This document shows positions 1-41,181 of a DNA stretch of 41,181 bases, piece by piece. The stretch covers positions 1 to 41,181 of IMG/VR virus record IMGVR_UViG_3300031825_000032. One strand, written 5' to 3'. Every line of letters begins with the position of its first letter. The stretch's first letter is position 1. The notes beneath the pieces were generated by a model, which was not told the DNA's origin, made no database searches, and was given only the letters and a program-made list of their open reading frames with translations. The position numbers were made by a program, and so were the translations under genes. This stretch comes from a virus.

Positions 1-127
1 TCTTCGTCCACGTACTGGATTCGATCGCGCCGTTTATGTTCATCGGATTCGCCAGACGTATCTCCCGCAACGCCTCCAGCGCTTTGCCAAGCAGGTCAGC
101 CTCGGCAGCTTCGATAGCGCGCTCACC
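1..127. repeat. Left copy of the 127-bp terminal overlap
   Basis: Base-for-base identical to 41055-41181 by direct comparison. Confidence 0.97.
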
Positions 128-361
128 GCATTGGCGGTCGTAGCTGTTGCAGGCGGCAGAAATTAAGCGGGCGTTGGCTGCCTGCCGTTCCTGAAATTCT
201 TGCCGATACTCATCGCCTGTGGGTAGCGATACAACTACCCCGTCGACCTTAAAGCCGTCTGTCCGCATCGGGCCGACCCACAATGTGTAGCCGCAATCTT
301 CGATGCCCCAAGGCCCCTCAGTATGCCCCGCACTCACAGCATCACGAGTATTCGCGGCCAT
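1..361 (-). CDS. Hypothetical early-left protein; 130 aa once the circle is closed (3' end is at 41023-41054)
   Basis: ATG at 361 overlaps the upstream TAA (TAATG). The frame stays open to the window edge and continues to TGA at 41023-41025. Sequence includes MAANTRDAVSAGHTEGPWGI...ANARLISAACN. Confidence 0.6.
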   Translation of the reverse strand, partial: MAANTRDAVSAGHTEGPWGIEDCGYTLWVGPMRTDGFKVDGVVVSLPTGDEYRQEFQERQAANARLISAACNSYDRQCGERAIEAAEADLLGKALEALREIRLANPMNINGAIESSTWTK

Positions 362-807
362 TAGAAATCTCCCTTTGGTCTGACGACTTCCATCTCGTAT
401 TGGTCGAGTTGCTCGCCCCAGCCAGAGAAGTTGAACTCTGCGTGACGGCCAGTCAGTTGGAAGAACGCATCTTCAACGGCACGCCGCATCGGCCCATCAG
501 CGCCGGGCGGTAAATCCAGACCGCCCATAACGCCGATCTTGCATTGCCAGACCTTATGTTTTGGCAGTGGAGCAGGTTCGCCCCTCGCGCCGCTCGCGAT
601 GCTGGTAAGACGCGCAACGCGAAGCGGGTGGTCGCCGACAACGCCATAAGCCAAATGACCGCCGCGCGTATCATCATCGATAGCGTCTGTGCCCTTTATC
701 GCCGTTGTGCCGTCGATGCATGTGAGAATTTCACCGTCATCAAGCGCGGCGAACTCCGCTGGCGTCAATAGCAGAAGCTCGTGCTTCTCATCCCACCATG
801 CACTCAC
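361..807 (-). CDS. Hypothetical protein, 148 aa
   Basis: ORF track. GTG start in a GTGA overlap with the upstream stop, preceded by a GAGGTGA SD-like junction. Confidence 0.6.
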   Translation of the reverse strand: MSAWWDEKHELLLLTPAEFAALDDGEILTCIDGTTAIKGTDAIDDDTRGGHLAYGVVGDHPLRVARLTSIASGARGEPAPLPKHKVWQCKIGVMGGLDLPPGADGPMRRAVEDAFFQLTGRHAEFNFSGWGEQLDQYEMEVVRPKGDF

Positions 808-1067
808 AGCATCACCTCTTTGGATTTAGCGGCAAGGAATTTGCGCCAATCTTTCCCATACTGATGTTTCGCTTCCGCACGCTCACGGGCACGGCGAACC
901 TGTCGGCTTTCACCATCGGGCTGCGTCGTCGGGCGGGCTGCTTTCGGCCAACGGAATTTCTTGCCTTGGCCGGGCGGTGACGAAACTGATGTCACATCGG
1001 GCATCGTTCCAATTGCAGCAAAGGAAACACCCAAACTTGCGGCTGCCAATCCTAATACACGTCTCAC
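804..1067 (-). CDS. Hypothetical Lys/Arg-rich protein, about 87 aa
   Basis: ORF 804-1082. The likely start is the in-frame GTG at 1067 in a GTGA overlap, with GGAGGG upstream. Confidence 0.5.
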   Translation of the reverse strand: MRRVLGLAAASLGVSFAAIGTMPDVTSVSSPPGQGKKFRWPKAARPTTQPDGESRQVRRARERAEAKHQYGKDWRKFLAAKSKEVML

Positions 1068-1192
1068 AGCATCACCCTCCAAACCAGATAAGCCAGCAGT
1101 CCGCCGTAAATCATCGCGGCAATCGCAGTCGTGCAGCCAAGCTCGCGCGCAGAGGCGTCAGAGCGGAGGCGGGCGTCGGTGTCTCGGGTCAT
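1064..1192 (-). CDS. Small single-TM peptide, 42 aa (MTRDTDARLRSDASARELGCTTAIAAMIYGGLLAYLVWRVML)
   Basis: ATG at 1192 in an ATGA overlap with the upstream stop. The C-terminus is hydrophobic. Confidence 0.45.
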   Translation of the reverse strand: MTRDTDARLRSDASARELGCTTAIAAMIYGGLLAYLVWRVML

Positions 1193-1443
1193 GCGACGCG
1201 CCAAACTCGAACGCCGCCATCGACTTTGCGGGTTGTGAATTTCAAACCGTGTGCGCGCGCATGATTGCACGCTCGCGCGGATACGTAGGTTTGCATGCGA
1301 CCCGGAAGGGCGCCGTTAAAGCCTTCTGGGACAAAAAAACTCTCTCCTACCTCCAGCTTCAAGAAGGGAAGGGGGCTGCGCGGCCCTGTGCTCGCCTTGG
1401 GAGGGACCGGAATCCCTTTTTCGATCGCGATATCGCCCATCAC
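1189..1443 (-). CDS. Hypothetical protein, 84 aa
   Basis: ORF track. GTG 1443 or ATG 1440 overlaps the upstream TGA. Confidence 0.6.
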   Translation of the reverse strand: MMGDIAIEKGIPVPPKASTGPRSPLPFLKLEVGESFFVPEGFNGALPGRMQTYVSARACNHARAHGLKFTTRKVDGGVRVWRVA

Positions 1444-1643
1444 CGCACCATCGCAACAGCAAGGTCAGCACGGCAGTCGATCTCCATCTCAATGGAGCCG
1501 ATGCCCTCGCACTCGGTGCAATCGATCCACTTGGCGAACCGGCAATCGGCAACGCCATACAGACCGCCTTCGTCCGTTACGATGCCATGACCTTCGCAGG
1601 CAGGGCACTCGACTTCTACGGTTTCGGGGGTGGGGTAGGACAT
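1440..1643 (-). CDS. Small zinc-finger protein, 67 aa; first gene of the leftward operon
   Basis: Two DnaJ-type CxxCxGxG motifs (CPACEGHG, CTECEGIG). GGGAG SD upstream of the ATG. Confidence 0.65.
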   Translation of the reverse strand: MSYPTPETVEVECPACEGHGIVTDEGGLYGVADCRFAKWIDCTECEGIGSIEMEIDCRADLAVAMVR

Positions 1644-1667
1644 AAACGGCTCCCGTTGTGTGGGAGC

Positions 1668-1696
1668 AAGTTACGAACATCGTAACGGCATGTCAA
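1668..1696 (-). promoter_or_regulatory. Candidate leftward early promoter (PL-like): TTGACA-N17-TAACTT on the minus strand
   Basis: -35 is plus 1691-1696 (tgtcaa); -10 is plus 1668-1673 (aagtta). Operator copies overlap both elements. Confidence 0.55.
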
Positions 1697-1710
1697 TACG
1701 AAAATCGTAA
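1671..1710. promoter_or_regulatory. OL-like operator pair: two copies of the palindrome TTACGA-N3-TCGTAA
   Basis: ttacgaacatcgtaa at 1671-1685 and atacgaaaatcgtaa at 1696-1710, centres 25 bp apart. Confidence 0.7.
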
Positions 1711-1747
1711 CTAACAGGCGCCAGTGTAAAAAAGTCAGGCCATCCGC

Positions 1748-2212
1748 TTATTTTTTGTGGAGCGCGAGAACCTCGTCGGCGTCCCAGACGCGGCGCCCTG
1801 TGGCTTCCGCAGTCGCACGATCGGCGAAGAAGTTGACGACGATCCGCATACCAGGCCGCACCATCGGGATCGCATAGCCTGGCATCGTCGAGGTTGTCGA
1901 GGTCGCCTGCCCCACACAGTGCATCCCTGAGCAGTATGCGGTGCCGGAAGTGTCGGTCGTGGACTGGCCGGGTAGGTAGCCCATGCCGGTCGTCGTCGTG
2001 TCATCGGCCGATGAGACCACGAAATAACGTCCCCCACGCTCTTTCGCCGCCTTCGCAGCGTTGACGAGTGTGCGGACAAACACGCCTTCATGCGTGTTCA
2101 GGGTCGATCCCCGCACGCTCACTACGGCTGTGTTGGCATCGATGAGCGTGGTTTTGGATGACGAGCAACTCGCCAGAAGCGCGGCGGACGCGATCAAAAG
2201 AACCCTGTTCAT
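1748..2212 (-). CDS. Secreted lipoprotein, 154 aa; moron downstream of the repressor gene
   Basis: Signal peptide plus lipobox (MNRVLLIASAALLASC). AAGGAG SD. Lies between the OR and OL operator sets. Confidence 0.8.
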   Translation of the reverse strand: MNRVLLIASAALLASCSSSKTTLIDANTAVVSVRGSTLNTHEGVFVRTLVNAAKAAKERGGRYFVVSSADDTTTTGMGYLPGQSTTDTSGTAYCSGMHCVGQATSTTSTMPGYAIPMVRPGMRIVVNFFADRATAEATGRRVWDADEVLALHKK

Positions 2213-2257
2213 GCTCCTTAATCCCCCGTTAGTTAATACAATCGATGTTGCGACCCT

Positions 2258-2286
2258 ATAACAAAACTTGGGTGGTGGACATGCAA
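2258..2286 (-). promoter_or_regulatory. Candidate own promoter of the lipoprotein moron: TTGCAT-N17-TGTTAT on the minus strand
   Basis: Plus atgcaa at 2281-2286 and ataaca at 2258-2263, with a 17-nt spacer. Confidence 0.35.
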
Positions 2287-2329
2287 TATGGATGCTCGCG
2301 TAACTGTCCTTCGTGTCAGCTCGATTGCT

Positions 2330-2797
2330 TTATGCTGCTTGAGATGACTCAGGAAGCGCAGCTTCAATTGCAGAAACTACGGCAGGACGAACCTGTTTTT
2401 CAAGGAAGTCAGGGTCGCGCTGATTGGACGAGTCTCTGGCAATCCACCGTAACCCTGCACGTACACCTCGCGCATAAAGCCGAAGCGCTGCTTGCTGATC
2501 GCGGACTTTCGGCACGGCGGACGTTGCGTATTCCAGGAGCGCCGCAAGCGTGTCAACCGATGGAAGTCCGTCGAAGCCGAGCTTTTGCGCCAGCGGAATC
2601 AGTTCATGTTGCTGGATTCTCCGCGTGCGGCCCTTTAGCTCCGAAAGTCGCGGGCGAGAAATGCCTAAAAATTCGGCAATCTCGGACGCGGTGACGGTCC
2701 CGGCCTCAAGCTGGCGAATCAGTTCCTCGCGAAGTTCGACATGATCAATCACCTCCCCATTTTGCGAAAATCGTAACACTGCGTCGATTACGGACAT
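2330..2797 (-). CDS. CI-like phage repressor, HTH (XRE-type), 155 aa; no S24 peptidase domain seen
   Basis: HTH segment TASEIAEFLGISRPRLSELKG. Divergent from the cro-like gene. GAGGAAAG SD. An operator copy overlaps its ATG. Confidence 0.8.
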   Translation of the reverse strand: MSVIDAVLRFSQNGEVIDHVELREELIRQLEAGTVTASEIAEFLGISRPRLSELKGRTRRIQQHELIPLAQKLGFDGLPSVDTLAALLEYATSAVPKVRDQQAALRLYARGVRAGLRWIARDSSNQRDPDFLEKQVRPAVVSAIEAALPESSQAA

Positions 2798-2836
2798 TGT
2801 AACTTTCCTCTTGCGGATGAGTTACGAATATCGTAA
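2762..2836. promoter_or_regulatory. OR-like operator triplet of TTACGA-N3-TCGTAA
   Basis: ttgcgaaaatcgtaa at 2762-2776, ttacggacattgtaa at 2788-2802, ttacgaatatcgtaa at 2822-2836. Confidence 0.75.
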
Positions 2837-2839
2837 CAA
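2811..2839 (+). promoter_or_regulatory. Candidate rightward early promoter (PR-like): TTGCGG-N17-TAACAA
   Basis: Same geometry as the PL candidate, with the -10 formed by the end of an operator copy. The cro ATG lies only about 7 nt downstream. Confidence 0.4.
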
Positions 2840-2845
2840 GGGGCC

Positions 2846-3040
2846 ATGCAACACACAGCCTCAGAAATCATCGAAGCCTTGGGCGGCACAAGCGCCGTTG
2901 CAAGGGAGCTTGATATTGCGCCGACCACTGTGTCGAGCTGGAAGACGAGCGAGACCATCCCGTCTTGGAGGTGGCCCGCGATCGAGGACATAGCCAAACG
3001 GCGCGGACTTTCATTCGAGCGTCCGCAGGCGGCAGCATGA
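2846..3040 (+). CDS. Cro-like small DNA-binding protein, 64 aa
   Basis: Divergent from the repressor. HTH-like segment GGTSAVARELDIAPTTVSSWK. Confidence 0.75.
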   Translation: MQHTASEIIEALGGTSAVARELDIAPTTVSSWKTSETIPSWRWPAIEDIAKRRGLSFERPQAAA

Positions 3041-3225
3041 AAAGCAAATCTGAACATACCGCCATGCCATGCACTGATCGTGCCACACCCGAAACGACGG
3101 GCGATACGATGGTTAACGATCCAGTCGGCACCGTCGAGTTGGAAAATCTGCCGACAGTCCATGTCAATTGCCCGGAAGATGACTCCTTCGCCGCTTTCCT
3201 CATCGAGCCGGAGCCCAAACAATGA
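3037..3225 (+). CDS. Hypothetical acidic protein, 62 aa
   Basis: In-frame ATG at 3037 in an ATGA overlap with the cro-like stop. Confidence 0.5.
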   Translation: MKSKSEHTAMPCTDRATPETTGDTMVNDPVGTVELENLPTVHVNCPEDDSFAAFLIEPEPKQ

Positions 3226-3770
3226 GCGCGCTTGTTAAAGAGAATGACGACCTACTGACAACCGAACTTGTGCGCATGGCTATGGAGGCAACTGAATACA
3301 GTTCTGCCGCAGCCGTTGATTGGGCGCTCGGCTGGATACGATCAAATCCGGCATGGCGCGCGGCCCATGAAGAAGAAATAATCCGCGCGTGGCTCGTTGT
3401 GCGAGTTGGCATGGTCACAAAAAATGAGAGACAGGCCTGCGCAGAAGAACGGCAGGGCGGGGGCTACTCGACAGCAAACGTAACGCCCTTCAAGTCTGCG
3501 CTGACAGAGGCGGTGAACGCCAACTATTCGCGCATGATCGACTCCCCGATCTGGGGCGGCAAGCGCATCGGCGACGCAACCCCGGAAGAAATCCGCGAGA
3601 GCGCTCGCCAGTTCGATCTGCATGGCAAGTCCATGATCCGCAAGGCGCGGTGGCAGGTTGCTGTTGCTGACGCTGCGGAAGCGAACGGCGCTGGCGTGAA
3701 TGAGCCCGTCCGCTCCGCGCTTACGCCAAAGACATTCGAGCAGCTTTGGGAGGAAGCCGATGTTGCTTGA
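3222..3770 (+). CDS. Hypothetical protein, 182 aa
   Basis: ORF track; ATGA overlap at 3222-3225. Confidence 0.65.
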   Translation: MSALVKENDDLLTTELVRMAMEATEYSSAAAVDWALGWIRSNPAWRAAHEEEIIRAWLVVRVGMVTKNERQACAEERQGGGYSTANVTPFKSALTEAVNANYSRMIDSPIWGGKRIGDATPEEIRESARQFDLHGKSMIRKARWQVAVADAAEANGAGVNEPVRSALTPKTFEQLWEEADVA

Positions 3771-4674
3771 GATAGATTCCGGGGCCAGTCTGAGCCCGTC
3801 ACCCACAATGACCGCGCCCCGGAAACCCTTTTCGGCTGGGGCCTGTGGAAGGACGTCAACCAAGCTGCAAGCGCTCCAGCCGAACCCTATTCCTGCGGCC
3901 AATTTGTGTACGCCGCCCAAAAAGGAGTCGCCGCAGGAAACCCAATCCGATGAGGGCCATGCGAAGAACGCTAACCCCCCGAAGATCGCCCTCATCGGAA
4001 CCATAATCGCCGAAGCGCGCCGGTACGAGGATTACACCCGTGCCCGCCAACGTCTGCACCTGCAAGCGCTCGCGACATGCCGCACGCTCTGCGACGGAGA
4101 CAAAGCGGCAGCGGTAAAGCTCTACAAGAACCCGTCGCCTGCCGCCGCACTGTGGCTTGCTCCATACGAAGCCGCAATGGCGCCGCTGGACACTGCGATC
4201 AGCGATCAGAAAAAAGTGCTCGAAAAGCTCGCCAAGCAGCTTCCCGTGTGGACGTGGTGCAAGGATATATCCGGCGTCGGCCCCTACATGCTTGCCCGCA
4301 TCGTCGGAGCCGCTGGAAGGCCGATAGGTGACTACCGCTCCCCGTCTGCCGTGTGGAAGCGCTTCATGCTCGCTGTTGAGGACGGCAAGCGTCAGTGGAA
4401 GGATGCGAGCCCGGCTGCGCGCGCAATCGTCTGGAACGTCGGCGAGTGCATCATCAAGGCTCAAATCCGCAACCCGAAAGGTGAGGATGGAAAACCCCTT
4501 GGCGAACGTCGCGCGATTGGCCCGCTGGGCCAAATCTATCTCGACCGCAGGGAAGTTGAGGCCGGTAAGGTCGAAACGCCCAGCCACATTCACAACAGGG
4601 CCAAGCGCTACATGGAGAAGCGGTTCCTTCGCGATCTCTGGCGTGCGTGGCGAGTAATGGAGCCGGGCGAATGA
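3760..4674 (+). CDS. Hypothetical protein with a coiled-coil plus helix-hairpin-helix region resembling the C-terminal domain of IS110-family transposases; no DEDD domain
   Basis: ATG 3760 with GGGAGGAAG SD. Segment ISGVGPYMLARIVGAAGRPIGDYRSPSAVWKRFMLAV resembles the Transposase_20-type HhH (from memory). Confidence 0.6.
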   Translation: MLLEIDSGASLSPSPTMTAPRKPFSAGACGRTSTKLQALQPNPIPAANLCTPPKKESPQETQSDEGHAKNANPPKIALIGTIIAEARRYEDYTRARQRLHLQALATCRTLCDGDKAAAVKLYKNPSPAAALWLAPYEAAMAPLDTAISDQKKVLEKLAKQLPVWTWCKDISGVGPYMLARIVGAAGRPIGDYRSPSAVWKRFMLAVEDGKRQWKDASPAARAIVWNVGECIIKAQIRNPKGEDGKPLGERRAIGPLGQIYLDRREVEAGKVETPSHIHNRAKRYMEKRFLRDLWRAWRVMEPGE

Positions 4675-5075
4675 CGGCCACGCTTTACGATGTCTGCGCC
4701 GATTTCATCAGGCGCCACAAGATGCCGGAATCGCGCTTCGGGCGTAATGCACTCAACAATTCGAACCTGATGCGCCGCCTCCGTGGCGGGTGGGTTCCTA
4801 CCGATCATGTCATCAAGACCACGATGGCTTACATGGCTGGATACGACGAGGCCTTCGCATCGGTCGTCATCGCCAAGCCGCGCACTCAACCGCGCCCTGC
4901 ACTGAACGACGAAGCCGTTCGCAACAAGGCTGCCGCCATGAGTAGCGATGCGCTTTCGTCAGCAATCCTCGCCGTCTTCCCATACGGGCACGGCGAACTC
5001 CCCTCAGTCGCAAACAGCACATTCAAACGTATGCCTCCACCGACGCTCATCTCGCGCGGTGAGGCCATGTCCTGA
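4671..5075 (+). CDS. Putative DNA-binding protein, 134 aa
   Basis: ATGA overlap at 4671-4674. N-terminal HTH-like segment FIRRHKMPESRFGRNALNNSNLMRRLRGG. Confidence 0.6.
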   Translation: MTATLYDVCADFIRRHKMPESRFGRNALNNSNLMRRLRGGWVPTDHVIKTTMAYMAGYDEAFASVVIAKPRTQPRPALNDEAVRNKAAAMSSDALSSAILAVFPYGHGELPSVANSTFKRMPPPTLISRGEAMS

Positions 5076-5098
5076 TTGGGGCCAAACCCAAGGAGAAG

Positions 5099-5323
5099 AT
5101 GATGTACGCCGTATCAGAAGACTACGCCGCATTGGAGCGGCAGGCGGAAGAACACCGCGCCGAACGCGAGGGGCGAGAGGCCTCGACCGCCGCAAAGATC
5201 GTGGCAGCCTATTCCATGTCGCTGCTCAACAGCCATTCCGATCTTTCCGCGCATCGCCCGGAAATCGAGCGCGCACTTGACCGCCTCAATGAGGTCGTGC
5301 GTCGGATGGATGACGCGGCATGA
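5099..5323 (+). CDS. Hypothetical coiled-coil protein, 74 aa
   Basis: AAGGAG SD, tandem ATGs. Confidence 0.6.
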   Translation: MMYAVSEDYAALERQAEEHRAEREGREASTAAKIVAAYSMSLLNSHSDLSAHRPEIERALDRLNEVVRRMDDAA

Positions 5324-5802
5324 GGACGGATATTACACGGCAGCAGATTGCGGCCATCGTCGCGATGATAGAGGCGGAAGTCGGCGACGACGATCAGCTT
5401 CTTCTCGATACACTCGAAGGCCAGACCGACATCTTCGAAGTCACCGCCCGCCTGCTTCGCCAGTGCGAGGATGACGAGGGCATTGTCGCCGCGCTCGATC
5501 AGCAGATGAACGCACGCAAGGACCGAAAGGCCCGCGCGAACGCCCGTATCGAGGCGCGGCGCAACGCCATCGCAGCACTCATGGAAACGGCCGGCATCGA
5601 TAAGCTCCCGCTCCCTGAGGCGACGGTATCGTTTCGCAAGATCGAACCGAAGGTCATCGTCATCGACCCGGACAGCGTGCCCGATGAATACTGCACGTTC
5701 GTTCGCAAGCCTGACCTGGAACTCATCCGCGAGGCAAGCCCGCCGCCACCCGGCACGGGTTACGACAACGGCGGCAACAGCATCACCGTGAGGCGGAAAT
5801 GA
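5320..5802 (+). CDS. Siphovirus Gp157-like protein (accessory to the recombination module)
   Basis: ATGA overlap. Pattern KLPLPEATVSFRK...VIDPDSVPDEY is typical of the Gp157 family. Sits directly upstream of the annealase. Confidence 0.7.
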   Translation: MRTDITRQQIAAIVAMIEAEVGDDDQLLLDTLEGQTDIFEVTARLLRQCEDDEGIVAALDQQMNARKDRKARANARIEARRNAIAALMETAGIDKLPLPEATVSFRKIEPKVIVIDPDSVPDEYCTFVRKPDLELIREASPPPPGTGYDNGGNSITVRRK

Positions 5803-6485
5803 TTGGCGATAAAATCATTAACGGCCTGAAAGCCGAGTTCCCGCGCGAGGCTGTAAGCTGGCGCGCGCAGTCGGTCACGCAGGACGGAACGAAAGCGCTG
5901 GCGCTGGCCTACATCGACGCTCGCGACGTGCAAAACCGCCTTGATGAGGTCGTCGGCCCCTTCAACTGGAAAGACCGTTTCGAGTTCCACGGCGCGCGCA
6001 CAATTTGCTACATCGCTATTCGCTTCGGAGACGAGTGGATTGAGAAGGGTGACGGGGCTGGAGACAGCGACGTTGAGGCCGAGAAGGGTGCCATTTCTGA
6101 TGCTCTGAAGCGTGCAGCCGTGAAGTGGGGCATTGGCCGCTATCTGTACGACATGCCGTCCCCGTGGGTTCCCTGCGAAAGCTATGAGCGCAATGGAAAG
6201 AAGCACTGGAAAAAGTGGGCGGCGGACCCTTGGCAGTTCGTAAAAGGTAGGCCGACTGCGCCTCAGTCCATAGGCGGCACTGAGGAATTTCCTGGGACGT
6301 CTGACACGTTCAAAACACTTGCCTCCGGCCTCCGCGAGACATTGACGGAAGCGGAGCGCACGATCTGGCTGGACGAGCATAAGGCGCATTGCGCGAACTT
6401 GCCCGACCGCGAACGCGATCTGATGCGAGATGTCGCCAACATGCACAAGAGGACGCTTAGGCAGGTCGCGCAGGTGGCCGCATGA
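5799..6485 (+). CDS. Rad52/Sak-type single-strand annealing protein
   Basis: EKGAISDALKRAAVKWGIGRYLY hallmark; ATGA overlap. Confidence 0.8.
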   Translation: MIGDKIINGLKAEFPREAVSWRAQSVTQDGTKALALAYIDARDVQNRLDEVVGPFNWKDRFEFHGARTICYIAIRFGDEWIEKGDGAGDSDVEAEKGAISDALKRAAVKWGIGRYLYDMPSPWVPCESYERNGKKHWKKWAADPWQFVKGRPTAPQSIGGTEEFPGTSDTFKTLASGLRETLTEAERTIWLDEHKAHCANLPDRERDLMRDVANMHKRTLRQVAQVAA

Positions 6486-6658
6486 AGCAGGTTCGTTCCA
6501 CTTGCAAGCAGCCTGATTCCTGCATTGCCGGGAAGCGCGGTCCATGCCCGCTGTGCCACAACACAAGCTACATCAGCGAATGTGTCTCCAAGCGTAATCG
6601 GCTCGGCTATAGCGGTCGGGGATCAAAGGGCCTCACCTATGATGAGGCTGCCGCCTGA
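6482..6658 (+). CDS. Small Cys-rich protein, 58 aa (below the ORF-track cutoff)
   Basis: Hand translation gives MKQVRSTCKQPDSCIAGKRGPCPLCHNTSYISECVSKRNRLGYSGRGSKGLTYDEAAA. ATGA overlap at its start and TGATG overlap at its end. Confidence 0.5.
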   Translation: MKQVRSTCKQPDSCIAGKRGPCPLCHNTSYISECVSKRNRLGYSGRGSKGLTYDEAAA

Positions 6659-7023
6659 TGCTGCCGCAATCTGCCTTCCGAAACCGCCACAAGAACCGTG
6701 GCAGACCGCCTGAGAAGTCGAACTACAAGTATTTGCAGTGGCTTCGTGGGCGCCCGTGCGCGCTTCAGAACCACGGCTGCTGCGGAGGCAAGGTCCATGC
6801 CTGCCACGTCGATTACGCCGGGCACAAAGGCATGGGAACGAAGGTTGCGGATCACTTCGCTATCCCGATGTGCACCTGCCACCACGCAGAGCAGCATAAT
6901 ATCGGGTGGACGCACTTCGAAGCGCGTTACTCCATCAGAGGACTTGGCCTTGCCGAGCAATTCTTCGCGGCATGGCTCAACACACCCATGGGCGCGAAGT
7001 GGATCCTGGAGCGGGACCAATGA
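6658..7023 (+). CDS. DUF968/Ref-like HNH-type nuclease
   Basis: Cys/His pattern CALQNHGCCGGKVHACHVDY...FAIPMCTCHHAEQH. Confidence 0.6.
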   Translation: MLPQSAFRNRHKNRGRPPEKSNYKYLQWLRGRPCALQNHGCCGGKVHACHVDYAGHKGMGTKVADHFAIPMCTCHHAEQHNIGWTHFEARYSIRGLGLAEQFFAAWLNTPMGAKWILERDQ

Positions 7024-7394
7024 CGGGCCAAACCATGATCCTCACGCAGTCCAACCGCTGGCGCGCGCATCAGCTCATCGACAAGGCGCCTGAACGCTAC
7101 GTCATGGAAGTGCGCGAGCCCCGCCGCAGCGACGATCAGAACGCCAAGATGTGGGCGATGATCTCTGACGTGTCCCGCGCGAAGCCAGAGGGGCGCCGTC
7201 ATACGCCGGACGACTGGAAAGCAATTTTCATGCACGCCTGCGGCCATGAGGTGCAGTTTGAACAGGGTATCGACGGGCGCCCATTCCCAACCGGCTTTCG
7301 ATCCTCTCGCCTGAGCAAGCAGCAGATGAGCGACTTGATCGAGTGCATCTACGAATACGGCTCACGTCACGGCGTTCAATGGAGCGTGGAATGA
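7020..7394 (+). CDS. ninB: NinB-family recombination protein
   Basis: Start at ATGA overlap 7020. RSDDQNAKMWAMISDVS...WK motif is typical of NinB. Confidence 0.7.
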   Translation: MTGQTMILTQSNRWRAHQLIDKAPERYVMEVREPRRSDDQNAKMWAMISDVSRAKPEGRRHTPDDWKAIFMHACGHEVQFEQGIDGRPFPTGFRSSRLSKQQMSDLIECIYEYGSRHGVQWSVE

Positions 7395-7522
7395 AACGCA
7401 TCAAGCAATGGCTCGCCGCCCGTCGTCTCCACCGCATCGTCATGGAGCGTCGCAACAGCTTCGAGATCATGGACTATCGCAAACGCCGGGCAGCGGCACT
7501 CAAAGGGAAGCGCAGGGCGTGA
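7391..7522 (+). CDS. Small basic protein, 43 aa (below the ORF-track cutoff)
   Basis: Hand translation gives MKRIKQWLAARRLHRIVMERRNSFEIMDYRKRRAAALKGKRRA. ATGA and GTGA overlaps on both sides. Confidence 0.4.
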   Translation: MKRIKQWLAARRLHRIVMERRNSFEIMDYRKRRAAALKGKRRA

Positions 7523-7872
7523 AGGCGGGCAGGGGCCACAAATACAAGGCAATCGCATCAGAGTGCCAGCAGGGGCATAACCATCCGTCACGTCGCGAGG
7601 CCAAGCGGTGCAACGAACTGCACCTTCTCCAGCGCGCTGGCAAGATCAGCCATCTGACGATGCAGCCGGTGTTCCGGTTCTCGGTCAACGGTGTTCCGCT
7701 GATGATGCGAAACGGCCAGCAGGCGAAGTTCACGCCGGACTTCCAGTATTTCGATCTGGAGCGCGGCAAGGCCATCGTCGAGGATTCGAAGGGCATGGTG
7801 GTGCGGGATTACCCCCTGCGCGCCGCCCTGTTCCGCGCCCTGAATCCTGGCATTGAATTGATTGAGGTGTAG
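7519..7872 (+). CDS. DUF1064-family phage endonuclease-like protein
   Basis: GTG start in a GTGA overlap. GHKYKAIASECQQGHNHPSRREAKRCNELHLLQRAGKI pattern. Confidence 0.65.
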   Translation: MKAGRGHKYKAIASECQQGHNHPSRREAKRCNELHLLQRAGKISHLTMQPVFRFSVNGVPLMMRNGQQAKFTPDFQYFDLERGKAIVEDSKGMVVRDYPLRAALFRALNPGIELIEV

Positions 7873-7873
7873 G

Positions 7874-8137
7874 GTGGAACAGGAAAAGCGACGCTATCGC
7901 CATTGGGGGCAGCAAGAGGACAGCGTGATTGCGTCCATGTTTCCCGAATACAGCGACCTAGAGATTGCTGCACGTCTGGATGTTGGCGCAGCGAGTATTC
8001 GTGCGCGCCGCCGCCTGATGGGTCTGCATCGCCGTGAGGCGCGCGGAGGTCACGAAAGCGCGTATCCTGACAATTGGGAGGCCGACGCTCAGCGCGGCTC
8101 ACGCCTTCTTCTGGACGCGCTGAGGGCTATGCAGTGA
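7874..8137 (+). CDS. Small HTH protein (GcrA/Myb-like N-terminal flavour)
   Basis: WGQQEDSVIASMFPEYSDLEIAARLDVGAASIRARRRLMGL. GTG at 7874 (TTG at 7862 is also possible). Confidence 0.5.
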   Translation: MEQEKRRYRHWGQQEDSVIASMFPEYSDLEIAARLDVGAASIRARRRLMGLHRREARGGHESAYPDNWEADAQRGSRLLLDALRAMQ

Positions 8138-8550
8138 TTGACCCCATGTCGATAGCCTGCCCAACGTGTGGCGCGCGAGCGGGAAACCGATGCATCGGCC
8201 GCCGTGGCCCAAGGGCGAGTCTTCACGCTGACCGGAGATGGGGACGGCCTTCTAATGGGAAAGCGCCAGTTGTCCCTCGCTACAGGCGTCCGAAGAAGTT
8301 GGCCGGAAAAGGTTTCTATCAGAGCGATGAATGGCGCGCCGTTCGTTATTCGGCGTTGGCGCGCAGCCGCGGGTGCTGTGAGTTATGCGGCCGCGAGCCT
8401 GTTGATGGCGTGCGGCTGCATGTAGATCACATAAAGCCGCGATCGAAGTACCCGAAATTGGAGCTCGATCCTAACAATCTGCAAGTCCTCTGCGAGGACT
8501 GCAATCTTGGCAAGTCAAACACAGACGACACAGATTGGAGGCGCGAATGA
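8134..8550 (+). CDS. HNH endonuclease
   Basis: CELCG...HVDHIKPRSKYP...NLQVLCEDCNLGK. GTGA overlap start (ATG 8146 is the alternative). Confidence 0.85.
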   Translation: MIDPMSIACPTCGARAGNRCIGRRGPRASLHADRRWGRPSNGKAPVVPRYRRPKKLAGKGFYQSDEWRAVRYSALARSRGCCELCGREPVDGVRLHVDHIKPRSKYPKLELDPNNLQVLCEDCNLGKSNTDDTDWRRE

Positions 8551-9338
8551 CCGATTGGGTGCGCCTATGGCACGACATGCCGACCGACCCAAAGTGGCGC
8601 GTCATTGCCCGCAAGAGCGGCCAACCGCTTCCGTGCGTGCTGTCCGTATTCGTTCTGATGATGGCGAACGCATCAGGGAACGCATCGGAACGCGGGCATC
8701 TCAGCGCATGGGATCATGAGGACGCGGCAGCCGCGTTGGATATGGACGAAGAGGCCGTGCAGGCGATTTACGAGGCCATGCAGGGCAAGGTTCTCGAAGG
8801 AACGTATTTGACAGGCTGGGAGAAGCGCCAGCCAAAACGTGAGGATTCGACCGCATTTAAGCGGAAAGCTGAGTGGAAAGAGAGAAAGAAGAACGCATCG
8901 GAACGCAGTGGAACGCAAGGGAACGCACCAGATGCAGATTCAGATGCAGATATATCCGATGCTGACGCATCGGGCGCCGAAGCGCCGGTGGACCTTGCCA
9001 AGGCGCTTTTCGATTCCGCAGTGCCTTACCTCGTTACCCACGGCAGCAAGGAAAAGAACGCTCGGTCGATGGTCGCGAGTTGGCGGAAGACGCACGGCGA
9101 CGGCCCGGTGATCGACGCTGTTGCTGCCGCACAGCGAAACGCCGTCAGCGAGCCAATTCCGTTTATAATCAAGTATCTGGAACGAAAAGATGGACAGCAG
9201 ACCCGTGGTTTACAGCGCAATGCGCCCCCGCCAGCAAACCCCCTCCTCGCCGCCGCAATCCGTCGATACGGGAACCGCGATAGCCCAGACGGTGGCCTTG
9301 ATTTCGGTGCTTCCGTCGCGCCAACAGGGGGGCATTGA
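8547..9338 (+). CDS. Replication-initiator-like protein (lambda O-like role) carrying internal iterons
   Basis: ATGA overlap. N-terminal WVRLWHDMPTDPKWRVIA pattern, acidic middle region, iteron arrays inside the gene. Confidence 0.55.
   Translation: MTDWVRLWHDMPTDPKWRVIARKSGQPLPCVLSVFVLMMANASGNASERGHLSAWDHEDAAAALDMDEEAVQAIYEAMQGKVLEGTYLTGWEKRQPKREDSTAFKRKAEWKERKKNASERSGTQGNAPDADSDADISDADASGAEAPVDLAKALFDSAVPYLVTHGSKEKNARSMVASWRKTHGDGPVIDAVAAAQRNAVSEPIPFIIKYLERKDGQQTRGLQRNAPPPANPLLAAAIRRYGNRDSPDGGLDFGASVAPTGGH
8666..8694. repeat. Iteron cluster 1: three (G)GAACGC(A/G) boxes
   Basis: gaacgca at 8666-8672, ggaacgca at 8677-8684, ggaacgcg at 8687-8694. Confidence 0.7.
8891..8951. repeat. Iteron cluster 2: four GAACGCA boxes at exact 10-bp phase, followed by 2x CAGATGCAGAT and ATATAT
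   Basis: gaacgca at 8891, 8901, 8911 and 8921; cagatgcagat at 8929 and 8941. Confidence 0.8.
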
Positions 9339-9345
9339 CGCGGAT

Positions 9346-9657
9346 ATGCTGGTCGCGGTTTACGAGATGGTGCTACAGGATTTGCCGGGATGGGCGATCA
9401 TGGCGGCAGCGAAAGAACTGGCGCGGACGCAGACGTTTCGGCCTGCCCCCGCAGAGCTTCGAGCGGCTGCGCTTGCGGAGGTTCGGCACGAGGCTGAGAT
9501 GTCGGCGCTTCGCAACAAGCCGAAATACATTCCGCCCGAATACCAGATCGCGGGACCGCCGCCGAGCCAGGAAGAGGTCGATCGGCTGAACGCCCACGCC
9601 GCGAGCATGGGGTTATCCACCCGCTTCAACTACGACGGCACCACGTATCAAGCATAA
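9346..9657 (+). CDS. Hypothetical protein, about 103 aa (start uncertain; GTG 9292 also possible)
   Basis: ORF 9190-9657; first ATG after the upstream stop is at 9346. Confidence 0.5.
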   Translation: MLVAVYEMVLQDLPGWAIMAAAKELARTQTFRPAPAELRAAALAEVRHEAEMSALRNKPKYIPPEYQIAGPPPSQEEVDRLNAHAASMGLSTRFNYDGTTYQA

Positions 9658-9673
9658 CCAAGAGGGGCAGGGC

Positions 9674-10240
9674 ATGGCAAAGGGCAAGGGTAAACCGAAA
9701 CTCACGGTTGTTTCGACCATCGGGCCAACGGCCGAGCAGGCCAAGCGCCACGAGTACGAGACGCTGGAGAGCAAGGACAGCCGGTTCGCGAAGATCGAAA
9801 AGACGTACCGCCGCATCCCGGTTTACGTCACGATGCACAAGCAGAAGCGGATCCCCGACGATCTTATGCAGGCGTTCGGCTGGTATCGCGACCGTTGGGA
9901 CACGTCGCTGCACTCGCCGCTGCGTGACAGCCTCGGCAAGCATCAGCCCCACGGCGGCGGCAGCTACGAGCGGTTCCGTGCCCGTGTCATCGATGCCCTC
10001 GCCGATGTCGAGTACGCAGAGGCTGGTGTGCCCCCGTTCCTACGCCCCACGCTGCGCGCGATCATTCTCGACGACATCACCGCCACGGAGATCGCGCGAG
10101 CCCGTTGGGGGAAGTTCGAGCCGGGGCAGGAGCGGCTGGACAAGGTGGTTGGGGAGCTTCTGGCGGCGGGTTATCGGCTCACGCAGCAAGTTTCTCACAT
10201 TGTGCAGAATGGTCTTGCAAACCCAAGTCGCAAACGCTAA
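9674..10240 (+). CDS. Hypothetical protein, 188 aa; positional candidate for the late-gene regulator
   Basis: Last gene before the early terminator. C-terminal HTH-like segment LRAIILDDITATEIARARWG. Confidence 0.6.
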   Translation: MAKGKGKPKLTVVSTIGPTAEQAKRHEYETLESKDSRFAKIEKTYRRIPVYVTMHKQKRIPDDLMQAFGWYRDRWDTSLHSPLRDSLGKHQPHGGGSYERFRARVIDALADVEYAEAGVPPFLRPTLRAIILDDITATEIARARWGKFEPGQERLDKVVGELLAAGYRLTQQVSHIVQNGLANPSRKR

Positions 10241-10243
10241 AAC
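10215..10243 (+). promoter_or_regulatory. Candidate late promoter: TTGCAA-N17-TAAAAC
   Basis: ttgcaa at 10215-10220 and taaaac at 10238-10243. Would start a short transcript ending at the terminator 10258-10293. Confidence 0.35.
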
Positions 10244-10257
10244 GGCTGCAATGGAAG

Positions 10258-10293
10258 AACGCGGTCTGGGCATAACGCCTTGGCCGCGTTTTT
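10258..10293 (+). terminator. Rho-independent terminator between the early-right and late operons
   Basis: aacgcgg (10258-10264) pairs with ccgcgtt (10284-10290), followed by a T run to 10293. Confidence 0.6.
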
Positions 10294-10397
10294 CATTTCA
10301 CGGTTTCCCGCGCCCGTCACATCCTCACCCTGCCCCTGAGTAAATTGGCCTGCCGGATGATCGCGCGGCGCGGGAAAGCATTGCTTCGGAGGTGTAG

Positions 10398-11576
10398 ATG
10401 GCAATCACCATCGGCGCCACCACGATCGGTTCGACCGCAGCGAGCGGTACAAGTATCAACATTGGCTCCCTGACTCCTGACGCCGGTAGCGACAAGCGGG
10501 TCATTGCGGTCGGGTTCAAACATGGGACGGTTTCAGGTAGTTCGGACCCGATGTCCGCCACGTTCGGCGGAAATGCGATGTCAAAAATCGCAGAGGTTGA
10601 CGACCCGACCGATCCGCGCCGTGTTCTCGCTGTATTTGAGTACGACATTGGTTCGTCTACGACCGCTGGTGATGTGGTTTTTACTTGCTCTGTCAGCGAC
10701 CGCTGGTCCGGCATTGCTTACGTGGTTATCGGAGTTCCTGTTTCCGCCACACCACTGTCGAACACATCGACGGCACTTTCCGCTCTAAGCGTTACCTTCG
10801 CGGCGGCTGGCCTTCTTCTGGACTTCGCGGCGGTCAATACCGATGACAGCGCGACATCTGACAACGTTATTACGATCGATGGCGCGCAAACTCTTATTCG
10901 AAGTCAGAACAGGGGTGTTGGTCTAAGCACGGAAGGAAGGCTGACAGCTTCCTACAAGTCGGCAACGAGCGGGTCGCAGTCCGGCGCGAACACGAGCCCA
11001 TTTGCTGACGGCGTTGCTCATATCGTCGTTGGGTATGAGGAGGCTGGCGGGTCTTCCTTCACGGGCACGGGCTCCGCGACACTCGCCGCGTTGACTGGCG
11101 CGGCTACGGGGACGTTCTACGGGGCATTCACGGGCACGGGTGCGGCTTCTCTCGCCGCGCTTGCCGCGAGCGCAAGCGGCTGGATCACGCTGACAGGTAC
11201 GGCGGGGGCCACGCTCCCGGCGCTCACCGGGGCTGCGACCGGCACGTTCGCTGCGGCAGGGAACACGACGGCCTCGGGCGCGGCAACGATCCCATCGCTT
11301 ACCAGTGCGGCCACGGGAACATTTTTCGGCCTGTTCACCGGCACGGGCGCAGCAAGCCTCACGGCGCTGACGGCGGCGGGAGCGGGATGGGTAACAGTCA
11401 CAGGCACGGGCGCCGGGACGATCCCGTCACTGACGGCGAGCGCGACGGGAACGCTTGTTGGCGGCAACCCGTGGAGCACACAGTCGCCGAGCGTCGACAT
11501 CTGGTCAACTCAATCGGAAGCGGCGGGCGCATGGAGCCTGCAAACTGCTGCCGCTGGAACATGGACGGTGCAATGA
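10398..11576 (+). CDS. Tandem-repeat Thr/Gly/Ala-rich protein, 392 aa; first late-operon gene
   Basis: GGAGGTG SD. About 215 aa of beta-rich N-terminal domain, then about six 21-26-aa repeats (TGTGxAxLxALTxAATGTF / ...GWxTx), then a WSTQ/WSLQ/WTVQ tail. Confidence 0.8.
   Translation: MAITIGATTIGSTAASGTSINIGSLTPDAGSDKRVIAVGFKHGTVSGSSDPMSATFGGNAMSKIAEVDDPTDPRRVLAVFEYDIGSSTTAGDVVFTCSVSDRWSGIAYVVIGVPVSATPLSNTSTALSALSVTFAAAGLLLDFAAVNTDDSATSDNVITIDGAQTLIRSQNRGVGLSTEGRLTASYKSATSGSQSGANTSPFADGVAHIVVGYEEAGGSSFTGTGSATLAALTGAATGTFYGAFTGTGAASLAALAASASGWITLTGTAGATLPALTGAATGTFAAAGNTTASGAATIPSLTSAATGTFFGLFTGTGAASLTALTAAGAGWVTVTGTGAGTIPSLTASATGTLVGGNPWSTQSPSVDIWSTQSEAAGAWSLQTAAAGTWTVQ
11058..11460 (+). repeat. 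In-frame degenerate tandem repeats inside CDS 10398-11576
   Basis: Repeated acgggcacgggc...ctcgccgcg...ggcacgttc units are visible in the DNA and the translation. Confidence 0.75.
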
Positions 11577-11797
11577 AAAACACAGTGAGCGCGAAGACGA
11601 GCGCGAATGACGTTGCGGCCTACCGCGAATATTTGAAGGCGAACGCATCGCGCATCGATGTCGGGCCGATGCAGATTCACGCTGAGATCGCCAAGGTCGA
11701 CGCGCGTCTCGCCGATCCGAAGTTTGCGCACAAGCATGGCTATTACACGGCCCGCCTTGCCGAGTTGCAGTCTGTTCTTCGCGTGATGGAGGCTTAA
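11573..11797 (+). CDS. Hypothetical protein, 74 aa
   Basis: ATGA overlap at 11573-11576. Confidence 0.55.
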   Translation: MKNTVSAKTSANDVAAYREYLKANASRIDVGPMQIHAEIAKVDARLADPKFAHKHGYYTARLAELQSVLRVMEA

Positions 11798-11801
11798 GCT
11801 C

Positions 11802-12218
11802 ATGACGAACATGCGCCTTGCGACCGACACGCGGAACAAAGCCTGCGATGGTTGTGTCGATGATATCGACGCCGGGGCTGGGGCTGGCACGATCAAGATT
11901 TACGATGGCACGCAACCAGCGAGCGCGAACACGGCAGTTAGCACGCAGGTATTGCTTGCGACGCTGACGTTCAGCGACCCTGCATTTGGCGCGGCGGCGG
12001 CTGGTGTTGCGACCGCATCTGCGATCACGTCTGACACGAGCGCGGACGCGACCGGCACAGCGTCGTGGGCACGCATCGCTGACAGCGACGGCAACACGGT
12101 CTTCGACTGTGACGTTGGTACGTCCGCAACAACGATCGTTCTCAACAGTGTATCGATCACCAGCGGTGGCACTGTTGCCATTACCGCTTTCACCGTCACT
12201 CAACCGAGTGGCGAATAA
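11802..12218 (+). CDS. Conserved phage hypothetical protein, 138 aa
   Basis: Pattern IKIYDGTQPASANTAVSTQVLLATLTFSDPAFGAAAAGVATA...TGTASWARIADSDGNTVFDCDVG, recalled from other phages; function unknown. Confidence 0.6.
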   Translation: MTNMRLATDTRNKACDGCVDDIDAGAGAGTIKIYDGTQPASANTAVSTQVLLATLTFSDPAFGAAAAGVATASAITSDTSADATGTASWARIADSDGNTVFDCDVGTSATTIVLNSVSITSGGTVAITAFTVTQPSGE

Positions 12219-12242
12219 CTCAATCCTGAAACGGCCCAGCCT

Positions 12243-12632
12243 ATGAGCGCTATACAAAGCGGCGATAAGCGAGATGAGGCCGGGCGCTTCATTATCCCGC
12301 CTAAATCTCCCGGCCGTCCGAAAGGCTCCCGCAACAAACTCGGCGAAGCGTTCGTGGCTGACATGCTCGCTGACTGGGAGGTTCACGGAATTGCGACCAT
12401 TCAGGAAGTCCGTGAGACGAAGCCGGATCAATACCTGAAGGTCGTTGCGTCGATCCTGCCGAAGGAACTCAACATCAAGGTGAATGAGCTTGACGAGCTT
12501 AGCGACGAACAGCTCCAGCGACAGCTTGCCGCCGTCGTGGCGCAGCTTGCAGATGCAGGCTTTGACGCTCTCACGCGAATTGCAGAGGCGAAGGTCGCGG
12601 AACAGGCTGTCGACGTATCAGCCGTACACTAA
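12243..12632 (+). CDS. terS: Terminase small subunit
   Basis: GRPKGSRNKLGEAF N-terminal motif; lies directly upstream of the large terminase. Confidence 0.7.
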   Translation: MSAIQSGDKRDEAGRFIIPPKSPGRPKGSRNKLGEAFVADMLADWEVHGIATIQEVRETKPDQYLKVVASILPKELNIKVNELDELSDEQLQRQLAAVVAQLADAGFDALTRIAEAKVAEQAVDVSAVH

Positions 12633-13215
12633 GCAGCGGGAGTTTCACGACGCCGGGCTTGTTCACCGTGAGCGGCTTTTCATGGCTGGCAACCAGCTTG
12701 GCAAGACAGTCGCGGGCAGCATGGAAGTGGCCATGCACCTCACGGGCAAATATCCCGAATGGTGGGGCGGACGCAGGTTCGACTTGCCAACGCGCTGGTG
12801 GGTTTCAGGCGAGACGCGCGTATCGACGCGAGACACGGTCCAGAAGCTGCTGATCGGCCCGCCTGAGCGTGAGGAAGACTGGGGCACGGGCTCGATACCT
12901 GGTGACGCGCTGCTCGATACCAATCGGGCGATGGGCGTTGCGAACGGCCTCGATAGCGCGACGGTGAAGCATGAGAGCGGCGGGACATCGACGGTCCTGT
13001 TCAAGGCTTACGAGCAGGGCCGGGCGAAGTGGCAGGGCGATACGCTTCACGGCGTGTGGTTCGATGAGGAGCCGCCGCTTGATATTTACACGGAAGGGCT
13101 GACGCGCACCAACGCGACGGACGGGCTGGTGTTCCTGACGTTCACGCCTCTGAAGGGCATGAGCGACGTTGTTCAGATGTTCCTTAGCGACAGCGATTTG
13201 CAGGCGATGAAATGA
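12553..13215 (+). CDS. terL: Terminase large subunit, ATPase half (start uncertain; ORF opens at 12484 inside terS)
   Basis: YQPYTKQREFH, Walker A GNQLGKT, Walker B-like GVWFDEEP. Ends ...LQAMK* at 13215. Confidence 0.8.
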   Translation: MQALTLSRELQRRRSRNRLSTYQPYTKQREFHDAGLVHRERLFMAGNQLGKTVAGSMEVAMHLTGKYPEWWGGRRFDLPTRWWVSGETRVSTRDTVQKLLIGPPEREEDWGTGSIPGDALLDTNRAMGVANGLDSATVKHESGGTSTVLFKAYEQGRAKWQGDTLHGVWFDEEPPLDIYTEGLTRTNATDGLVFLTFTPLKGMSDVVQMFLSDSDLQAMK

Positions 13216-13955
13216 GCCGCACCGTCATCCGCATGACGATCGAGGACGCGGAGCATTACTCGCCGGAGAAGCGCGCGGAGATTATCGCAAGCTACCCGGC
13301 GCACGAACGCGAGGCGAGGGCAAAGGGGATCCCGACGCTTGGCTCGGGGCGTGTGTTTCCCGTGTCTGAAGAGGCGATCAAGGTTCCTGCGTTCGCGATC
13401 CCGGATCACTGGGCGCAGATCGGCGGTCTCGACTTCGGTTGGGATCATCCGTTCGCGGCGGTGAGGCTGGCGCACGATCGGGATGCCGACATTCTGTACG
13501 TCGTGAACAGCTACGGCGTGCGGGAGCAGACGCCGGTGTTCCATGCTGCTGCACTGAAGCCGTGGGGTGACTGGCTGCCGTGGGCATGGCCTCACGACGG
13601 ATTGCAGCACGACAAGGGCTCAGGCGAGGCGCTGGCGCATCAATACCGCGATCAGGGGCTGAACATGCTCCACGAGCGCGCAACGTTCGAGGATGGCGGC
13701 TTCGGCGTCGAGGCTGGTGTTGCCGATATGTTGGACCGGATGCTGACGGGCCGATGGAAGGTGTTCGATCACCTTGAGGACTGGTTTTCTGAATTCCGAA
13801 TGTATCACCGGAAGGAAGGGTTGATCGTGAAGCTCATGGACGATCGGCTCTCTGCCTCCAGGTACGCAATGATGATGCGCCGCTATGCGGACACGCCGCC
13901 GTCAGCGAGCGCGGCGGTGCCTGTCTATCGTGGCGCCGGAGGGTGGATGGGCTGA
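13212..13955 (+). CDS. terL: Terminase large subunit, nuclease half, as a separate ORF in the -1 frame
   Basis: ATG 13212 overlaps TGA 13213-13215. Contains IGGLDFGWDHPFA and KLMDDRLSASRY nuclease-domain motifs. Confidence 0.8.
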   Translation: MSRTVIRMTIEDAEHYSPEKRAEIIASYPAHEREARAKGIPTLGSGRVFPVSEEAIKVPAFAIPDHWAQIGGLDFGWDHPFAAVRLAHDRDADILYVVNSYGVREQTPVFHAAALKPWGDWLPWAWPHDGLQHDKGSGEALAHQYRDQGLNMLHERATFEDGGFGVEAGVADMLDRMLTGRWKVFDHLEDWFSEFRMYHRKEGLIVKLMDDRLSASRYAMMMRRYADTPPSASAAVPVYRGAGGWMG

Positions 13956-15985
13956 TGGACGATATTGTCAAGGAAGCCCGTGAGGCGTTCCGCGTCGCCG
14001 AAGAGGCATCGCGCGATAACCACGCCGCTTACAAGGAGGACGTGAAGTTCGCGCGCCTCTCCGATCAGTGGCCCGAAGAGGTGCTGAAGGAGCGCAAGAA
14101 TCCACCCCGGCCTGCGCTCACAGTGAACAAGCTGCCGACGTTCATCAGGCAGGTCGTGAACGATAGTCGCCAGAACAGACCCGCGATTTCTGTACATCCT
14201 GTCGATGACAGCGGTGATCCTGAGACGGCGGAGGTTATGTCTGGGCTCATTCGCAATATCGAGGTGAGTTCGAACGCTGACGTAGCCTATGATACGGCAA
14301 TCGAGTGCGCGGTTGGCGGCGGCTTTGGATACTGGCGCATCAATCTCGAATATTCGTGCGATGACACGTTCGACAAGGACATTGTGTTTGACCGCATCGC
14401 CGACCCGCTCTCGGTGTTTGGCGACCCGAACGATTTCGGCGCGGACAGCGCGGATTGGAATCTAGCGTTCATCGTCACGCAGATCAAAAAGGCGGACTTC
14501 AAGCGCAGGTACAAGGGCGCGCAGGAGACTGACTGGGACGAGGCGACGTGGCAGAACCTGACTGCGCCGTGGATCACTGACGAGGCTATTCAGGTCGCCG
14601 AGTATTGGAAGCGCACGGAGGTTGAAAAGCGCATCCTTGGCCTGACTGACGGTTCGATCATGGCCGAAGACGAGTACGTGCGCTTGCGTGACATGCTCGC
14701 GGCGATGGAAGTGCCGGTGTTCGCGGTTGAGGGGCAGTCGCGCATCGTTCGGTCCTACAAGGTCGAACAGCATATCGTGTCCGGCGCCGAGCCGCTTGAG
14801 AAGGTGGACTGGGCGGGCAAATACATCCCGATCGTCCCCGTGTACGGCGATGAGGTCATCATCGAGGGGCGGCGTCATTGGCGCTCGCTGATCCGCGACG
14901 CGAAGGACGCGCAGCGGATGTTCAACTACTGGCGCACGACGGCCACGGAGATGGTCGCGCTGGCGCCGCGCGTGCCGTACATCGGGCCAAAGGGCGCGTT
15001 CAAATCGGATACCTCGAAGTGGACGACGGCGAACAGTTCAAGCCACGCCTTTATTGAGTATGACGGACCTGTTCCTCCGCAGCGTCAGCCGTTCAACGGT
15101 GTGCCTGCCGGGGTCATTCAGGAAGCCCTGAACTCGTCCGACGACATGAAATCGGTGATGGGGCTTTATGACGCCTCGCTCGGGCGTCAGTCGAACGAAA
15201 CGAGCGGCAAGGCGATCATGGCTCGCCAGCGCGAGGGTGACATTGCCACCTTCCACTTTATCGACAACCTGACCCGCGCCATTCGCCACAGCGGCAAGAT
15301 ACTGATCGACCTGATCCCGAAGGTCTACACGCAGGACCGCGTTATCCGCGTACTTGGCCCCGACATGAAGCCGAAGACGGCGCGCATTGCCGGAGACGTC
15401 CCGCCCGATCCCAAGGCACATATCTATGACATCGCGGCGGGCAAGTACGATCTGACCGTGAAGGCGGGGCCGTCGTTCACCACGCGCCGCGAGGAAGCGG
15501 CAACGCAGATGATCGAGCTTATGCGGGCCATGCCGGACGCTGCGCCGATCATTGGCGACCTGCTCGCGAAGAACCTCGACTGGCCGGGCGCCGACGAGAT
15601 CGCCAAGCGCCTTGAGAAGATGTTGCCGCCCGGCATGAAGGACGAAGAGACCGGCGAGCTGCCGCCCGAGGTTCAACAGCAGATGCAGCAGATGGCGGAG
15701 GCCATTCAGGTGCTCGGCCAGAAGCTGCAAGAGGCTGAAAGCGGGCTGGTGATTGACCGTGAAAAGCTCAAGATCGATGCCGCGAAGGTTGGTGTCGATC
15801 AGTACAAGGCAGAGACCGATCGTATGCAGGCCGTCGCGCCTGCGCTGTCGCCGGAACAGGTGCAGGCGATCGTCATGCAGACTATCGGCGATCTCCTCGC
15901 CGACGCGCAGCTTCCCGAAGCGGAAGAGGGTGCAATGGGGCCAACCGCGATGATGCCGGAGCCCGACATGGTGCCCGCCTACTAA
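13955..15985 (+). CDS. Portal protein
   Basis: TGATG overlap. DQWPEEVLKERKNPPRPALTVNKL...VVNDSRQNRPAISVHP...GGGFGYWRI pattern. About 677 aa, follows TerL. Confidence 0.88.
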   Translation: MDDIVKEAREAFRVAEEASRDNHAAYKEDVKFARLSDQWPEEVLKERKNPPRPALTVNKLPTFIRQVVNDSRQNRPAISVHPVDDSGDPETAEVMSGLIRNIEVSSNADVAYDTAIECAVGGGFGYWRINLEYSCDDTFDKDIVFDRIADPLSVFGDPNDFGADSADWNLAFIVTQIKKADFKRRYKGAQETDWDEATWQNLTAPWITDEAIQVAEYWKRTEVEKRILGLTDGSIMAEDEYVRLRDMLAAMEVPVFAVEGQSRIVRSYKVEQHIVSGAEPLEKVDWAGKYIPIVPVYGDEVIIEGRRHWRSLIRDAKDAQRMFNYWRTTATEMVALAPRVPYIGPKGAFKSDTSKWTTANSSSHAFIEYDGPVPPQRQPFNGVPAGVIQEALNSSDDMKSVMGLYDASLGRQSNETSGKAIMARQREGDIATFHFIDNLTRAIRHSGKILIDLIPKVYTQDRVIRVLGPDMKPKTARIAGDVPPDPKAHIYDIAAGKYDLTVKAGPSFTTRREEAATQMIELMRAMPDAAPIIGDLLAKNLDWPGADEIAKRLEKMLPPGMKDEETGELPPEVQQQMQQMAEAIQVLGQKLQEAESGLVIDREKLKIDAAKVGVDQYKAETDRMQAVAPALSPEQVQAIVMQTIGDLLADAQLPEAEEGAMGPTAMMPEPDMVPAY

Positions 15986-16000
15986 CCTTTAAGGAACAGC

Positions 16001-16900
16001 ATGAACACCGAAACGGCAGCCAACCCGGCTGACGAAGGCGAAGCCACGCCCATTGTGGACGCTGCGCCCGTCACCGAAGCTGAAACCCCCGCCGTGGGCG
16101 ATACGAGCACGGAAACGAAGCCCGAGGAAGGGAGCGAGATCGACGGCCTTGACGGCCTGATCGACGCCAACCCGGAGCCGGAATTTGTCGAAGTCGAGAT
16201 CGACGGTAAGTCGTACAAGGTGCAGGCCGACGCGAAGGACTTCCTTCTCCGTGAGGCCGACTACCGCCGCAAGACAATGTCTGTCGCGGAGGAAAAGCGC
16301 GCACTTGAAGCAGCCAAGCAGGAAATCGCGCAGGCCCGCGCGATCGATGAAGCTGAGTTCAAGGCGCATGTACGGGTGGCGGCGCTTGAAGGCGAGCTTG
16401 CCCGGTATCAGGCGGTCGATTGGCAGTCATGGACTGACGAAGACCCTGTTGAGGCACAGAAGGCGCGCTATCGTTTTGACGAACTGCGTTCCGAATATGC
16501 CAGTCTCTCACAAGAACTAACGCAGCACACCGCACAGAAACAGCTTCAGGCGCAGCAGGATTCTGCCACGCGCCATAGCCAGGTCCTGGCGCAGGTATCG
16601 CGCGAAATTCCGGGCTTCACTCCCGAACTGCAAGACAAGCTGGAATCGTTTGCTGGTCAATACGGCTACACCAAGGACGCCATTCACGCGTCTGCGGAGC
16701 CCCACGACTACAAGCTCCTGCATCTCGCATACGTCGGAAGTCAGGTCATCGAACAGCGGCGCAAGGCTGAAAAGCTGAAGGCTGCCGCTGCCGCAACGCC
16801 AGCGCACCAAGTCTCAGGAGGCGGAGCGTCTGGTTCCACTGACCCATCCCGCATGAGCATGGACGAGTACATCGCGGCTCGAAAAGCGGGGAAAATCTAG
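16001..16900 (+). CDS. Scaffolding protein
   Basis: Acidic and coiled-coil-rich, located between portal and coat; AAGGAA SD. Confidence 0.7.
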   Translation: MNTETAANPADEGEATPIVDAAPVTEAETPAVGDTSTETKPEEGSEIDGLDGLIDANPEPEFVEVEIDGKSYKVQADAKDFLLREADYRRKTMSVAEEKRALEAAKQEIAQARAIDEAEFKAHVRVAALEGELARYQAVDWQSWTDEDPVEAQKARYRFDELRSEYASLSQELTQHTAQKQLQAQQDSATRHSQVLAQVSREIPGFTPELQDKLESFAGQYGYTKDAIHASAEPHDYKLLHLAYVGSQVIEQRRKAEKLKAAAAATPAHQVSGGGASGSTDPSRMSMDEYIAARKAGKI

Positions 16901-16912
16901 GACCCCCACGAA

Positions 16913-18133
16913 ATGGCAAATTCAACTCTTACGATCGATGTCATCGCCAAAGAGGCGCTGATGCATCTCGAAAACAACCTCGTCATGGCCAAGCTGGTTC
17001 ACCGGGCTCACGAAAGCGAGTTCAAGGGCAGCATCAACGGCTATGAGAAGGGTGAGACCATCACCATCCGCCGCCCTGCCGACTTCACCGTCCGCGACGG
17101 CGCCGTGTCGGTCAATCAGGACGTTGTCGAAGGCAGCACTTCGCTGACCGTCGACAAGCAGAAGGGCATCGATTTCGGCTTCACCTCGAAAGAGCTGACG
17201 CTGAACATCAGCGACCTTTCCGATCGCGTCATCAAGCCCGCCATGATCCAGCTCGCCAATCAGGTCGATAAGGACATCATGGCGCTCTACACGTCGGTTC
17301 CTAACTGGGTTGGCACGGCGGGCCAGACGATCAACTCGTTCGCGGACTTCGCGAAGGGGCCGGAGCGTCTGGACGAGTACGCCGTACCGCAGGAAGGCCG
17401 TGCCGCCATCCTGTCCCCGGCTGATCACTGGGCACTGCTCGGTTCGCAGACCGCGCTCTATATCCAGGACGCGGCGAAGGGCGCTTACCGCAACGGTTCG
17501 CTCGGCATGATCGGCGGCGTTGACACGTACATGTCGCAGAATGTCCCGGCGCATATCGTCGGTTCGGACGTGACCACTGTGACGGTCAACCAGTCGGTGA
17601 CGACCTCGACGCTCGCCTATGCAGACGTGAAAACCACGATGCAGCAGACGATCACGATTGCCGGCGGCACTCTCAATCCGGGTGACGTGTTCACCATCGC
17701 GGACGTTAACGCGGTGAATCCGGTGACGAAGGCCGACCTTGGTTTCGCCAAGCAGTTCACGGTGGTTTCGTACAGCTCGAACACCCTCGTGTTCTACCCG
17801 GCGATGATTTGGACCGGCGCGTTCCAGAACGTGAAGGTCACGACCGGCGTTACCGACCTGAACACGAAGGCGATCACCGCCATCGGCACGGCGGGAACGA
17901 GCTATCGTCAGAACATGGTGTTCCACAAGAACGCCTTCGCGCTGGCGATGGTGCCGCTGATCGCGCCTCCGGGTGCGCCTGAAGTGTCGCGTCAGTCGTA
18001 CAAGGGAACGAGCGTTCGCCTCATCCCGACCTATGACGGCACGAACGACAAGTCGAACTATCGACTTGATATCCTTTACGGGGTGAAGGCGATCGATCCG
18101 CGACTTGCAACCCGTCTCTCCGGCACTTCGTAG
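16913..18133 (+). CDS. Major capsid protein (P22 coat-like family)
   Basis: 406 aa. N-terminal LTIDVIAKEALMHLENNLVMAKLVHR...GETITIRRPADF pattern. Followed by a strong hairpin. Confidence 0.85.
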   Translation: MANSTLTIDVIAKEALMHLENNLVMAKLVHRAHESEFKGSINGYEKGETITIRRPADFTVRDGAVSVNQDVVEGSTSLTVDKQKGIDFGFTSKELTLNISDLSDRVIKPAMIQLANQVDKDIMALYTSVPNWVGTAGQTINSFADFAKGPERLDEYAVPQEGRAAILSPADHWALLGSQTALYIQDAAKGAYRNGSLGMIGGVDTYMSQNVPAHIVGSDVTTVTVNQSVTTSTLAYADVKTTMQQTITIAGGTLNPGDVFTIADVNAVNPVTKADLGFAKQFTVVSYSSNTLVFYPAMIWTGAFQNVKVTTGVTDLNTKAITAIGTAGTSYRQNMVFHKNAFALAMVPLIAPPGAPEVSRQSYKGTSVRLIPTYDGTNDKSNYRLDILYGVKAIDPRLATRLSGTS

Positions 18134-18144
18134 CCAATGAGTGG

Positions 18145-18168
18145 GGGCGCTTCGGCGCCCTCATTTTC
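18145..18168 (+). terminator. Hairpin plus T-rich tract after the capsid gene
   Basis: gggcgc ttcg gcgccc (18145-18160), then tcattttctc. Confidence 0.6.
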
Positions 18169-18191
18169 TCTCATTTGAAGGAACAGCGAAC

Positions 18192-18380
18192 ATGGCAAAT
18201 TATGTGGACCCCTATGTTGACGGCAGCGCGATCACGAAGCTGACGGACAGCACGACCGGCACGGCTGGTGACACCATCAATGACACGACTGCGAGCGTGA
18301 AGGATGACCTTGCCTCGCTTGGCGCGAAGATCAACGCGATCATCGACGTCCTGCGCGCCAAGGGCATTATCGCTTCGTAA
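18192..18380 (+). CDS. Small virion-module protein, 62 aa
   Basis: ATG 18192 with GAAGGAA SD; bracketed by two hairpin terminators. Confidence 0.6.
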   Translation: MANYVDPYVDGSAITKLTDSTTGTAGDTINDTTASVKDDLASLGAKINAIIDVLRAKGIIAS

Positions 18381-18385
18381 TCAAG

Positions 18386-18413
18386 CGGGGGGCTTCGGCT
18401 CCCCGTTTCTTTT
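18386..18413 (+). terminator. Rho-independent terminator-like hairpin
   Basis: cggggggc ttcg gctccccg followed by tttctttt. Confidence 0.6.
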
Positions 18414-18425
18414 GCAGGGGGCGGT

Positions 18426-19106
18426 ATGGCGCTTTCCAACTACACGGAATTGCAGGCGTCCATAGCGGACTGGCTTGACCGTGACGACATGACCGCGCGC
18501 ATCGTGGATTGTGTCCATCTCTGCGAAGTGGAGATGAATCGCCGGATCACCGCAACGCCGGTTCGCCCTGCGGAGGCACGTTCGACGGCATCGATGGTCG
18601 TGGACAACGAATACCTTGCGCTTCCCGACGATTTTCTCGGCGCGATTTCATTCGAGATCACGTCGATCACCAATCTTCCATGGCGCATGACCTATATCGA
18701 GCCCGACAACCTCGTCAGGCTGCGCGATATCGAGGAATTGCGACAGGAGCAGATCAAGGCGGAATATGATCTGGCCTATGCGCCGCCCGAACACTACACG
18801 ATGATCGACGGCCAGTTCCGGTTCTCGCCGACGCCGAAAGAGGCGTACACCACGCAGCTTGTGTACTGGGCGACAATTCCCCCACTCGCATCGAACGCGA
18901 CGAACTGGCTGCTGACGAACTACCCGGATTGCTACCTGTACGGCACGCTGGCGATTGCCAACGCAAGCATTCCCGACGACGAACAGGCAGACAAGTTCCT
19001 CGCCATGTTTGACCGCTCCGTGGCTGCGATGCTGGCGAGCTTCCCGACGCCGACAGATAACACGGCGCTCCGCGCGGACCTGCCGATTTACGGGCGCCTC
19101 GTGTGA
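18426..19106 (+). CDS. Virion structural protein, probable head-tail adaptor
   Basis: 226 aa. N-terminal YTELQASIADWLDRDDMTARIVDCVHLCEVEMNRR pattern. Assignment is positional. Confidence 0.6.
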   Translation: MALSNYTELQASIADWLDRDDMTARIVDCVHLCEVEMNRRITATPVRPAEARSTASMVVDNEYLALPDDFLGAISFEITSITNLPWRMTYIEPDNLVRLRDIEELRQEQIKAEYDLAYAPPEHYTMIDGQFRFSPTPKEAYTTQLVYWATIPPLASNATNWLLTNYPDCYLYGTLAIANASIPDDEQADKFLAMFDRSVAAMLASFPTPTDNTALRADLPIYGRLV

Positions 19107-20551
19107 AGCGCTTCCTCGCGTTCGGGGAACTTGCCCCTGACAACGCCCCGCTCAATGCCACGACGCTACAGATCGCGGACGGCTGCGTTCCGATTGCGAA
19201 CGGATATGCGCCGATCAAGCAGTTCGCGGCGGAGAGTGGGCTTACGCTTCCGGCGGCCTGTATGGGCGCGGCATCGTTCAAGTCGCCGGACGATACGACG
19301 TGGACGTTCGCGGGGACTGCGACGAATCTTTATGTCCGCACGCCAAGCGCATGGAGTTCGGTGGGCTCTGGGTACTCGACACCGGAAACCGGGTGGCGGT
19401 TCGAGCAGTTCGGCGGGCTTGTCGTGGCCACAAACGGCGTGGACGTGCCGCAGAAGTTCAACACGCTCGGCGGGTCTGCGTTCACCGCGCTCGCCGGGCC
19501 GCCGCCGAAAATGCGCTACCTCGCGGTCGTGCGGGATTTCCTTGTCGCGGGCTATCTGAACGACAATGGGCTCCTGTTGCAATGGTCCGCGATCAACAAC
19601 GCCGAGGGATGGACGGTCACGACTGACCTTTCCGACTATCAGGCAATGCCGGTGGGCGGAAACATCACGGGGCTCGCGGGCGGTGAATACGGCATCGTGT
19701 TCCAGGAAGACCGCATCGTCCGCATGACGTTCGAGCAGGGGCCGACGGTGTTCCGGTTCGACGAGATTTCGACCAACCTTGGCTGCCGCATTCCCAACAG
19801 CATCGTGCAGGAGGGGCGGAACATCTATTTCTACAGCCCGCGCGGGTTCATGGTGACGGACGGGTCCAGTGTGACCCCGATCGGCAACGAGCGCGTGGAC
19901 AGCTATTTCAACGGGCTCCAGAGCAAGCTCTATCACGCTAACATGTCGGCGGCTGTTGATCCGGTTCGCAAGCTGATCGTGTGGACGGTGCCAGACAAGG
20001 CGGTGCCGGATAAGTGGCTGGTTTATAACTATGCACTGAACCGCTGGACGACGCACACACAGGCAGCCGAACTTGTGATGACGGGGCGCACGCGCGACGT
20101 GACGATTGATGAGGACGTTGCGGGGGTCACTGGTGACGACATTCTCGACACCGCCGATCTTCCGAGCCTCGACAGCGCTGCATTCTTGGGCGGCGACCCG
20201 ACGTTCTACATGTTCAATAGCTCCCATGCGTTCGGAGGGCTCACAGGGGCCAATTCTGCCGCGACGTGGGGCATGGGCGATCTTGAGCTTGCTACGGGCC
20301 AGAGGGCGCGTGTGCGGGCCGTAATGCCCTATATCGACGCGACAAGCGGCCTCACACTGACATTGCAGGGCAAGGCGCGTTTCGGTGATGCGCTGACGAC
20401 AGAAACCTACACGTCGCTGCGGTCGTCGGGGTGGATGCCGGTCCGCTCGAATTGGCGCACGCATCGGCCGAAACTGGCTGTCGCTGCGGGGACGACGTGG
20501 ACCTACGCGCAGGGGCTGGCGTTCGAATATGAGGCGGGGGGCGCGCGATAA
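19103..20551 (+). CDS. Virion structural protein, probable tail tube/nozzle (beta-propeller-like)
   Basis: 482 aa; GTGA overlap. Podovirus context, with no tape-measure gene anywhere in the genome. Confidence 0.65.
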   Translation: MKRFLAFGELAPDNAPLNATTLQIADGCVPIANGYAPIKQFAAESGLTLPAACMGAASFKSPDDTTWTFAGTATNLYVRTPSAWSSVGSGYSTPETGWRFEQFGGLVVATNGVDVPQKFNTLGGSAFTALAGPPPKMRYLAVVRDFLVAGYLNDNGLLLQWSAINNAEGWTVTTDLSDYQAMPVGGNITGLAGGEYGIVFQEDRIVRMTFEQGPTVFRFDEISTNLGCRIPNSIVQEGRNIYFYSPRGFMVTDGSSVTPIGNERVDSYFNGLQSKLYHANMSAAVDPVRKLIVWTVPDKAVPDKWLVYNYALNRWTTHTQAAELVMTGRTRDVTIDEDVAGVTGDDILDTADLPSLDSAAFLGGDPTFYMFNSSHAFGGLTGANSAATWGMGDLELATGQRARVRAVMPYIDATSGLTLTLQGKARFGDALTTETYTSLRSSGWMPVRSNWRTHRPKLAVAAGTTWTYAQGLAFEYEAGGAR

Positions 20552-20892
20552 TGGGACTCTTTGGAAGCATGTCAAAGCTTAAGCGTGATCCTGTTCAGAA
20601 AGGCAGGCCGCTACTCCTCAATCCCGATGGATCGTTTAGCACCGAAGAGAGTATCACGATCACAGACCCGCGCATCAATGGTGGAGCGCCGACGAACATC
20701 CCGTCAATTTGGGGGGGGCGTCGTTATGATGAAGAAAACGCGGTTCTTCAGGCGCTGCAATCAAAGCTCCAGTTTGATGCTTATAAGAATATTGATGAGG
20801 CCGTATGGGCCGCGCGGATGCGGTCTGAAATGCTTGGCAGGGTTCGCGGAAATGAGGCGGAGAAACTGCGCCGAGGGCTACTGGCGAAATGA
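20551..20892 (+). CDS. Hypothetical virion-module protein, 113 aa
   Basis: TAATG overlap at 20551. Confidence 0.6.
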   Translation: MGLFGSMSKLKRDPVQKGRPLLLNPDGSFSTEESITITDPRINGGAPTNIPSIWGGRRYDEENAVLQALQSKLQFDAYKNIDEAVWAARMRSEMLGRVRGNEAEKLRRGLLAK

Positions 20893-21395
20893 CTTTCGCC
20901 CCCAACGTCATCATCAAGGCAACCGAAGCGCCGGTGCAGTCGGTGACAACGGCGAACCTGCCGGAGAATCTGCGGACGCAAGCGGTGTCGAGCGAGATCA
21001 ACAAGATCGCGCAATATGGCGTGATGCCGGTCGGATCGGTGGTTTACTACGCGGGGACTGAATTGCAGCCGATCCCGCTTCGGCATGGCTGGTTGCTATG
21101 TGACGGTTCGGCAATCGAGCGCACGGCGTTTCCGCAACTGTTCAAGCTGATCGGCACGACCTACGGGGCGGGAGACGGATCGACGACGTTCAACCTGCCG
21201 GATGCGCGCGGTGTTTCTGTCACGCCGGAAGCAGCGCCGCCGACTGTTGTTGTGGACGATGGGGGTTCGGTGAATGTCGGCAGCACGGCGCCGCCGCCGC
21301 TTCCTGACCCCGGCACGACGGGCGGGGGTGGGACAATTCCGTCCGGCGGTCGTCCGAAGCTGCCGTACAACATCGATTATTTCACATGGTTCTGA
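20889..21395 (+). CDS. Tail-collar-domain fibre protein
   Basis: GWLLCDGSAIERTAFPQLFKLIGTTYGAGDGSTTFNLPDARG is the phage tail collar motif. Confidence 0.85.
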   Translation: MTFAPNVIIKATEAPVQSVTTANLPENLRTQAVSSEINKIAQYGVMPVGSVVYYAGTELQPIPLRHGWLLCDGSAIERTAFPQLFKLIGTTYGAGDGSTTFNLPDARGVSVTPEAAPPTVVVDDGGSVNVGSTAPPPLPDPGTTGGGGTIPSGGRPKLPYNIDYFTWF

Positions 21396-21763
21396 TGATA
21401 CAGGATTGGGCTGGATACCTTCAGTTTCGCGAAGCCTTCGCGGGCGTGATGGACCCCGAGCACCATACGCCCGAATGGCTGGACGGTGAGATACTTTCGG
21501 GCAGGGCCAAGTTCCTGCGCGGGATGAACGCGGCGATCGTGTTCGAGCGGCGGGAGTACCCGACTGGCGCAGCCGATGTTCATGGGCTGGTGGCTGCCGG
21601 AGACCTCGCCGAGATCGTGGAATATCTGATCCCGGAAGCTGAGGAGTGGGGCCGCGCACACGGTTGCACGGGGGCAGTGATCGAATCGCGTCAAGGTTGG
21701 GTGAAGGCGCTCGCGCCGAGTGGATACGCGCCGCATCAGGTCGCATTGAGGAAGGTGCTGTAA
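21395..21763 (+). CDS. Hypothetical protein, about 122 aa
   Basis: ATG 21395 overlaps the TGA (ATG 21386 is the alternative). Confidence 0.6.
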   Translation: MIQDWAGYLQFREAFAGVMDPEHHTPEWLDGEILSGRAKFLRGMNAAIVFERREYPTGAADVHGLVAAGDLAEIVEYLIPEAEEWGRAHGCTGAVIESRQGWVKALAPSGYAPHQVALRKVL

Positions 21764-23193
21764 TGGGCATTTCAGGCAGCAAGAAAACGAAGACGACGAA
21801 CGAGCCGTGGGCGCCTGCGGCTCCGTACATTTTGAAAGGACTTCAGCAGTCCAGCCAGGTGTTCGACCAGCAGCAGCCGTCGCTGAACAAGTATTCCCAG
21901 GAGGCGTTCGGAACCTACGGACGCATGGCGCCGGGCGCGGAAGCGGGGATTGCCGGATCACAGGGCCTTGTGAATGATACGCTCGCCGGGAAGTACCTTG
22001 AAGGCAACCCGTACCTTGACAGCATCATTGCGAAGAACGCGGGCGACATCCGGGATAATGTCGGCGCCAGCTTTTCGGCATCGGGACGCTATGGTTCCGG
22101 CATGTTCGGCGACACGCTGGCCGACAACATCGGCGAGATGGCGAACAACCTGCGCTATGGGAATTATGCACAGGAGCGCCAGAACCAGATCGGCGCTGTC
22201 GATCAGGCGCAGGGCCTCATGGCGGGCTCGCAGGGCCTTCTGAACAACGCGGCAGAACTGCCGTGGATCGGCGTCGGCGCATTGAACGGCAACGTCCGCA
22301 ATGCGTCTGGCGGCTATGGCACTTCGACGACGAAGCAGAGCGGTGGACTCCTTGACAAGCTGATGAGCGCCGGAACGCAGCTTGGCAGCGCCGCGATTCT
22401 GGCATCCGACGAGCGTGTCAAGCAGAACAAGAAGAAGATCGGCGAGATGGGCGACGGTCTCGGGGTTTACTCCTACGAGTATAAGCCGGAACTCGACCCC
22501 ACGGGCCAGCCGCAGGTCGGCGTCATGGCGCAAGAGGTTGCAGCGAAACGGCCCGAGGCGCTTGGGCCAACCCTCGACGACGGCACGATGACGGTCGATT
22601 ACGGCGCGCTTCAGCAGGACATCCCCGATATTCCCAAGCCGATGAACCGCTTCGACCGCATGTTCGCTATCGGTCTCGACCCCCGCACTGAGGACGGACG
22701 GAAAGCCCTTCTCGCGCAGTCCATTCTTGCGGGTGGCAAGGGCATTATCGGCTCGATCGGACGCGGACTGCTCACGGCAAACCAAGCGGGCTACCAGCGC
22801 ACGCGCGACGAGCAGGACATGGAGCGCGAGGGCCAGAACGACGACATCCGCCGCCGCTACATGGAGGCGCAGATTGCAAAAATGTCAGCACCGTCTGCCC
22901 CGGACCTTCCCGCCATTGTAGACGAATGGAATTACCGTAACAGCCTGCCAGACGCGCAGAGGGCGGATTTTGACAAGTTCCGCCGCCCGGTGCCGTTCCA
23001 GTACACGGACGAAGGTATCGCCGCCGCTGGCAAACGGCAGGAAGCAACGTCCGCAGCGGCTGCGAAGTACCGAGCGCCGTCTGGTGGCGGAGGTGGCGCG
23101 AAGCCCCGCTTCAACACGCTCAAGGTCGGCCAGCAGGTCGGCGGGCGTACCTATACGGGCGGCAACCCGTCCGATCCGAAATCCTGGAGGTAG
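21763..23193 (+). CDS. Internal/ejection-like virion protein with an embedded S74-type intramolecular chaperone domain
   Basis: TAATG overlap. SDERVKQNKKKIGEMGDGLGVYSYEYKPE...GVMAQEVAAKRPEAL...VDYGAL lies mid-protein. C-terminus is GGNPSDPKSWR. Confidence 0.75.
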   Translation: MGISGSKKTKTTNEPWAPAAPYILKGLQQSSQVFDQQQPSLNKYSQEAFGTYGRMAPGAEAGIAGSQGLVNDTLAGKYLEGNPYLDSIIAKNAGDIRDNVGASFSASGRYGSGMFGDTLADNIGEMANNLRYGNYAQERQNQIGAVDQAQGLMAGSQGLLNNAAELPWIGVGALNGNVRNASGGYGTSTTKQSGGLLDKLMSAGTQLGSAAILASDERVKQNKKKIGEMGDGLGVYSYEYKPELDPTGQPQVGVMAQEVAAKRPEALGPTLDDGTMTVDYGALQQDIPDIPKPMNRFDRMFAIGLDPRTEDGRKALLAQSILAGGKGIIGSIGRGLLTANQAGYQRTRDEQDMEREGQNDDIRRRYMEAQIAKMSAPSAPDLPAIVDEWNYRNSLPDAQRADFDKFRRPVPFQYTDEGIAAAGKRQEATSAAAAKYRAPSGGGGGAKPRFNTLKVGQQVGGRTYTGGNPSDPKSWR

Positions 23194-23196
23194 ATT

Positions 23197-23925
23197 ATGG
23201 AGCCGTGGGAAATGGATTGGACCGGCGTCAAGGTCGATGCGACCACGCCAGCCCAGAACAAGGGAAAGCTCAGCGTTCAGGATAACAAGTTCCTGAATGA
23301 GCTTCGCCCCGCGTCTCAGGCGGGCATCGACGCACAGAATGAGTATTACCGTGCCGCGCAGGCTATCGATCGCTTCAAGCCCTCGCCGTGGCGCGGGAAG
23401 CTGCACGACATGGCCCTCCCGCAAGAGAATGGCGGGATGGGCGATGCGCTCGGCGCTGCGGTCATGGGGCCGATCCTACGCGGCATTGGAGTGGTGACGC
23501 CGCAATCAGTGGACGATTTCCAGACGTTGAAGGGCCTCCAGTCAGAACGTGTTCTGTCAACGCAGCTTGCCCAGAAGGGGCCGCAGACGGAATCCGACGC
23601 GGCGCGTATGCAGCTTTCCGAAATTAGCCCGTACAAGAGCAAGAAGGCGAATGTCGCCGTCATTGATGCCGGGATGCGGAAAGCCACACTCGGTGCGAAC
23701 AAGGCGGACTTCTACACGCGGTGGGTAAGCAAGTACGGGCTGAACGGGCTCGATGAGGGTGGACGTTCGGTTGACAACGCATGGTTCGAGGTGTCGCGCA
23801 CGGCGCGCAACCCGAAGCCGAAGAAGGCGAACGCTTACGGCATGGTCCCCGGAACGATGGAAGATGGATTCCAGTACCTCGGCGGCGATCCTGCGAACCC
23901 CAAAAGCTGGCGGAAGGCGAAATAA
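23197..23925 (+). CDS. Internal/ejection-like virion protein, 242 aa
   Basis: Starts MEPWEMDW and ends GGDPANPKSWRKAK. Assignment is positional. Confidence 0.65.
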   Translation: MEPWEMDWTGVKVDATTPAQNKGKLSVQDNKFLNELRPASQAGIDAQNEYYRAAQAIDRFKPSPWRGKLHDMALPQENGGMGDALGAAVMGPILRGIGVVTPQSVDDFQTLKGLQSERVLSTQLAQKGPQTESDAARMQLSEISPYKSKKANVAVIDAGMRKATLGANKADFYTRWVSKYGLNGLDEGGRSVDNAWFEVSRTARNPKPKKANAYGMVPGTMEDGFQYLGGDPANPKSWRKAK

Positions 23926-25478
23926 TGGCCGAACCGTGGAAGAAATATCAGCCCGAAGGCCCGTGGCAGCGCCATGCTGGCACGCCGAAGGGTGTCAAGG
24001 CGCCGCAGGGCCGTGGCGGCTTTGGCGACACGCTGAAGGCCGCTGACGTGGGTAAGGGCATTCCGTTCGTCGATGAGGCTGCCGCTGCGCTCTACGCACT
24101 TCCCGGCGCCGCTATCGACGCGGCGAAGGGGCGCGGCTTCGATCCCGGCGCTGCCTATGACCGGATGCTGAACACGCAGGTGGAGCAGAAGGCGTATGAT
24201 CGCCAGAACTCGCCCGTCGCGTCCGCCGTTGGCGAGGTTGCGGGCGGCGTTGGGACATCGCTTGCGCTTCCCGGGGGGCAGGCGGCGACGCTTACCAAAG
24301 GGCTGGCGAACTCCGGCTTGTACGGGCTTCTGTACGGCGCCAGCGAGAATAAGGATGACCGCCTGATGGGCGGGGCCAAGGGCGCGGCAAGCGCCGTCGC
24401 GGGCGATCTGATCGGGCGTGGGCTCCTAAAGGGTGCTGGCAAAGTTCTCAGGGGCGCGACACGCCTGCCGGAAGCGGAGCTACTGCGGGGCGCTGGTGTT
24501 CGCACGACTATCGGGCAAGAACTCGGCGGCAAAATGAAGCAGGCCGAGGATGTTCTTTCCGGGTATGCGATGGCTGGCTCTGGCGCGCGGGAGATGCGTC
24601 GGCGCAGCATCACGGACCTAAACCGCGCCATGGCCGATGAGGCCCTGACCGACATTGGGGCGAAGACGAGTCCGGCGTCGATGCCGGGCCGTGAGATGAT
24701 CGACGACATGGCTTCGAAGGCGGACGATGCCTATAGCGCCGCGCTTGATGCGATCAACGCGAAGGTTGACAAGCGCTTTACGTCGCACCTCCGCATGTCG
24801 AGCGGCGATCCCGTCGTAAAAAGCCTGATCGATGATGAGATTATCCCGCGCATTAACGGCGGAAGTGTTGATGGGCGTAGCATCCAGGAGATCAAGGAGA
24901 TTCTGGATAGCGAAATCTCGCTTTACAAGAAAACGCCAGGCCAGCGTGCGGTTGCACAGAAATTGCGCGGGCTTCGCGATGAGGTCATGGGACTTGTTGA
25001 CCGCTCTGGTGGAGGGCCGGCATATAGCGCCGCCCGCTCGTCCTATGGCAAAGCGCAGACCGTTCTGAAGGCGTCGGCGAAGTCTACGACGGACGGCATT
25101 GCCACACCGCGCCAGTTCAGCATGGCCATTCGTGAAGGCGCCAACAAGTACGGCGCGAAAGGGGCTTACGGGCGCGGCATGGCGCCCATGCAAGACCTCG
25201 CTGATGCCGGCGCTTCAGTCCTCCCGTCCGTTGTCCCCGATAGTGGCACGGCGGCGCGAACTGCGGCGATGAGCACGATCTTTAACCCGATTAAGTGGCC
25301 GGGAGCAGTGGCTGCGCAGGCGCCAAACCTGTTCTACACGCCAACGGGACAGGCGGCTCTACGCAAGCTTATCATTGATAGGCCGGACATCGCTCGTAAG
25401 TTGGGGCTTCTCGGCGACCAGCTCGCCGCCCCAGCGGGGCTCCTTGCTGGCGTCGCTGGCGCTCAGGGCGTCCAGTGA
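23925..25478 (+). CDS. Internal/ejection-like virion protein, 517 aa, Gly/Ala-rich
   Basis: TAATG overlap. Starts MAEPWKKYQPEGPW. Last gene before the terminator. Confidence 0.7.
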   Translation: MAEPWKKYQPEGPWQRHAGTPKGVKAPQGRGGFGDTLKAADVGKGIPFVDEAAAALYALPGAAIDAAKGRGFDPGAAYDRMLNTQVEQKAYDRQNSPVASAVGEVAGGVGTSLALPGGQAATLTKGLANSGLYGLLYGASENKDDRLMGGAKGAASAVAGDLIGRGLLKGAGKVLRGATRLPEAELLRGAGVRTTIGQELGGKMKQAEDVLSGYAMAGSGAREMRRRSITDLNRAMADEALTDIGAKTSPASMPGREMIDDMASKADDAYSAALDAINAKVDKRFTSHLRMSSGDPVVKSLIDDEIIPRINGGSVDGRSIQEIKEILDSEISLYKKTPGQRAVAQKLRGLRDEVMGLVDRSGGGPAYSAARSSYGKAQTVLKASAKSTTDGIATPRQFSMAIREGANKYGAKGAYGRGMAPMQDLADAGASVLPSVVPDSGTAARTAAMSTIFNPIKWPGAVAAQAPNLFYTPTGQAALRKLIIDRPDIARKLGLLGDQLAAPAGLLAGVAGAQGVQ

Positions 25479-25590
25479 TTCCTTGCGGGCTCGCGCCCAG
25501 CCCATAAAGCCGACGATTAGCGTCTTGATGATGGCAACCCAGAACGGCGTACTCATCCGCCCCTAATTCCACAAAATCACAAAAACCTCA

Positions 25591-25617
25591 AGCCGTCCTC
25601 ACCGGGGCGGCTTTTTT
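25591..25617. terminator. Bidirectional-looking rho-independent terminator
   Basis: agccgtcc/ggggcggct stem. TTTTTT on the plus side; T-rich (TTTTTGTGATTTTG) on the minus side. Confidence 0.65.
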
Positions 25618-25632
25618 CGTTGGAGAACCGCC

Positions 25633-26955
25633 TTGGCCGTTAAAGACTGGTCCACCACAGCGTCGTCGAATACGTCCGTTGGCGGCGTCAGCATTGCCGA
25701 ACTGTGCCCGCGCGCTAACCTGAACAACGCGCAGCGCGCAATGATGGCGGAAATGAAGACGTGGATAAACGATCGTCCGCTGACGCACATCAAGGATGTT
25801 CTTGATGTCACCATCGACGGGGCAACCGATCAGACTTCGACGCTGACGGCGTATCTCGCCACGCTCACCGGCTCGCGGCTCAACCTGTACCTGCCGCCGC
25901 AGCTCAAATACGAGCCTGACACGGTCATGGCAGCGGTTCCAACGGGCGTCACGCTCGTCATGGATGACGATTGCAACTGGGGCCAGCCTCCGGGCTACTC
26001 GAACCGGTTCCGCATCACGTATCGCGGCGACACGGTTTCGAACGACAGGCAGGAGATCATCTCGTCGGGCCACCACCCGGCCCTGATGCTGCTAAACATG
26101 GGTACGGCGGGGAGCGGGGCGGCCTCAAGCCGCTATGCGTCCATCCTGCATGGCGTGGGCCGCGATCCGAACGGCGACCCCTTGCTCGGCTTCATGTACC
26201 AGATGGCGAAAGACCCGTCGTCGAGCGCATGGCGCGTCTCGCTTCGCCTGCAAACACCATATGCGGTCGCGACGACCCTTCAGGCATGGGCGGCGACAAC
26301 GGCGTTCGGCCTTAACGAACACTGCGTCACCACGGCCGGGCGGGTCTACAAGGCGACCGTCGCCGGCACGACAAGCTCCACCGAGCCGACGCACACGTCC
26401 AGCACGGCAACCGATGGTTCGGTGACGTGGGAGTATGTCCAGGGCGCCATTAACATCGATTCCACGCGATGGGATTTGAACGAGAGCGGCGCGATGGGCC
26501 TTTACGGCTCGGCGGTGTCCGCGTTCACGATGCAAGGCGGGAGTCGACAGCTCAAGATTTCCGTTGATGACGCCACCGATGATGTTGCGTTCCAGGACAT
26601 TTCGCGCGGGCTGGACATCTTCAGAACAACGTCAACATCGGGCCTTCAGTTCGGGTTCGCGCAGTCGTTCAAGTGGCTGAACGTGAGCGGAGCAACGCCA
26701 ACCGCCCCCGCAACCGGCGCCGGGTATGTGAACAACGGCACGGCCACGACGATGACCGCGATGACCGCACCGAACAGCCAGACCAATGCGACGGTTACGC
26801 TGTTCTTCGCGAATGGTAACACCACCATCGAGCACGGCGCCAACTTCGTTCTCAAGGGCGCGGTTAACGCAACCCCCGCCGCGAACACGTTCATAACGCT
26901 CGTTCGGTACGGCACGCACTCGTCGGCGTGGATTGAATTCCACAGGAGCTATTGA
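25633..26955 (+). CDS. Tail fibre protein
   Basis: TTG start 7 nt after GGAG. N-terminal DWSTTASSNTSVGGVSIAE...NNAQRAMMAEMK motif is typical of alphaproteobacterial phage fibres (from memory). Confidence 0.75.
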   Translation: MAVKDWSTTASSNTSVGGVSIAELCPRANLNNAQRAMMAEMKTWINDRPLTHIKDVLDVTIDGATDQTSTLTAYLATLTGSRLNLYLPPQLKYEPDTVMAAVPTGVTLVMDDDCNWGQPPGYSNRFRITYRGDTVSNDRQEIISSGHHPALMLLNMGTAGSGAASSRYASILHGVGRDPNGDPLLGFMYQMAKDPSSSAWRVSLRLQTPYAVATTLQAWAATTAFGLNEHCVTTAGRVYKATVAGTTSSTEPTHTSSTATDGSVTWEYVQGAINIDSTRWDLNESGAMGLYGSAVSAFTMQGGSRQLKISVDDATDDVAFQDISRGLDIFRTTSTSGLQFGFAQSFKWLNVSGATPTAPATGAGYVNNGTATTMTAMTAPNSQTNATVTLFFANGNTTIEHGANFVLKGAVNATPAANTFITLVRYGTHSSAWIEFHRSY

Positions 26956-28724
26956 TGATCCTCGACCGCCTGCAAAAGGCGCGACTCGAAGTCAACACGG
27001 TCATCAATGACGGACGCCGCGCCCTCTACGCCATCGACAAGGCGATTGAGGAAGCCGATGCCCCGACGCCCACCCCAACGCCTACGCCAACACCTACGCC
27101 TACCCCCACTCCTACCCCGGTTCCCCTCCCTGAGCCACCCCCGGTCGGGGAGGGGGAGCTTGCGACGAATACGGGACGCTGGCCTGTGGAAGTCCTCGCG
27201 GGCGGCTACAAGGTCGGCGAAGAGGTGTTCGTCACCCGCGCGCCTGATGGTGACGGCACGATCGATGAGGAGATGCGCGACTATCGCGGCGTCACCTTCT
27301 CGCTGCTACCGGGCTCTGTAAGGTGCGCGGGCACGCCGGGACCGACTGCCACGCCCGAACGGATGCTGAAGGCGATTGCAGACAGGCGCATCCTGCCGTA
27401 CTCGCTGGCTGCGTTCGAGGGATGGGCAAAGGCCCCGACGATCAAGGCTGAACCGGAAACAGCTTACCGGCCTGACCTCGTTTACGGGCGGTCATCTTCA
27501 AACAATGCCATAGCGTACACGCTGAGCGGGCAGGGCGGTGAATACGGATCATCGCGGGGGTTCCTGTCGGCCGATGACGCTCATCTCGTCATGGGCGCCG
27601 TGGACGGAAACGAAGCGCAGTTCGCGGCGGCTGCGGAGGATTGTTTTTCGGATGTCCTCTACGGCCTGAGCCTGCCGAACTTCGCGATATGGTCGGAAAA
27701 GAACCACTGCCTGCGCGACCCCCAGACGCCGTTCCCCGGTGAACTGCCTTACGTCAATGCAGGAACATCGAAGACCGAGAATTACAGCGACGAAGGCAAG
27801 CTGACCTTCGCGGCAGGTCATCCGGCTATCGAGATATACGACGCCGTCGCCGGGACCGCGTATCAGCACGGGCGGGACACGTCGCACCTGTTCAACCACG
27901 GGTACGCCTATTGGGTGGCGTCAGGTGACTGGCGCGCCGCACTTCTGCAGCAGGCGATTGCGGCCTATTCCCTCGCGAGCGTGTATCAGGGTGCCTATCT
28001 CGATGGCGCGACGCGGACGCAGTTCGGCTATCAGCGCTGGACGATCAACATGTGGACCGCCGCATGGAAGCTGCGCGACGTTGCTCTTCATGCATCGGGT
28101 CCGCTGCTTTGGGACAAGGACCGCTCGCTGCGTCATGCGAACGGCGTCATTGCGGACTGGAAGCGCCGGATCGCGGAGATGGACGCGGCGACCGACATTT
28201 ACAGCCGGGCGTCTTCGATCTTCCGTGGCATCGACAACGGCGTCACCTCAAACGACAACGCCTATTCAAACTTCATGATCCAGCTTTACGGGCCAGAGAC
28301 TGCTTACCTCTGGGCGTCGGCTGGCGAGGGCCTGATGCTCCACCGCATTGCCGAGAACATGGTGCTGCGTTTTGGGCGTATCGGCGGCACGCGCGGGATC
28401 TACGGCAAGGGCACGGGTTCGGCGTTCAAATTGCTCGAAGGTAGCACGCTGCCCTATGACGATGCGGACGGCCTTGTCCGCTGGACGAACGACGGCAACA
28501 GCCTGCCCAACGACAGCTTCGACGGCGCCGCGCAGCACACGGTACAGAGGGCTTATTGGGCGCTGCGTCTCGCGGAGGACGCGGTGCGCCGGGGCTGGTG
28601 CGCGCCTGTCGCCGGACTGGCCGACGCGATCTCCGCAATGGAAGCGTGCCGGGCCAAGAAGGCGCCGAACAAAGATTTGAGCGTCGTGAGTGTGAAGCAT
28701 GGAGGGGTTGCGTTTGATGTCTGA
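26955..28724 (+). CDS. Tail-associated protein with a (PT)9 linker and a large C-terminal domain, possible polysaccharide depolymerase/lyase
   Basis: TGATG overlap. Short N-terminal helix, a PT repeat, then about 500 aa with HLFNHGYAYW and GYQRW motifs. Confidence 0.7.
   Translation: MILDRLQKARLEVNTVINDGRRALYAIDKAIEEADAPTPTPTPTPTPTPTPTPTPVPLPEPPPVGEGELATNTGRWPVEVLAGGYKVGEEVFVTRAPDGDGTIDEEMRDYRGVTFSLLPGSVRCAGTPGPTATPERMLKAIADRRILPYSLAAFEGWAKAPTIKAEPETAYRPDLVYGRSSSNNAIAYTLSGQGGEYGSSRGFLSADDAHLVMGAVDGNEAQFAAAAEDCFSDVLYGLSLPNFAIWSEKNHCLRDPQTPFPGELPYVNAGTSKTENYSDEGKLTFAAGHPAIEIYDAVAGTAYQHGRDTSHLFNHGYAYWVASGDWRAALLQQAIAAYSLASVYQGAYLDGATRTQFGYQRWTINMWTAAWKLRDVALHASGPLLWDKDRSLRHANGVIADWKRRIAEMDAATDIYSRASSIFRGIDNGVTSNDNAYSNFMIQLYGPETAYLWASAGEGLMLHRIAENMVLRFGRIGGTRGIYGKGTGSAFKLLEGSTLPYDDADGLVRWTNDGNSLPNDSFDGAAQHTVQRAYWALRLAEDAVRRGWCAPVAGLADAISAMEACRAKKAPNKDLSVVSVKHGGVAFDV
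27063..27119 (+). repeat. Coding (Pro-Thr)9 microsatellite-like linker
   Basis: ccg acg ccc acc cca acg ... read in frame. Confidence 0.9.
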
Positions 28725-28956
28725 TCTAATCCTTTCGCAAAGGGTCGAGAAATTGGAATCCACCATACGCGAGCAAGGCGCGAAGCTCGACACGATCATG
28801 GAGCGGACGGAGAGGTTCGACGACCTTGACGATACCATCCGCACGCTCGGGAAGGTGGCGAGCGGCATACACAAGATCGCCAAGTGGTTCGCACCTATCA
28901 TTGTCGTGATCGGTGCGGTGGCGGGGCTCTGGGCGACCGTGCGGGGGATCAAGTGA
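28717..28956 (+). CDS. Holin candidate, 79 aa (coiled-coil N-terminus, one C-terminal TM)
   Basis: WFAPIIVVIGAVAGLWATV TM segment. Immediately upstream of, and overlapping, the endolysin gene. Confidence 0.55.
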   Translation: MSDLILSQRVEKLESTIREQGAKLDTIMERTERFDDLDDTIRTLGKVASGIHKIAKWFAPIIVVIGAVAGLWATVRGIK

Positions 28957-29456
28957 GCGCCAAGCTCTATGCATGGAGCGCGGCCGCTATGGTCACGTTG
29001 GCAACCCCACTTGTGGCTGAGTGGGAAGGTTACAGCCTCAAGCCTCGCTGGGACCGGATCGGCGGCGTCATGGACGTGTGCTACGGCGACACCGAAGCCG
29101 AGATGCGCGAACACACGAAGGCCGAATGCCTGGGGCTTTTGCGCATCCAGCTCAGCAAGCGCGGGGACGCCATCGCCAAGTGCGTACCGGGCCTTGTGGA
29201 GCGGCCGACAGTTTGGGCGGCGGGTACGTCATTGGCGTATAATGTCGGCGTTCCCGCATTCTGCAACAGCACCGCCGCGCGCCGGTTCAACGCCGGCAAC
29301 TGGATCGGCGGCTGCGAAGCGTTCAAGATGTGGGTCAAGGCCGGCGGTAAGTACGTCCAAGGTCTCGCCAATCGCCGATATGCCGCGAACGACGGGCGGA
29401 TTCCCGAATACACCATCTGCATGTTGGGCCTTGGCGCGAATGTGAGCGTTGCATGA
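28953..29456 (+). CDS. GH24 phage lysozyme, probably SAR-type endolysin
   Basis: GTGA overlap. AAAMVTLATPLVAEWEGYSLKPRWDRIGGVMDVCYGDT has the catalytic E...D...T layout. Confidence 0.85.
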   Translation: MSAKLYAWSAAAMVTLATPLVAEWEGYSLKPRWDRIGGVMDVCYGDTEAEMREHTKAECLGLLRIQLSKRGDAIAKCVPGLVERPTVWAAGTSLAYNVGVPAFCNSTAARRFNAGNWIGGCEAFKMWVKAGGKYVQGLANRRYAANDGRIPEYTICMLGLGANVSVA

Positions 29457-29896
29457 CCGCCCTCCGCTACTGGCGCGAGGCCCTGTTCGTCGCGTTCGTG
29501 ATCCCGCTGACGTTCGTCTGCTGGGTGCGGGGGGAGCAACTGGATGCCGCGAAGGAGTGGCAGGGCAGTGTGATCGCAGCGCTCACCGAAGCGTCGGGCG
29601 CGGAGAATCCTGTCGCAAAAAAGAACGTGACGGCGGGCATTCGCGCTCTCGGCAAGTCGGTTGACCGGCTCACGGTCGCGGTCGCTGAACAGAACGCCGC
29701 CGTCGCCACACTCGCGCGCACGGCGGCAGAGAGGCAGAAAGCATCACAGGATGCGCTACGGGCTGCGGAGAAGCGCAACGAGGCGCTGGCGGGCAAGATT
29801 GCCGGTCTGGAGCGTAGCGCGTCTATACGGCGCTCTGACGGGGTTGTGTGCGAGGTGAGCGAGGCTGTTAGCGAGGTGTGGGCGTCCAACCCGTGA
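29453..29896 (+). CDS. i-spanin (Rz-like)
   Basis: ATGA overlap. N-terminal TM (ALFVAFVIPLTFVCWV) followed by coiled coil. Confidence 0.7.
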   Translation: MTALRYWREALFVAFVIPLTFVCWVRGEQLDAAKEWQGSVIAALTEASGAENPVAKKNVTAGIRALGKSVDRLTVAVAEQNAAVATLARTAAERQKASQDALRAAEKRNEALAGKIAGLERSASIRRSDGVVCEVSEAVSEVWASNP

Positions 29897-30053
29897 GCAG
29901 AGCCTCAACCAGCACCTCGACAGGCCCCGGTATCTCGCGGTCGCCCGCCTCCCATTTGCGGATGGTGCGCGCATCACAGCGCATCAACGCAGCGAGCCCG
30001 GCCTGCGTTAGGCCGAGCTGCTGGCGACTTGTCTTAAAGGCCGTTGGCTGCAT
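29868..30053 (-). CDS. Small XRE-family HTH regulator, 61 aa (Aca-like or immunity-like)
   Basis: LGLTQAGLAALMRCDARTIRKWEAGDREIP. Overlaps the small upstream ORF by 20 nt and the i-spanin 3' end by 29 nt. Confidence 0.75.
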   Translation of the reverse strand: MQPTAFKTSRQQLGLTQAGLAALMRCDARTIRKWEAGDREIPGPVEVLVEALLTGWTPTPR

Positions 30054-30216
30054 CGCACGCCTGCAAGGTCACATCGTTGCCGTTCATGTCCAGCACGCGG
30101 CGCAGGTTGCCCGTGTGGGCGGACTGGTAGACCTTGCCGGCCGCTTTCAGCGTGCGGTGACGAGAAACCAGCGAAGTGTCCTGCTGTTCGGCGTTCGCGT
30201 AAACCGTGTACTGCAT
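30034..30216 (-). CDS. Small ORFan, 60 aa (MQYTVYANAEQQDTSLVSRHRTLKAAGKVYQSAHTGNLRRVLDMNGNDVTLQACDAANGL)
   Basis: GGGAGA SD 6 nt before ATG 30216. First gene of the two-gene minus-strand operon. Confidence 0.6.
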   Translation of the reverse strand: MQYTVYANAEQQDTSLVSRHRTLKAAGKVYQSAHTGNLRRVLDMNGNDVTLQACDAANGL

Positions 30217-30263
30217 TTTCATTCTCCCGTGTCCGGTGGGCTGAGCCCGTTTCTGATGAACAA

Positions 30264-30292
30264 TACATAGGCCCATTGGGCCGCACGTGCAA
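30264..30292 (-). promoter_or_regulatory. Promoter of the small-ORF/HTH operon: TTGCAC-N17-TATGTA, with palindromes in the spacer
   Basis: Plus gtgcaa at 30287-30292 and tacata at 30264-30269. GGCCCATTGGGCC at 30270-30282, GCACGTGC at 30283-30290, GGGCTGAGCCC at 30238-30248. Confidence 0.55.
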
Positions 30293-30304
30293 GGACTAAA
30301 TGCG

Positions 30305-30559
30305 ATGCGCGCGATTTTTTTTCTGCTGCTCCTCGGGGCCTGCGCTTCCAAGCCCGCAATTGAAGTCCGAACGGTGCGTGTCGAGGTGCCGGTGCCGGTT
30401 GCGTGCGTTGCGGCTGCCGATGTTCCCGAGCGCCCCGGTCCGCTTCCACCGCGTCCAGAGGATGCACGGCAGGCGCTTGATCTGGCTGTCGCGAAGGTGC
30501 TGGAATGGGTTGGTTATGGCGAACGGGCGGATGCGGTGCTGCGGGGGTGCACTGAGTAG
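30305..30559 (+). CDS. Lipoprotein, o-spanin (Rz1-like) candidate, 84 aa
   Basis: MRAIFFLLLLGAC lipobox. Pro-rich mature part with Cys residues. AAGGA SD. Confidence 0.6.
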   Translation: MRAIFFLLLLGACASKPAIEVRTVRVEVPVPVACVAAADVPERPGPLPPRPEDARQALDLAVAKVLEWVGYGERADAVLRGCTE

Positions 30560-30742
30560 GACTGGCTCAGGGGGCAGGTGGCGGTGGAGCGCCACTAAGT
30601 GCGCTGAAATTCACAAGCAATCGTAGTGCGTTATATCGCAGTTGCCACTTAAGCTCAATCGGATGCGCTTAAGTGCGTAGCCGCTCACAAACCCGCCCTC
30701 CACGATCATCAACGGCGCTTGATGTTATTTGGTGAGGGGCAA

Positions 30743-31171
30743 CTACTCGGGCGCTCCGCGCGCTATAGCCTCGGCGACAGCTTTGACACCAAATATTCGG
30801 GAGGCTCTCATCTGATCGTCTAGCGACAGTTCACGGACAAGATCAGAGAAGCTCGGGCGCTCGCTTTTCATCGCCACTCGCCACACTATACCGCGGTCCT
30901 GATCTTCACGCATCCCGGTCCGAAACGCCTCTTGGATACCAGCGTCGTCCTTGCCATCCCTAAACGCATCGACAGCGCGGGCCATTGCCATGTCAGGATA
31001 CCCAGGCGGGCTGTCAAACGGATCACGGCGCGGCTGTCCAAGAGCCCCGTTTCCGACATGCACCGGGACCGCCATCTTGGCCCAGCAATACGACTGAAGG
31101 GCCTGCGCTTCGCTTTTCCCGCTGCGCAAGGTATCGATCAGGACTTTGATGTTCGGGTCGATGTCAGTCAT
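30743..31171 (-). CDS. Hypothetical protein, 142 aa (last gene of the accessory block)
   Basis: ATG 31171. The longer TTG-initiated extension to 31363 looks non-coding. Confidence 0.55.
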   Translation of the reverse strand: MTDIDPNIKVLIDTLRSGKSEAQALQSYCWAKMAVPVHVGNGALGQPRRDPFDSPPGYPDMAMARAVDAFRDGKDDAGIQEAFRTGMREDQDRGIVWRVAMKSERPSFSDLVRELSLDDQMRASRIFGVKAVAEAIARGAPE

Positions 31172-31451
31172 CCTCGTATCCCAATAAGCGCATAAAGCGC
31201 GTTTATGCGGTAAGTGCTGAGGCCGATCCAACACCGCCAGACCGGCCTCGAATGCTCTTCCTGCGCATGGCAGGCGAGACCTCCGCACCACTTCCCCGTT
31301 CGCGACCGGGCTGGCAGGTGCCGCCGATAGTTGGGTTGCGTCCGTTGTTGCACCGGCCCTCAATTCGGAACCGCCACACGCAATCGGGCGGGCCTACTTC
31401 CTGGTCCCTAACCAGCGTCAGGGGCACGCACCCGTGCCGCCGCAAACCACC

Positions 31452-31841
31452 TCACCCACTACCAGAATCCGCAGATTCCGGCAAGGGTGGGGTGATGGCC
31501 GCGAGCATAGCTTGCCAGACACGCTTGGCTTCCCGTTTCTGCAGTACGGACGGCCCGCCCATGTATACGGTGCAGGGTGGTGTGCCGCCAGCGTTGAGCA
31601 TATCATCTCCCGGCTCTCTCAGCCTCTCCAGCACAGTGCGGATGGCTGCGTCGGCTTTCTTGAGGGTTGCTTCGATTTCAGGGCCGTGCGTCTGATCGGC
31701 GTAGTGGCGCGCAGTTTCATCGTCGTGACCTTGCGACAGGCAAAAGTTCACCATTTCATCCCAATACCAGAATGGACGCGGATCTATCGCCCGCGCCACG
31801 GCCTCGCGCATCGTCTCAGGGCCATCCTTATCCATGTTCAT
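31452..31841 (-). CDS. Hypothetical protein, 129 aa
   Basis: ORF track; ATGA overlap with the upstream gene. Confidence 0.6.
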   Translation of the reverse strand: MNMDKDGPETMREAVARAIDPRPFWYWDEMVNFCLSQGHDDETARHYADQTHGPEIEATLKKADAAIRTVLERLREPGDDMLNAGGTPPCTVYMGGPSVLQKREAKRVWQAMLAAITPPLPESADSGSG

Positions 31842-32239
31842 GCTCCTTTGTTGAAGTAGCAGTCCTTAAACACAAGATCACTTACAACTTCGTAATCCAC
31901 CAATGGGAAAAGGCCGCTTTCAACTTGCTCCACCTTATCACGATATTTATTGCTTATCATTATATCCATCAATTGAATTTCAGATGGTTGGTTGTTAAAA
32001 CCATCAACAAAGCTCCCTACGACGACAAAGTAAAGATTTTTGCGAACTATTATTTTGGGCGAGAATAGCGTTAAGTTGCCAAGTTCAATGCTTGACTGCA
32101 CCCACCACGGTTTTTCCCCATCTAAAAGAAATTGCACATTTTCAGGAGTTAGTGTTATACTTTCAAATATCGGCGGCTTTAATGTTAGTTTGGTTATTTT
32201 AAGGCCGTGCTCGCTCGTCGCTTCGTCGTCGCTCATCAT
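31838..32239 (-). CDS. AT-rich foreign ORFan, 133 aa
   Basis: ORF track. The DNA is visibly far more AT-rich than all neighbours. Start region is duplicated at 32637-32668. Confidence 0.65.
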   Translation of the reverse strand: MMSDDEATSEHGLKITKLTLKPPIFESITLTPENVQFLLDGEKPWWVQSSIELGNLTLFSPKIIVRKNLYFVVVGSFVDGFNNQPSEIQLMDIMISNKYRDKVEQVESGLFPLVDYEVVSDLVFKDCYFNKGA

Positions 32240-32259
32240 TCAGCCTTTCTCATGCTGCG
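32228..32259. repeat. 32-nt junction repeat, copy 1
   Basis: gtcgctcatcattcagcctttctcatgctgcg; 29 of 32 positions identical to 32637-32668. Confidence 0.85.
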
Positions 32260-32463
32260 ATGCCTTGTTAGGGAGTACTTCGCGCGGTTAATGGCGCGGT
32301 TGCGAATGGGATTCAGGATCGCCGTGGCTTGGGCGAGGCGATGCTTGGCGTCCGCACTGGCGCGTAATGCGTCGTCTACAATCACCCGCTCATCCTCAGT
32401 CAACCAATCCAGCCAAGGCCACTTTTGCCTTTTCGGTTGCCATCCTTGTGAGGGGCTGGTCAC
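32236..32463 (-). CDS. Hypothetical basic protein, 75 aa
   Basis: ORF track; overlaps on both sides. Confidence 0.5.
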   Translation of the reverse strand: MTSPSQGWQPKRQKWPWLDWLTEDERVIVDDALRASADAKHRLAQATAILNPIRNRAINRAKYSLTRHRSMRKAE

Positions 32464-32648
32464 GACTTGCGCTCCAGTTGCCAGCTATAAAGCTGGCGGG
32501 TTGTCGTCGCCATGCAACCGCATTCGTGTCCGCCGCAGCAGTACGGCGCATCAAGCTCGCGTTGCCAAATCTGCTCTCGCCATTCTTCGAACGAGCATCG
32601 GAGCAGCGCGGCCAGAAGGCGTAGCTTGAATATCGTGTCGCTCATCAT
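32460..32648 (-). CDS. Small Cys-rich protein, 62 aa (CCGGHECGC)
   Basis: AAGGAG SD, tandem ATGs. Confidence 0.55.
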   Translation of the reverse strand: MMSDTIFKLRLLAALLRCSFEEWREQIWQRELDAPYCCGGHECGCMATTTRQLYSWQLERKS

Positions 32649-32668
32649 TCACTCCTTCTCATGCTGCG
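32637..32668. repeat. 32-nt junction repeat, copy 2
   Basis: gtcgctcatcattcactccttctcatgctgcg. Confidence 0.85.
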
Positions 32669-32685
32669 TGGGGGATGGAGGGCTG

Positions 32686-33333
32686 TCATGCCGCCACAGC
32701 CTCTACGATCGGCGCATCCGCCTCGGGGAAGCTTCGGCGCCGTAGCTGCCTACACACGGCTCGCGCGATTTCCTTGCCTGTCATGTTCCAGGCCATCTCA
32801 CGGATGAGCCACGGCACAGTTGCGCGTGAGCCGGCGGCGATGCGGTGGACAAAGGCCTCTTCGAGCAATTCAGCGCGCCAGCACAGTTCCAGCAGTCTGG
32901 CGGCGTGAGGCTGCGCCCGTCCGTACGACCATGGCTTCAGGTTCCATTGGCCATAGTTCGGGCGCTCGGCGATCTCAGGGTAGCCCCACAGCTCTACAGG
33001 CTCGCTGTTGTACGCGTCCCGGAGTTCGTCGGACGGCACAAATCGAGGCATCCCGTTGTTGTACGGCGTGCGGTCAAACCACCGTTCGTGGGCCACAACC
33101 ACCACGTTATGTGACGCGCGCACGAACTGCCTGACCTGCTCCGGCAGCCGCTTCAGTGTATCGCGTTCTGACTTGATTTCGACCAACGTGATGCGCTCAG
33201 CCTCAATGGCGGCAAGGTCCGCGCGGCAACCTCCCACGACAAGCTCGTGGACGACGCGCGCAGCGGGCAGCATCTGCCGCAACCGGTTCGCGGCGTAGTC
33301 GCGGATTTCCCGTTCGGACGCTGACCCGGCCAT
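32686..33333 (-). CDS. PD-(D/E)XK nuclease-fold protein (MmcB/sce7726-like flavour), 215 aa
   Basis: GGCRADLAAIEAERITLVEIKSERDTLKRLPEQVRQF shows the D...E-x-K core. GGGAGGG SD. Confidence 0.6.
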   Translation of the reverse strand: MAGSASEREIRDYAANRLRQMLPAARVVHELVVGGCRADLAAIEAERITLVEIKSERDTLKRLPEQVRQFVRASHNVVVVAHERWFDRTPYNNGMPRFVPSDELRDAYNSEPVELWGYPEIAERPNYGQWNLKPWSYGRAQPHAARLLELCWRAELLEEAFVHRIAAGSRATVPWLIREMAWNMTGKEIARAVCRQLRRRSFPEADAPIVEAVAA

Positions 33334-33394
33334 CAGCCCGCCCTCCCAATGTCCGCACTTCTCCCGTAACCTAAGCGCTCGGCCATGATGGTCA

Positions 33395-33625
33395 TTACCC
33401 CTCCACCAACGCGGGATCGGCGATCAGGATGGCGCGTACTGCGCGGCCCAGATCGGTCAGATCATCGTCGCCGGAAACCCAGGACGGGTGCGATGTGACA
33501 AATGCATTCAAGTCGCTTTCATATCCCACCGAGGCTTCAAATGGTGGATTAGCGCCAAGAAAGCGGCGCGCGTCACGGCTCATCCATTGGATCGCCTCTT
33601 CGGCCTCGCGCTCAATCTTTGTCAT
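33395..33625 (-). CDS. Hypothetical protein, 76 aa; first gene of the accessory operon
   Basis: ATG 33625 with GGAGGCAAGG SD. Confidence 0.55.
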   Translation of the reverse strand: MTKIEREAEEAIQWMSRDARRFLGANPPFEASVGYESDLNAFVTSHPSWVSGDDDLTDLGRAVRAILIADPALVEG

Positions 33626-33631
33626 CTGTCC

Positions 33632-33695
33632 TTGCCTCCGTATCCGATAACGCATATCTATAGACGATAACGGGTATAGTCAATAGGCGATAACG
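33632..33695. promoter_or_regulatory. Divergent, fully overlapping promoter pair with three CGATAACG direct repeats
   Basis: Plus promoter is TTGCCT (33632-37)-N17-TATCTA (33655-60). Minus promoter is TTGACT (33678-83)-N17-TAGATA on the same hexamer. Boxes at 33645-52, 33665-72 and 33688-95; a fourth GATAACGG lies at 33724-31. Confidence 0.5.
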
Positions 33696-33703
33696 GAAAC
33701 TTT

Positions 33704-33895
33704 ATGGACTTGGCACAAAAAGAGATAACGGATACCCCGTCGCGCATGGGTCGTCCGCCGATAGGAAAGTTCACCGCCGTCCGCCTGCCGGACGAAACGC
33801 TCGTGCGCATCGACGCGCTGGTGGCGAAGGGTAAGCGCGCCGACTTCATCCGTGAGGCCGTGGAGCGAGAGCTGGAGCGGCGGGAGCAGGAATAG
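33704..33895 (+). CDS. Ribbon-helix-helix (CopG/Arc/Mnt-type) regulator, 63 aa
   Basis: GRPPIGKFTAVRLPDETLVRIDALVAKGKRADFIREAVERELERRE. Confidence 0.8.
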   Translation: MDLAQKEITDTPSRMGRPPIGKFTAVRLPDETLVRIDALVAKGKRADFIREAVERELERREQE

Positions 33896-34003
33896 TCCGC
33901 ACTTCGCCCGTAACCCATTGATATACGCCTGTGGACAACCCTGTGTGTCCGCAGAAATATCGTTACGATACCGAGCGCGAGGTCGGCTTTTGGTACCGCC
34001 ATG

Positions 34004-34032
34004 CGGAGGTTCGAATCCTCCCGCCCCAGCCA
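34004..34032 (+). other. attP core candidate: 3' fragment of a tRNA (T-arm + acceptor + CCA), tRNA-Pro-like
   Basis: cggaggttcgaatcctcccgccccagcca. No matching 5' acceptor strand upstream, so this is not a whole tRNA. Lies close to int. Confidence 0.6.
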
Positions 34033-34039
34033 AGCGTTT

Positions 34040-34357
34040 TCAAGCACTTGCATGTTTATCCCCGCTGTTATCCCGATACCCGTCCGCAGTTTTTTCCGCA
34101 ATCTCATCAGCCTGTGGGGGTGCGGGTAGGGCTTGCCAGTAGGCCACGTCCGTGCGCGATATCCAAACATCATCCTCGCTCATTCCAGCGGTCCAGTCGC
34201 ACCAGCTGTAGCTCTCTACGTCCCCGACTCCAGCGTAGACGTCACCCCAAAAGCCGACGAATATGTGCGTCTCGTAATCTTCTCTGTGCGCCTTACGGAG
34301 CAGAAGTAGCATTTGATTGTTCTTCGGCGCCGTCTCAATCGGTTGCCACTCACCCAT
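34040..34357 (-). CDS. DUF551-like protein, 105 aa
   Basis: WQPIETAPKNN... and ...VAYWQALPAPP motifs. Overlaps the int stop by 8 nt. Confidence 0.65.
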   Translation of the reverse strand: MGEWQPIETAPKNNQMLLLLRKAHREDYETHIFVGFWGDVYAGVGDVESYSWCDWTAGMSEDDVWISRTDVAYWQALPAPPQADEIAEKTADGYRDNSGDKHASA

Positions 34358-35414
34358 GAGCCTTCTCCTTCATCCTCCGCGCCTCCAGCTTCGCCACAGC
34401 ATTATCCGACAGGCTTGCGGTCATCGCCTGATACGTGTCCAGCATGGCGTTCACGGTCTGCACGGTCCAGCCGAGAACGGCAGCGATTTCCTGCGGTGTG
34501 CAGCCCGCCTCCGATAGCGTCGTGCAGGTCGTGCCGCGCAGGTCATGGAAGTGCAGGCCGTCGCACCCGGCAGCGAGCGTCGCCTTGCGCCAGTGGTGCT
34601 GGAACGTGATCTGATGCCACGGCTTGTTGCCGGGCCCGGCGAGGATGGTGGCGCATGTGCGCGGCGCGGCGTCGAGGACGGCTTTCAGGGACTGCGTGAC
34701 AGGCATATCGACGAGCCGGTGGCGCTTGCCCTGCCGGAACCGGATGCGCGTTCCGTCATAGCTGGACCATGCCAGCTTGAGCACATCGGCCTGCCTCTGC
34801 CCCGTGCCTAGCGCCAATTCGAACGCGAGGCGCATGTCGGCGGGGGCCGATTCGCGGAACCGCTCGATGTGCGGCGGAAGCCATAGCTTGTCCGATCGGT
34901 CGGCCCGGTACACCTTCTTTGGCCGGATCGCGTGGTTGATGCCGATGCGCCCGCGATTCCTCGCCCACTCCAGCACGACGCGCAGGACGGCCATTGTGCT
35001 GTCGGCCTGCCGCGGGGACGCCTTGGCGAGCGTGTCGCGCCAGTCGAGGAACCGGCTGCGGATTTTCGGGTCTTCGATCGCTGCGAGCGGGTAGTTGCCG
35101 AACTTCGCCTCGATCCGGGCGATGTGCTTCAGGTAGTCGGCTTTCGTGCGCGGTGCGAGGCGGGTATAGTCGGCCGACTTCGTGTAGTCGTGCGTCAGTT
35201 CTTTCAGCGTGCCGGAGCGGCTGGCCTTGATCGGCGCATGGATCGCGTCATTGTACGCGCGCATGAACGCAGGCGTGCCGGGCGCGAAAGCCTCGCTCTC
35301 GTCGCCGGGGAGGGGGCGCAGGGCGCCGAAGCCGCGCAGGTACCAGTAGACGGCCACCTTGCCGCCCTTGCGCGCCTTACGCGTCTCATAGACCCCTTTA
35401 AGCCGCGTGCGCAT
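34350..35414 (-). CDS. int: Tyrosine integrase
   Basis: GTGQRQADV (Arg), HFHDLRGT (H-x-x-R), LDTYQ (Tyr). ATG 35414 (the ORF opens at TTG 35429). Confidence 0.92.
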   Translation of the reverse strand: MRTRLKGVYETRKARKGGKVAVYWYLRGFGALRPLPGDESEAFAPGTPAFMRAYNDAIHAPIKASRSGTLKELTHDYTKSADYTRLAPRTKADYLKHIARIEAKFGNYPLAAIEDPKIRSRFLDWRDTLAKASPRQADSTMAVLRVVLEWARNRGRIGINHAIRPKKVYRADRSDKLWLPPHIERFRESAPADMRLAFELALGTGQRQADVLKLAWSSYDGTRIRFRQGKRHRLVDMPVTQSLKAVLDAAPRTCATILAGPGNKPWHQITFQHHWRKATLAAGCDGLHFHDLRGTTCTTLSEAGCTPQEIAAVLGWTVQTVNAMLDTYQAMTASLSDNAVAKLEARRMKEKAHG

Positions 35415-35649
35415 TCTCGTATTCCTCAAGGGGCGATAGCTTCCGCCCGCCCGTTATGCCCTGCTTACGATCGAGCAGGTAGTCATGCGCCTTCACGTCA
35501 TAGCGCGTGGTGCCGGGGACGGGGCCGGGGACGAGCCCGCGATTGTGCCATGTGTCATAGGTCGCATGGCTGATGCCGCCCAGATATTCGCAGATACCGT
35601 CCTTGGTCTGGAGGCGGTGCGCGGGGTCGTAGCGTCGGTCAGCGCCCAT
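35398..35649 (-). CDS. xis: Excisionase-like small HTH protein, 83 aa
   Basis: ATG 35649 with GAGGGAG SD. ICEYLGGISHATYDTWHNRGLVPGPV. Directly upstream of and overlapping int. Confidence 0.65.
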   Translation of the reverse strand: MGADRRYDPAHRLQTKDGICEYLGGISHATYDTWHNRGLVPGPVPGTTRYDVKAHDYLLDRKQGITGGRKLSPLEEYENAHAA

Positions 35650-35791
35650 CGTCTCTCTCCCTCGGCGAGAGGATGGTCGGATAACTTTCAAGCGCAAGCC
35701 GGTCCTGCCGGTTCAGGTGCCAGCCGTAGAACACGATGATGAAGAGGGCGGCGATCAATCCCGCCGCGATCCCTTTCGCAAGCTCGCCCAT
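35639..35791 (-). CDS. Single-TM peptide, 50 aa
   Basis: ATG 35791 with AAGGAGGGG SD. IAAGLIAALFIIVFYGW TM segment. Confidence 0.5.
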   Translation of the reverse strand: MGELAKGIAAGLIAALFIIVFYGWHLNRQDRLALESYPTILSPRERDDGR

Positions 35792-35793
35792 CG

Positions 35794-36033
35794 CTACCGC
35801 CCCTCCTTCAGATGCTCGCCAGATTCGATTGCGTTGGCGATCTGCATAATGGCCTCGTCGCCTCGAATGTGTTTTGCGGACGATAGAAGCTCGCGCCGCC
35901 GCATCCACACAACAATCGCCGCCCGTTCCTTCTCAGCTTCAGTCATGGGTGTTCTCCGTGTAAGCGCCAGCCATTCCTCTTTGGAAGCCGGATGGATTTC
36001 GCCGGGGAATTCCTCGTCGTCATCCTCGGTCAT
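35794..36033 (-). CDS. Hypothetical acidic protein, 79 aa, with a duplicated internal RBS and start
   Basis: GGAGAACACCCATGAC occurs at the start (36029-36044) and again in frame at 35942-35957. Confidence 0.55.
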   Translation of the reverse strand: MTEDDDEEFPGEIHPASKEEWLALTRRTPMTEAEKERAAIVVWMRRRELLSSAKHIRGDEAIMQIANAIESGEHLKEGR

Positions 36034-36232
36034 GGGTGTTCTCCAGTAGGCGGCGGGCCTGAACGAGTTGATCGACAGCGCGTCGGATCGTCGAGACGCA
36101 AACACCGCCATCCTTCGGATCGAACTTGTGCGCCAAATCATAAGCCGCGCCCTCAAGGTTGAGGATCGGGTCTTTCTTGCCGTCGAAGTCGAACACTTCT
36201 GTCAGCTTCCGCACGATCTCTTCAGCGGTCAT
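36020..36232 (-). CDS. Hypothetical protein, 70 aa
   Basis: ORF track. Confidence 0.55.
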   Translation of the reverse strand: MTAEEIVRKLTEVFDFDGKKDPILNLEGAAYDLAHKFDPKDGGVCVSTIRRAVDQLVQARRLLENTHDRG

Positions 36233-36518
36233 TGCCAGACCTCAACGTCGTGCAGCCGATCGCTGGATTGTAGTGCCTTTCCTCACAATCGCACTCGCCA
36301 AAAGGCGGTAATGCGCGTTGACCATTACACCAACGGCATAGGGGCCTTCTGGCGGACACCCGCTTGTTGAGCACCACCAGCAACCGCGCGATTTCCTCTG
36401 CCTGTGCTGTGAGGGCTGCGGCCACTCTATCCATGTCGTCATAATCGTCGTACATCATTGCGAACTTGTCGCGAAGCTGTTGCAGCCGCTCCACCAGCGC
36501 CTTTACGTCATCACTCAT
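36222..36518 (-). CDS. Hypothetical protein, 98 aa, with a C-terminal Cys cluster
   Basis: ORF track; CRWCNGQRALPPFGECDCEE. Confidence 0.55.
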   Translation of the reverse strand: MSDDVKALVERLQQLRDKFAMMYDDYDDMDRVAAALTAQAEEIARLLVVLNKRVSARRPLCRWCNGQRALPPFGECDCEERHYNPAIGCTTLRSGNDR

Positions 36519-36759
36519 GGGGTGGTTCCTTTAGCACAATCCAAGTGCGAGTGAATTTCACGGCCGGATACTTTTCTGCCATGTAGCGCCTCACAAAATT
36601 CGCCTCGCTTTGATTGAACAGATTGAAACGGACTTCTTCGGCGTGGCCTTTGGCTACCTCAGCAGCCCCAAAGTCGCACATTTCCCGCAAGCCAAGTTCT
36701 GCGTTTCTCTCTCCAGAGAATGCATCTCGGTCATTCCAGCGTTTACTTTTATCGGCCAT
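36511..36759 (-). CDS. Hypothetical protein, 82 aa
   Basis: ATG 36759 overlaps the upstream TGA. Confidence 0.55.
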   Translation of the reverse strand: MADKSKRWNDRDAFSGERNAELGLREMCDFGAAEVAKGHAEEVRFNLFNQSEANFVRRYMAEKYPAVKFTRTWIVLKEPPHE

Positions 36760-37034
36760 CACCGCCCATCCTTCCCGGCGCGTTCGGCGCGGAACTTGTT
36801 GATTGCAGACGCGGCTTTTTCACGGCCGCGCTCGATACCGCGATTGAAATCATCTCTCGGCCCAAAGTTTGGGTGCTGCCCGGCTATTCTGGAGGCGAGT
36901 TCGAGCGCATCATCAACCGCCTTCTCCATGTACCGGCGGGCGATGGCTTCACACTCTTCGATAACGTCTTGATCGAAAAGGCCGTCAAGTCCCATCTCAC
37001 GCACCATCTGCGCGGCGAGGTCGTCAGTCTGCAT
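36759..37034 (-). CDS. Hypothetical protein, 91 aa
   Basis: ORF track. Confidence 0.55.
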   Translation of the reverse strand: MQTDDLAAQMVREMGLDGLFDQDVIEECEAIARRYMEKAVDDALELASRIAGQHPNFGPRDDFNRGIERGREKAASAINKFRAERAGKDGR

Positions 37035-37353
37035 CGCTCTTGTCCTTATCGGGCTGGCGGAGATGGTCGTAATTGTGAAACGCCTCCGCCAAGGTTATGC
37101 AGGCATCGTTCCATGCTGTGTCACGTGGCGACATGACCACACGAACCTGATTGCAGGCCATGTCCTTGCTGAGCGTCCGCGTCCGCTCGATTGCTGCGAT
37201 GGCGGCGTGTAGCGCCACACTTTCATTGTCGCATTTTCCTGCGAGTATATCGGCTGCACGGTTGTGCGCTCGCTGGCTGTCACCGTCCATAACTATGGTC
37301 GATTCCGCTGTGATCTCCCGCGCAATCCGCAGCACGTCTGGGTTAGTGGTCAT
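37024..37353 (-). CDS. Hypothetical protein, 109 aa
   Basis: ATG 37353 in an ATGA overlap (MTTNPDVLRIAREI...). Confidence 0.55.
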   Translation of the reverse strand: MTTNPDVLRIAREITAESTIVMDGDSQRAHNRAADILAGKCDNESVALHAAIAAIERTRTLSKDMACNQVRVVMSPRDTAWNDACITLAEAFHNYDHLRQPDKDKSDAD

Positions 37354-37529
37354 CGCATAGTCTCCCCGAATAGATCGTTCGCCCAATGCTTCACGCGACC
37401 GTCAGCCCACTGCCTGTATCCCTGCCTAAGCAAGTTGTACGCGATGCAGGGCTGTTGCTCCCATTGCCGCTGATAGTAATCGGCTATGTGCGCGCATGGT
37501 GCGGCGAGGTCGTCGGTGGGGTGGGTCAT
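37350..37529 (-). CDS. Hypothetical protein, 59 aa (below the ORF-track cutoff)
   Basis: Hand translation gives MTHPTDDLAAPCAHIADYYQRQWEQQPCIAYNLLRQGYRQWADGRVKHWANDLFGETMR. ATGA overlaps at both ends. Confidence 0.5.
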   Translation of the reverse strand: MTHPTDDLAAPCAHIADYYQRQWEQQPCIAYNLLRQGYRQWADGRVKHWANDLFGETMR

Positions 37530-37744
37530 GGCGTGTAATCCGGGTTAGGTTCGAAGCCTTCGCAGTCTTCGTCTTTTATTTCGCCGCCAGTATACCATGT
37601 GCGACGACACTTTCTTGGCCCTGCTTTCCATGCGTCATTGTGGCAATAGACTGCGTGACACTCGACACGATGCCCGAAACGACAAGGTTGGTCGAATGCG
37701 CTATCATCGTCTCCTGCGAATATCTCGACAAGATTTATAGCCAT
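37526..37744 (-). CDS. Cys/His-rich small protein, 72 aa
   Basis: CRFGHRVECHAVYCHNDAWKAGPRKCRR. ATG 37744 overlaps the upstream TGA. Confidence 0.55.
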   Translation of the reverse strand: MAINLVEIFAGDDDSAFDQPCRFGHRVECHAVYCHNDAWKAGPRKCRRTWYTGGEIKDEDCEGFEPNPDYTP

Positions 37745-38757
37745 CACTTCCCTCCCGTCATCATGCGCAGAATCTTCGCGCGAGCGTAGGTCGCTGCATC
37801 GGTTGGTGCATCGAATTGCCTCAATGCCTCTTCCAACGCCTCCCGCCGCCCGCGTGCTTCTGCTTCGGTGAGCAAGTTAATCGCGCATCTGTAGACGTGA
37901 TTGCGAGCCTGCCCTTCGGTGTACGACGCGATGTTTCGCGCCCACTGCTCTCTTTGGCAATCGCCATCCGTCACAACAACCTCAGGCGTCGTATCGGCGC
38001 CTTTGATCTCTGAACATGCGTCGTCATGGGTGGCAGGCCATACGTGCGTCTTGGCAGGCTCAGCGGTGCACGACAGCATTAGAGCGCAATCCGGCTCATG
38101 CAGCATACCTATTGCAACGCCGCACGACGGGCAGTTGTAATTCGGATCGTAAGATACCGTTGTCTCTTTAGCAGGCTCAGCGGTGTTGCGTTCCGCTGCT
38201 TTGGAGAGGTTGCGCCAGTTCCAAGCTAGATCAATTCGGCGCTGGCAGGCTTGGCGAGCAATGCCGATCATGTAATCTCGGTCAGATTCCGGCGTTCCAG
38301 TAAAAATCACGCCGCCTCTTTCAAATGCCGCGATTTTCGCAAGGGCGCCATTCAACCGCTCGTTCTCAGCACGCAGCGCGGCGAGTTCGCGTTTGTGTTC
38401 AGACATCTCAATAATTGTATCGTCCCAGCCCTTTCTGGCGTGGCGATAACAATCTTGCCATTCCTGTATTCTAGCATCCTTGCTGGCGATGAGTTCGGAT
38501 ATGGCGGTGCGGAGGTAGGGTATTTGCTTCGGCCCAGTTCCACCAACGTCGTACAGACCACGGCGATACTCATCGGCTAGGGTGTGGCTTGCGAAGGATA
38601 CAGCCATCATCTCCCGCCATATCCTCGTAGCCTCATCGACTTCCGGCGCGGGCGGGGAGAGGCGGTCGAGGATGGCGAGAGATTCCGCAACGTTTTCCGC
38701 CTTGCGGATATTCTCACGCAGCGTCTCGATCTCGGCGGGCCCAAGACTACTTTGCAT
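37744..38757 (-). CDS. Hypothetical mosaic protein, 337 aa (coiled coil, Cys motif, internal TAEPAK duplication)
   Basis: ATG 38757 with GGGAGAG SD. 15-nt gcaggctcagcggtg occurs twice (about 38054 and 38171). Confidence 0.6.
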   Translation of the reverse strand: MQSSLGPAEIETLRENIRKAENVAESLAILDRLSPPAPEVDEATRIWREMMAVSFASHTLADEYRRGLYDVGGTGPKQIPYLRTAISELIASKDARIQEWQDCYRHARKGWDDTIIEMSEHKRELAALRAENERLNGALAKIAAFERGGVIFTGTPESDRDYMIGIARQACQRRIDLAWNWRNLSKAAERNTAEPAKETTVSYDPNYNCPSCGVAIGMLHEPDCALMLSCTAEPAKTHVWPATHDDACSEIKGADTTPEVVVTDGDCQREQWARNIASYTEGQARNHVYRCAINLLTEAEARGRREALEEALRQFDAPTDAATYARAKILRMMTGGK

Positions 38758-39490
38758 GGCGAACTCTCCCGTGATTTGGATGAAACCCAAGCCGCCGCTC
38801 TGCCGATGTCCTCGCCGCTGCGGCCTCTTCCTTCGACGCAAAAGTTCCTAGGTGATGGTGCCGCCTGTTGTATAAAATTCTGGCTATCCATTTCCCAGAA
38901 CGTGCACGACTCACGCCTACAATTCCTGACGTGTTATTGACCGGCATGGCGCAATTTCTTGCGTTCTCGGAAGCCTCTACGTCGCGTAAGTTATCAATGC
39001 GGTTATCGGTTGGGTCGCCGTTTATGTGGTCGATAAAATTATCTGGCCATCTGCCGTAGTGCAGGCACCACGCCACGCGTCCGGCGGCATACGTGAGGCC
39101 AAACATCTTCTCTATTAGATATCTGTGGGCGTTTTTGCGCGTGAACGCTGGGCGTCCAGCAACAGATTTATTAAATTTCATGTACTGGATGTCGTCGCCC
39201 CGCTCTCGCGGCCTCCACGTAAACGTCCCGGTGCCCGGCTCGTATCTCAGCAGTCGGGCGAGCGCTGCCGGACTGAGCCGTGCCTTCCTTTCGCCCGCTC
39301 CCGCCAGATAGTCTCCGCCCTCTGCATTGGCAGCGTAATCTGTCAGCCGGTTTGGATCGGCGGGGTCGTAATACGGATCGGCGTCATGATTGAACTCGAC
39401 AAGGACGGGAACTTTTTCATTCCTGTCTGCCGTCTCAATCGGCATCCAATACTCACTCAGCGCACGCGCGATGTCGGCGGGGTTAGTCAT
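38747..39490 (-). CDS. HNH endonuclease with an AP2 DNA-binding domain and a DUF551-like N-terminus (homing-endonuclease-like)
   Basis: IDHINGDPTDNRIDNLR (HNH). GIVGVSRARSGKWIARILYNRRHHHLGTFASKEEAAAA (AP2). WMPIETADRN at the N-terminus. Confidence 0.8.
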   Translation of the reverse strand: MTNPADIARALSEYWMPIETADRNEKVPVLVEFNHDADPYYDPADPNRLTDYAANAEGGDYLAGAGERKARLSPAALARLLRYEPGTGTFTWRPRERGDDIQYMKFNKSVAGRPAFTRKNAHRYLIEKMFGLTYAAGRVAWCLHYGRWPDNFIDHINGDPTDNRIDNLRDVEASENARNCAMPVNNTSGIVGVSRARSGKWIARILYNRRHHHLGTFASKEEAAAARTSAERRLGFHPNHGRVRHAK

Positions 39491-39728
39491 TGCGGTTATC
39501 CGTGAGCGGGAATTCAAATTCCGGGAAGTCCGCAGAGGACGGCGCCACTTTCCATCCTTCGACATAAAGGCCATCAGGGTAAGGCGGCAGCGGCATTTCC
39601 GGGCACACAATGGTGTAGCGGAAATACGTTGCGCCCGAGTCGCGAAGGGTGGCTGTCATTGCAAGAAAATGGCGCCTTATCGCATTGTTTGTGCACGGTA
39701 GAGCGCGATTGGAATAGTAGTCTGCCAT
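39483..39728 (-). CDS. Hypothetical protein, 81 aa
   Basis: ATG 39728 in a TGATG overlap. Confidence 0.5.
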   Translation of the reverse strand: MADYYSNRALPCTNNAIRRHFLAMTATLRDSGATYFRYTIVCPEMPLPPYPDGLYVEGWKVAPSSADFPEFEFPLTDNRND

Positions 39729-39832
39729 CACCCTATCCTCTCAATCCAATATCCAATCCAGATAACCGCACACACGCCCACGACAGCGCACCAACGGCGG
39801 TCGAAGCGGAGGGAGGGGAAGGCGGGTTTCAT
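39728..39832 (-). CDS. Single-TM micro-peptide, 34 aa (MKPAFPSLRFDRRWCAVVGVCAVIWIGYWIERIG)
   Basis: Exactly bridges two genes, with an ATGA overlap at its start and a TGATG overlap at its end. Confidence 0.4.
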   Translation of the reverse strand: MKPAFPSLRFDRRWCAVVGVCAVIWIGYWIERIG

Positions 39833-40092
39833 CTTTCGTATCCCATGACGCAGGCTTTCGCTTCGTCTTTGGTCATCTTCTCGCCTGACCAGTCGTTTGT
39901 GATCGGCCCATCGATTGCGTCAATTAGATCGCAGATGGCTTGCTTCTGGGCGTCACTGTCACGCTGTTGCGCCGCGCCCCACGAAACAGGACCTTCGTGG
40001 TAGCGCTCCACAGCGGCAAGCGCAGACGCATTCTTGCCGACGTCCCAACCCTTAAGCGTTCCCCATTTCAAAAGCAGATGTTCACCCACCAA
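39829..40092 (-). CDS. Conserved hypothetical protein, 87 aa
   Basis: KWGTLKGWDV...DAQKQAICDLIDAIDG...NDWSGEKMTKDEAKA pattern. Confidence 0.6.
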   Translation of the reverse strand: MVGEHLLLKWGTLKGWDVGKNASALAAVERYHEGPVSWGAAQQRDSDAQKQAICDLIDAIDGPITNDWSGEKMTKDEAKACVMGYER

Positions 40093-40333
40093 TCATCTCC
40101 TTCACGGCTTCCCCCATGCCGGGGCCGAATGTTGCGTCTATCTGTGCAAGAACCTGCGCCTGGATCGCGCGCATGGCGTCCTGCGATTCCTCGAACTGCG
40201 TCCACAGCTTCTCGCGTTTGGCGCAATCGTCCTGCACGTTGTGGAGCGCTTCACGGGTTGCCGCGAACGACTGCTCCGTCTTCCACTGCGCGAATAGCTG
40301 CTCGATGCTCGGGCGGATTGGGTCGTGGATCAT
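40082..40333 (-). CDS. Hypothetical protein, 83 aa
   Basis: ATG 40333 in an ATGA overlap. Confidence 0.55.
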   Translation of the reverse strand: MIHDPIRPSIEQLFAQWKTEQSFAATREALHNVQDDCAKREKLWTQFEESQDAMRAIQAQVLAQIDATFGPGMGEAVKEMIGG

Positions 40334-40437
40334 GACACAAGCCAATGCAGCAGGCACAGATACACAGTCAGGCCGAGATATATGAATGCCGCTATGACGC
40401 AGTAGTAGGATTTCTCGGTGGGGGTGTAGTCGGTCAC
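40330..40437 (-). CDS. Single-TM micro-peptide, 35 aa ((M)TDYTPTEKSYYCVIAAFIYLGLTVYLCLLHWLVS)
   Basis: GTG start in a GTGA overlap; stop in an ATGA overlap. Confidence 0.4.
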   Translation of the reverse strand: MTDYTPTEKSYYCVIAAFIYLGLTVYLCLLHWLVS

Positions 40438-40841
40438 TTCACCTCTCCTTCGTAGCGTGAGAGGAAGGCGCGGAGGCGTTCGAATTTTTCAAACTCCTCA
40501 TTTGTGCATGGCACCTCGCCGCCGTAGTTGGCGTTGATGAAATAGTCGATCTGATCGATTGCGAAGGCCAGCAAATCCACTGCCTCATCCCTCTCACGCT
40601 GTACGGATGCACATGCGTCGGAGGCGCGGTCGCGGGAGGCGGTGAGGTCGGCAACGCTCGCGAAGCTGGCGGCATATGCGTTCAATTCGTCTTGGCTTAC
40701 ATGCTTCGACGGAAGCGACATCCGCGCTATCGAATCTGCAGTCCATCCGCCACGAGGGCCGATGCGCCGCCGAGCGACCGCGATAGCCTCGCCCTCATCA
40801 CCACGATAGACGTAAAGGTCGCCAGCCTTAATCTCGCTCAT
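40434..40841 (-). CDS. Hypothetical protein, 135 aa
   Basis: ATG 40841 shares its A with the upstream TGA; ends EGEVK*. Confidence 0.6.
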   Translation of the reverse strand: MSEIKAGDLYVYRGDEGEAIAVARRRIGPRGGWTADSIARMSLPSKHVSQDELNAYAASFASVADLTASRDRASDACASVQRERDEAVDLLAFAIDQIDYFINANYGGEVPCTNEEFEKFERLRAFLSRYEGEVK

Positions 40842-41023
40842 CACTTCACCTCACGTGCTTGTGAGAGGATGCGGGGCGGATCGCAGAACTCCGCATGCGC
40901 TTGGAGAATGTCTGCGGCTTCACGTAATACGCGAGCGGCAGTGTAGAACGCGCCGTCATCGGCATAGGTTTGAGCAAGCTCAATCTTGTCGCCGACGCGA
41001 TCATGTATGCCCAGCGGCTTCAT
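40841..41023 (-). CDS. Hypothetical protein, 60 aa
   Basis: ATG 41023 shares its A with the upstream TGA. MKPLGIHDRVGDKIELAQTY...; ends AREVK*. Confidence 0.55.
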   Translation of the reverse strand: MKPLGIHDRVGDKIELAQTYADDGAFYTAARVLREAADILQAHAEFCDPPRILSQAREVK

Positions 41024-41181
41024 CACTTCACCTCTTGGGAAAGGATGGCGTCGATCTTCGTCCACGTACTGGATTCGATCGCGCCGTTTATGTTCATCGG
41101 ATTCGCCAGACGTATCTCCCGCAACGCCTCCAGCGCTTTGCCAAGCAGGTCAGCCTCGGCAGCTTCGATAGCGCGCTCACC
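41023..41181 (-). CDS. 3' end of the junction-spanning gene listed at 1-361 (duplicate view caused by the 127-bp overlap)
   Basis: The frame from ATG 361 continues through 41181 to 41055 (identical to 127 to 1) and on to TGA 41023-41025. Ends SQEVK*. Confidence 0.6.
   Translation of the reverse strand, partial: GERAIEAAEADLLGKALEALREIRLANPMNINGAIESSTWTKIDAILSQEVK
41055..41181. repeat. Right copy of the 127-bp terminal overlap
   Basis: Base-for-base identical to 1-127. Confidence 0.97.

Follow-up and report, generated by a model that had tools for sequence, protein, structure and literature searches.

A putative acr-aca-type cassette inserted between the spanin genes of a P22-like temperate phage

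Insertion of the cassette into the lysis genes

The window (the whole stretch of 41,181 nucleotides analysed here) belongs to a P22-like temperate phage, with P22 portal and coat plus an integrase. Two small minus-strand genes that share 20 nt, one for a 60-aa protein (hereafter the cargo) and one for a 61-aa XRE-type HTH protein, lie among its lysis genes together with the features listed in Table 1. A first-pass annotation had placed these two overlapping ORFs between the i-spanin gene and the gene of the lipoprotein o-spanin, with their 3' end running convergently into that of the i-spanin gene for 29 nt. The coordinates confirmed the ORFs and both overlaps, and the endolysin and PHROG 456 matches agreed with the position.

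Table 1: Features of the cassette and its flanks, with positions in the window.
Feature	Position	Strand	Remarks
Endolysin, Phage_lysozyme	28884-29456		Domain match
i-spanin gene (flank)	29453-29896	+	C-terminus altered by insertion
Aca10-like XRE HTH gene, predicted autorepressor, 61 aa	29868-30053	-	Last five codons overprinted on i-spanin 3' end
Inserted cassette, whole	29882-30337	-	456 nt; blastn breakpoints against empty-site relatives
Cargo gene, 60 aa	30034-30216	-	MQYTVYANAEQQ...HTGNLRRVLD...; conserved family
Shine-Dalgarno GGGAGA	30223-30228	-	6 nt before ATG at 30216
Leader palindrome GGGCTCAGCCC	30238-30248	-	Presumed 5' UTR
-10 element TATGTA	30264-30269	-	TAT invariant in five aligned cassettes (alignment A2)
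Predicted operator, perfect palindrome GGCCCAATGGGCC	30270-30282	.	Spacer positions 5-17, abuts -10
-35 element TTGCAC	30287-30292	-	Degenerate versus TTGACA/TTGACC of orthologous cassettes
o-spanin lipoprotein gene (flank)	30305-30559	+	Start MRAIFFLLLLGAC
A8 tract, UP-element-like	30315-30322	-	5' of -35, within cassette; read from sequence

The flanking genes have the make-up of a two-component spanin system next to an endolysin. The i-spanin has a hydrophobic N-terminal segment, as expected of an N-terminal TMD, and 21 of its homologues adjoin endolysins. The lipoprotein o-spanin falls into PHROG 456 (Rz-like, E 4e-5), carries the lipobox LLGAC and gives a weak match to P2 LysC.

When the window was compared by blastn with empty-site relatives (L025, L027, L028, and L029), the breakpoints fell at 29881/29885 and 30338. 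The i-spanin to o-spanin gap of related phages (L025, L028, L029, and L019) is cassette-free and measures 138-190 nt, and it is this stretch that the cassette replaced. Because the same spanin gap is empty in related phages, the 456 nt between the breakpoints represent an inserted cassette. The empty sites were reached via a HMMER homologue search; pattern scans of viral and metagenome contigs and tblastn against phages found none. The cassette landed between the spanin genes in the orientation opposite to the late operon, and this re-coded the i-spanin gene at its last codons and the o-spanin gene over the first 11 codons of its signal peptide. The i-spanin ends in ...VWE, ...VWN, or ...VWK before the insertion and in ...VWASNP after it. 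Residues 1-11 of the o-spanin (30305-30337) are cassette DNA read antisense, and residue A12 and the part from the lipobox Cys onward are ancestral. Both spanin genes have kept an open reading frame, as their ends are now overprinted on DNA of the cassette, and the insertion illustrates how a cassette can land within an essential lysis module.

The cassette is itself a mosaic of three parts. Promoter and leader (30282-30214) match only loci of the HTH type (L018, L019, and L022; 76-89% identity), the cargo (30210-30040) matches only loci of the cargo type (L001, L003, L006, L010, L014, L015, and L017; 68-79%), and the HTH part (30026-29899) again matches L018, L019, and L022, as well as L024 (78-83%).

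Promoter, predicted operator and regulator

The first-pass annotation had reported a good sigma70-like promoter, TTGCAC-N17-TATGTA, upstream of the two genes. Its elements are present and the orthologues agree, but "good" was an overstatement, since the match is weak (6 of 12 consensus positions) and a consensus scan finds no promoter here. We regard it as real because the corresponding position reads TTGACA or TTGACC in orthologous cassettes. The A8 tract, which provides the Phe-Phe codons of the new o-spanin signal peptide on the plus strand, may act as an UP element; a similar sequence, GCAGAAAAAA(T)AATCG, is found in L019 and L030.

All three palindromes noted at first pass exist and one of them, GGCCCAATGGGCC, is operator-like, but the status of operator was too generous for the other two. 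The exact GGCCCAATGGGCC 13-mer occurs once in the window and is kept together with the HTH gene in L018, L022, L024, L030, L032, L043, and L066, while the symmetric variant GGGCC-N3-GGCCC is present in 16 further loci. It is predicted to be the binding site of the HTH dimer. The palindrome GCACGTGC (30290-30283) is conserved only in the nearly identical relative L030 and is therefore probably fortuitous. As for the leader palindrome, its 4-bp stem is kept and its loop varies (TCA, ACA, AGAC, CTCC); the RNA fold of the leader is no more stable than that of shuffled sequence (z = -0.36), and the leader has no match in Rfam. The Shine-Dalgarno sequence is kept in L018, L019, L022, and L030. An alternative ATG of the cargo gene lies at 30222, but the start at 30216 is the one that agrees with the Shine-Dalgarno sequence, with the homologues, and with P0001, the database call of 60 aa.

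The 61-aa protein, called an XRE-type HTH at first pass, indeed passes the Pfam cut-offs of HTH_31 (29.6 bits, cut-off 27) and HTH_3 (28.7 bits, cut-off 23), and it is a single-domain HTH_31/XRE protein as Aca10 is (about 62-74 aa). HMM and structure searches, which the annotation had suggested for both proteins, gave Aca10 as the nearest relative of the HTH and no characterised match for the cargo. The closest solved relative of the HTH is Aca10 (PDB 7XI5), with E values of 2.8e-6 by sequence and 4.6e-8 by profile; the next PDB matches, which include Aca3, Aca2, and Aca1, are about 500-fold weaker or more. Alignment of the HTH family with six published Aca10 homologues by hhalign gave a probability of 97.3% (E 1.7e-11). 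Between the two proteins the alignment of 45 residues contains 20 identities (44%) and covers 74% of the protein. The Aca10 phylogeny applied cut-offs of at least 50% identity and at least 80% coverage (PMC9410906); these values are lower, and the HTH therefore represents, by that criterion, a sister clade rather than a member. Aca10 contacts DNA through R44 and dimerises through G49 (PMC9410881); R39 and G43 of the HTH align with these residues, and both are invariant in a 12-member alignment (A3). The AF2 model has four helices (pLDDT 94) that fully account for the 61 aa, and it superimposes on 7XI5 with a TM of 0.80-0.86 and an rmsd of 1.1. HigA2, Aca2, and C-proteins score equally well against the HTH by structure, XRE HTH folds being generic.

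A conserved frame with exchangeable cargo

Relatives of the HTH are encoded on 127 IMG/VR contigs. In at least 24 phage contigs this type of HTH gene lies 3' of a TTGAC-N17-TAT promoter with a ATAGGGCCAATGGCCCTAT-type spacer palindrome, the operator pattern for these 24 loci being TTGAC-N(1-4)-[ATA]TAGGGCCAWTGGCCCTA[TAT], or its GGCCC..GGGCC flavour, at a distance of 50-1600 nt on the 5' side of the HTH gene. The consensus ATAGGGCCAATGGCCCTAT and the Aca10 site ATACGCTCATTGAGCGTAT, which was defined by EMSA (PMC9410881), have in common an ATA-N5-AWT-N5-TAT geometry and the overlap with the -10. The protein co-varies with the operator: residue 33 of the HTH (before WE) is K in 8 of the 9 loci with GGCCC-N3-GGGCC and R in all 15 with GGGCC-N3-GGCCC (Fisher p 1.2e-5, a statistic that ignores phylogeny and comes from a hand-compiled table). 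The K/R switch is seen in both HTH sub-lineages.

In contrast to the frame, the genes inside it change. The relative L030 has flanks 91-93% identical to those of the cassette here, and at the same spanin site it has the same promoter and an HTH that is 89% identical, but where the 60-aa ORF would be it carries two 88-aa genes unrelated to that ORF. The homology stops exactly at the cargo ATG and restarts 27 nt into the HTH gene, so that the cargo has been swapped in situ. Similarly, HTHs that are 63-89% identical (L018, L019, L022, L024, and L030) have unrelated upstream partners, from one to four genes that include membrane peptides and a homing endonuclease. The 39 cargo proteins of 26 cargo-bearing frames form 37 clusters. 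Cargo and frame each also occur elsewhere, by an integrase, before the terminase, or at a prophage end. The hosts of the frame are alphaproteobacteria (Sphingomonadaceae, Acetobacteraceae), plus metagenomes.

The 60-aa cargo family comprises 55 clusters at 59-87% identity, with 19 invariant residues and the motif S-x-HR-x-L..G..Q..HTGNLRRV-D..G-DVT. The protein is mildly basic (pI 7.9) and has an invariant H/R-rich patch that includes H22, R23, R41, and R42. The dN/dS ratio is 0.1-0.4 in most pairs (maximum 0.58), with synonymous sites near saturation. The family is thus small, strongly conserved, and under purifying selection. Its conservation at 59-87% across unrelated phage backbones points to a conserved cellular target. 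Such conservation fits a counter-defence gene and other kinds of accessory gene alike.

No match was found for the single cargo sequence in Pfam, PHROG, NCBIfam, or PADLOC, and a PDB profile search and tblastn against 50,697 GenBank phages were likewise negative. With all 27 family members, Pfam and PHROGs returned nothing but a match to phrog_10496, which recurs but is weak, and that family is itself uncharacterised. Foldseek with the AF2 model (pLDDT 83) gave no match in PDB or BFVD (best E values 2.9 and 0.09); the BFVD matches with a probability of at least 0.97 are uncharacterised phage proteins, the one exception being a 499-aa entry with the label muramidase. When 1.84 billion representatives were searched with a profile, only about 10 true clusters were recovered. 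Among apparent relatives, P0059 and P0065 were rejected as repeat artefacts and P0060 as an enolase chimera, and the fusion forms P0057 and P0061 offered no hint of a domain. Homology to AcrIC6 or AcrIC7 was set aside indirectly, by distribution: AcrIC6 was reported to be widespread, Salmonella included (PMC7913775), and the cargo family is almost without relatives.

At its other loci the cargo gene follows other TTGAC-N17 promoters, and there too this position is taken by a palindrome, which is specific to each locus. Of 8 independent cargo loci, 6 have a palindrome (arms of at least 6 nt) between -72 and -43 relative to the start codon, compared with a background of 4.2% (P about 1e-7, for a position window chosen post hoc). 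HTH-like or MucR regulators lie 3' of the cargo in L001, L003, L006, L015, and L017, the likeness to HTH proteins reaching only sub-threshold level, and L010 and L014 have the cargo without a recognisable regulator.

Proposed function and alternatives

We propose that the locus is an acr-aca-type cassette, mobile and self-regulated, which carries an accessory gene and works as a bicistronic autoregulated unit, and we regard this as probable. The sigma70-type promoter TTGCAC-N17-TATGTA would give a bicistronic minus-strand mRNA for the 60-aa cargo and then the 61-aa HTH. The HTH very probably shuts off this promoter: as a dimer on GGCCCAATGGGCC it would occlude RNA polymerase and so cap the expression of both genes by negative autoregulation. 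Promoter, operator, leader, and HTH make up the conserved frame, and whatever is encoded between leader and HTH, one gene or several, can be exchanged by recombination. For the regulatory part, the acr-aca reading is well supported at the level of sequence. The actual binding and repression, the timing of expression, and the function of the cargo are what we infer from this arrangement. Of the acr-aca architecture claimed at first pass, the regulatory frame is favoured by the Aca10 homology, the operator position, and the varied cargo, but the cargo has no characterised relative.

The cargo most likely acts on a conserved component of the host or of a competitor, and our leading guess is that it inhibits a host defence system. 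The 60-aa protein is thus a good candidate for a new phage counter-defence gene. Only tentatively, and at somewhat less than an even chance, do we suggest that it is the first member of a new family of anti-defence (perhaps anti-CRISPR) proteins in phages of alphaproteobacteria, with the frame marking the cargo slot. To our knowledge almost no counter-defence genes are known in alphaproteobacteria. Such genes are found by guilt by association mainly through Aca-type repressors, which have been used so far mostly for elements of Pseudomonas, Pectobacterium, Neisseria, Listeria, and Streptococcus. If the proposal is true, the unrelated ORFan clusters, at least 37 in number, would be a largely untapped counter-defence reservoir. 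The locus defines an Aca10 sister clade in phages of Sphingomonadaceae and Acetobacteraceae and in related metagenomic phages, and operator plus HTH offer a cheap and specific search key for dozens of uncharacterised small phage genes, among which the 60-aa family is a clear first candidate. Residue 33 is the predicted specificity residue, K or R pairing with a GGCCC or GGGCC half-site.

The closest known system is acrIC7-acrIC6-aca10 of Pseudomonas citronellolis (PDB 7XI5; PMC7913775, PMC9410881, PMC9410906). There, too, an HTH_31 repressor of about 61-65 aa is encoded by the last gene after short variable ORFs, a 19-bp-type palindrome lies between -35 and -10 and gives the -10 TAT with its right arm (as in IR2), and the 5' leader contains a conserved palindrome or hairpin. 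For aca10 operons the 5'-UTR hairpin is a prediction, with no binding shown (PMC13551039). The half-site is CGCTC in that system and GGGCC or GGCCC here, the identity of about 44% over 45 residues is under the published family cut-off, our hosts are alphaproteobacterial, and the present copy is antisense between spanin genes. Moreover, 38 frame cargo proteins searched against PDB (E up to 0.1) matched no chain, solved Acrs included, and no operon of this clade has so far yielded a validated Acr. In the Aca1-controlled locus of JBD30 and similar Mu-like phages of Pseudomonas, interchangeable acr genes precede a conserved aca and the promoter is repressed via inverted repeats, as is predicted here (PMC9410881). 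That locus belongs to another Aca family, is co-oriented with its flanks whereas ours is antisense, and has a cargo validated as Acr. Like the present cassette, the JBD30-type locus has its own promoter and is embedded in a block of late or structural genes. Small XRE HTH dimers on palindromes of their own promoters are also found among restriction-modification C proteins (structural matches C.BclI and C.Kpn2I), but C genes precede and activate or repress the restriction gene, and no R-M genes are present here.

The same autoregulated cassette could instead carry a generic moron unrelated to counter-defence, for example one that keeps competing phages out by superinfection exclusion, one that modulates host physiology or division, or a small regulator that binds nucleic acids. 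We consider this possible but rather unlikely. The basic lean of the cargo, with its invariant H22, R23, R41, and R42, would suit it, as would a pI unlike that of many acidic DNA-mimic Acrs and a position antisense to late genes that would permit expression in the lysogen. In PADLOC, PDB, and Foldseek searches the cargo resembled no Acr and no other anti-defence protein, and Aca-like regulators are often unlinked to known acr genes (PMC9410906). Against the moron, swappable and hyper-diverse small ORFans behind an Aca-type repressor have repeatedly turned out to be Acr or other anti-defence genes (PMC7913775, PMC13551039).

The first-pass annotation had also raised an antirepressor module with the logic of P22 immI or 186 Tum, in which the cargo inactivates the prophage repressor and the HTH silences the cargo in the lysogen. 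The phage is P22-like and temperate, and P22 immI (ant, arc, mnt) is likewise a small self-repressed island that lies among late genes and brings small repressors of its own. The CI-like repressor without an S24 domain that would call for such a module is known from the annotation only; it was looked for in the window and not identified. The module is disfavoured by L030, which has two unrelated genes at the very same site, and by the 37 different cargo clusters that go with the same regulator frame. The cargo is also kept across differing phage backbones, some without the regulator, which counts against an antirepressor because an antirepressor is expected to track its cognate repressor. Searches of Pfam, PHROGs, NCBIfam, and, for the fold, PDB and BFVD gave no hit to the Ant, Tum, Arc, or Mnt families. 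In P22 immI the regulators are ribbon-helix-helix proteins encoded upstream of the effector, whereas here an XRE HTH lies downstream, there is no sequence similarity, and the cargo is swappable and shared with non-P22-like phages. We therefore judge this explanation improbable.

A type II toxin-antitoxin pair in the higBA/mqsRA order, with a small toxin followed by an HTH antitoxin, agrees with the gene order and the overlap. The promoter palindrome is also as in autoregulated TA operons, and the HTH is nearly superimposable on that of HigA2 (C-terminal domain, TM 0.80, rmsd 1.2) and resembles the MqsA C-terminal domain, regulators that likewise come second and autoregulate their promoter, as is predicted here. 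The pair was already the weaker option at first pass, and the in-situ cargo swap effectively refutes it: HTHs 63-89% identical have completely different upstream genes, so there is no fixed partner. The modelled protein is a bare four-helix HTH without a toxin-binding extension, the cargo matches no TA family in Pfam, NCBIfam, PADLOC, PDB, or Foldseek searches, and in L010 and L014 it has no HTH partner, all of which leaves this reading a very slim chance. Equally slight is the chance of a lysis-timing regulator (antiholin-like, spanin-modulating, or acting by antisense control of the o-spanin), which the position between the spanin genes brings to mind and for which convergent transcription over the i-spanin 3' and o-spanin 5' ends could disturb late transcription, but cargo and frame are each found at many positions elsewhere in genomes, and the spanin pair with which related phages lyse their hosts is not interrupted.

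The insertion between the spanin genes

In the window, a P22-like temperate phage, the lysis cassette closes the plus-strand late block. The two minus-strand ORFs that the first-pass annotation had placed between the spanin genes lie at the coordinates it gave, and its 20-nt overlap of the two and the 29-nt convergent overlap of the HTH ORF with the i-spanin 3' end were also recovered.

Features of the phage and of the spanin locus in the window
Feature	Position	Strand	Remarks
Rad52-type recombinase	5799-6485		
P22 portal	13943-15985		
P22 coat protein	16913-18133		
Endolysin	28884-29456	plus	lysis cassette; Phage_lysozyme
i-spanin	29453-29896	plus	lysis cassette
61-aa HTH ORF	29868-30053	minus	between the spanin genes
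60-aa ORF (cargo)	30034-30216	minus	between the spanin genes
Lipoprotein o-spanin	30305-30559	plus	lysis cassette; N-terminus MRAIFFLLLLGAC; PHROG 456 Rz-like, E 4e-5; weak P2 LysC match
Integrase	34350-35429		
HNH_3 endonuclease gene	38747-39610		minus-strand early region; Pfam E 2.4e-15

Both ORFs are genuine genes. The 61-aa product scores above the Pfam thresholds for HTH_31 and HTH_3 and was modeled as a four-helix XRE domain (pLDDT 94). The 60-aa ORF has 55 homologous clusters (identity 59-87%) sharing 19 invariant residues (S..HR.L...G...Q....GNLRRV.D..G.DVT..A..A), and across eight independent loci dN/dS was 0.1-0.4 in most pairs (maximum 0.58) with synonymous sites near saturation. 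Of the two possible starts, 30216 fits better than 30222: GGGAGA (30228-30223) precedes it by 6 nt, and it is where the homologues and the 60-aa database call P0001 begin. The family is rare, with about 10 true clusters among 1.84 billion representatives, and is found in five IMG/VR loci and in 3 of 185,579 species genomes (Sphingobium lactosutens, Acetobacter sacchari, and one Acetobacteraceae MAG). Its AF2 model (beta-beta-alpha-beta-(beta)-alpha, pLDDT 83) had no significant match in PDB or BFVD, nor did the protein match any HMM library searched.

In four relatives (L025, L028, L029, and L019) the o-spanin gene directly follows the i-spanin homologue, with a gap of 138-190 nt. Homology to the window ends at 29881/29885 and restarts at 30338, which identifies 29882-30337 (456 nt) as foreign DNA. 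The landing site is unusual in that both spanin termini are overprinted. The i-spanin, ending in ...VWE, ...VWN, or ...VWK in relatives, ends in ...VWASNP in the window, and the final five HTH codons (TPTPR, then stop) are the antisense reading of its 3' end, the junction (29868-29896) being opposite strands of the same DNA. Residues 1-11 of the o-spanin signal peptide (MRAIFFLLLLG; 30305-30337) are the antisense of the DNA upstream of the cassette promoter, including an A8 tract; from A12 and the lipobox Cys on, the sequence is ancestral.

In the 183-nt gap from the o-spanin stop to the minus-strand gene block, three CACT(T)AAG(T)G-type motifs were seen (30591-30677, including an inverted pair at 30646-30657 and 30664-30675). 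The motif was not enriched in the rest of the window; the three may together bind a regulator or belong to an attachment site.

Swappable cargo in a conserved frame

By blastn the cassette consists of three parts with different relatives among the loci compared. The promoter, operator, and leader (30282-30214) are related to L018, L019, and L022, and the HTH CDS (30026-29899) to the same three and L024; the cargo CDS (30210-30040) matches only L001, L003, L006, L010, L014, L015, and L017. The decisive case for a frame (promoter, operator, leader, and HTH gene) with exchangeable cargo is L030, a near relative 91-93% identical to the window that shares its spanin site, promoter, and leader and has an 89% identical HTH. 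Two unrelated 88-aa genes replace the 60-aa ORF there, and homology is lost exactly at the cargo ATG and regained 27 nt inside the HTH gene. Other close HTH homologues, too, are encoded at the end of small operons whose upstream genes are wholly different: 72 and 57 aa in L018, 62 and 68 aa in L019, four tiny genes in L022, two of them membrane peptides, and 84 and 257 aa plus a homing endonuclease in L024.

The L024 endonuclease ORF (3559-4222; LAGLIDADG/HNH-type, PHROG 5046, E 6e-28) begins with 17 residues that duplicate the N-terminus of the HTH gene after it, as if a homing endonuclease had inserted into the regulator gene. At L022 3532-3564 the leader hairpin and Shine-Dalgarno block of the cassette are repeated ahead of the second cargo gene; the repeat may serve as a joint at which recombination exchanges cargo.

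The 39 cargo proteins from 26 cargo-carrying frames fall into 37 clusters, with a median length of about 84 aa, and half are acidic. No PDB chain matched 38 of them searched as a single concatenated query. When 12 from five frames were compared with Pfam, and ten of those with PHROGs, no characterised domain was found except one homing endonuclease; one larger protein had sub-threshold HTH matches. The 60-aa family is tied into the same pool by P0061 (119 aa, metagenomic), a natural fusion of a cargo domain of the L063/L041 type (MFT..NT.G.T.AEL..LN) with the window cargo domain. The protein P0057 (199 aa) carries that 60-aa domain at its C-terminus, after an uncharacterised 135-aa region. The sole cargo type met twice among frames (L043 2145-2504 and L068 2138-2494; about 118 aa) has an E-G-S-H-R motif reminiscent, by eye, of ParB/Srx-like domains.

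Elsewhere, the 60-aa gene stands behind promoters of the same build, each with a palindrome of its own at equal distance from the start codon (ATGTCGTAAATCTACGACAT in L001, CCCTAAATTTAGGG in L003, TACGCAGCTTCTGCGTA in L006, ATAGGCACAACGCGCCTAT in L015, and ATGCACCCAATGAGTGCAT in L017). A palindrome occurs at the set distance in 6 of 8 cargo loci against a background of 4.2%. Divergent HTH-like proteins follow 3' in all of the five but L017. In that locus (4406-4867, Acetobacter sacchari) a 79-aa ORF and then a ROS/MucR zinc-finger regulator (Pfam E 8e-9) come after the 60-aa gene, rather than an XRE HTH, and the promoter palindrome is retained. In L014 the palindrome is weaker and imperfect, and no regulator could be recognised; in L010 the gene lies inside another operon, without promoter or regulator.

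The predicted operator and an Aca10-like regulator

Both promoter hexamers and the three palindromes occur where the first-pass annotation had put them. The promoter it had called good is a degenerate copy (TTGCAC), matching the consensus at 6 of 12 positions and missed by a consensus scan, and the GCACGTGC palindrome is not upheld as an operator: it arose because the promoter copy degenerated at the -35, and among relatives is present only in L030. In IMG/VR, 127 contigs encode relatives of the HTH, and 24 loci have a promoter TTGAC(a)-N17-TAT on the same strand, 50-1600 nt upstream of the HTH gene, with the spacer filled by [ATA]TAGGGCCAWTGGCCCTA[TAT] or by the GGCCC-N3-GGGCC flavour that the window has. 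In symmetry, centre, and ends, the 19-bp consensus ATAGGGCCAATGGCCCTAT agrees with the minimal Aca10 site defined by EMSA, ATACGCTCATTGAGCGTAT, and its right arm gives the -10 TAT, as in the acrIC7-acrIC6-aca10 promoter (TTGCAA-N16-TATTCT).

Position 33, just ahead of the invariant WE, is K in the window. K pairs with GGCCC-N3-GGGCC in 8 of 9 loci and R with GGGCC-N3-GGCCC in 15 of 15 (Fisher p 1.2e-5, a statistic that ignores phylogeny), and the switch is seen in both HTH sub-lineages (L019 in one, L043 and L066 in the other). This co-variation argues that the recognition helix reads the palindrome directly. In the leader palindrome the GGGC/GCCC stem is conserved and the loops vary; as RNA this palindrome was not significantly stable and an Rfam search gave no match. 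A hairpin is likewise predicted in the 5' UTR of published aca10 operons, with no binding shown for it (PMC13551039).

Among solved structures, the HTH has its best relative in Aca10 of Pseudomonas citronellolis (7XI5; E 2.8e-6 by sequence, 4.6e-8 by family profile). The next PDB matches are about 500-fold weaker by profile and about four orders of magnitude weaker by single sequence; the weaker matches include Aca3, Aca2, and Aca1. Profile-profile comparison with six Aca10 homologues taken from the supplement of PMC9410906 gave 97.3% probability (E 1.7e-11). The DNA-binding R44 and dimer-interface G49 of Aca10 (PMC9410881) align with R39 and G43, both invariant in the family. By structure alone the fold is generic, since HigA2, Aca2, Aca10, and C-proteins all superimpose (rmsd 0.9-1.8). 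The regulator belongs to a clade sister to Aca10 that has another half-site and occurs in alphaproteobacterial phages.

Autoregulation and the role of the cargo

In the best-supported model the cassette is an accessory operon with Aca10-like negative autoregulation. RNA polymerase would start at the cassette promoter, cargo and HTH would be translated from one mRNA, and the HTH dimer would then fill the spacer and -10 palindrome and limit further transcription. The same logic was shown experimentally for the Aca1, Aca2, and Aca10 operons (PMC9410881, PMC9410906). The regulatory design itself is already known and the cargo is uncharacterised; the cassette is a solid lead, directly testable, rather than a surprise.

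The acr-aca reading of the first-pass annotation gains an Aca10-type regulator, a promoter-spacer palindrome, and swappable cargo. From this architecture we infer, as the leading reading, that the 60-aa protein would act in counter-defence; a recent survey made the case that Aca control extends to anti-defence genes other than Acrs (PMC13551039). A role as a generic moron is almost as probable. The antirepressor module also suggested earlier is disfavoured, since the sister phage has unrelated genes at the same site and frame, and the cargo is common to phages with different backbones. A role in regulating lysis, among whose genes the cassette lies, is unlikely because frame and cargo both occur at many other positions. 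The toxin-antitoxin pair, the third option of the annotation, is contradicted by the in situ cargo swap in L030, by a bare HTH without a toxin-binding extension, and by cargo that occurs without its partner.

Follow-up and report, generated by a model that had tools for sequence, protein, structure and literature searches.

The b region of phage lambda (ea47/ea31/ea59) holds non-essential genes to the left of attP that are read from the early-left transcript. In the immI region of P22 (mnt / arc-ant), which is separate from the main immunity region and maps near an att end, a ribbon-helix-helix (RHH) gene diverges from an operon of small genes, with operators on the promoter, a layout to which the locus described here bears a likeness. 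[quoted passage not shown]

The locus was analysed within a stretch of 41,181 nucleotides (the window), which represents the circular genome, of 41,054 bp, of a temperate phage, with a terminal overlap of 127 nt. It is an alphaproteobacterial phage, and its host is probably a sphingomonad. The initial annotation had described a seven-gene operon next to attP and proposed it as a candidate island for defence, anti-defence or second immunity. All of its ORFs, their sizes, the 280-bp gap, the AT-rich anomaly and the duplicated junctions were found where it had placed them, and its description of a non-structural, compositionally mosaic accessory block in the slot adjacent to attP holds. The features are the following:

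30743..31171, minus strand: 142-aa ORFan
31172..31451, no strand: 280-bp non-coding gap; the palindrome GCATAAA-N5-TTTATGC at 31182-31216 is directly upstream of the ribosome-binding site of the 142-aa gene
31452..31841, minus strand: 129-aa acidic protein, all-helical, in a small-protein family that is uncharacterised
31838..32239, minus strand: 133-aa AT-rich gene
32228..32259, minus strand: 32-nt junction repeat, copy 1, covering the end of the 75-aa ORF and the MMSD start of the AT-rich gene
32236..32463, minus strand: 75-aa basic ORF (pI 10.9), coding status uncertain
32460..32648, minus strand: 62-aa protein with 5 Cys
32637..32668, minus strand: 32-nt junction repeat, copy 2, covering the ribosome-binding site and opening codons (MMSD) of the 62-aa gene, as read from the sequence
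32686..33333, minus strand: 215-aa PD-(D/E)XK protein of the P4 cII / sce7726 family (PF26915)
33333-33395, minus strand: 20-codon "bridging ORF", enclosing the distal copy of the 21-nt element
33351..33371, plus strand: 21-nt element, distal copy
33395..33625, minus strand: 76-aa acidic protein (pI 4.4), first gene leftward and divergent partner of the RHH gene
33626..33735, no strand: divergent control region, with direct GATAACG repeats at 33645, 33665, 33688 and 33723 (33645-33730) and, on the minus strand, a -35-like hexamer TTGACT
33704..33895, plus strand: 63-aa RHH repressor gene, transcribed toward attP
33895..33915, plus strand: 21-nt element, attP-proximal copy, GTCCGCACTTCGCCCGTAACC
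33984..34032, plus strand: attP core, which duplicates a tRNA-Gln(UUG) gene over its 3' half (anticodon loop through CCA), as judged from its letters
34040..35697, minus strand: xis-int context with a putative xis (99 aa), a tyrosine integrase (359 aa) and a 105-aa ORF, ending at attP and co-directional with the block

Coding potential was assessed from the GC content at each codon position, and the second position was the lowest in all ORFs of the block except the 20-codon ORF, which supports coding. The external gene caller results, which come from a near-identical contig, included neither the 20-codon ORF nor the 75-aa ORF, and the former is probably a junction remnant.

We are confident that the 215-aa protein has a PD-(D/E)XK fold and belongs to the P4 cII / sce7726 family with its catalytic E-D-ExK core intact. 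PF26915 (Phage_P4_cII) is a precomputed match for the protein itself as well as for 110 of the 111 homologues listed, and matches were obtained to phrog_984 (E = 4e-22) and, over residues 19-87 only, to the PADLOC "cll" profile (E = 1.4e-10). The NCBIfam sce7726 profile (NF033832) reached 63.1 bits, below its cut-off of 70 and over the N-terminal half only. Alignment of a profile of the 215-aa family with P4 cII by hhalign (probability 98.2%, E = 5.8e-14, 173 columns) paired residues 6-201 with residues 6-184 of P4 cII; the homology takes in the N-terminal PD-(D/E)XK domain as well as the helical domain at the C-terminus. Residues E30, D39, E52 and K54 are invariant in 51 sequences. In the AF2 model (pLDDT 94.6), a helix at 5-21 is followed by strands at 26-33, 36-43 and 48-54, a helix at 63-73 and a strand at 76-82, and the protein thus displays both the alpha-beta-beta-beta-alpha-beta core and the E...D...(D/E)xK motif of the superfamily. 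The best Foldseek matches of this model were EndoMS/NucS, Bax1, SfsA and Hjc, all of them weak (E >= 2e-3, TM about 0.3). The nuclease-fold call of the initial annotation was right, while its view that no member could be assigned to a described system has to be given up for this protein, even though Gop-beta-cII is incomplete here.

In both P4 and the present phage the cII-type gene lies no more than one or two genes from int/attP and on the int strand. The two proteins share only 22% identity, with 215 aa in the alphaproteobacterial branch against 264 aa in P4 cII, and attP separates the 215-aa gene from int, whereas P4 cII follows int and stays on its side of attP. The cII component is present in the block by three measures (PADLOC cll, hhalign and PF26915). 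For Gop, PADLOC gave no match at E <= 0.1 in the other ORFs of the block or in the RHH, 105-aa and integrase proteins; for beta there was no PADLOC match either, and no ORF of the block comes near the 355 aa of P4 beta. A nuclease core is also shared with the MmcB-like proteins (PF06319), and an MmcB-like gene (26.8 bits, cut-off 22) occupies exactly the 215-aa slot in a related phage, L030. However, the 215-aa protein scored 17.1 bits against PF06319, below that cut-off of 22, and BLASTP detected no similarity between it and the L030 protein. One homologue of the 215-aa protein bears both PF06319 and PF26915.

About 110 homologues of the 215-aa protein are ordinary early genes of alphaproteobacterial phages, usually located beside integrases, after DNA methylases or just ahead of the terminase, and also among replication genes. 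The order cII-like gene, two genes, int is found in POI1126 and in L057, where host DNA follows, and the order C5 methylase, cII-like gene, terminase in L056, Atu_ph08 and L011. Neighbours at 21 IMG/VR loci of the family included 8 DNA methylases as well as DnaB, primases and terminases, and a Lar-like gene accompanies methylases near some homologues. At the end of a Sphingomonas prophage (L046), a cII-like gene and 4 small genes, one of which belongs to the 129-aa family, converge on the lysis genes as they do in the window. No other gene of the block was co-conserved with the 215-aa gene in 22 IMG/VR loci; the family is a common early gene that has no fixed partner. We infer that its product is a DNA-processing nuclease acting in early development or around lysogeny. 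The earlier statement that none of these genes is needed for a recognisable phage function was too strong, since members of the 215-aa family recur as early genes of phages, as do those of the 129-aa family, though on much thinner context.

The early-left operon, int (Pfam Phage_integrase, E = 1.4e-15; phrog_1), the 105-aa ORF and the block all lie on the minus strand, as do the genes between them. The block had been placed outside the CI-controlled operons; this placement is not supported. The block is co-directional with xis-int and directly downstream across attP, and in relatives the nuclease gene is in line with int. A main repressor of the phage was sought and none was identified, so that both the regulation of the upstream operon by CI and any read-through across attP are assumptions modelled on lambda. 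The likeness to the lambda b region lies in non-essential-looking genes of variable content just past attP, co-directional with xis-int, which after integration would stand at the prophage end opposite int and beside the late genes. L030 shares this layout, its post-attP genes being co-directional with xis-int. In contrast to lambda, there is no sequence homology, an opposite-strand RHH gene with a private control region is interposed, and early-left transcription is taken over from the analogy.

The int-proximal slot proved variable, as the initial annotation had suspected. L030 and L046 share with the window only a nuclease-type first gene, to which L046 adds the gene of the 129-aa family, and L028, with an integrase 94% identical, differs at the 105-aa ORF, where it has an unrelated 68-aa ORF; the 105-aa gene is absent from L030. 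In L030 (integrase 65% identical, attP identical), homology to the window stops at 33894 and is followed by a single related copy of the 21-nt element, about 20 nt, the MmcB-like PD-(D/E)XK gene and then at least nine small same-strand ORFs. This phage shows the empty site for the RHH/76-aa cassette; it is the one such relative found, and its nuclease is of a different, MmcB-like branch. The 21-nt element occurs twice in the window against 0.11 occurrences expected, which is beyond chance. Both L038 and L050 have 66% nucleotide identity to exactly 33392-33886/33890; this homology stops at 33392, and that to L046 picks up again at 33339. The RHH/76-aa pair is a discrete 0.5-kb cassette between 21-bp direct repeats, acquired separately and distinct from the rest of the block. 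The repeats could instead be functional sites, e.g. for protein binding, rather than insertion scars.

The RHH protein is 59-60% identical to its counterparts in L038-L041 and L050, where an RHH gene is in each case paired divergently with a 76-aa homologue. Its profile matches (phrog_4738 "transcriptional repressor", E = 3.2e-6; NCBIfam YlcI/YnfO, 27 bits, E = 3.4e-6, cut-off 30; Pfam RHH_1, 19.2 bits, E = 1.2e-3, cut-off 20.5) are weak, with two of the three under the curated cut-offs. The start of the 76-aa gene is preceded by GGAGG 9 nt upstream, and a form lengthened to 86 aa, reaching 33655, lacks an SD sequence. Its homologues are only a handful, at 63-81% pairwise identity, and the protein had no family in Pfam, PHROGs, NCBIfam or PADLOC, and specifically no antirepressor and no Arc. 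The two genes are separated by 78 bp of control region, and three of the four exact copies of CGATAACG in the window fall within 33626..33735. The cassettes of L050 and L038 have motifs of their own at the same position, each in three to four direct repeats. The minus-strand promoter is putative, read by eye and not called by a consensus scan, and the minus strand has a terminator-like site at 33741-33727 that does not exceed chance expectation. The order in L050 is int, attP (in another tRNA), RHH gene divergent from the 76-aa homologue, and unrelated cargo; the same cassette thus heads the post-attP block of a phage whose integrase is unrelated to that of the window. The cassette was also found beside an ISL3 transposase, and the 76-aa gene also without the RHH gene. 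A type II toxin-antitoxin system with an RHH antitoxin was considered and rejected, as the two genes are divergent and no toxin family was matched in Pfam, PADLOC or NCBIfam.

The single operon behind an RHH-guarded promoter that had been proposed stands only in part: there is an RHH gene at a divergent control region, but it forms a separate cassette with the 76-aa gene, the 20-codon ORF is probably a remnant, and the 142-aa gene probably forms a separate transcription unit behind the 280-bp gap. This gap had no Rfam match, and its folding is not unusual (z = 0.32). The small ORFs were searched against four HMM libraries (Pfam, PADLOC, PHROGs and NCBIfam), in which the 62-, 75-, 133- and 142-aa products had no family. 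Only the 142-aa protein itself was recovered among 5.8 billion proteins. For the 62-aa protein a scan of close relatives in IMG/VR, a narrow search, gave no relative, and for the 133-aa gene neither did the close-relative scans of IMG/VR and JGI metagenomes. At 40% GC the 133-aa gene differs from the window, which has 60%, and the two copies of the 32-nt junction repeat are 91% identical, which is beyond chance; the gene is a recent foreign import that uses a duplicated ribosome-binding and start region. The 129-aa protein had no match in Pfam, the PDB or fold searches but has 80 homologues (E <= 1e-3) among 1.84 billion representatives, and members of the family sit in series of small genes on one strand, as is usual in the early operons of phages.

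With moderate confidence, we propose that the block is a mosaic, fast-evolving set of accessory genes beside attP, similar to the lambda b region, with a conserved anchor of the P4 cII type and an inserted RHH cassette. It would form the attP-distal accessory end of the phage, lying in the circular genome directly downstream of xis-int across attP, and in the prophage at the end opposite int, adjoining the lysis genes. The anchor would be the 215-aa cII / sce7726 protein, with catalytic core and helical C-terminal domain; its nuclease activity, like any phenotype of the block, is predicted. The portable 0.5-kb cassette, made up of the RHH gene, three to four direct operator repeats over a putative TTGAC(N)-type promoter and the 76-aa gene, would have been inserted between attP and the nuclease gene, where the 21-bp direct repeats now flank it. 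The RHH protein may bind the GATAACG repeats, and would then be autoregulatory and gate the leftward transcription that covers the 76-aa gene and those following it. Insertion of this RHH-gated cassette would thereby give the block a promoter of its own, independent of the int operon and functional after integration severs the int-operon promoter. The remaining ORFs (62, 75, 133, 129 and 142 aa) would turn over rapidly by exchange at short conserved junctions, the AT-rich ORF being the recent import with a borrowed ribosome-binding and start region.

Several functional readings were weighed against this proposal of a lambda-b-like accessory block. The block is not a recognisable defence system: PADLOC, PHROGs, Pfam, NCBIfam, PDB and fold searches gave no assignment for the defence or anti-defence island initially suggested; a role in defence, anti-defence or second immunity is possible but unsupported. 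A defence or abortive-infection island would use the cII-family nuclease as sensor or effector, with small proteins in place of Gop and beta, restrained by the RHH protein, and would exclude superinfecting phages from the prophage end. The homology to cII of Gop-beta-cII, the variable slot, the foreign composition and the acidic small partners agree with it, and a prophage-end position with a private, divergent repressor gene also resembles defence cargo. We nevertheless consider it unlikely: PADLOC found no Gop, beta or other defence protein in the block, the toxic component in P4 is Gop and not cII (PMC9122126), cII-family genes stand solitary at early, methylase, replication and terminase-proximal sites in many phages with no conserved neighbour, and the RHH/76-aa cassette recurs with wholly different cargo. 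Decidedly improbable, in our view, is a counter-defence or host-takeover function, in which host defence or repair proteins would be blocked early in infection by the acidic products of 76, 129 and 133 aa, expressed through early-left/int read-through in the circular genome. Such a function is consistent with a block downstream of and co-directional with the early-left operon, with small, acidic and fast-evolving products, with the early-operon style of the 129-aa family and with the methylases and the Lar-like gene near 215-aa homologues; however, no known anti-defence protein was matched in PHROGs or Pfam, fold searches gave no match, and any read-through transcript would run antisense through the inserted RHH gene.

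The regulatory cassette admits a reading of its own on the model of P22 immI, with the RHH protein as a Mnt-like maintenance repressor and the 76-aa protein as a small antirepressor or Arc-like regulator acting on the main repressor or on induction. The geometry is that of mnt versus arc-ant, with an RHH gene facing away from a small first gene and repeated operators on the promoter, the pair is kept as a unit with co-varying operator motifs, and it directly adjoins attP in two phages with unrelated integrases. On the other side, neither the 76-aa protein nor the other proteins of the block matched an antirepressor or Arc in Pfam, PHROGs or NCBIfam (for the former, also PADLOC), so that the block has no Ant/Arc homologue; the operators are three to four direct repeats; the cassette is found elsewhere with other cargo, including the ISL3 transposase, and its 76-aa gene also occurs alone; and it is missing in the close relatives L030 and L046 and therefore lies outside the core lysis-lysogeny circuit. 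This makes an immI-type second immunity very improbable. The RHH/76-aa unit may also be a portable switch under its own control that has come to lie beside attP repeatedly, as in two phages with unrelated integrases and different tRNA targets, and that controls either induction, through a small antirepressor, or an exclusion by the cII nuclease that is independent of Gop and beta and uses interchangeable partners. We regard this as distinctly doubtful; if true, it would assign a defined role to the widespread, uncharacterised P4 cII family.

The attachment site itself is real. ARAGORN found no complete tRNA at the attP core. The anticodon stem-loop reads ACGGT/TTTTGGT/ACCGT in L029, and the 25 nt at the 3' end of attP are identical beside the integrases of two relatives, L029 and L030. 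Moreover, the CCA of attP is the exact terminus of an independently assembled Logan contig (L005).

The termini of the window overlap exactly over 127 nt (1-127 and 41055-41181), and the genome is therefore circular, with a length of 41,054 bp. An ENA contig carrying the same genome is circularly permuted with respect to the window. On the minus strand, a long series of small early genes, one of them for an HNH endonuclease, runs up to a 99-aa ORF, the integrase and a 105-aa ORF. We read the 99-aa ORF, which is small and basic and overlaps the start of int, as a putative xis from its sequence (excisionase-like by eye); a Pfam search returned no match for it. The attP core consists of the 3' half of a tRNA alone, with no complete tRNA at this site. 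The same tRNA 3' end adjoins the 65%-identical integrases of two related loci, L029 and L030, and the anticodon stem-loop in L029 gives its identity as tRNA-Gln(UUG). Moreover, a second assembly (Logan SRR9007495) ends exactly at the CCA of the core, a break that is expected if the core recurs in a host genome. The attP is therefore real. The accessory block lies directly past it, in the same direction as xis-int, and in the integrated form would be found at the prophage end opposite int, adjoining the lysis genes. The features of the region are the following.

Features around attP (window coordinates)
28989-29456: lysozyme gene
30743-31171, minus strand: 142-aa ORF
between the 129-aa and 142-aa genes: 280-bp gap
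31452-31841, minus strand: 129-aa ORF
31838-32239, minus strand: 133-aa ORF
32236-32463, minus strand: 75-aa ORF
32460-32648, minus strand: 62-aa ORF
32686-33333, minus strand: 215-aa ORF
33333-33395, minus strand: 20-codon ORF
33395-33625, minus strand: 76-aa ORF, GGAGG 9 nt upstream
to 33655, minus strand: 86-aa alternative of the 76-aa ORF, without a Shine-Dalgarno sequence
33704-33895, plus strand: ribbon-helix-helix (RHH) gene, with RHH_1, phrog_4738 and YlcI/YnfO matches
33984-34032: attP core, tRNA 3' half, sequence ending TTTTGGTACCGCCATGCGGAGGTTCGAATCCTCCCGCCCCAGCCA
34350-35429, minus strand: tyrosine integrase (Pfam E = 1.4e-15)

All the minus-strand ORFs of the initial annotation were found at the coordinates claimed there. 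Its other descriptive statements hold as well; the 62-aa protein contains five cysteines, the pI of the 75-aa ORF is 10.9, and the 76-, 129- and 133-aa proteins are acidic. GC content was lowest at the second codon position, the pattern of coding sequence, in every ORF of the block except the 20-codon one. Third-position GC was 0.64-0.75 in the block, lower than in the integrase and lysis genes (0.78-0.86), and the 133-aa gene has 40% GC in a genome of 60% GC. An independent gene caller, applied to a near-identical contig (ENA ERZ27250632 k141_569985), predicted 76-, 215-, 61-, 133-, 127- and 142-aa genes; the 20-codon and 75-aa ORFs are absent from its set.

The block had been described as unassignable, a view that no longer holds for the 215-aa protein, which belongs to the P4 cII family. 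Its exact sequence is recorded under Pfam PF26915 (Phage_P4_cII), and it is matched by phrog_984 (E = 4e-22), by the PADLOC model "cll" (E = 1.4e-10, residues 19-87), weakly by Pfam MmcB-like and, at 63 bits, below the cut-off of 70, by NCBIfam sce7726. A 51-member profile of the family aligned with P4 cII at 98.2% probability over 173 columns, helical C-terminal domain included. E30, D39, E52 and K54 are invariant in the family. The top structural matches of the AlphaFold model (pLDDT 94.6) were the PD-(D/E)XK nucleases AF1548, EndoMS/NucS, Bax1, SfsA and Hjc; all were weak, and the protein is therefore without a close solved relative. A search of the family profile against PDB sequences returned nothing meaningful.

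In P4, cII is one component of Gop-beta-cII, a system through which E. coli is protected from lambda and P1 and which acts like a toxin-antitoxin or abortive-infection locus whose toxic part is Gop (PMC9122126; bioRxiv 10.1101/2023.04.06.535777). It is this component that the PADLOC model detects here. As PADLOC matched no other ORF inside or around the block, Gop-beta-cII is incomplete in this phage, and the "cll" match by itself is no evidence of such a system.

A large protein search recovered 111 homologues of the 215-aa protein, 110 of them PF26915, with Sphingomonas, Sphingobium, Afifella, Kaistia and Chelatococcus as named sources. They occupy the settings of an ordinary early phage gene.

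Gene order around homologues of the 215-aa protein (identity to it in brackets)
P4 (22%, profile alignment): int, then cII, on one strand
L057, Sphingomonadales MAG prophage (67%): long early operon, cII-like, DUF1643, 60 aa, int, host DNA
Ochrobactrum phage POI1126 (33%): methylase, cII-like, two genes, int
L044, homologue locus (80%): HNH ... RecT ... cII-like ... weak int
L056, Sphingobium prophage (58%): C5 methylase, cII-like, one or two genes, large terminase
Agrobacterium phage Atu_ph08 (41%): C5 methylase, cII-like, one or two genes, large terminase
Caulobacter phage Sansa (35%): helicase ... cII-like, primase next

Among the three nearest genes per side in 21 IMG/VR loci, we found eight DNA methylases and one integrase, together with DnaB, primases, ThyX, a Lar-like protein and small and large terminases. 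In alphaproteobacterial phages, the cII-family nuclease gene is repeatedly found in linkage with integrases, methylases and terminases; the other block genes of the window never accompany it in 22 IMG/VR loci. The nearest architecture to that of the window is found in L046 (72% identity), a prophage in a Sphingomonas MAG. There, a 230-bp spacer separates host genes from the cII-like gene, and four small genes come after it. The cII-like and small genes converge on the lysis cassette (GH108), and a member of the 129-aa family (E = 4e-7) is among the four. Solving the function of the cII family would provide an annotation for a gene of many temperate phages and of P4.

The 76-aa gene and the divergent RHH gene form a separate unit. 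The 63-aa RHH protein matched phrog_4738 "transcriptional repressor" (E = 3e-6) and, below the respective cut-offs, RHH_1 (19.2 bits, cut-off 20.5) and YlcI/YnfO (27 bits, cut-off 30). The spacer between both genes contains three exact copies of CGATAACG (at 33645, 33665 and 33688), with a fourth, near-copy at 33723; the entire window holds four exact copies. The minus strand of the spacer also carries TTGACT followed 15-17 nt on by TATAGATA, a pair that a consensus scan did not call as a promoter. The 76-aa protein has few homologues. In four Logan contigs (L038-L041) its homologue likewise diverges from an RHH gene (59% identity), and an ISL3 transposase gene comes after that RHH gene. In L050, a 45-kb IMG/VR phage contig with an unrelated integrase, the topology is that of the window: integrase, attP with a different tRNA 3' end, RHH gene (reverse), 76-aa homologue and an unrelated cargo (DUF6283, DUF4326). 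The 76-aa gene is present without an RHH gene in two further loci (L043 and L048). The control region of every cassette holds three to four direct repeats of a motif peculiar to that cassette.

The limits of this cassette could be drawn precisely. Nucleotide homology between the window and L038 or L050 covers exactly 33392-33886/33890, and immediately outside it the element GTCCGCACTTC(T/G)CCCGTAACC occurs twice, at 33351-33371 and 33895-33915 (two matches observed, 0.11 expected by chance). Homology with L030 begins in the integrase, spans attP and ends at 33894; this locus has a single copy of the element, with an MmcB-like PD-(D/E)XK gene about 20 nt past it (Pfam 26.8 bits, cut-off 22) and at least nine small same-strand ORFs thereafter. 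L030 is an empty site of the cassette. For L046, homology begins 6 nt ahead of the 215-aa start, at 33339. The simplest reading is an ancestral order of int, attP, element, nuclease gene and small genes, into which the 0.5-kb RHH/76-aa cassette was inserted later; on the same simplest reading, the 20-codon "bridging ORF" is a cassette junction. The cassette offers a tractable system in which to study how cargo at a prophage end gains its own regulated promoter. Two other roles were considered and rejected: that of excisionase for the RHH protein, as a separate ORF that resembles an excisionase by eye overlaps the int start and relatives lack the cassette, and that of a toxin-antitoxin pair for the RHH and 76-aa genes, which are divergent and match no toxin family.

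Of the remaining gene products, the 129-aa protein has 80 homologues at E <= 1e-3 among 1.84 billion representatives, mostly of 90-130 aa and at times repeats within larger proteins. It matched no Pfam family, and its family profile found nothing meaningful among PDB sequences. The AF2 model is all-helical (pLDDT 84) and confident along most of its length, with no match at E < 0.1 to PDB and BFVD folds. Three homologues lie among series of small same-strand genes, on contigs of just 1-2 kb that are uninformative. The 142-aa protein, whose gene is placed beyond the 280-bp gap, recovered itself alone in a word-indexed search of 5.8 billion proteins. For the 133-aa AT-rich protein (IMG/VR and JGI metagenomes) and the 62-aa protein (IMG/VR), no close relative was found in scans sensitive to close relatives only, and the term ORFan is therefore firm for the 142-aa protein alone. 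The 75-aa ORF had no match in four HMM libraries. A 32-nt repeat, 91% identical (32228-32259 and 32637-32668), spans, in the 62-aa and 133-aa genes alike, the ribosome-binding site and codons one to four (MMSD), so that the AT-rich 133-aa gene begins with a duplicated, GC-normal initiation region. This duplicated start is a recombination junction, and such junction repeats reveal how small accessory genes get exchanged. The 280-bp gap showed neither an Rfam match nor an unusual RNA fold.

The initial annotation had proposed a defence, counter-defence or second-immunity island. The observation stands; the interpretation does so only in part. The block is accessory cargo at the prophage end, with a P4-cII-family gene as its anchor. 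We think it probable that this is an accessory block like the lambda b region, composed of a conserved nuclease-fold early gene, a portable RHH-promoter cassette and small ORFs with fast turnover. The cassette would permit the block to be expressed or silenced on its own after integration cuts off the int-operon promoter. The initial annotation had placed the block outside the CI-controlled operons. No main repressor of the phage was found with Pfam or PHROGs, and the strand arrangement, if anything, favours continuity of the block with the early-left operon.

A role in defence would agree with the cII homology and the location, but neither Gop and beta, nor a conserved partner, nor any PADLOC system is present, which makes it unlikely. 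Counter-defence or host takeover, which the small acidic proteins and the early, same-strand context would suit, finds no support from any family and seems distinctly improbable. Although the geometry recalls immI and the cassette recurs beside attP, antirepressor homology is lacking and relatives are missing the cassette, so that we regard an immI-like function as very unlikely. In place of an unassignable defence island, the accessory-block reading offers a concrete anatomy: a cII-family gene, a delimited cassette with its empty site, and junction repeats.

Neither the block region nor 25 kb of the window gave a DNA match to any of 50,697 GenBank phages, and when the lysozyme was used to look for relatives that share the lysis-to-att slot, solely one distant Paracoccaceae MAG contig was returned. 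L029, a prophage, was rejected for slot comparison, as its att core (9159-9207) is inverted relative to int, unlike in the window and L030, and host DNA comes after it; related integrases therefore use one core in opposite attP orientations.

Several smaller observations were made around these elements. The int side of attP is a second variable mini-slot: a 105-aa acidic ORF in the window (34040-34357; weak DUF551/phrog_924 match) is replaced by an unrelated 68-aa ORF in L028 (9069-9274; int 94% identical) and by no ORF in L030. In L038-L041 (e.g. L038 3-1495) the RHH gene overlaps the start of the ISL3-family transposase gene by 4 nt on the same strand, and the RHH protein may regulate the transposase or travel with it. 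In L050, the tRNA-like attP core lies between two copies of a 17-nt direct repeat, CTGTACG(G/C)G(A/G)TTTGTAC (840-856 and 1069-1085), that resemble integrase arm-type sites; the second copy abuts the end of the RHH gene. In L043, GAGATTGAGCTTAG occurs twice (190-215 and 490-515), upstream of the 76-aa homologue and of a Cys-rich ORF, two small genes in succession, and is another instance of a repeated junction or initiation sequence between small phage genes. The palindrome CAATAAGCGCATAAA / TTTATGCGGTAAGTG (31182-31216; 15-nt arms, 5-nt spacer), 10-40 nt upstream of the ribosome-binding site of the 142-aa gene, may be an operator or terminator. Finally, a two-gene minus-strand module (29868-30216) is present inside the plus-strand lysis cassette, between 29453-29896 and 30287-30559. 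It consists of a 60-aa ORF and an overlapping 61-aa HTH_3/HTH_31-like ORF, and lies between the 147-aa gene that follows the lysozyme and a lipoprotein-like ORF of 90 aa (lipobox LLLGAC), spanin-like in our reading. The module could be a small inserted moron or toxin-antitoxin-like pair, and a relative of its 60-aa ORF lies directly upstream of a cII-like gene in the locus L022.
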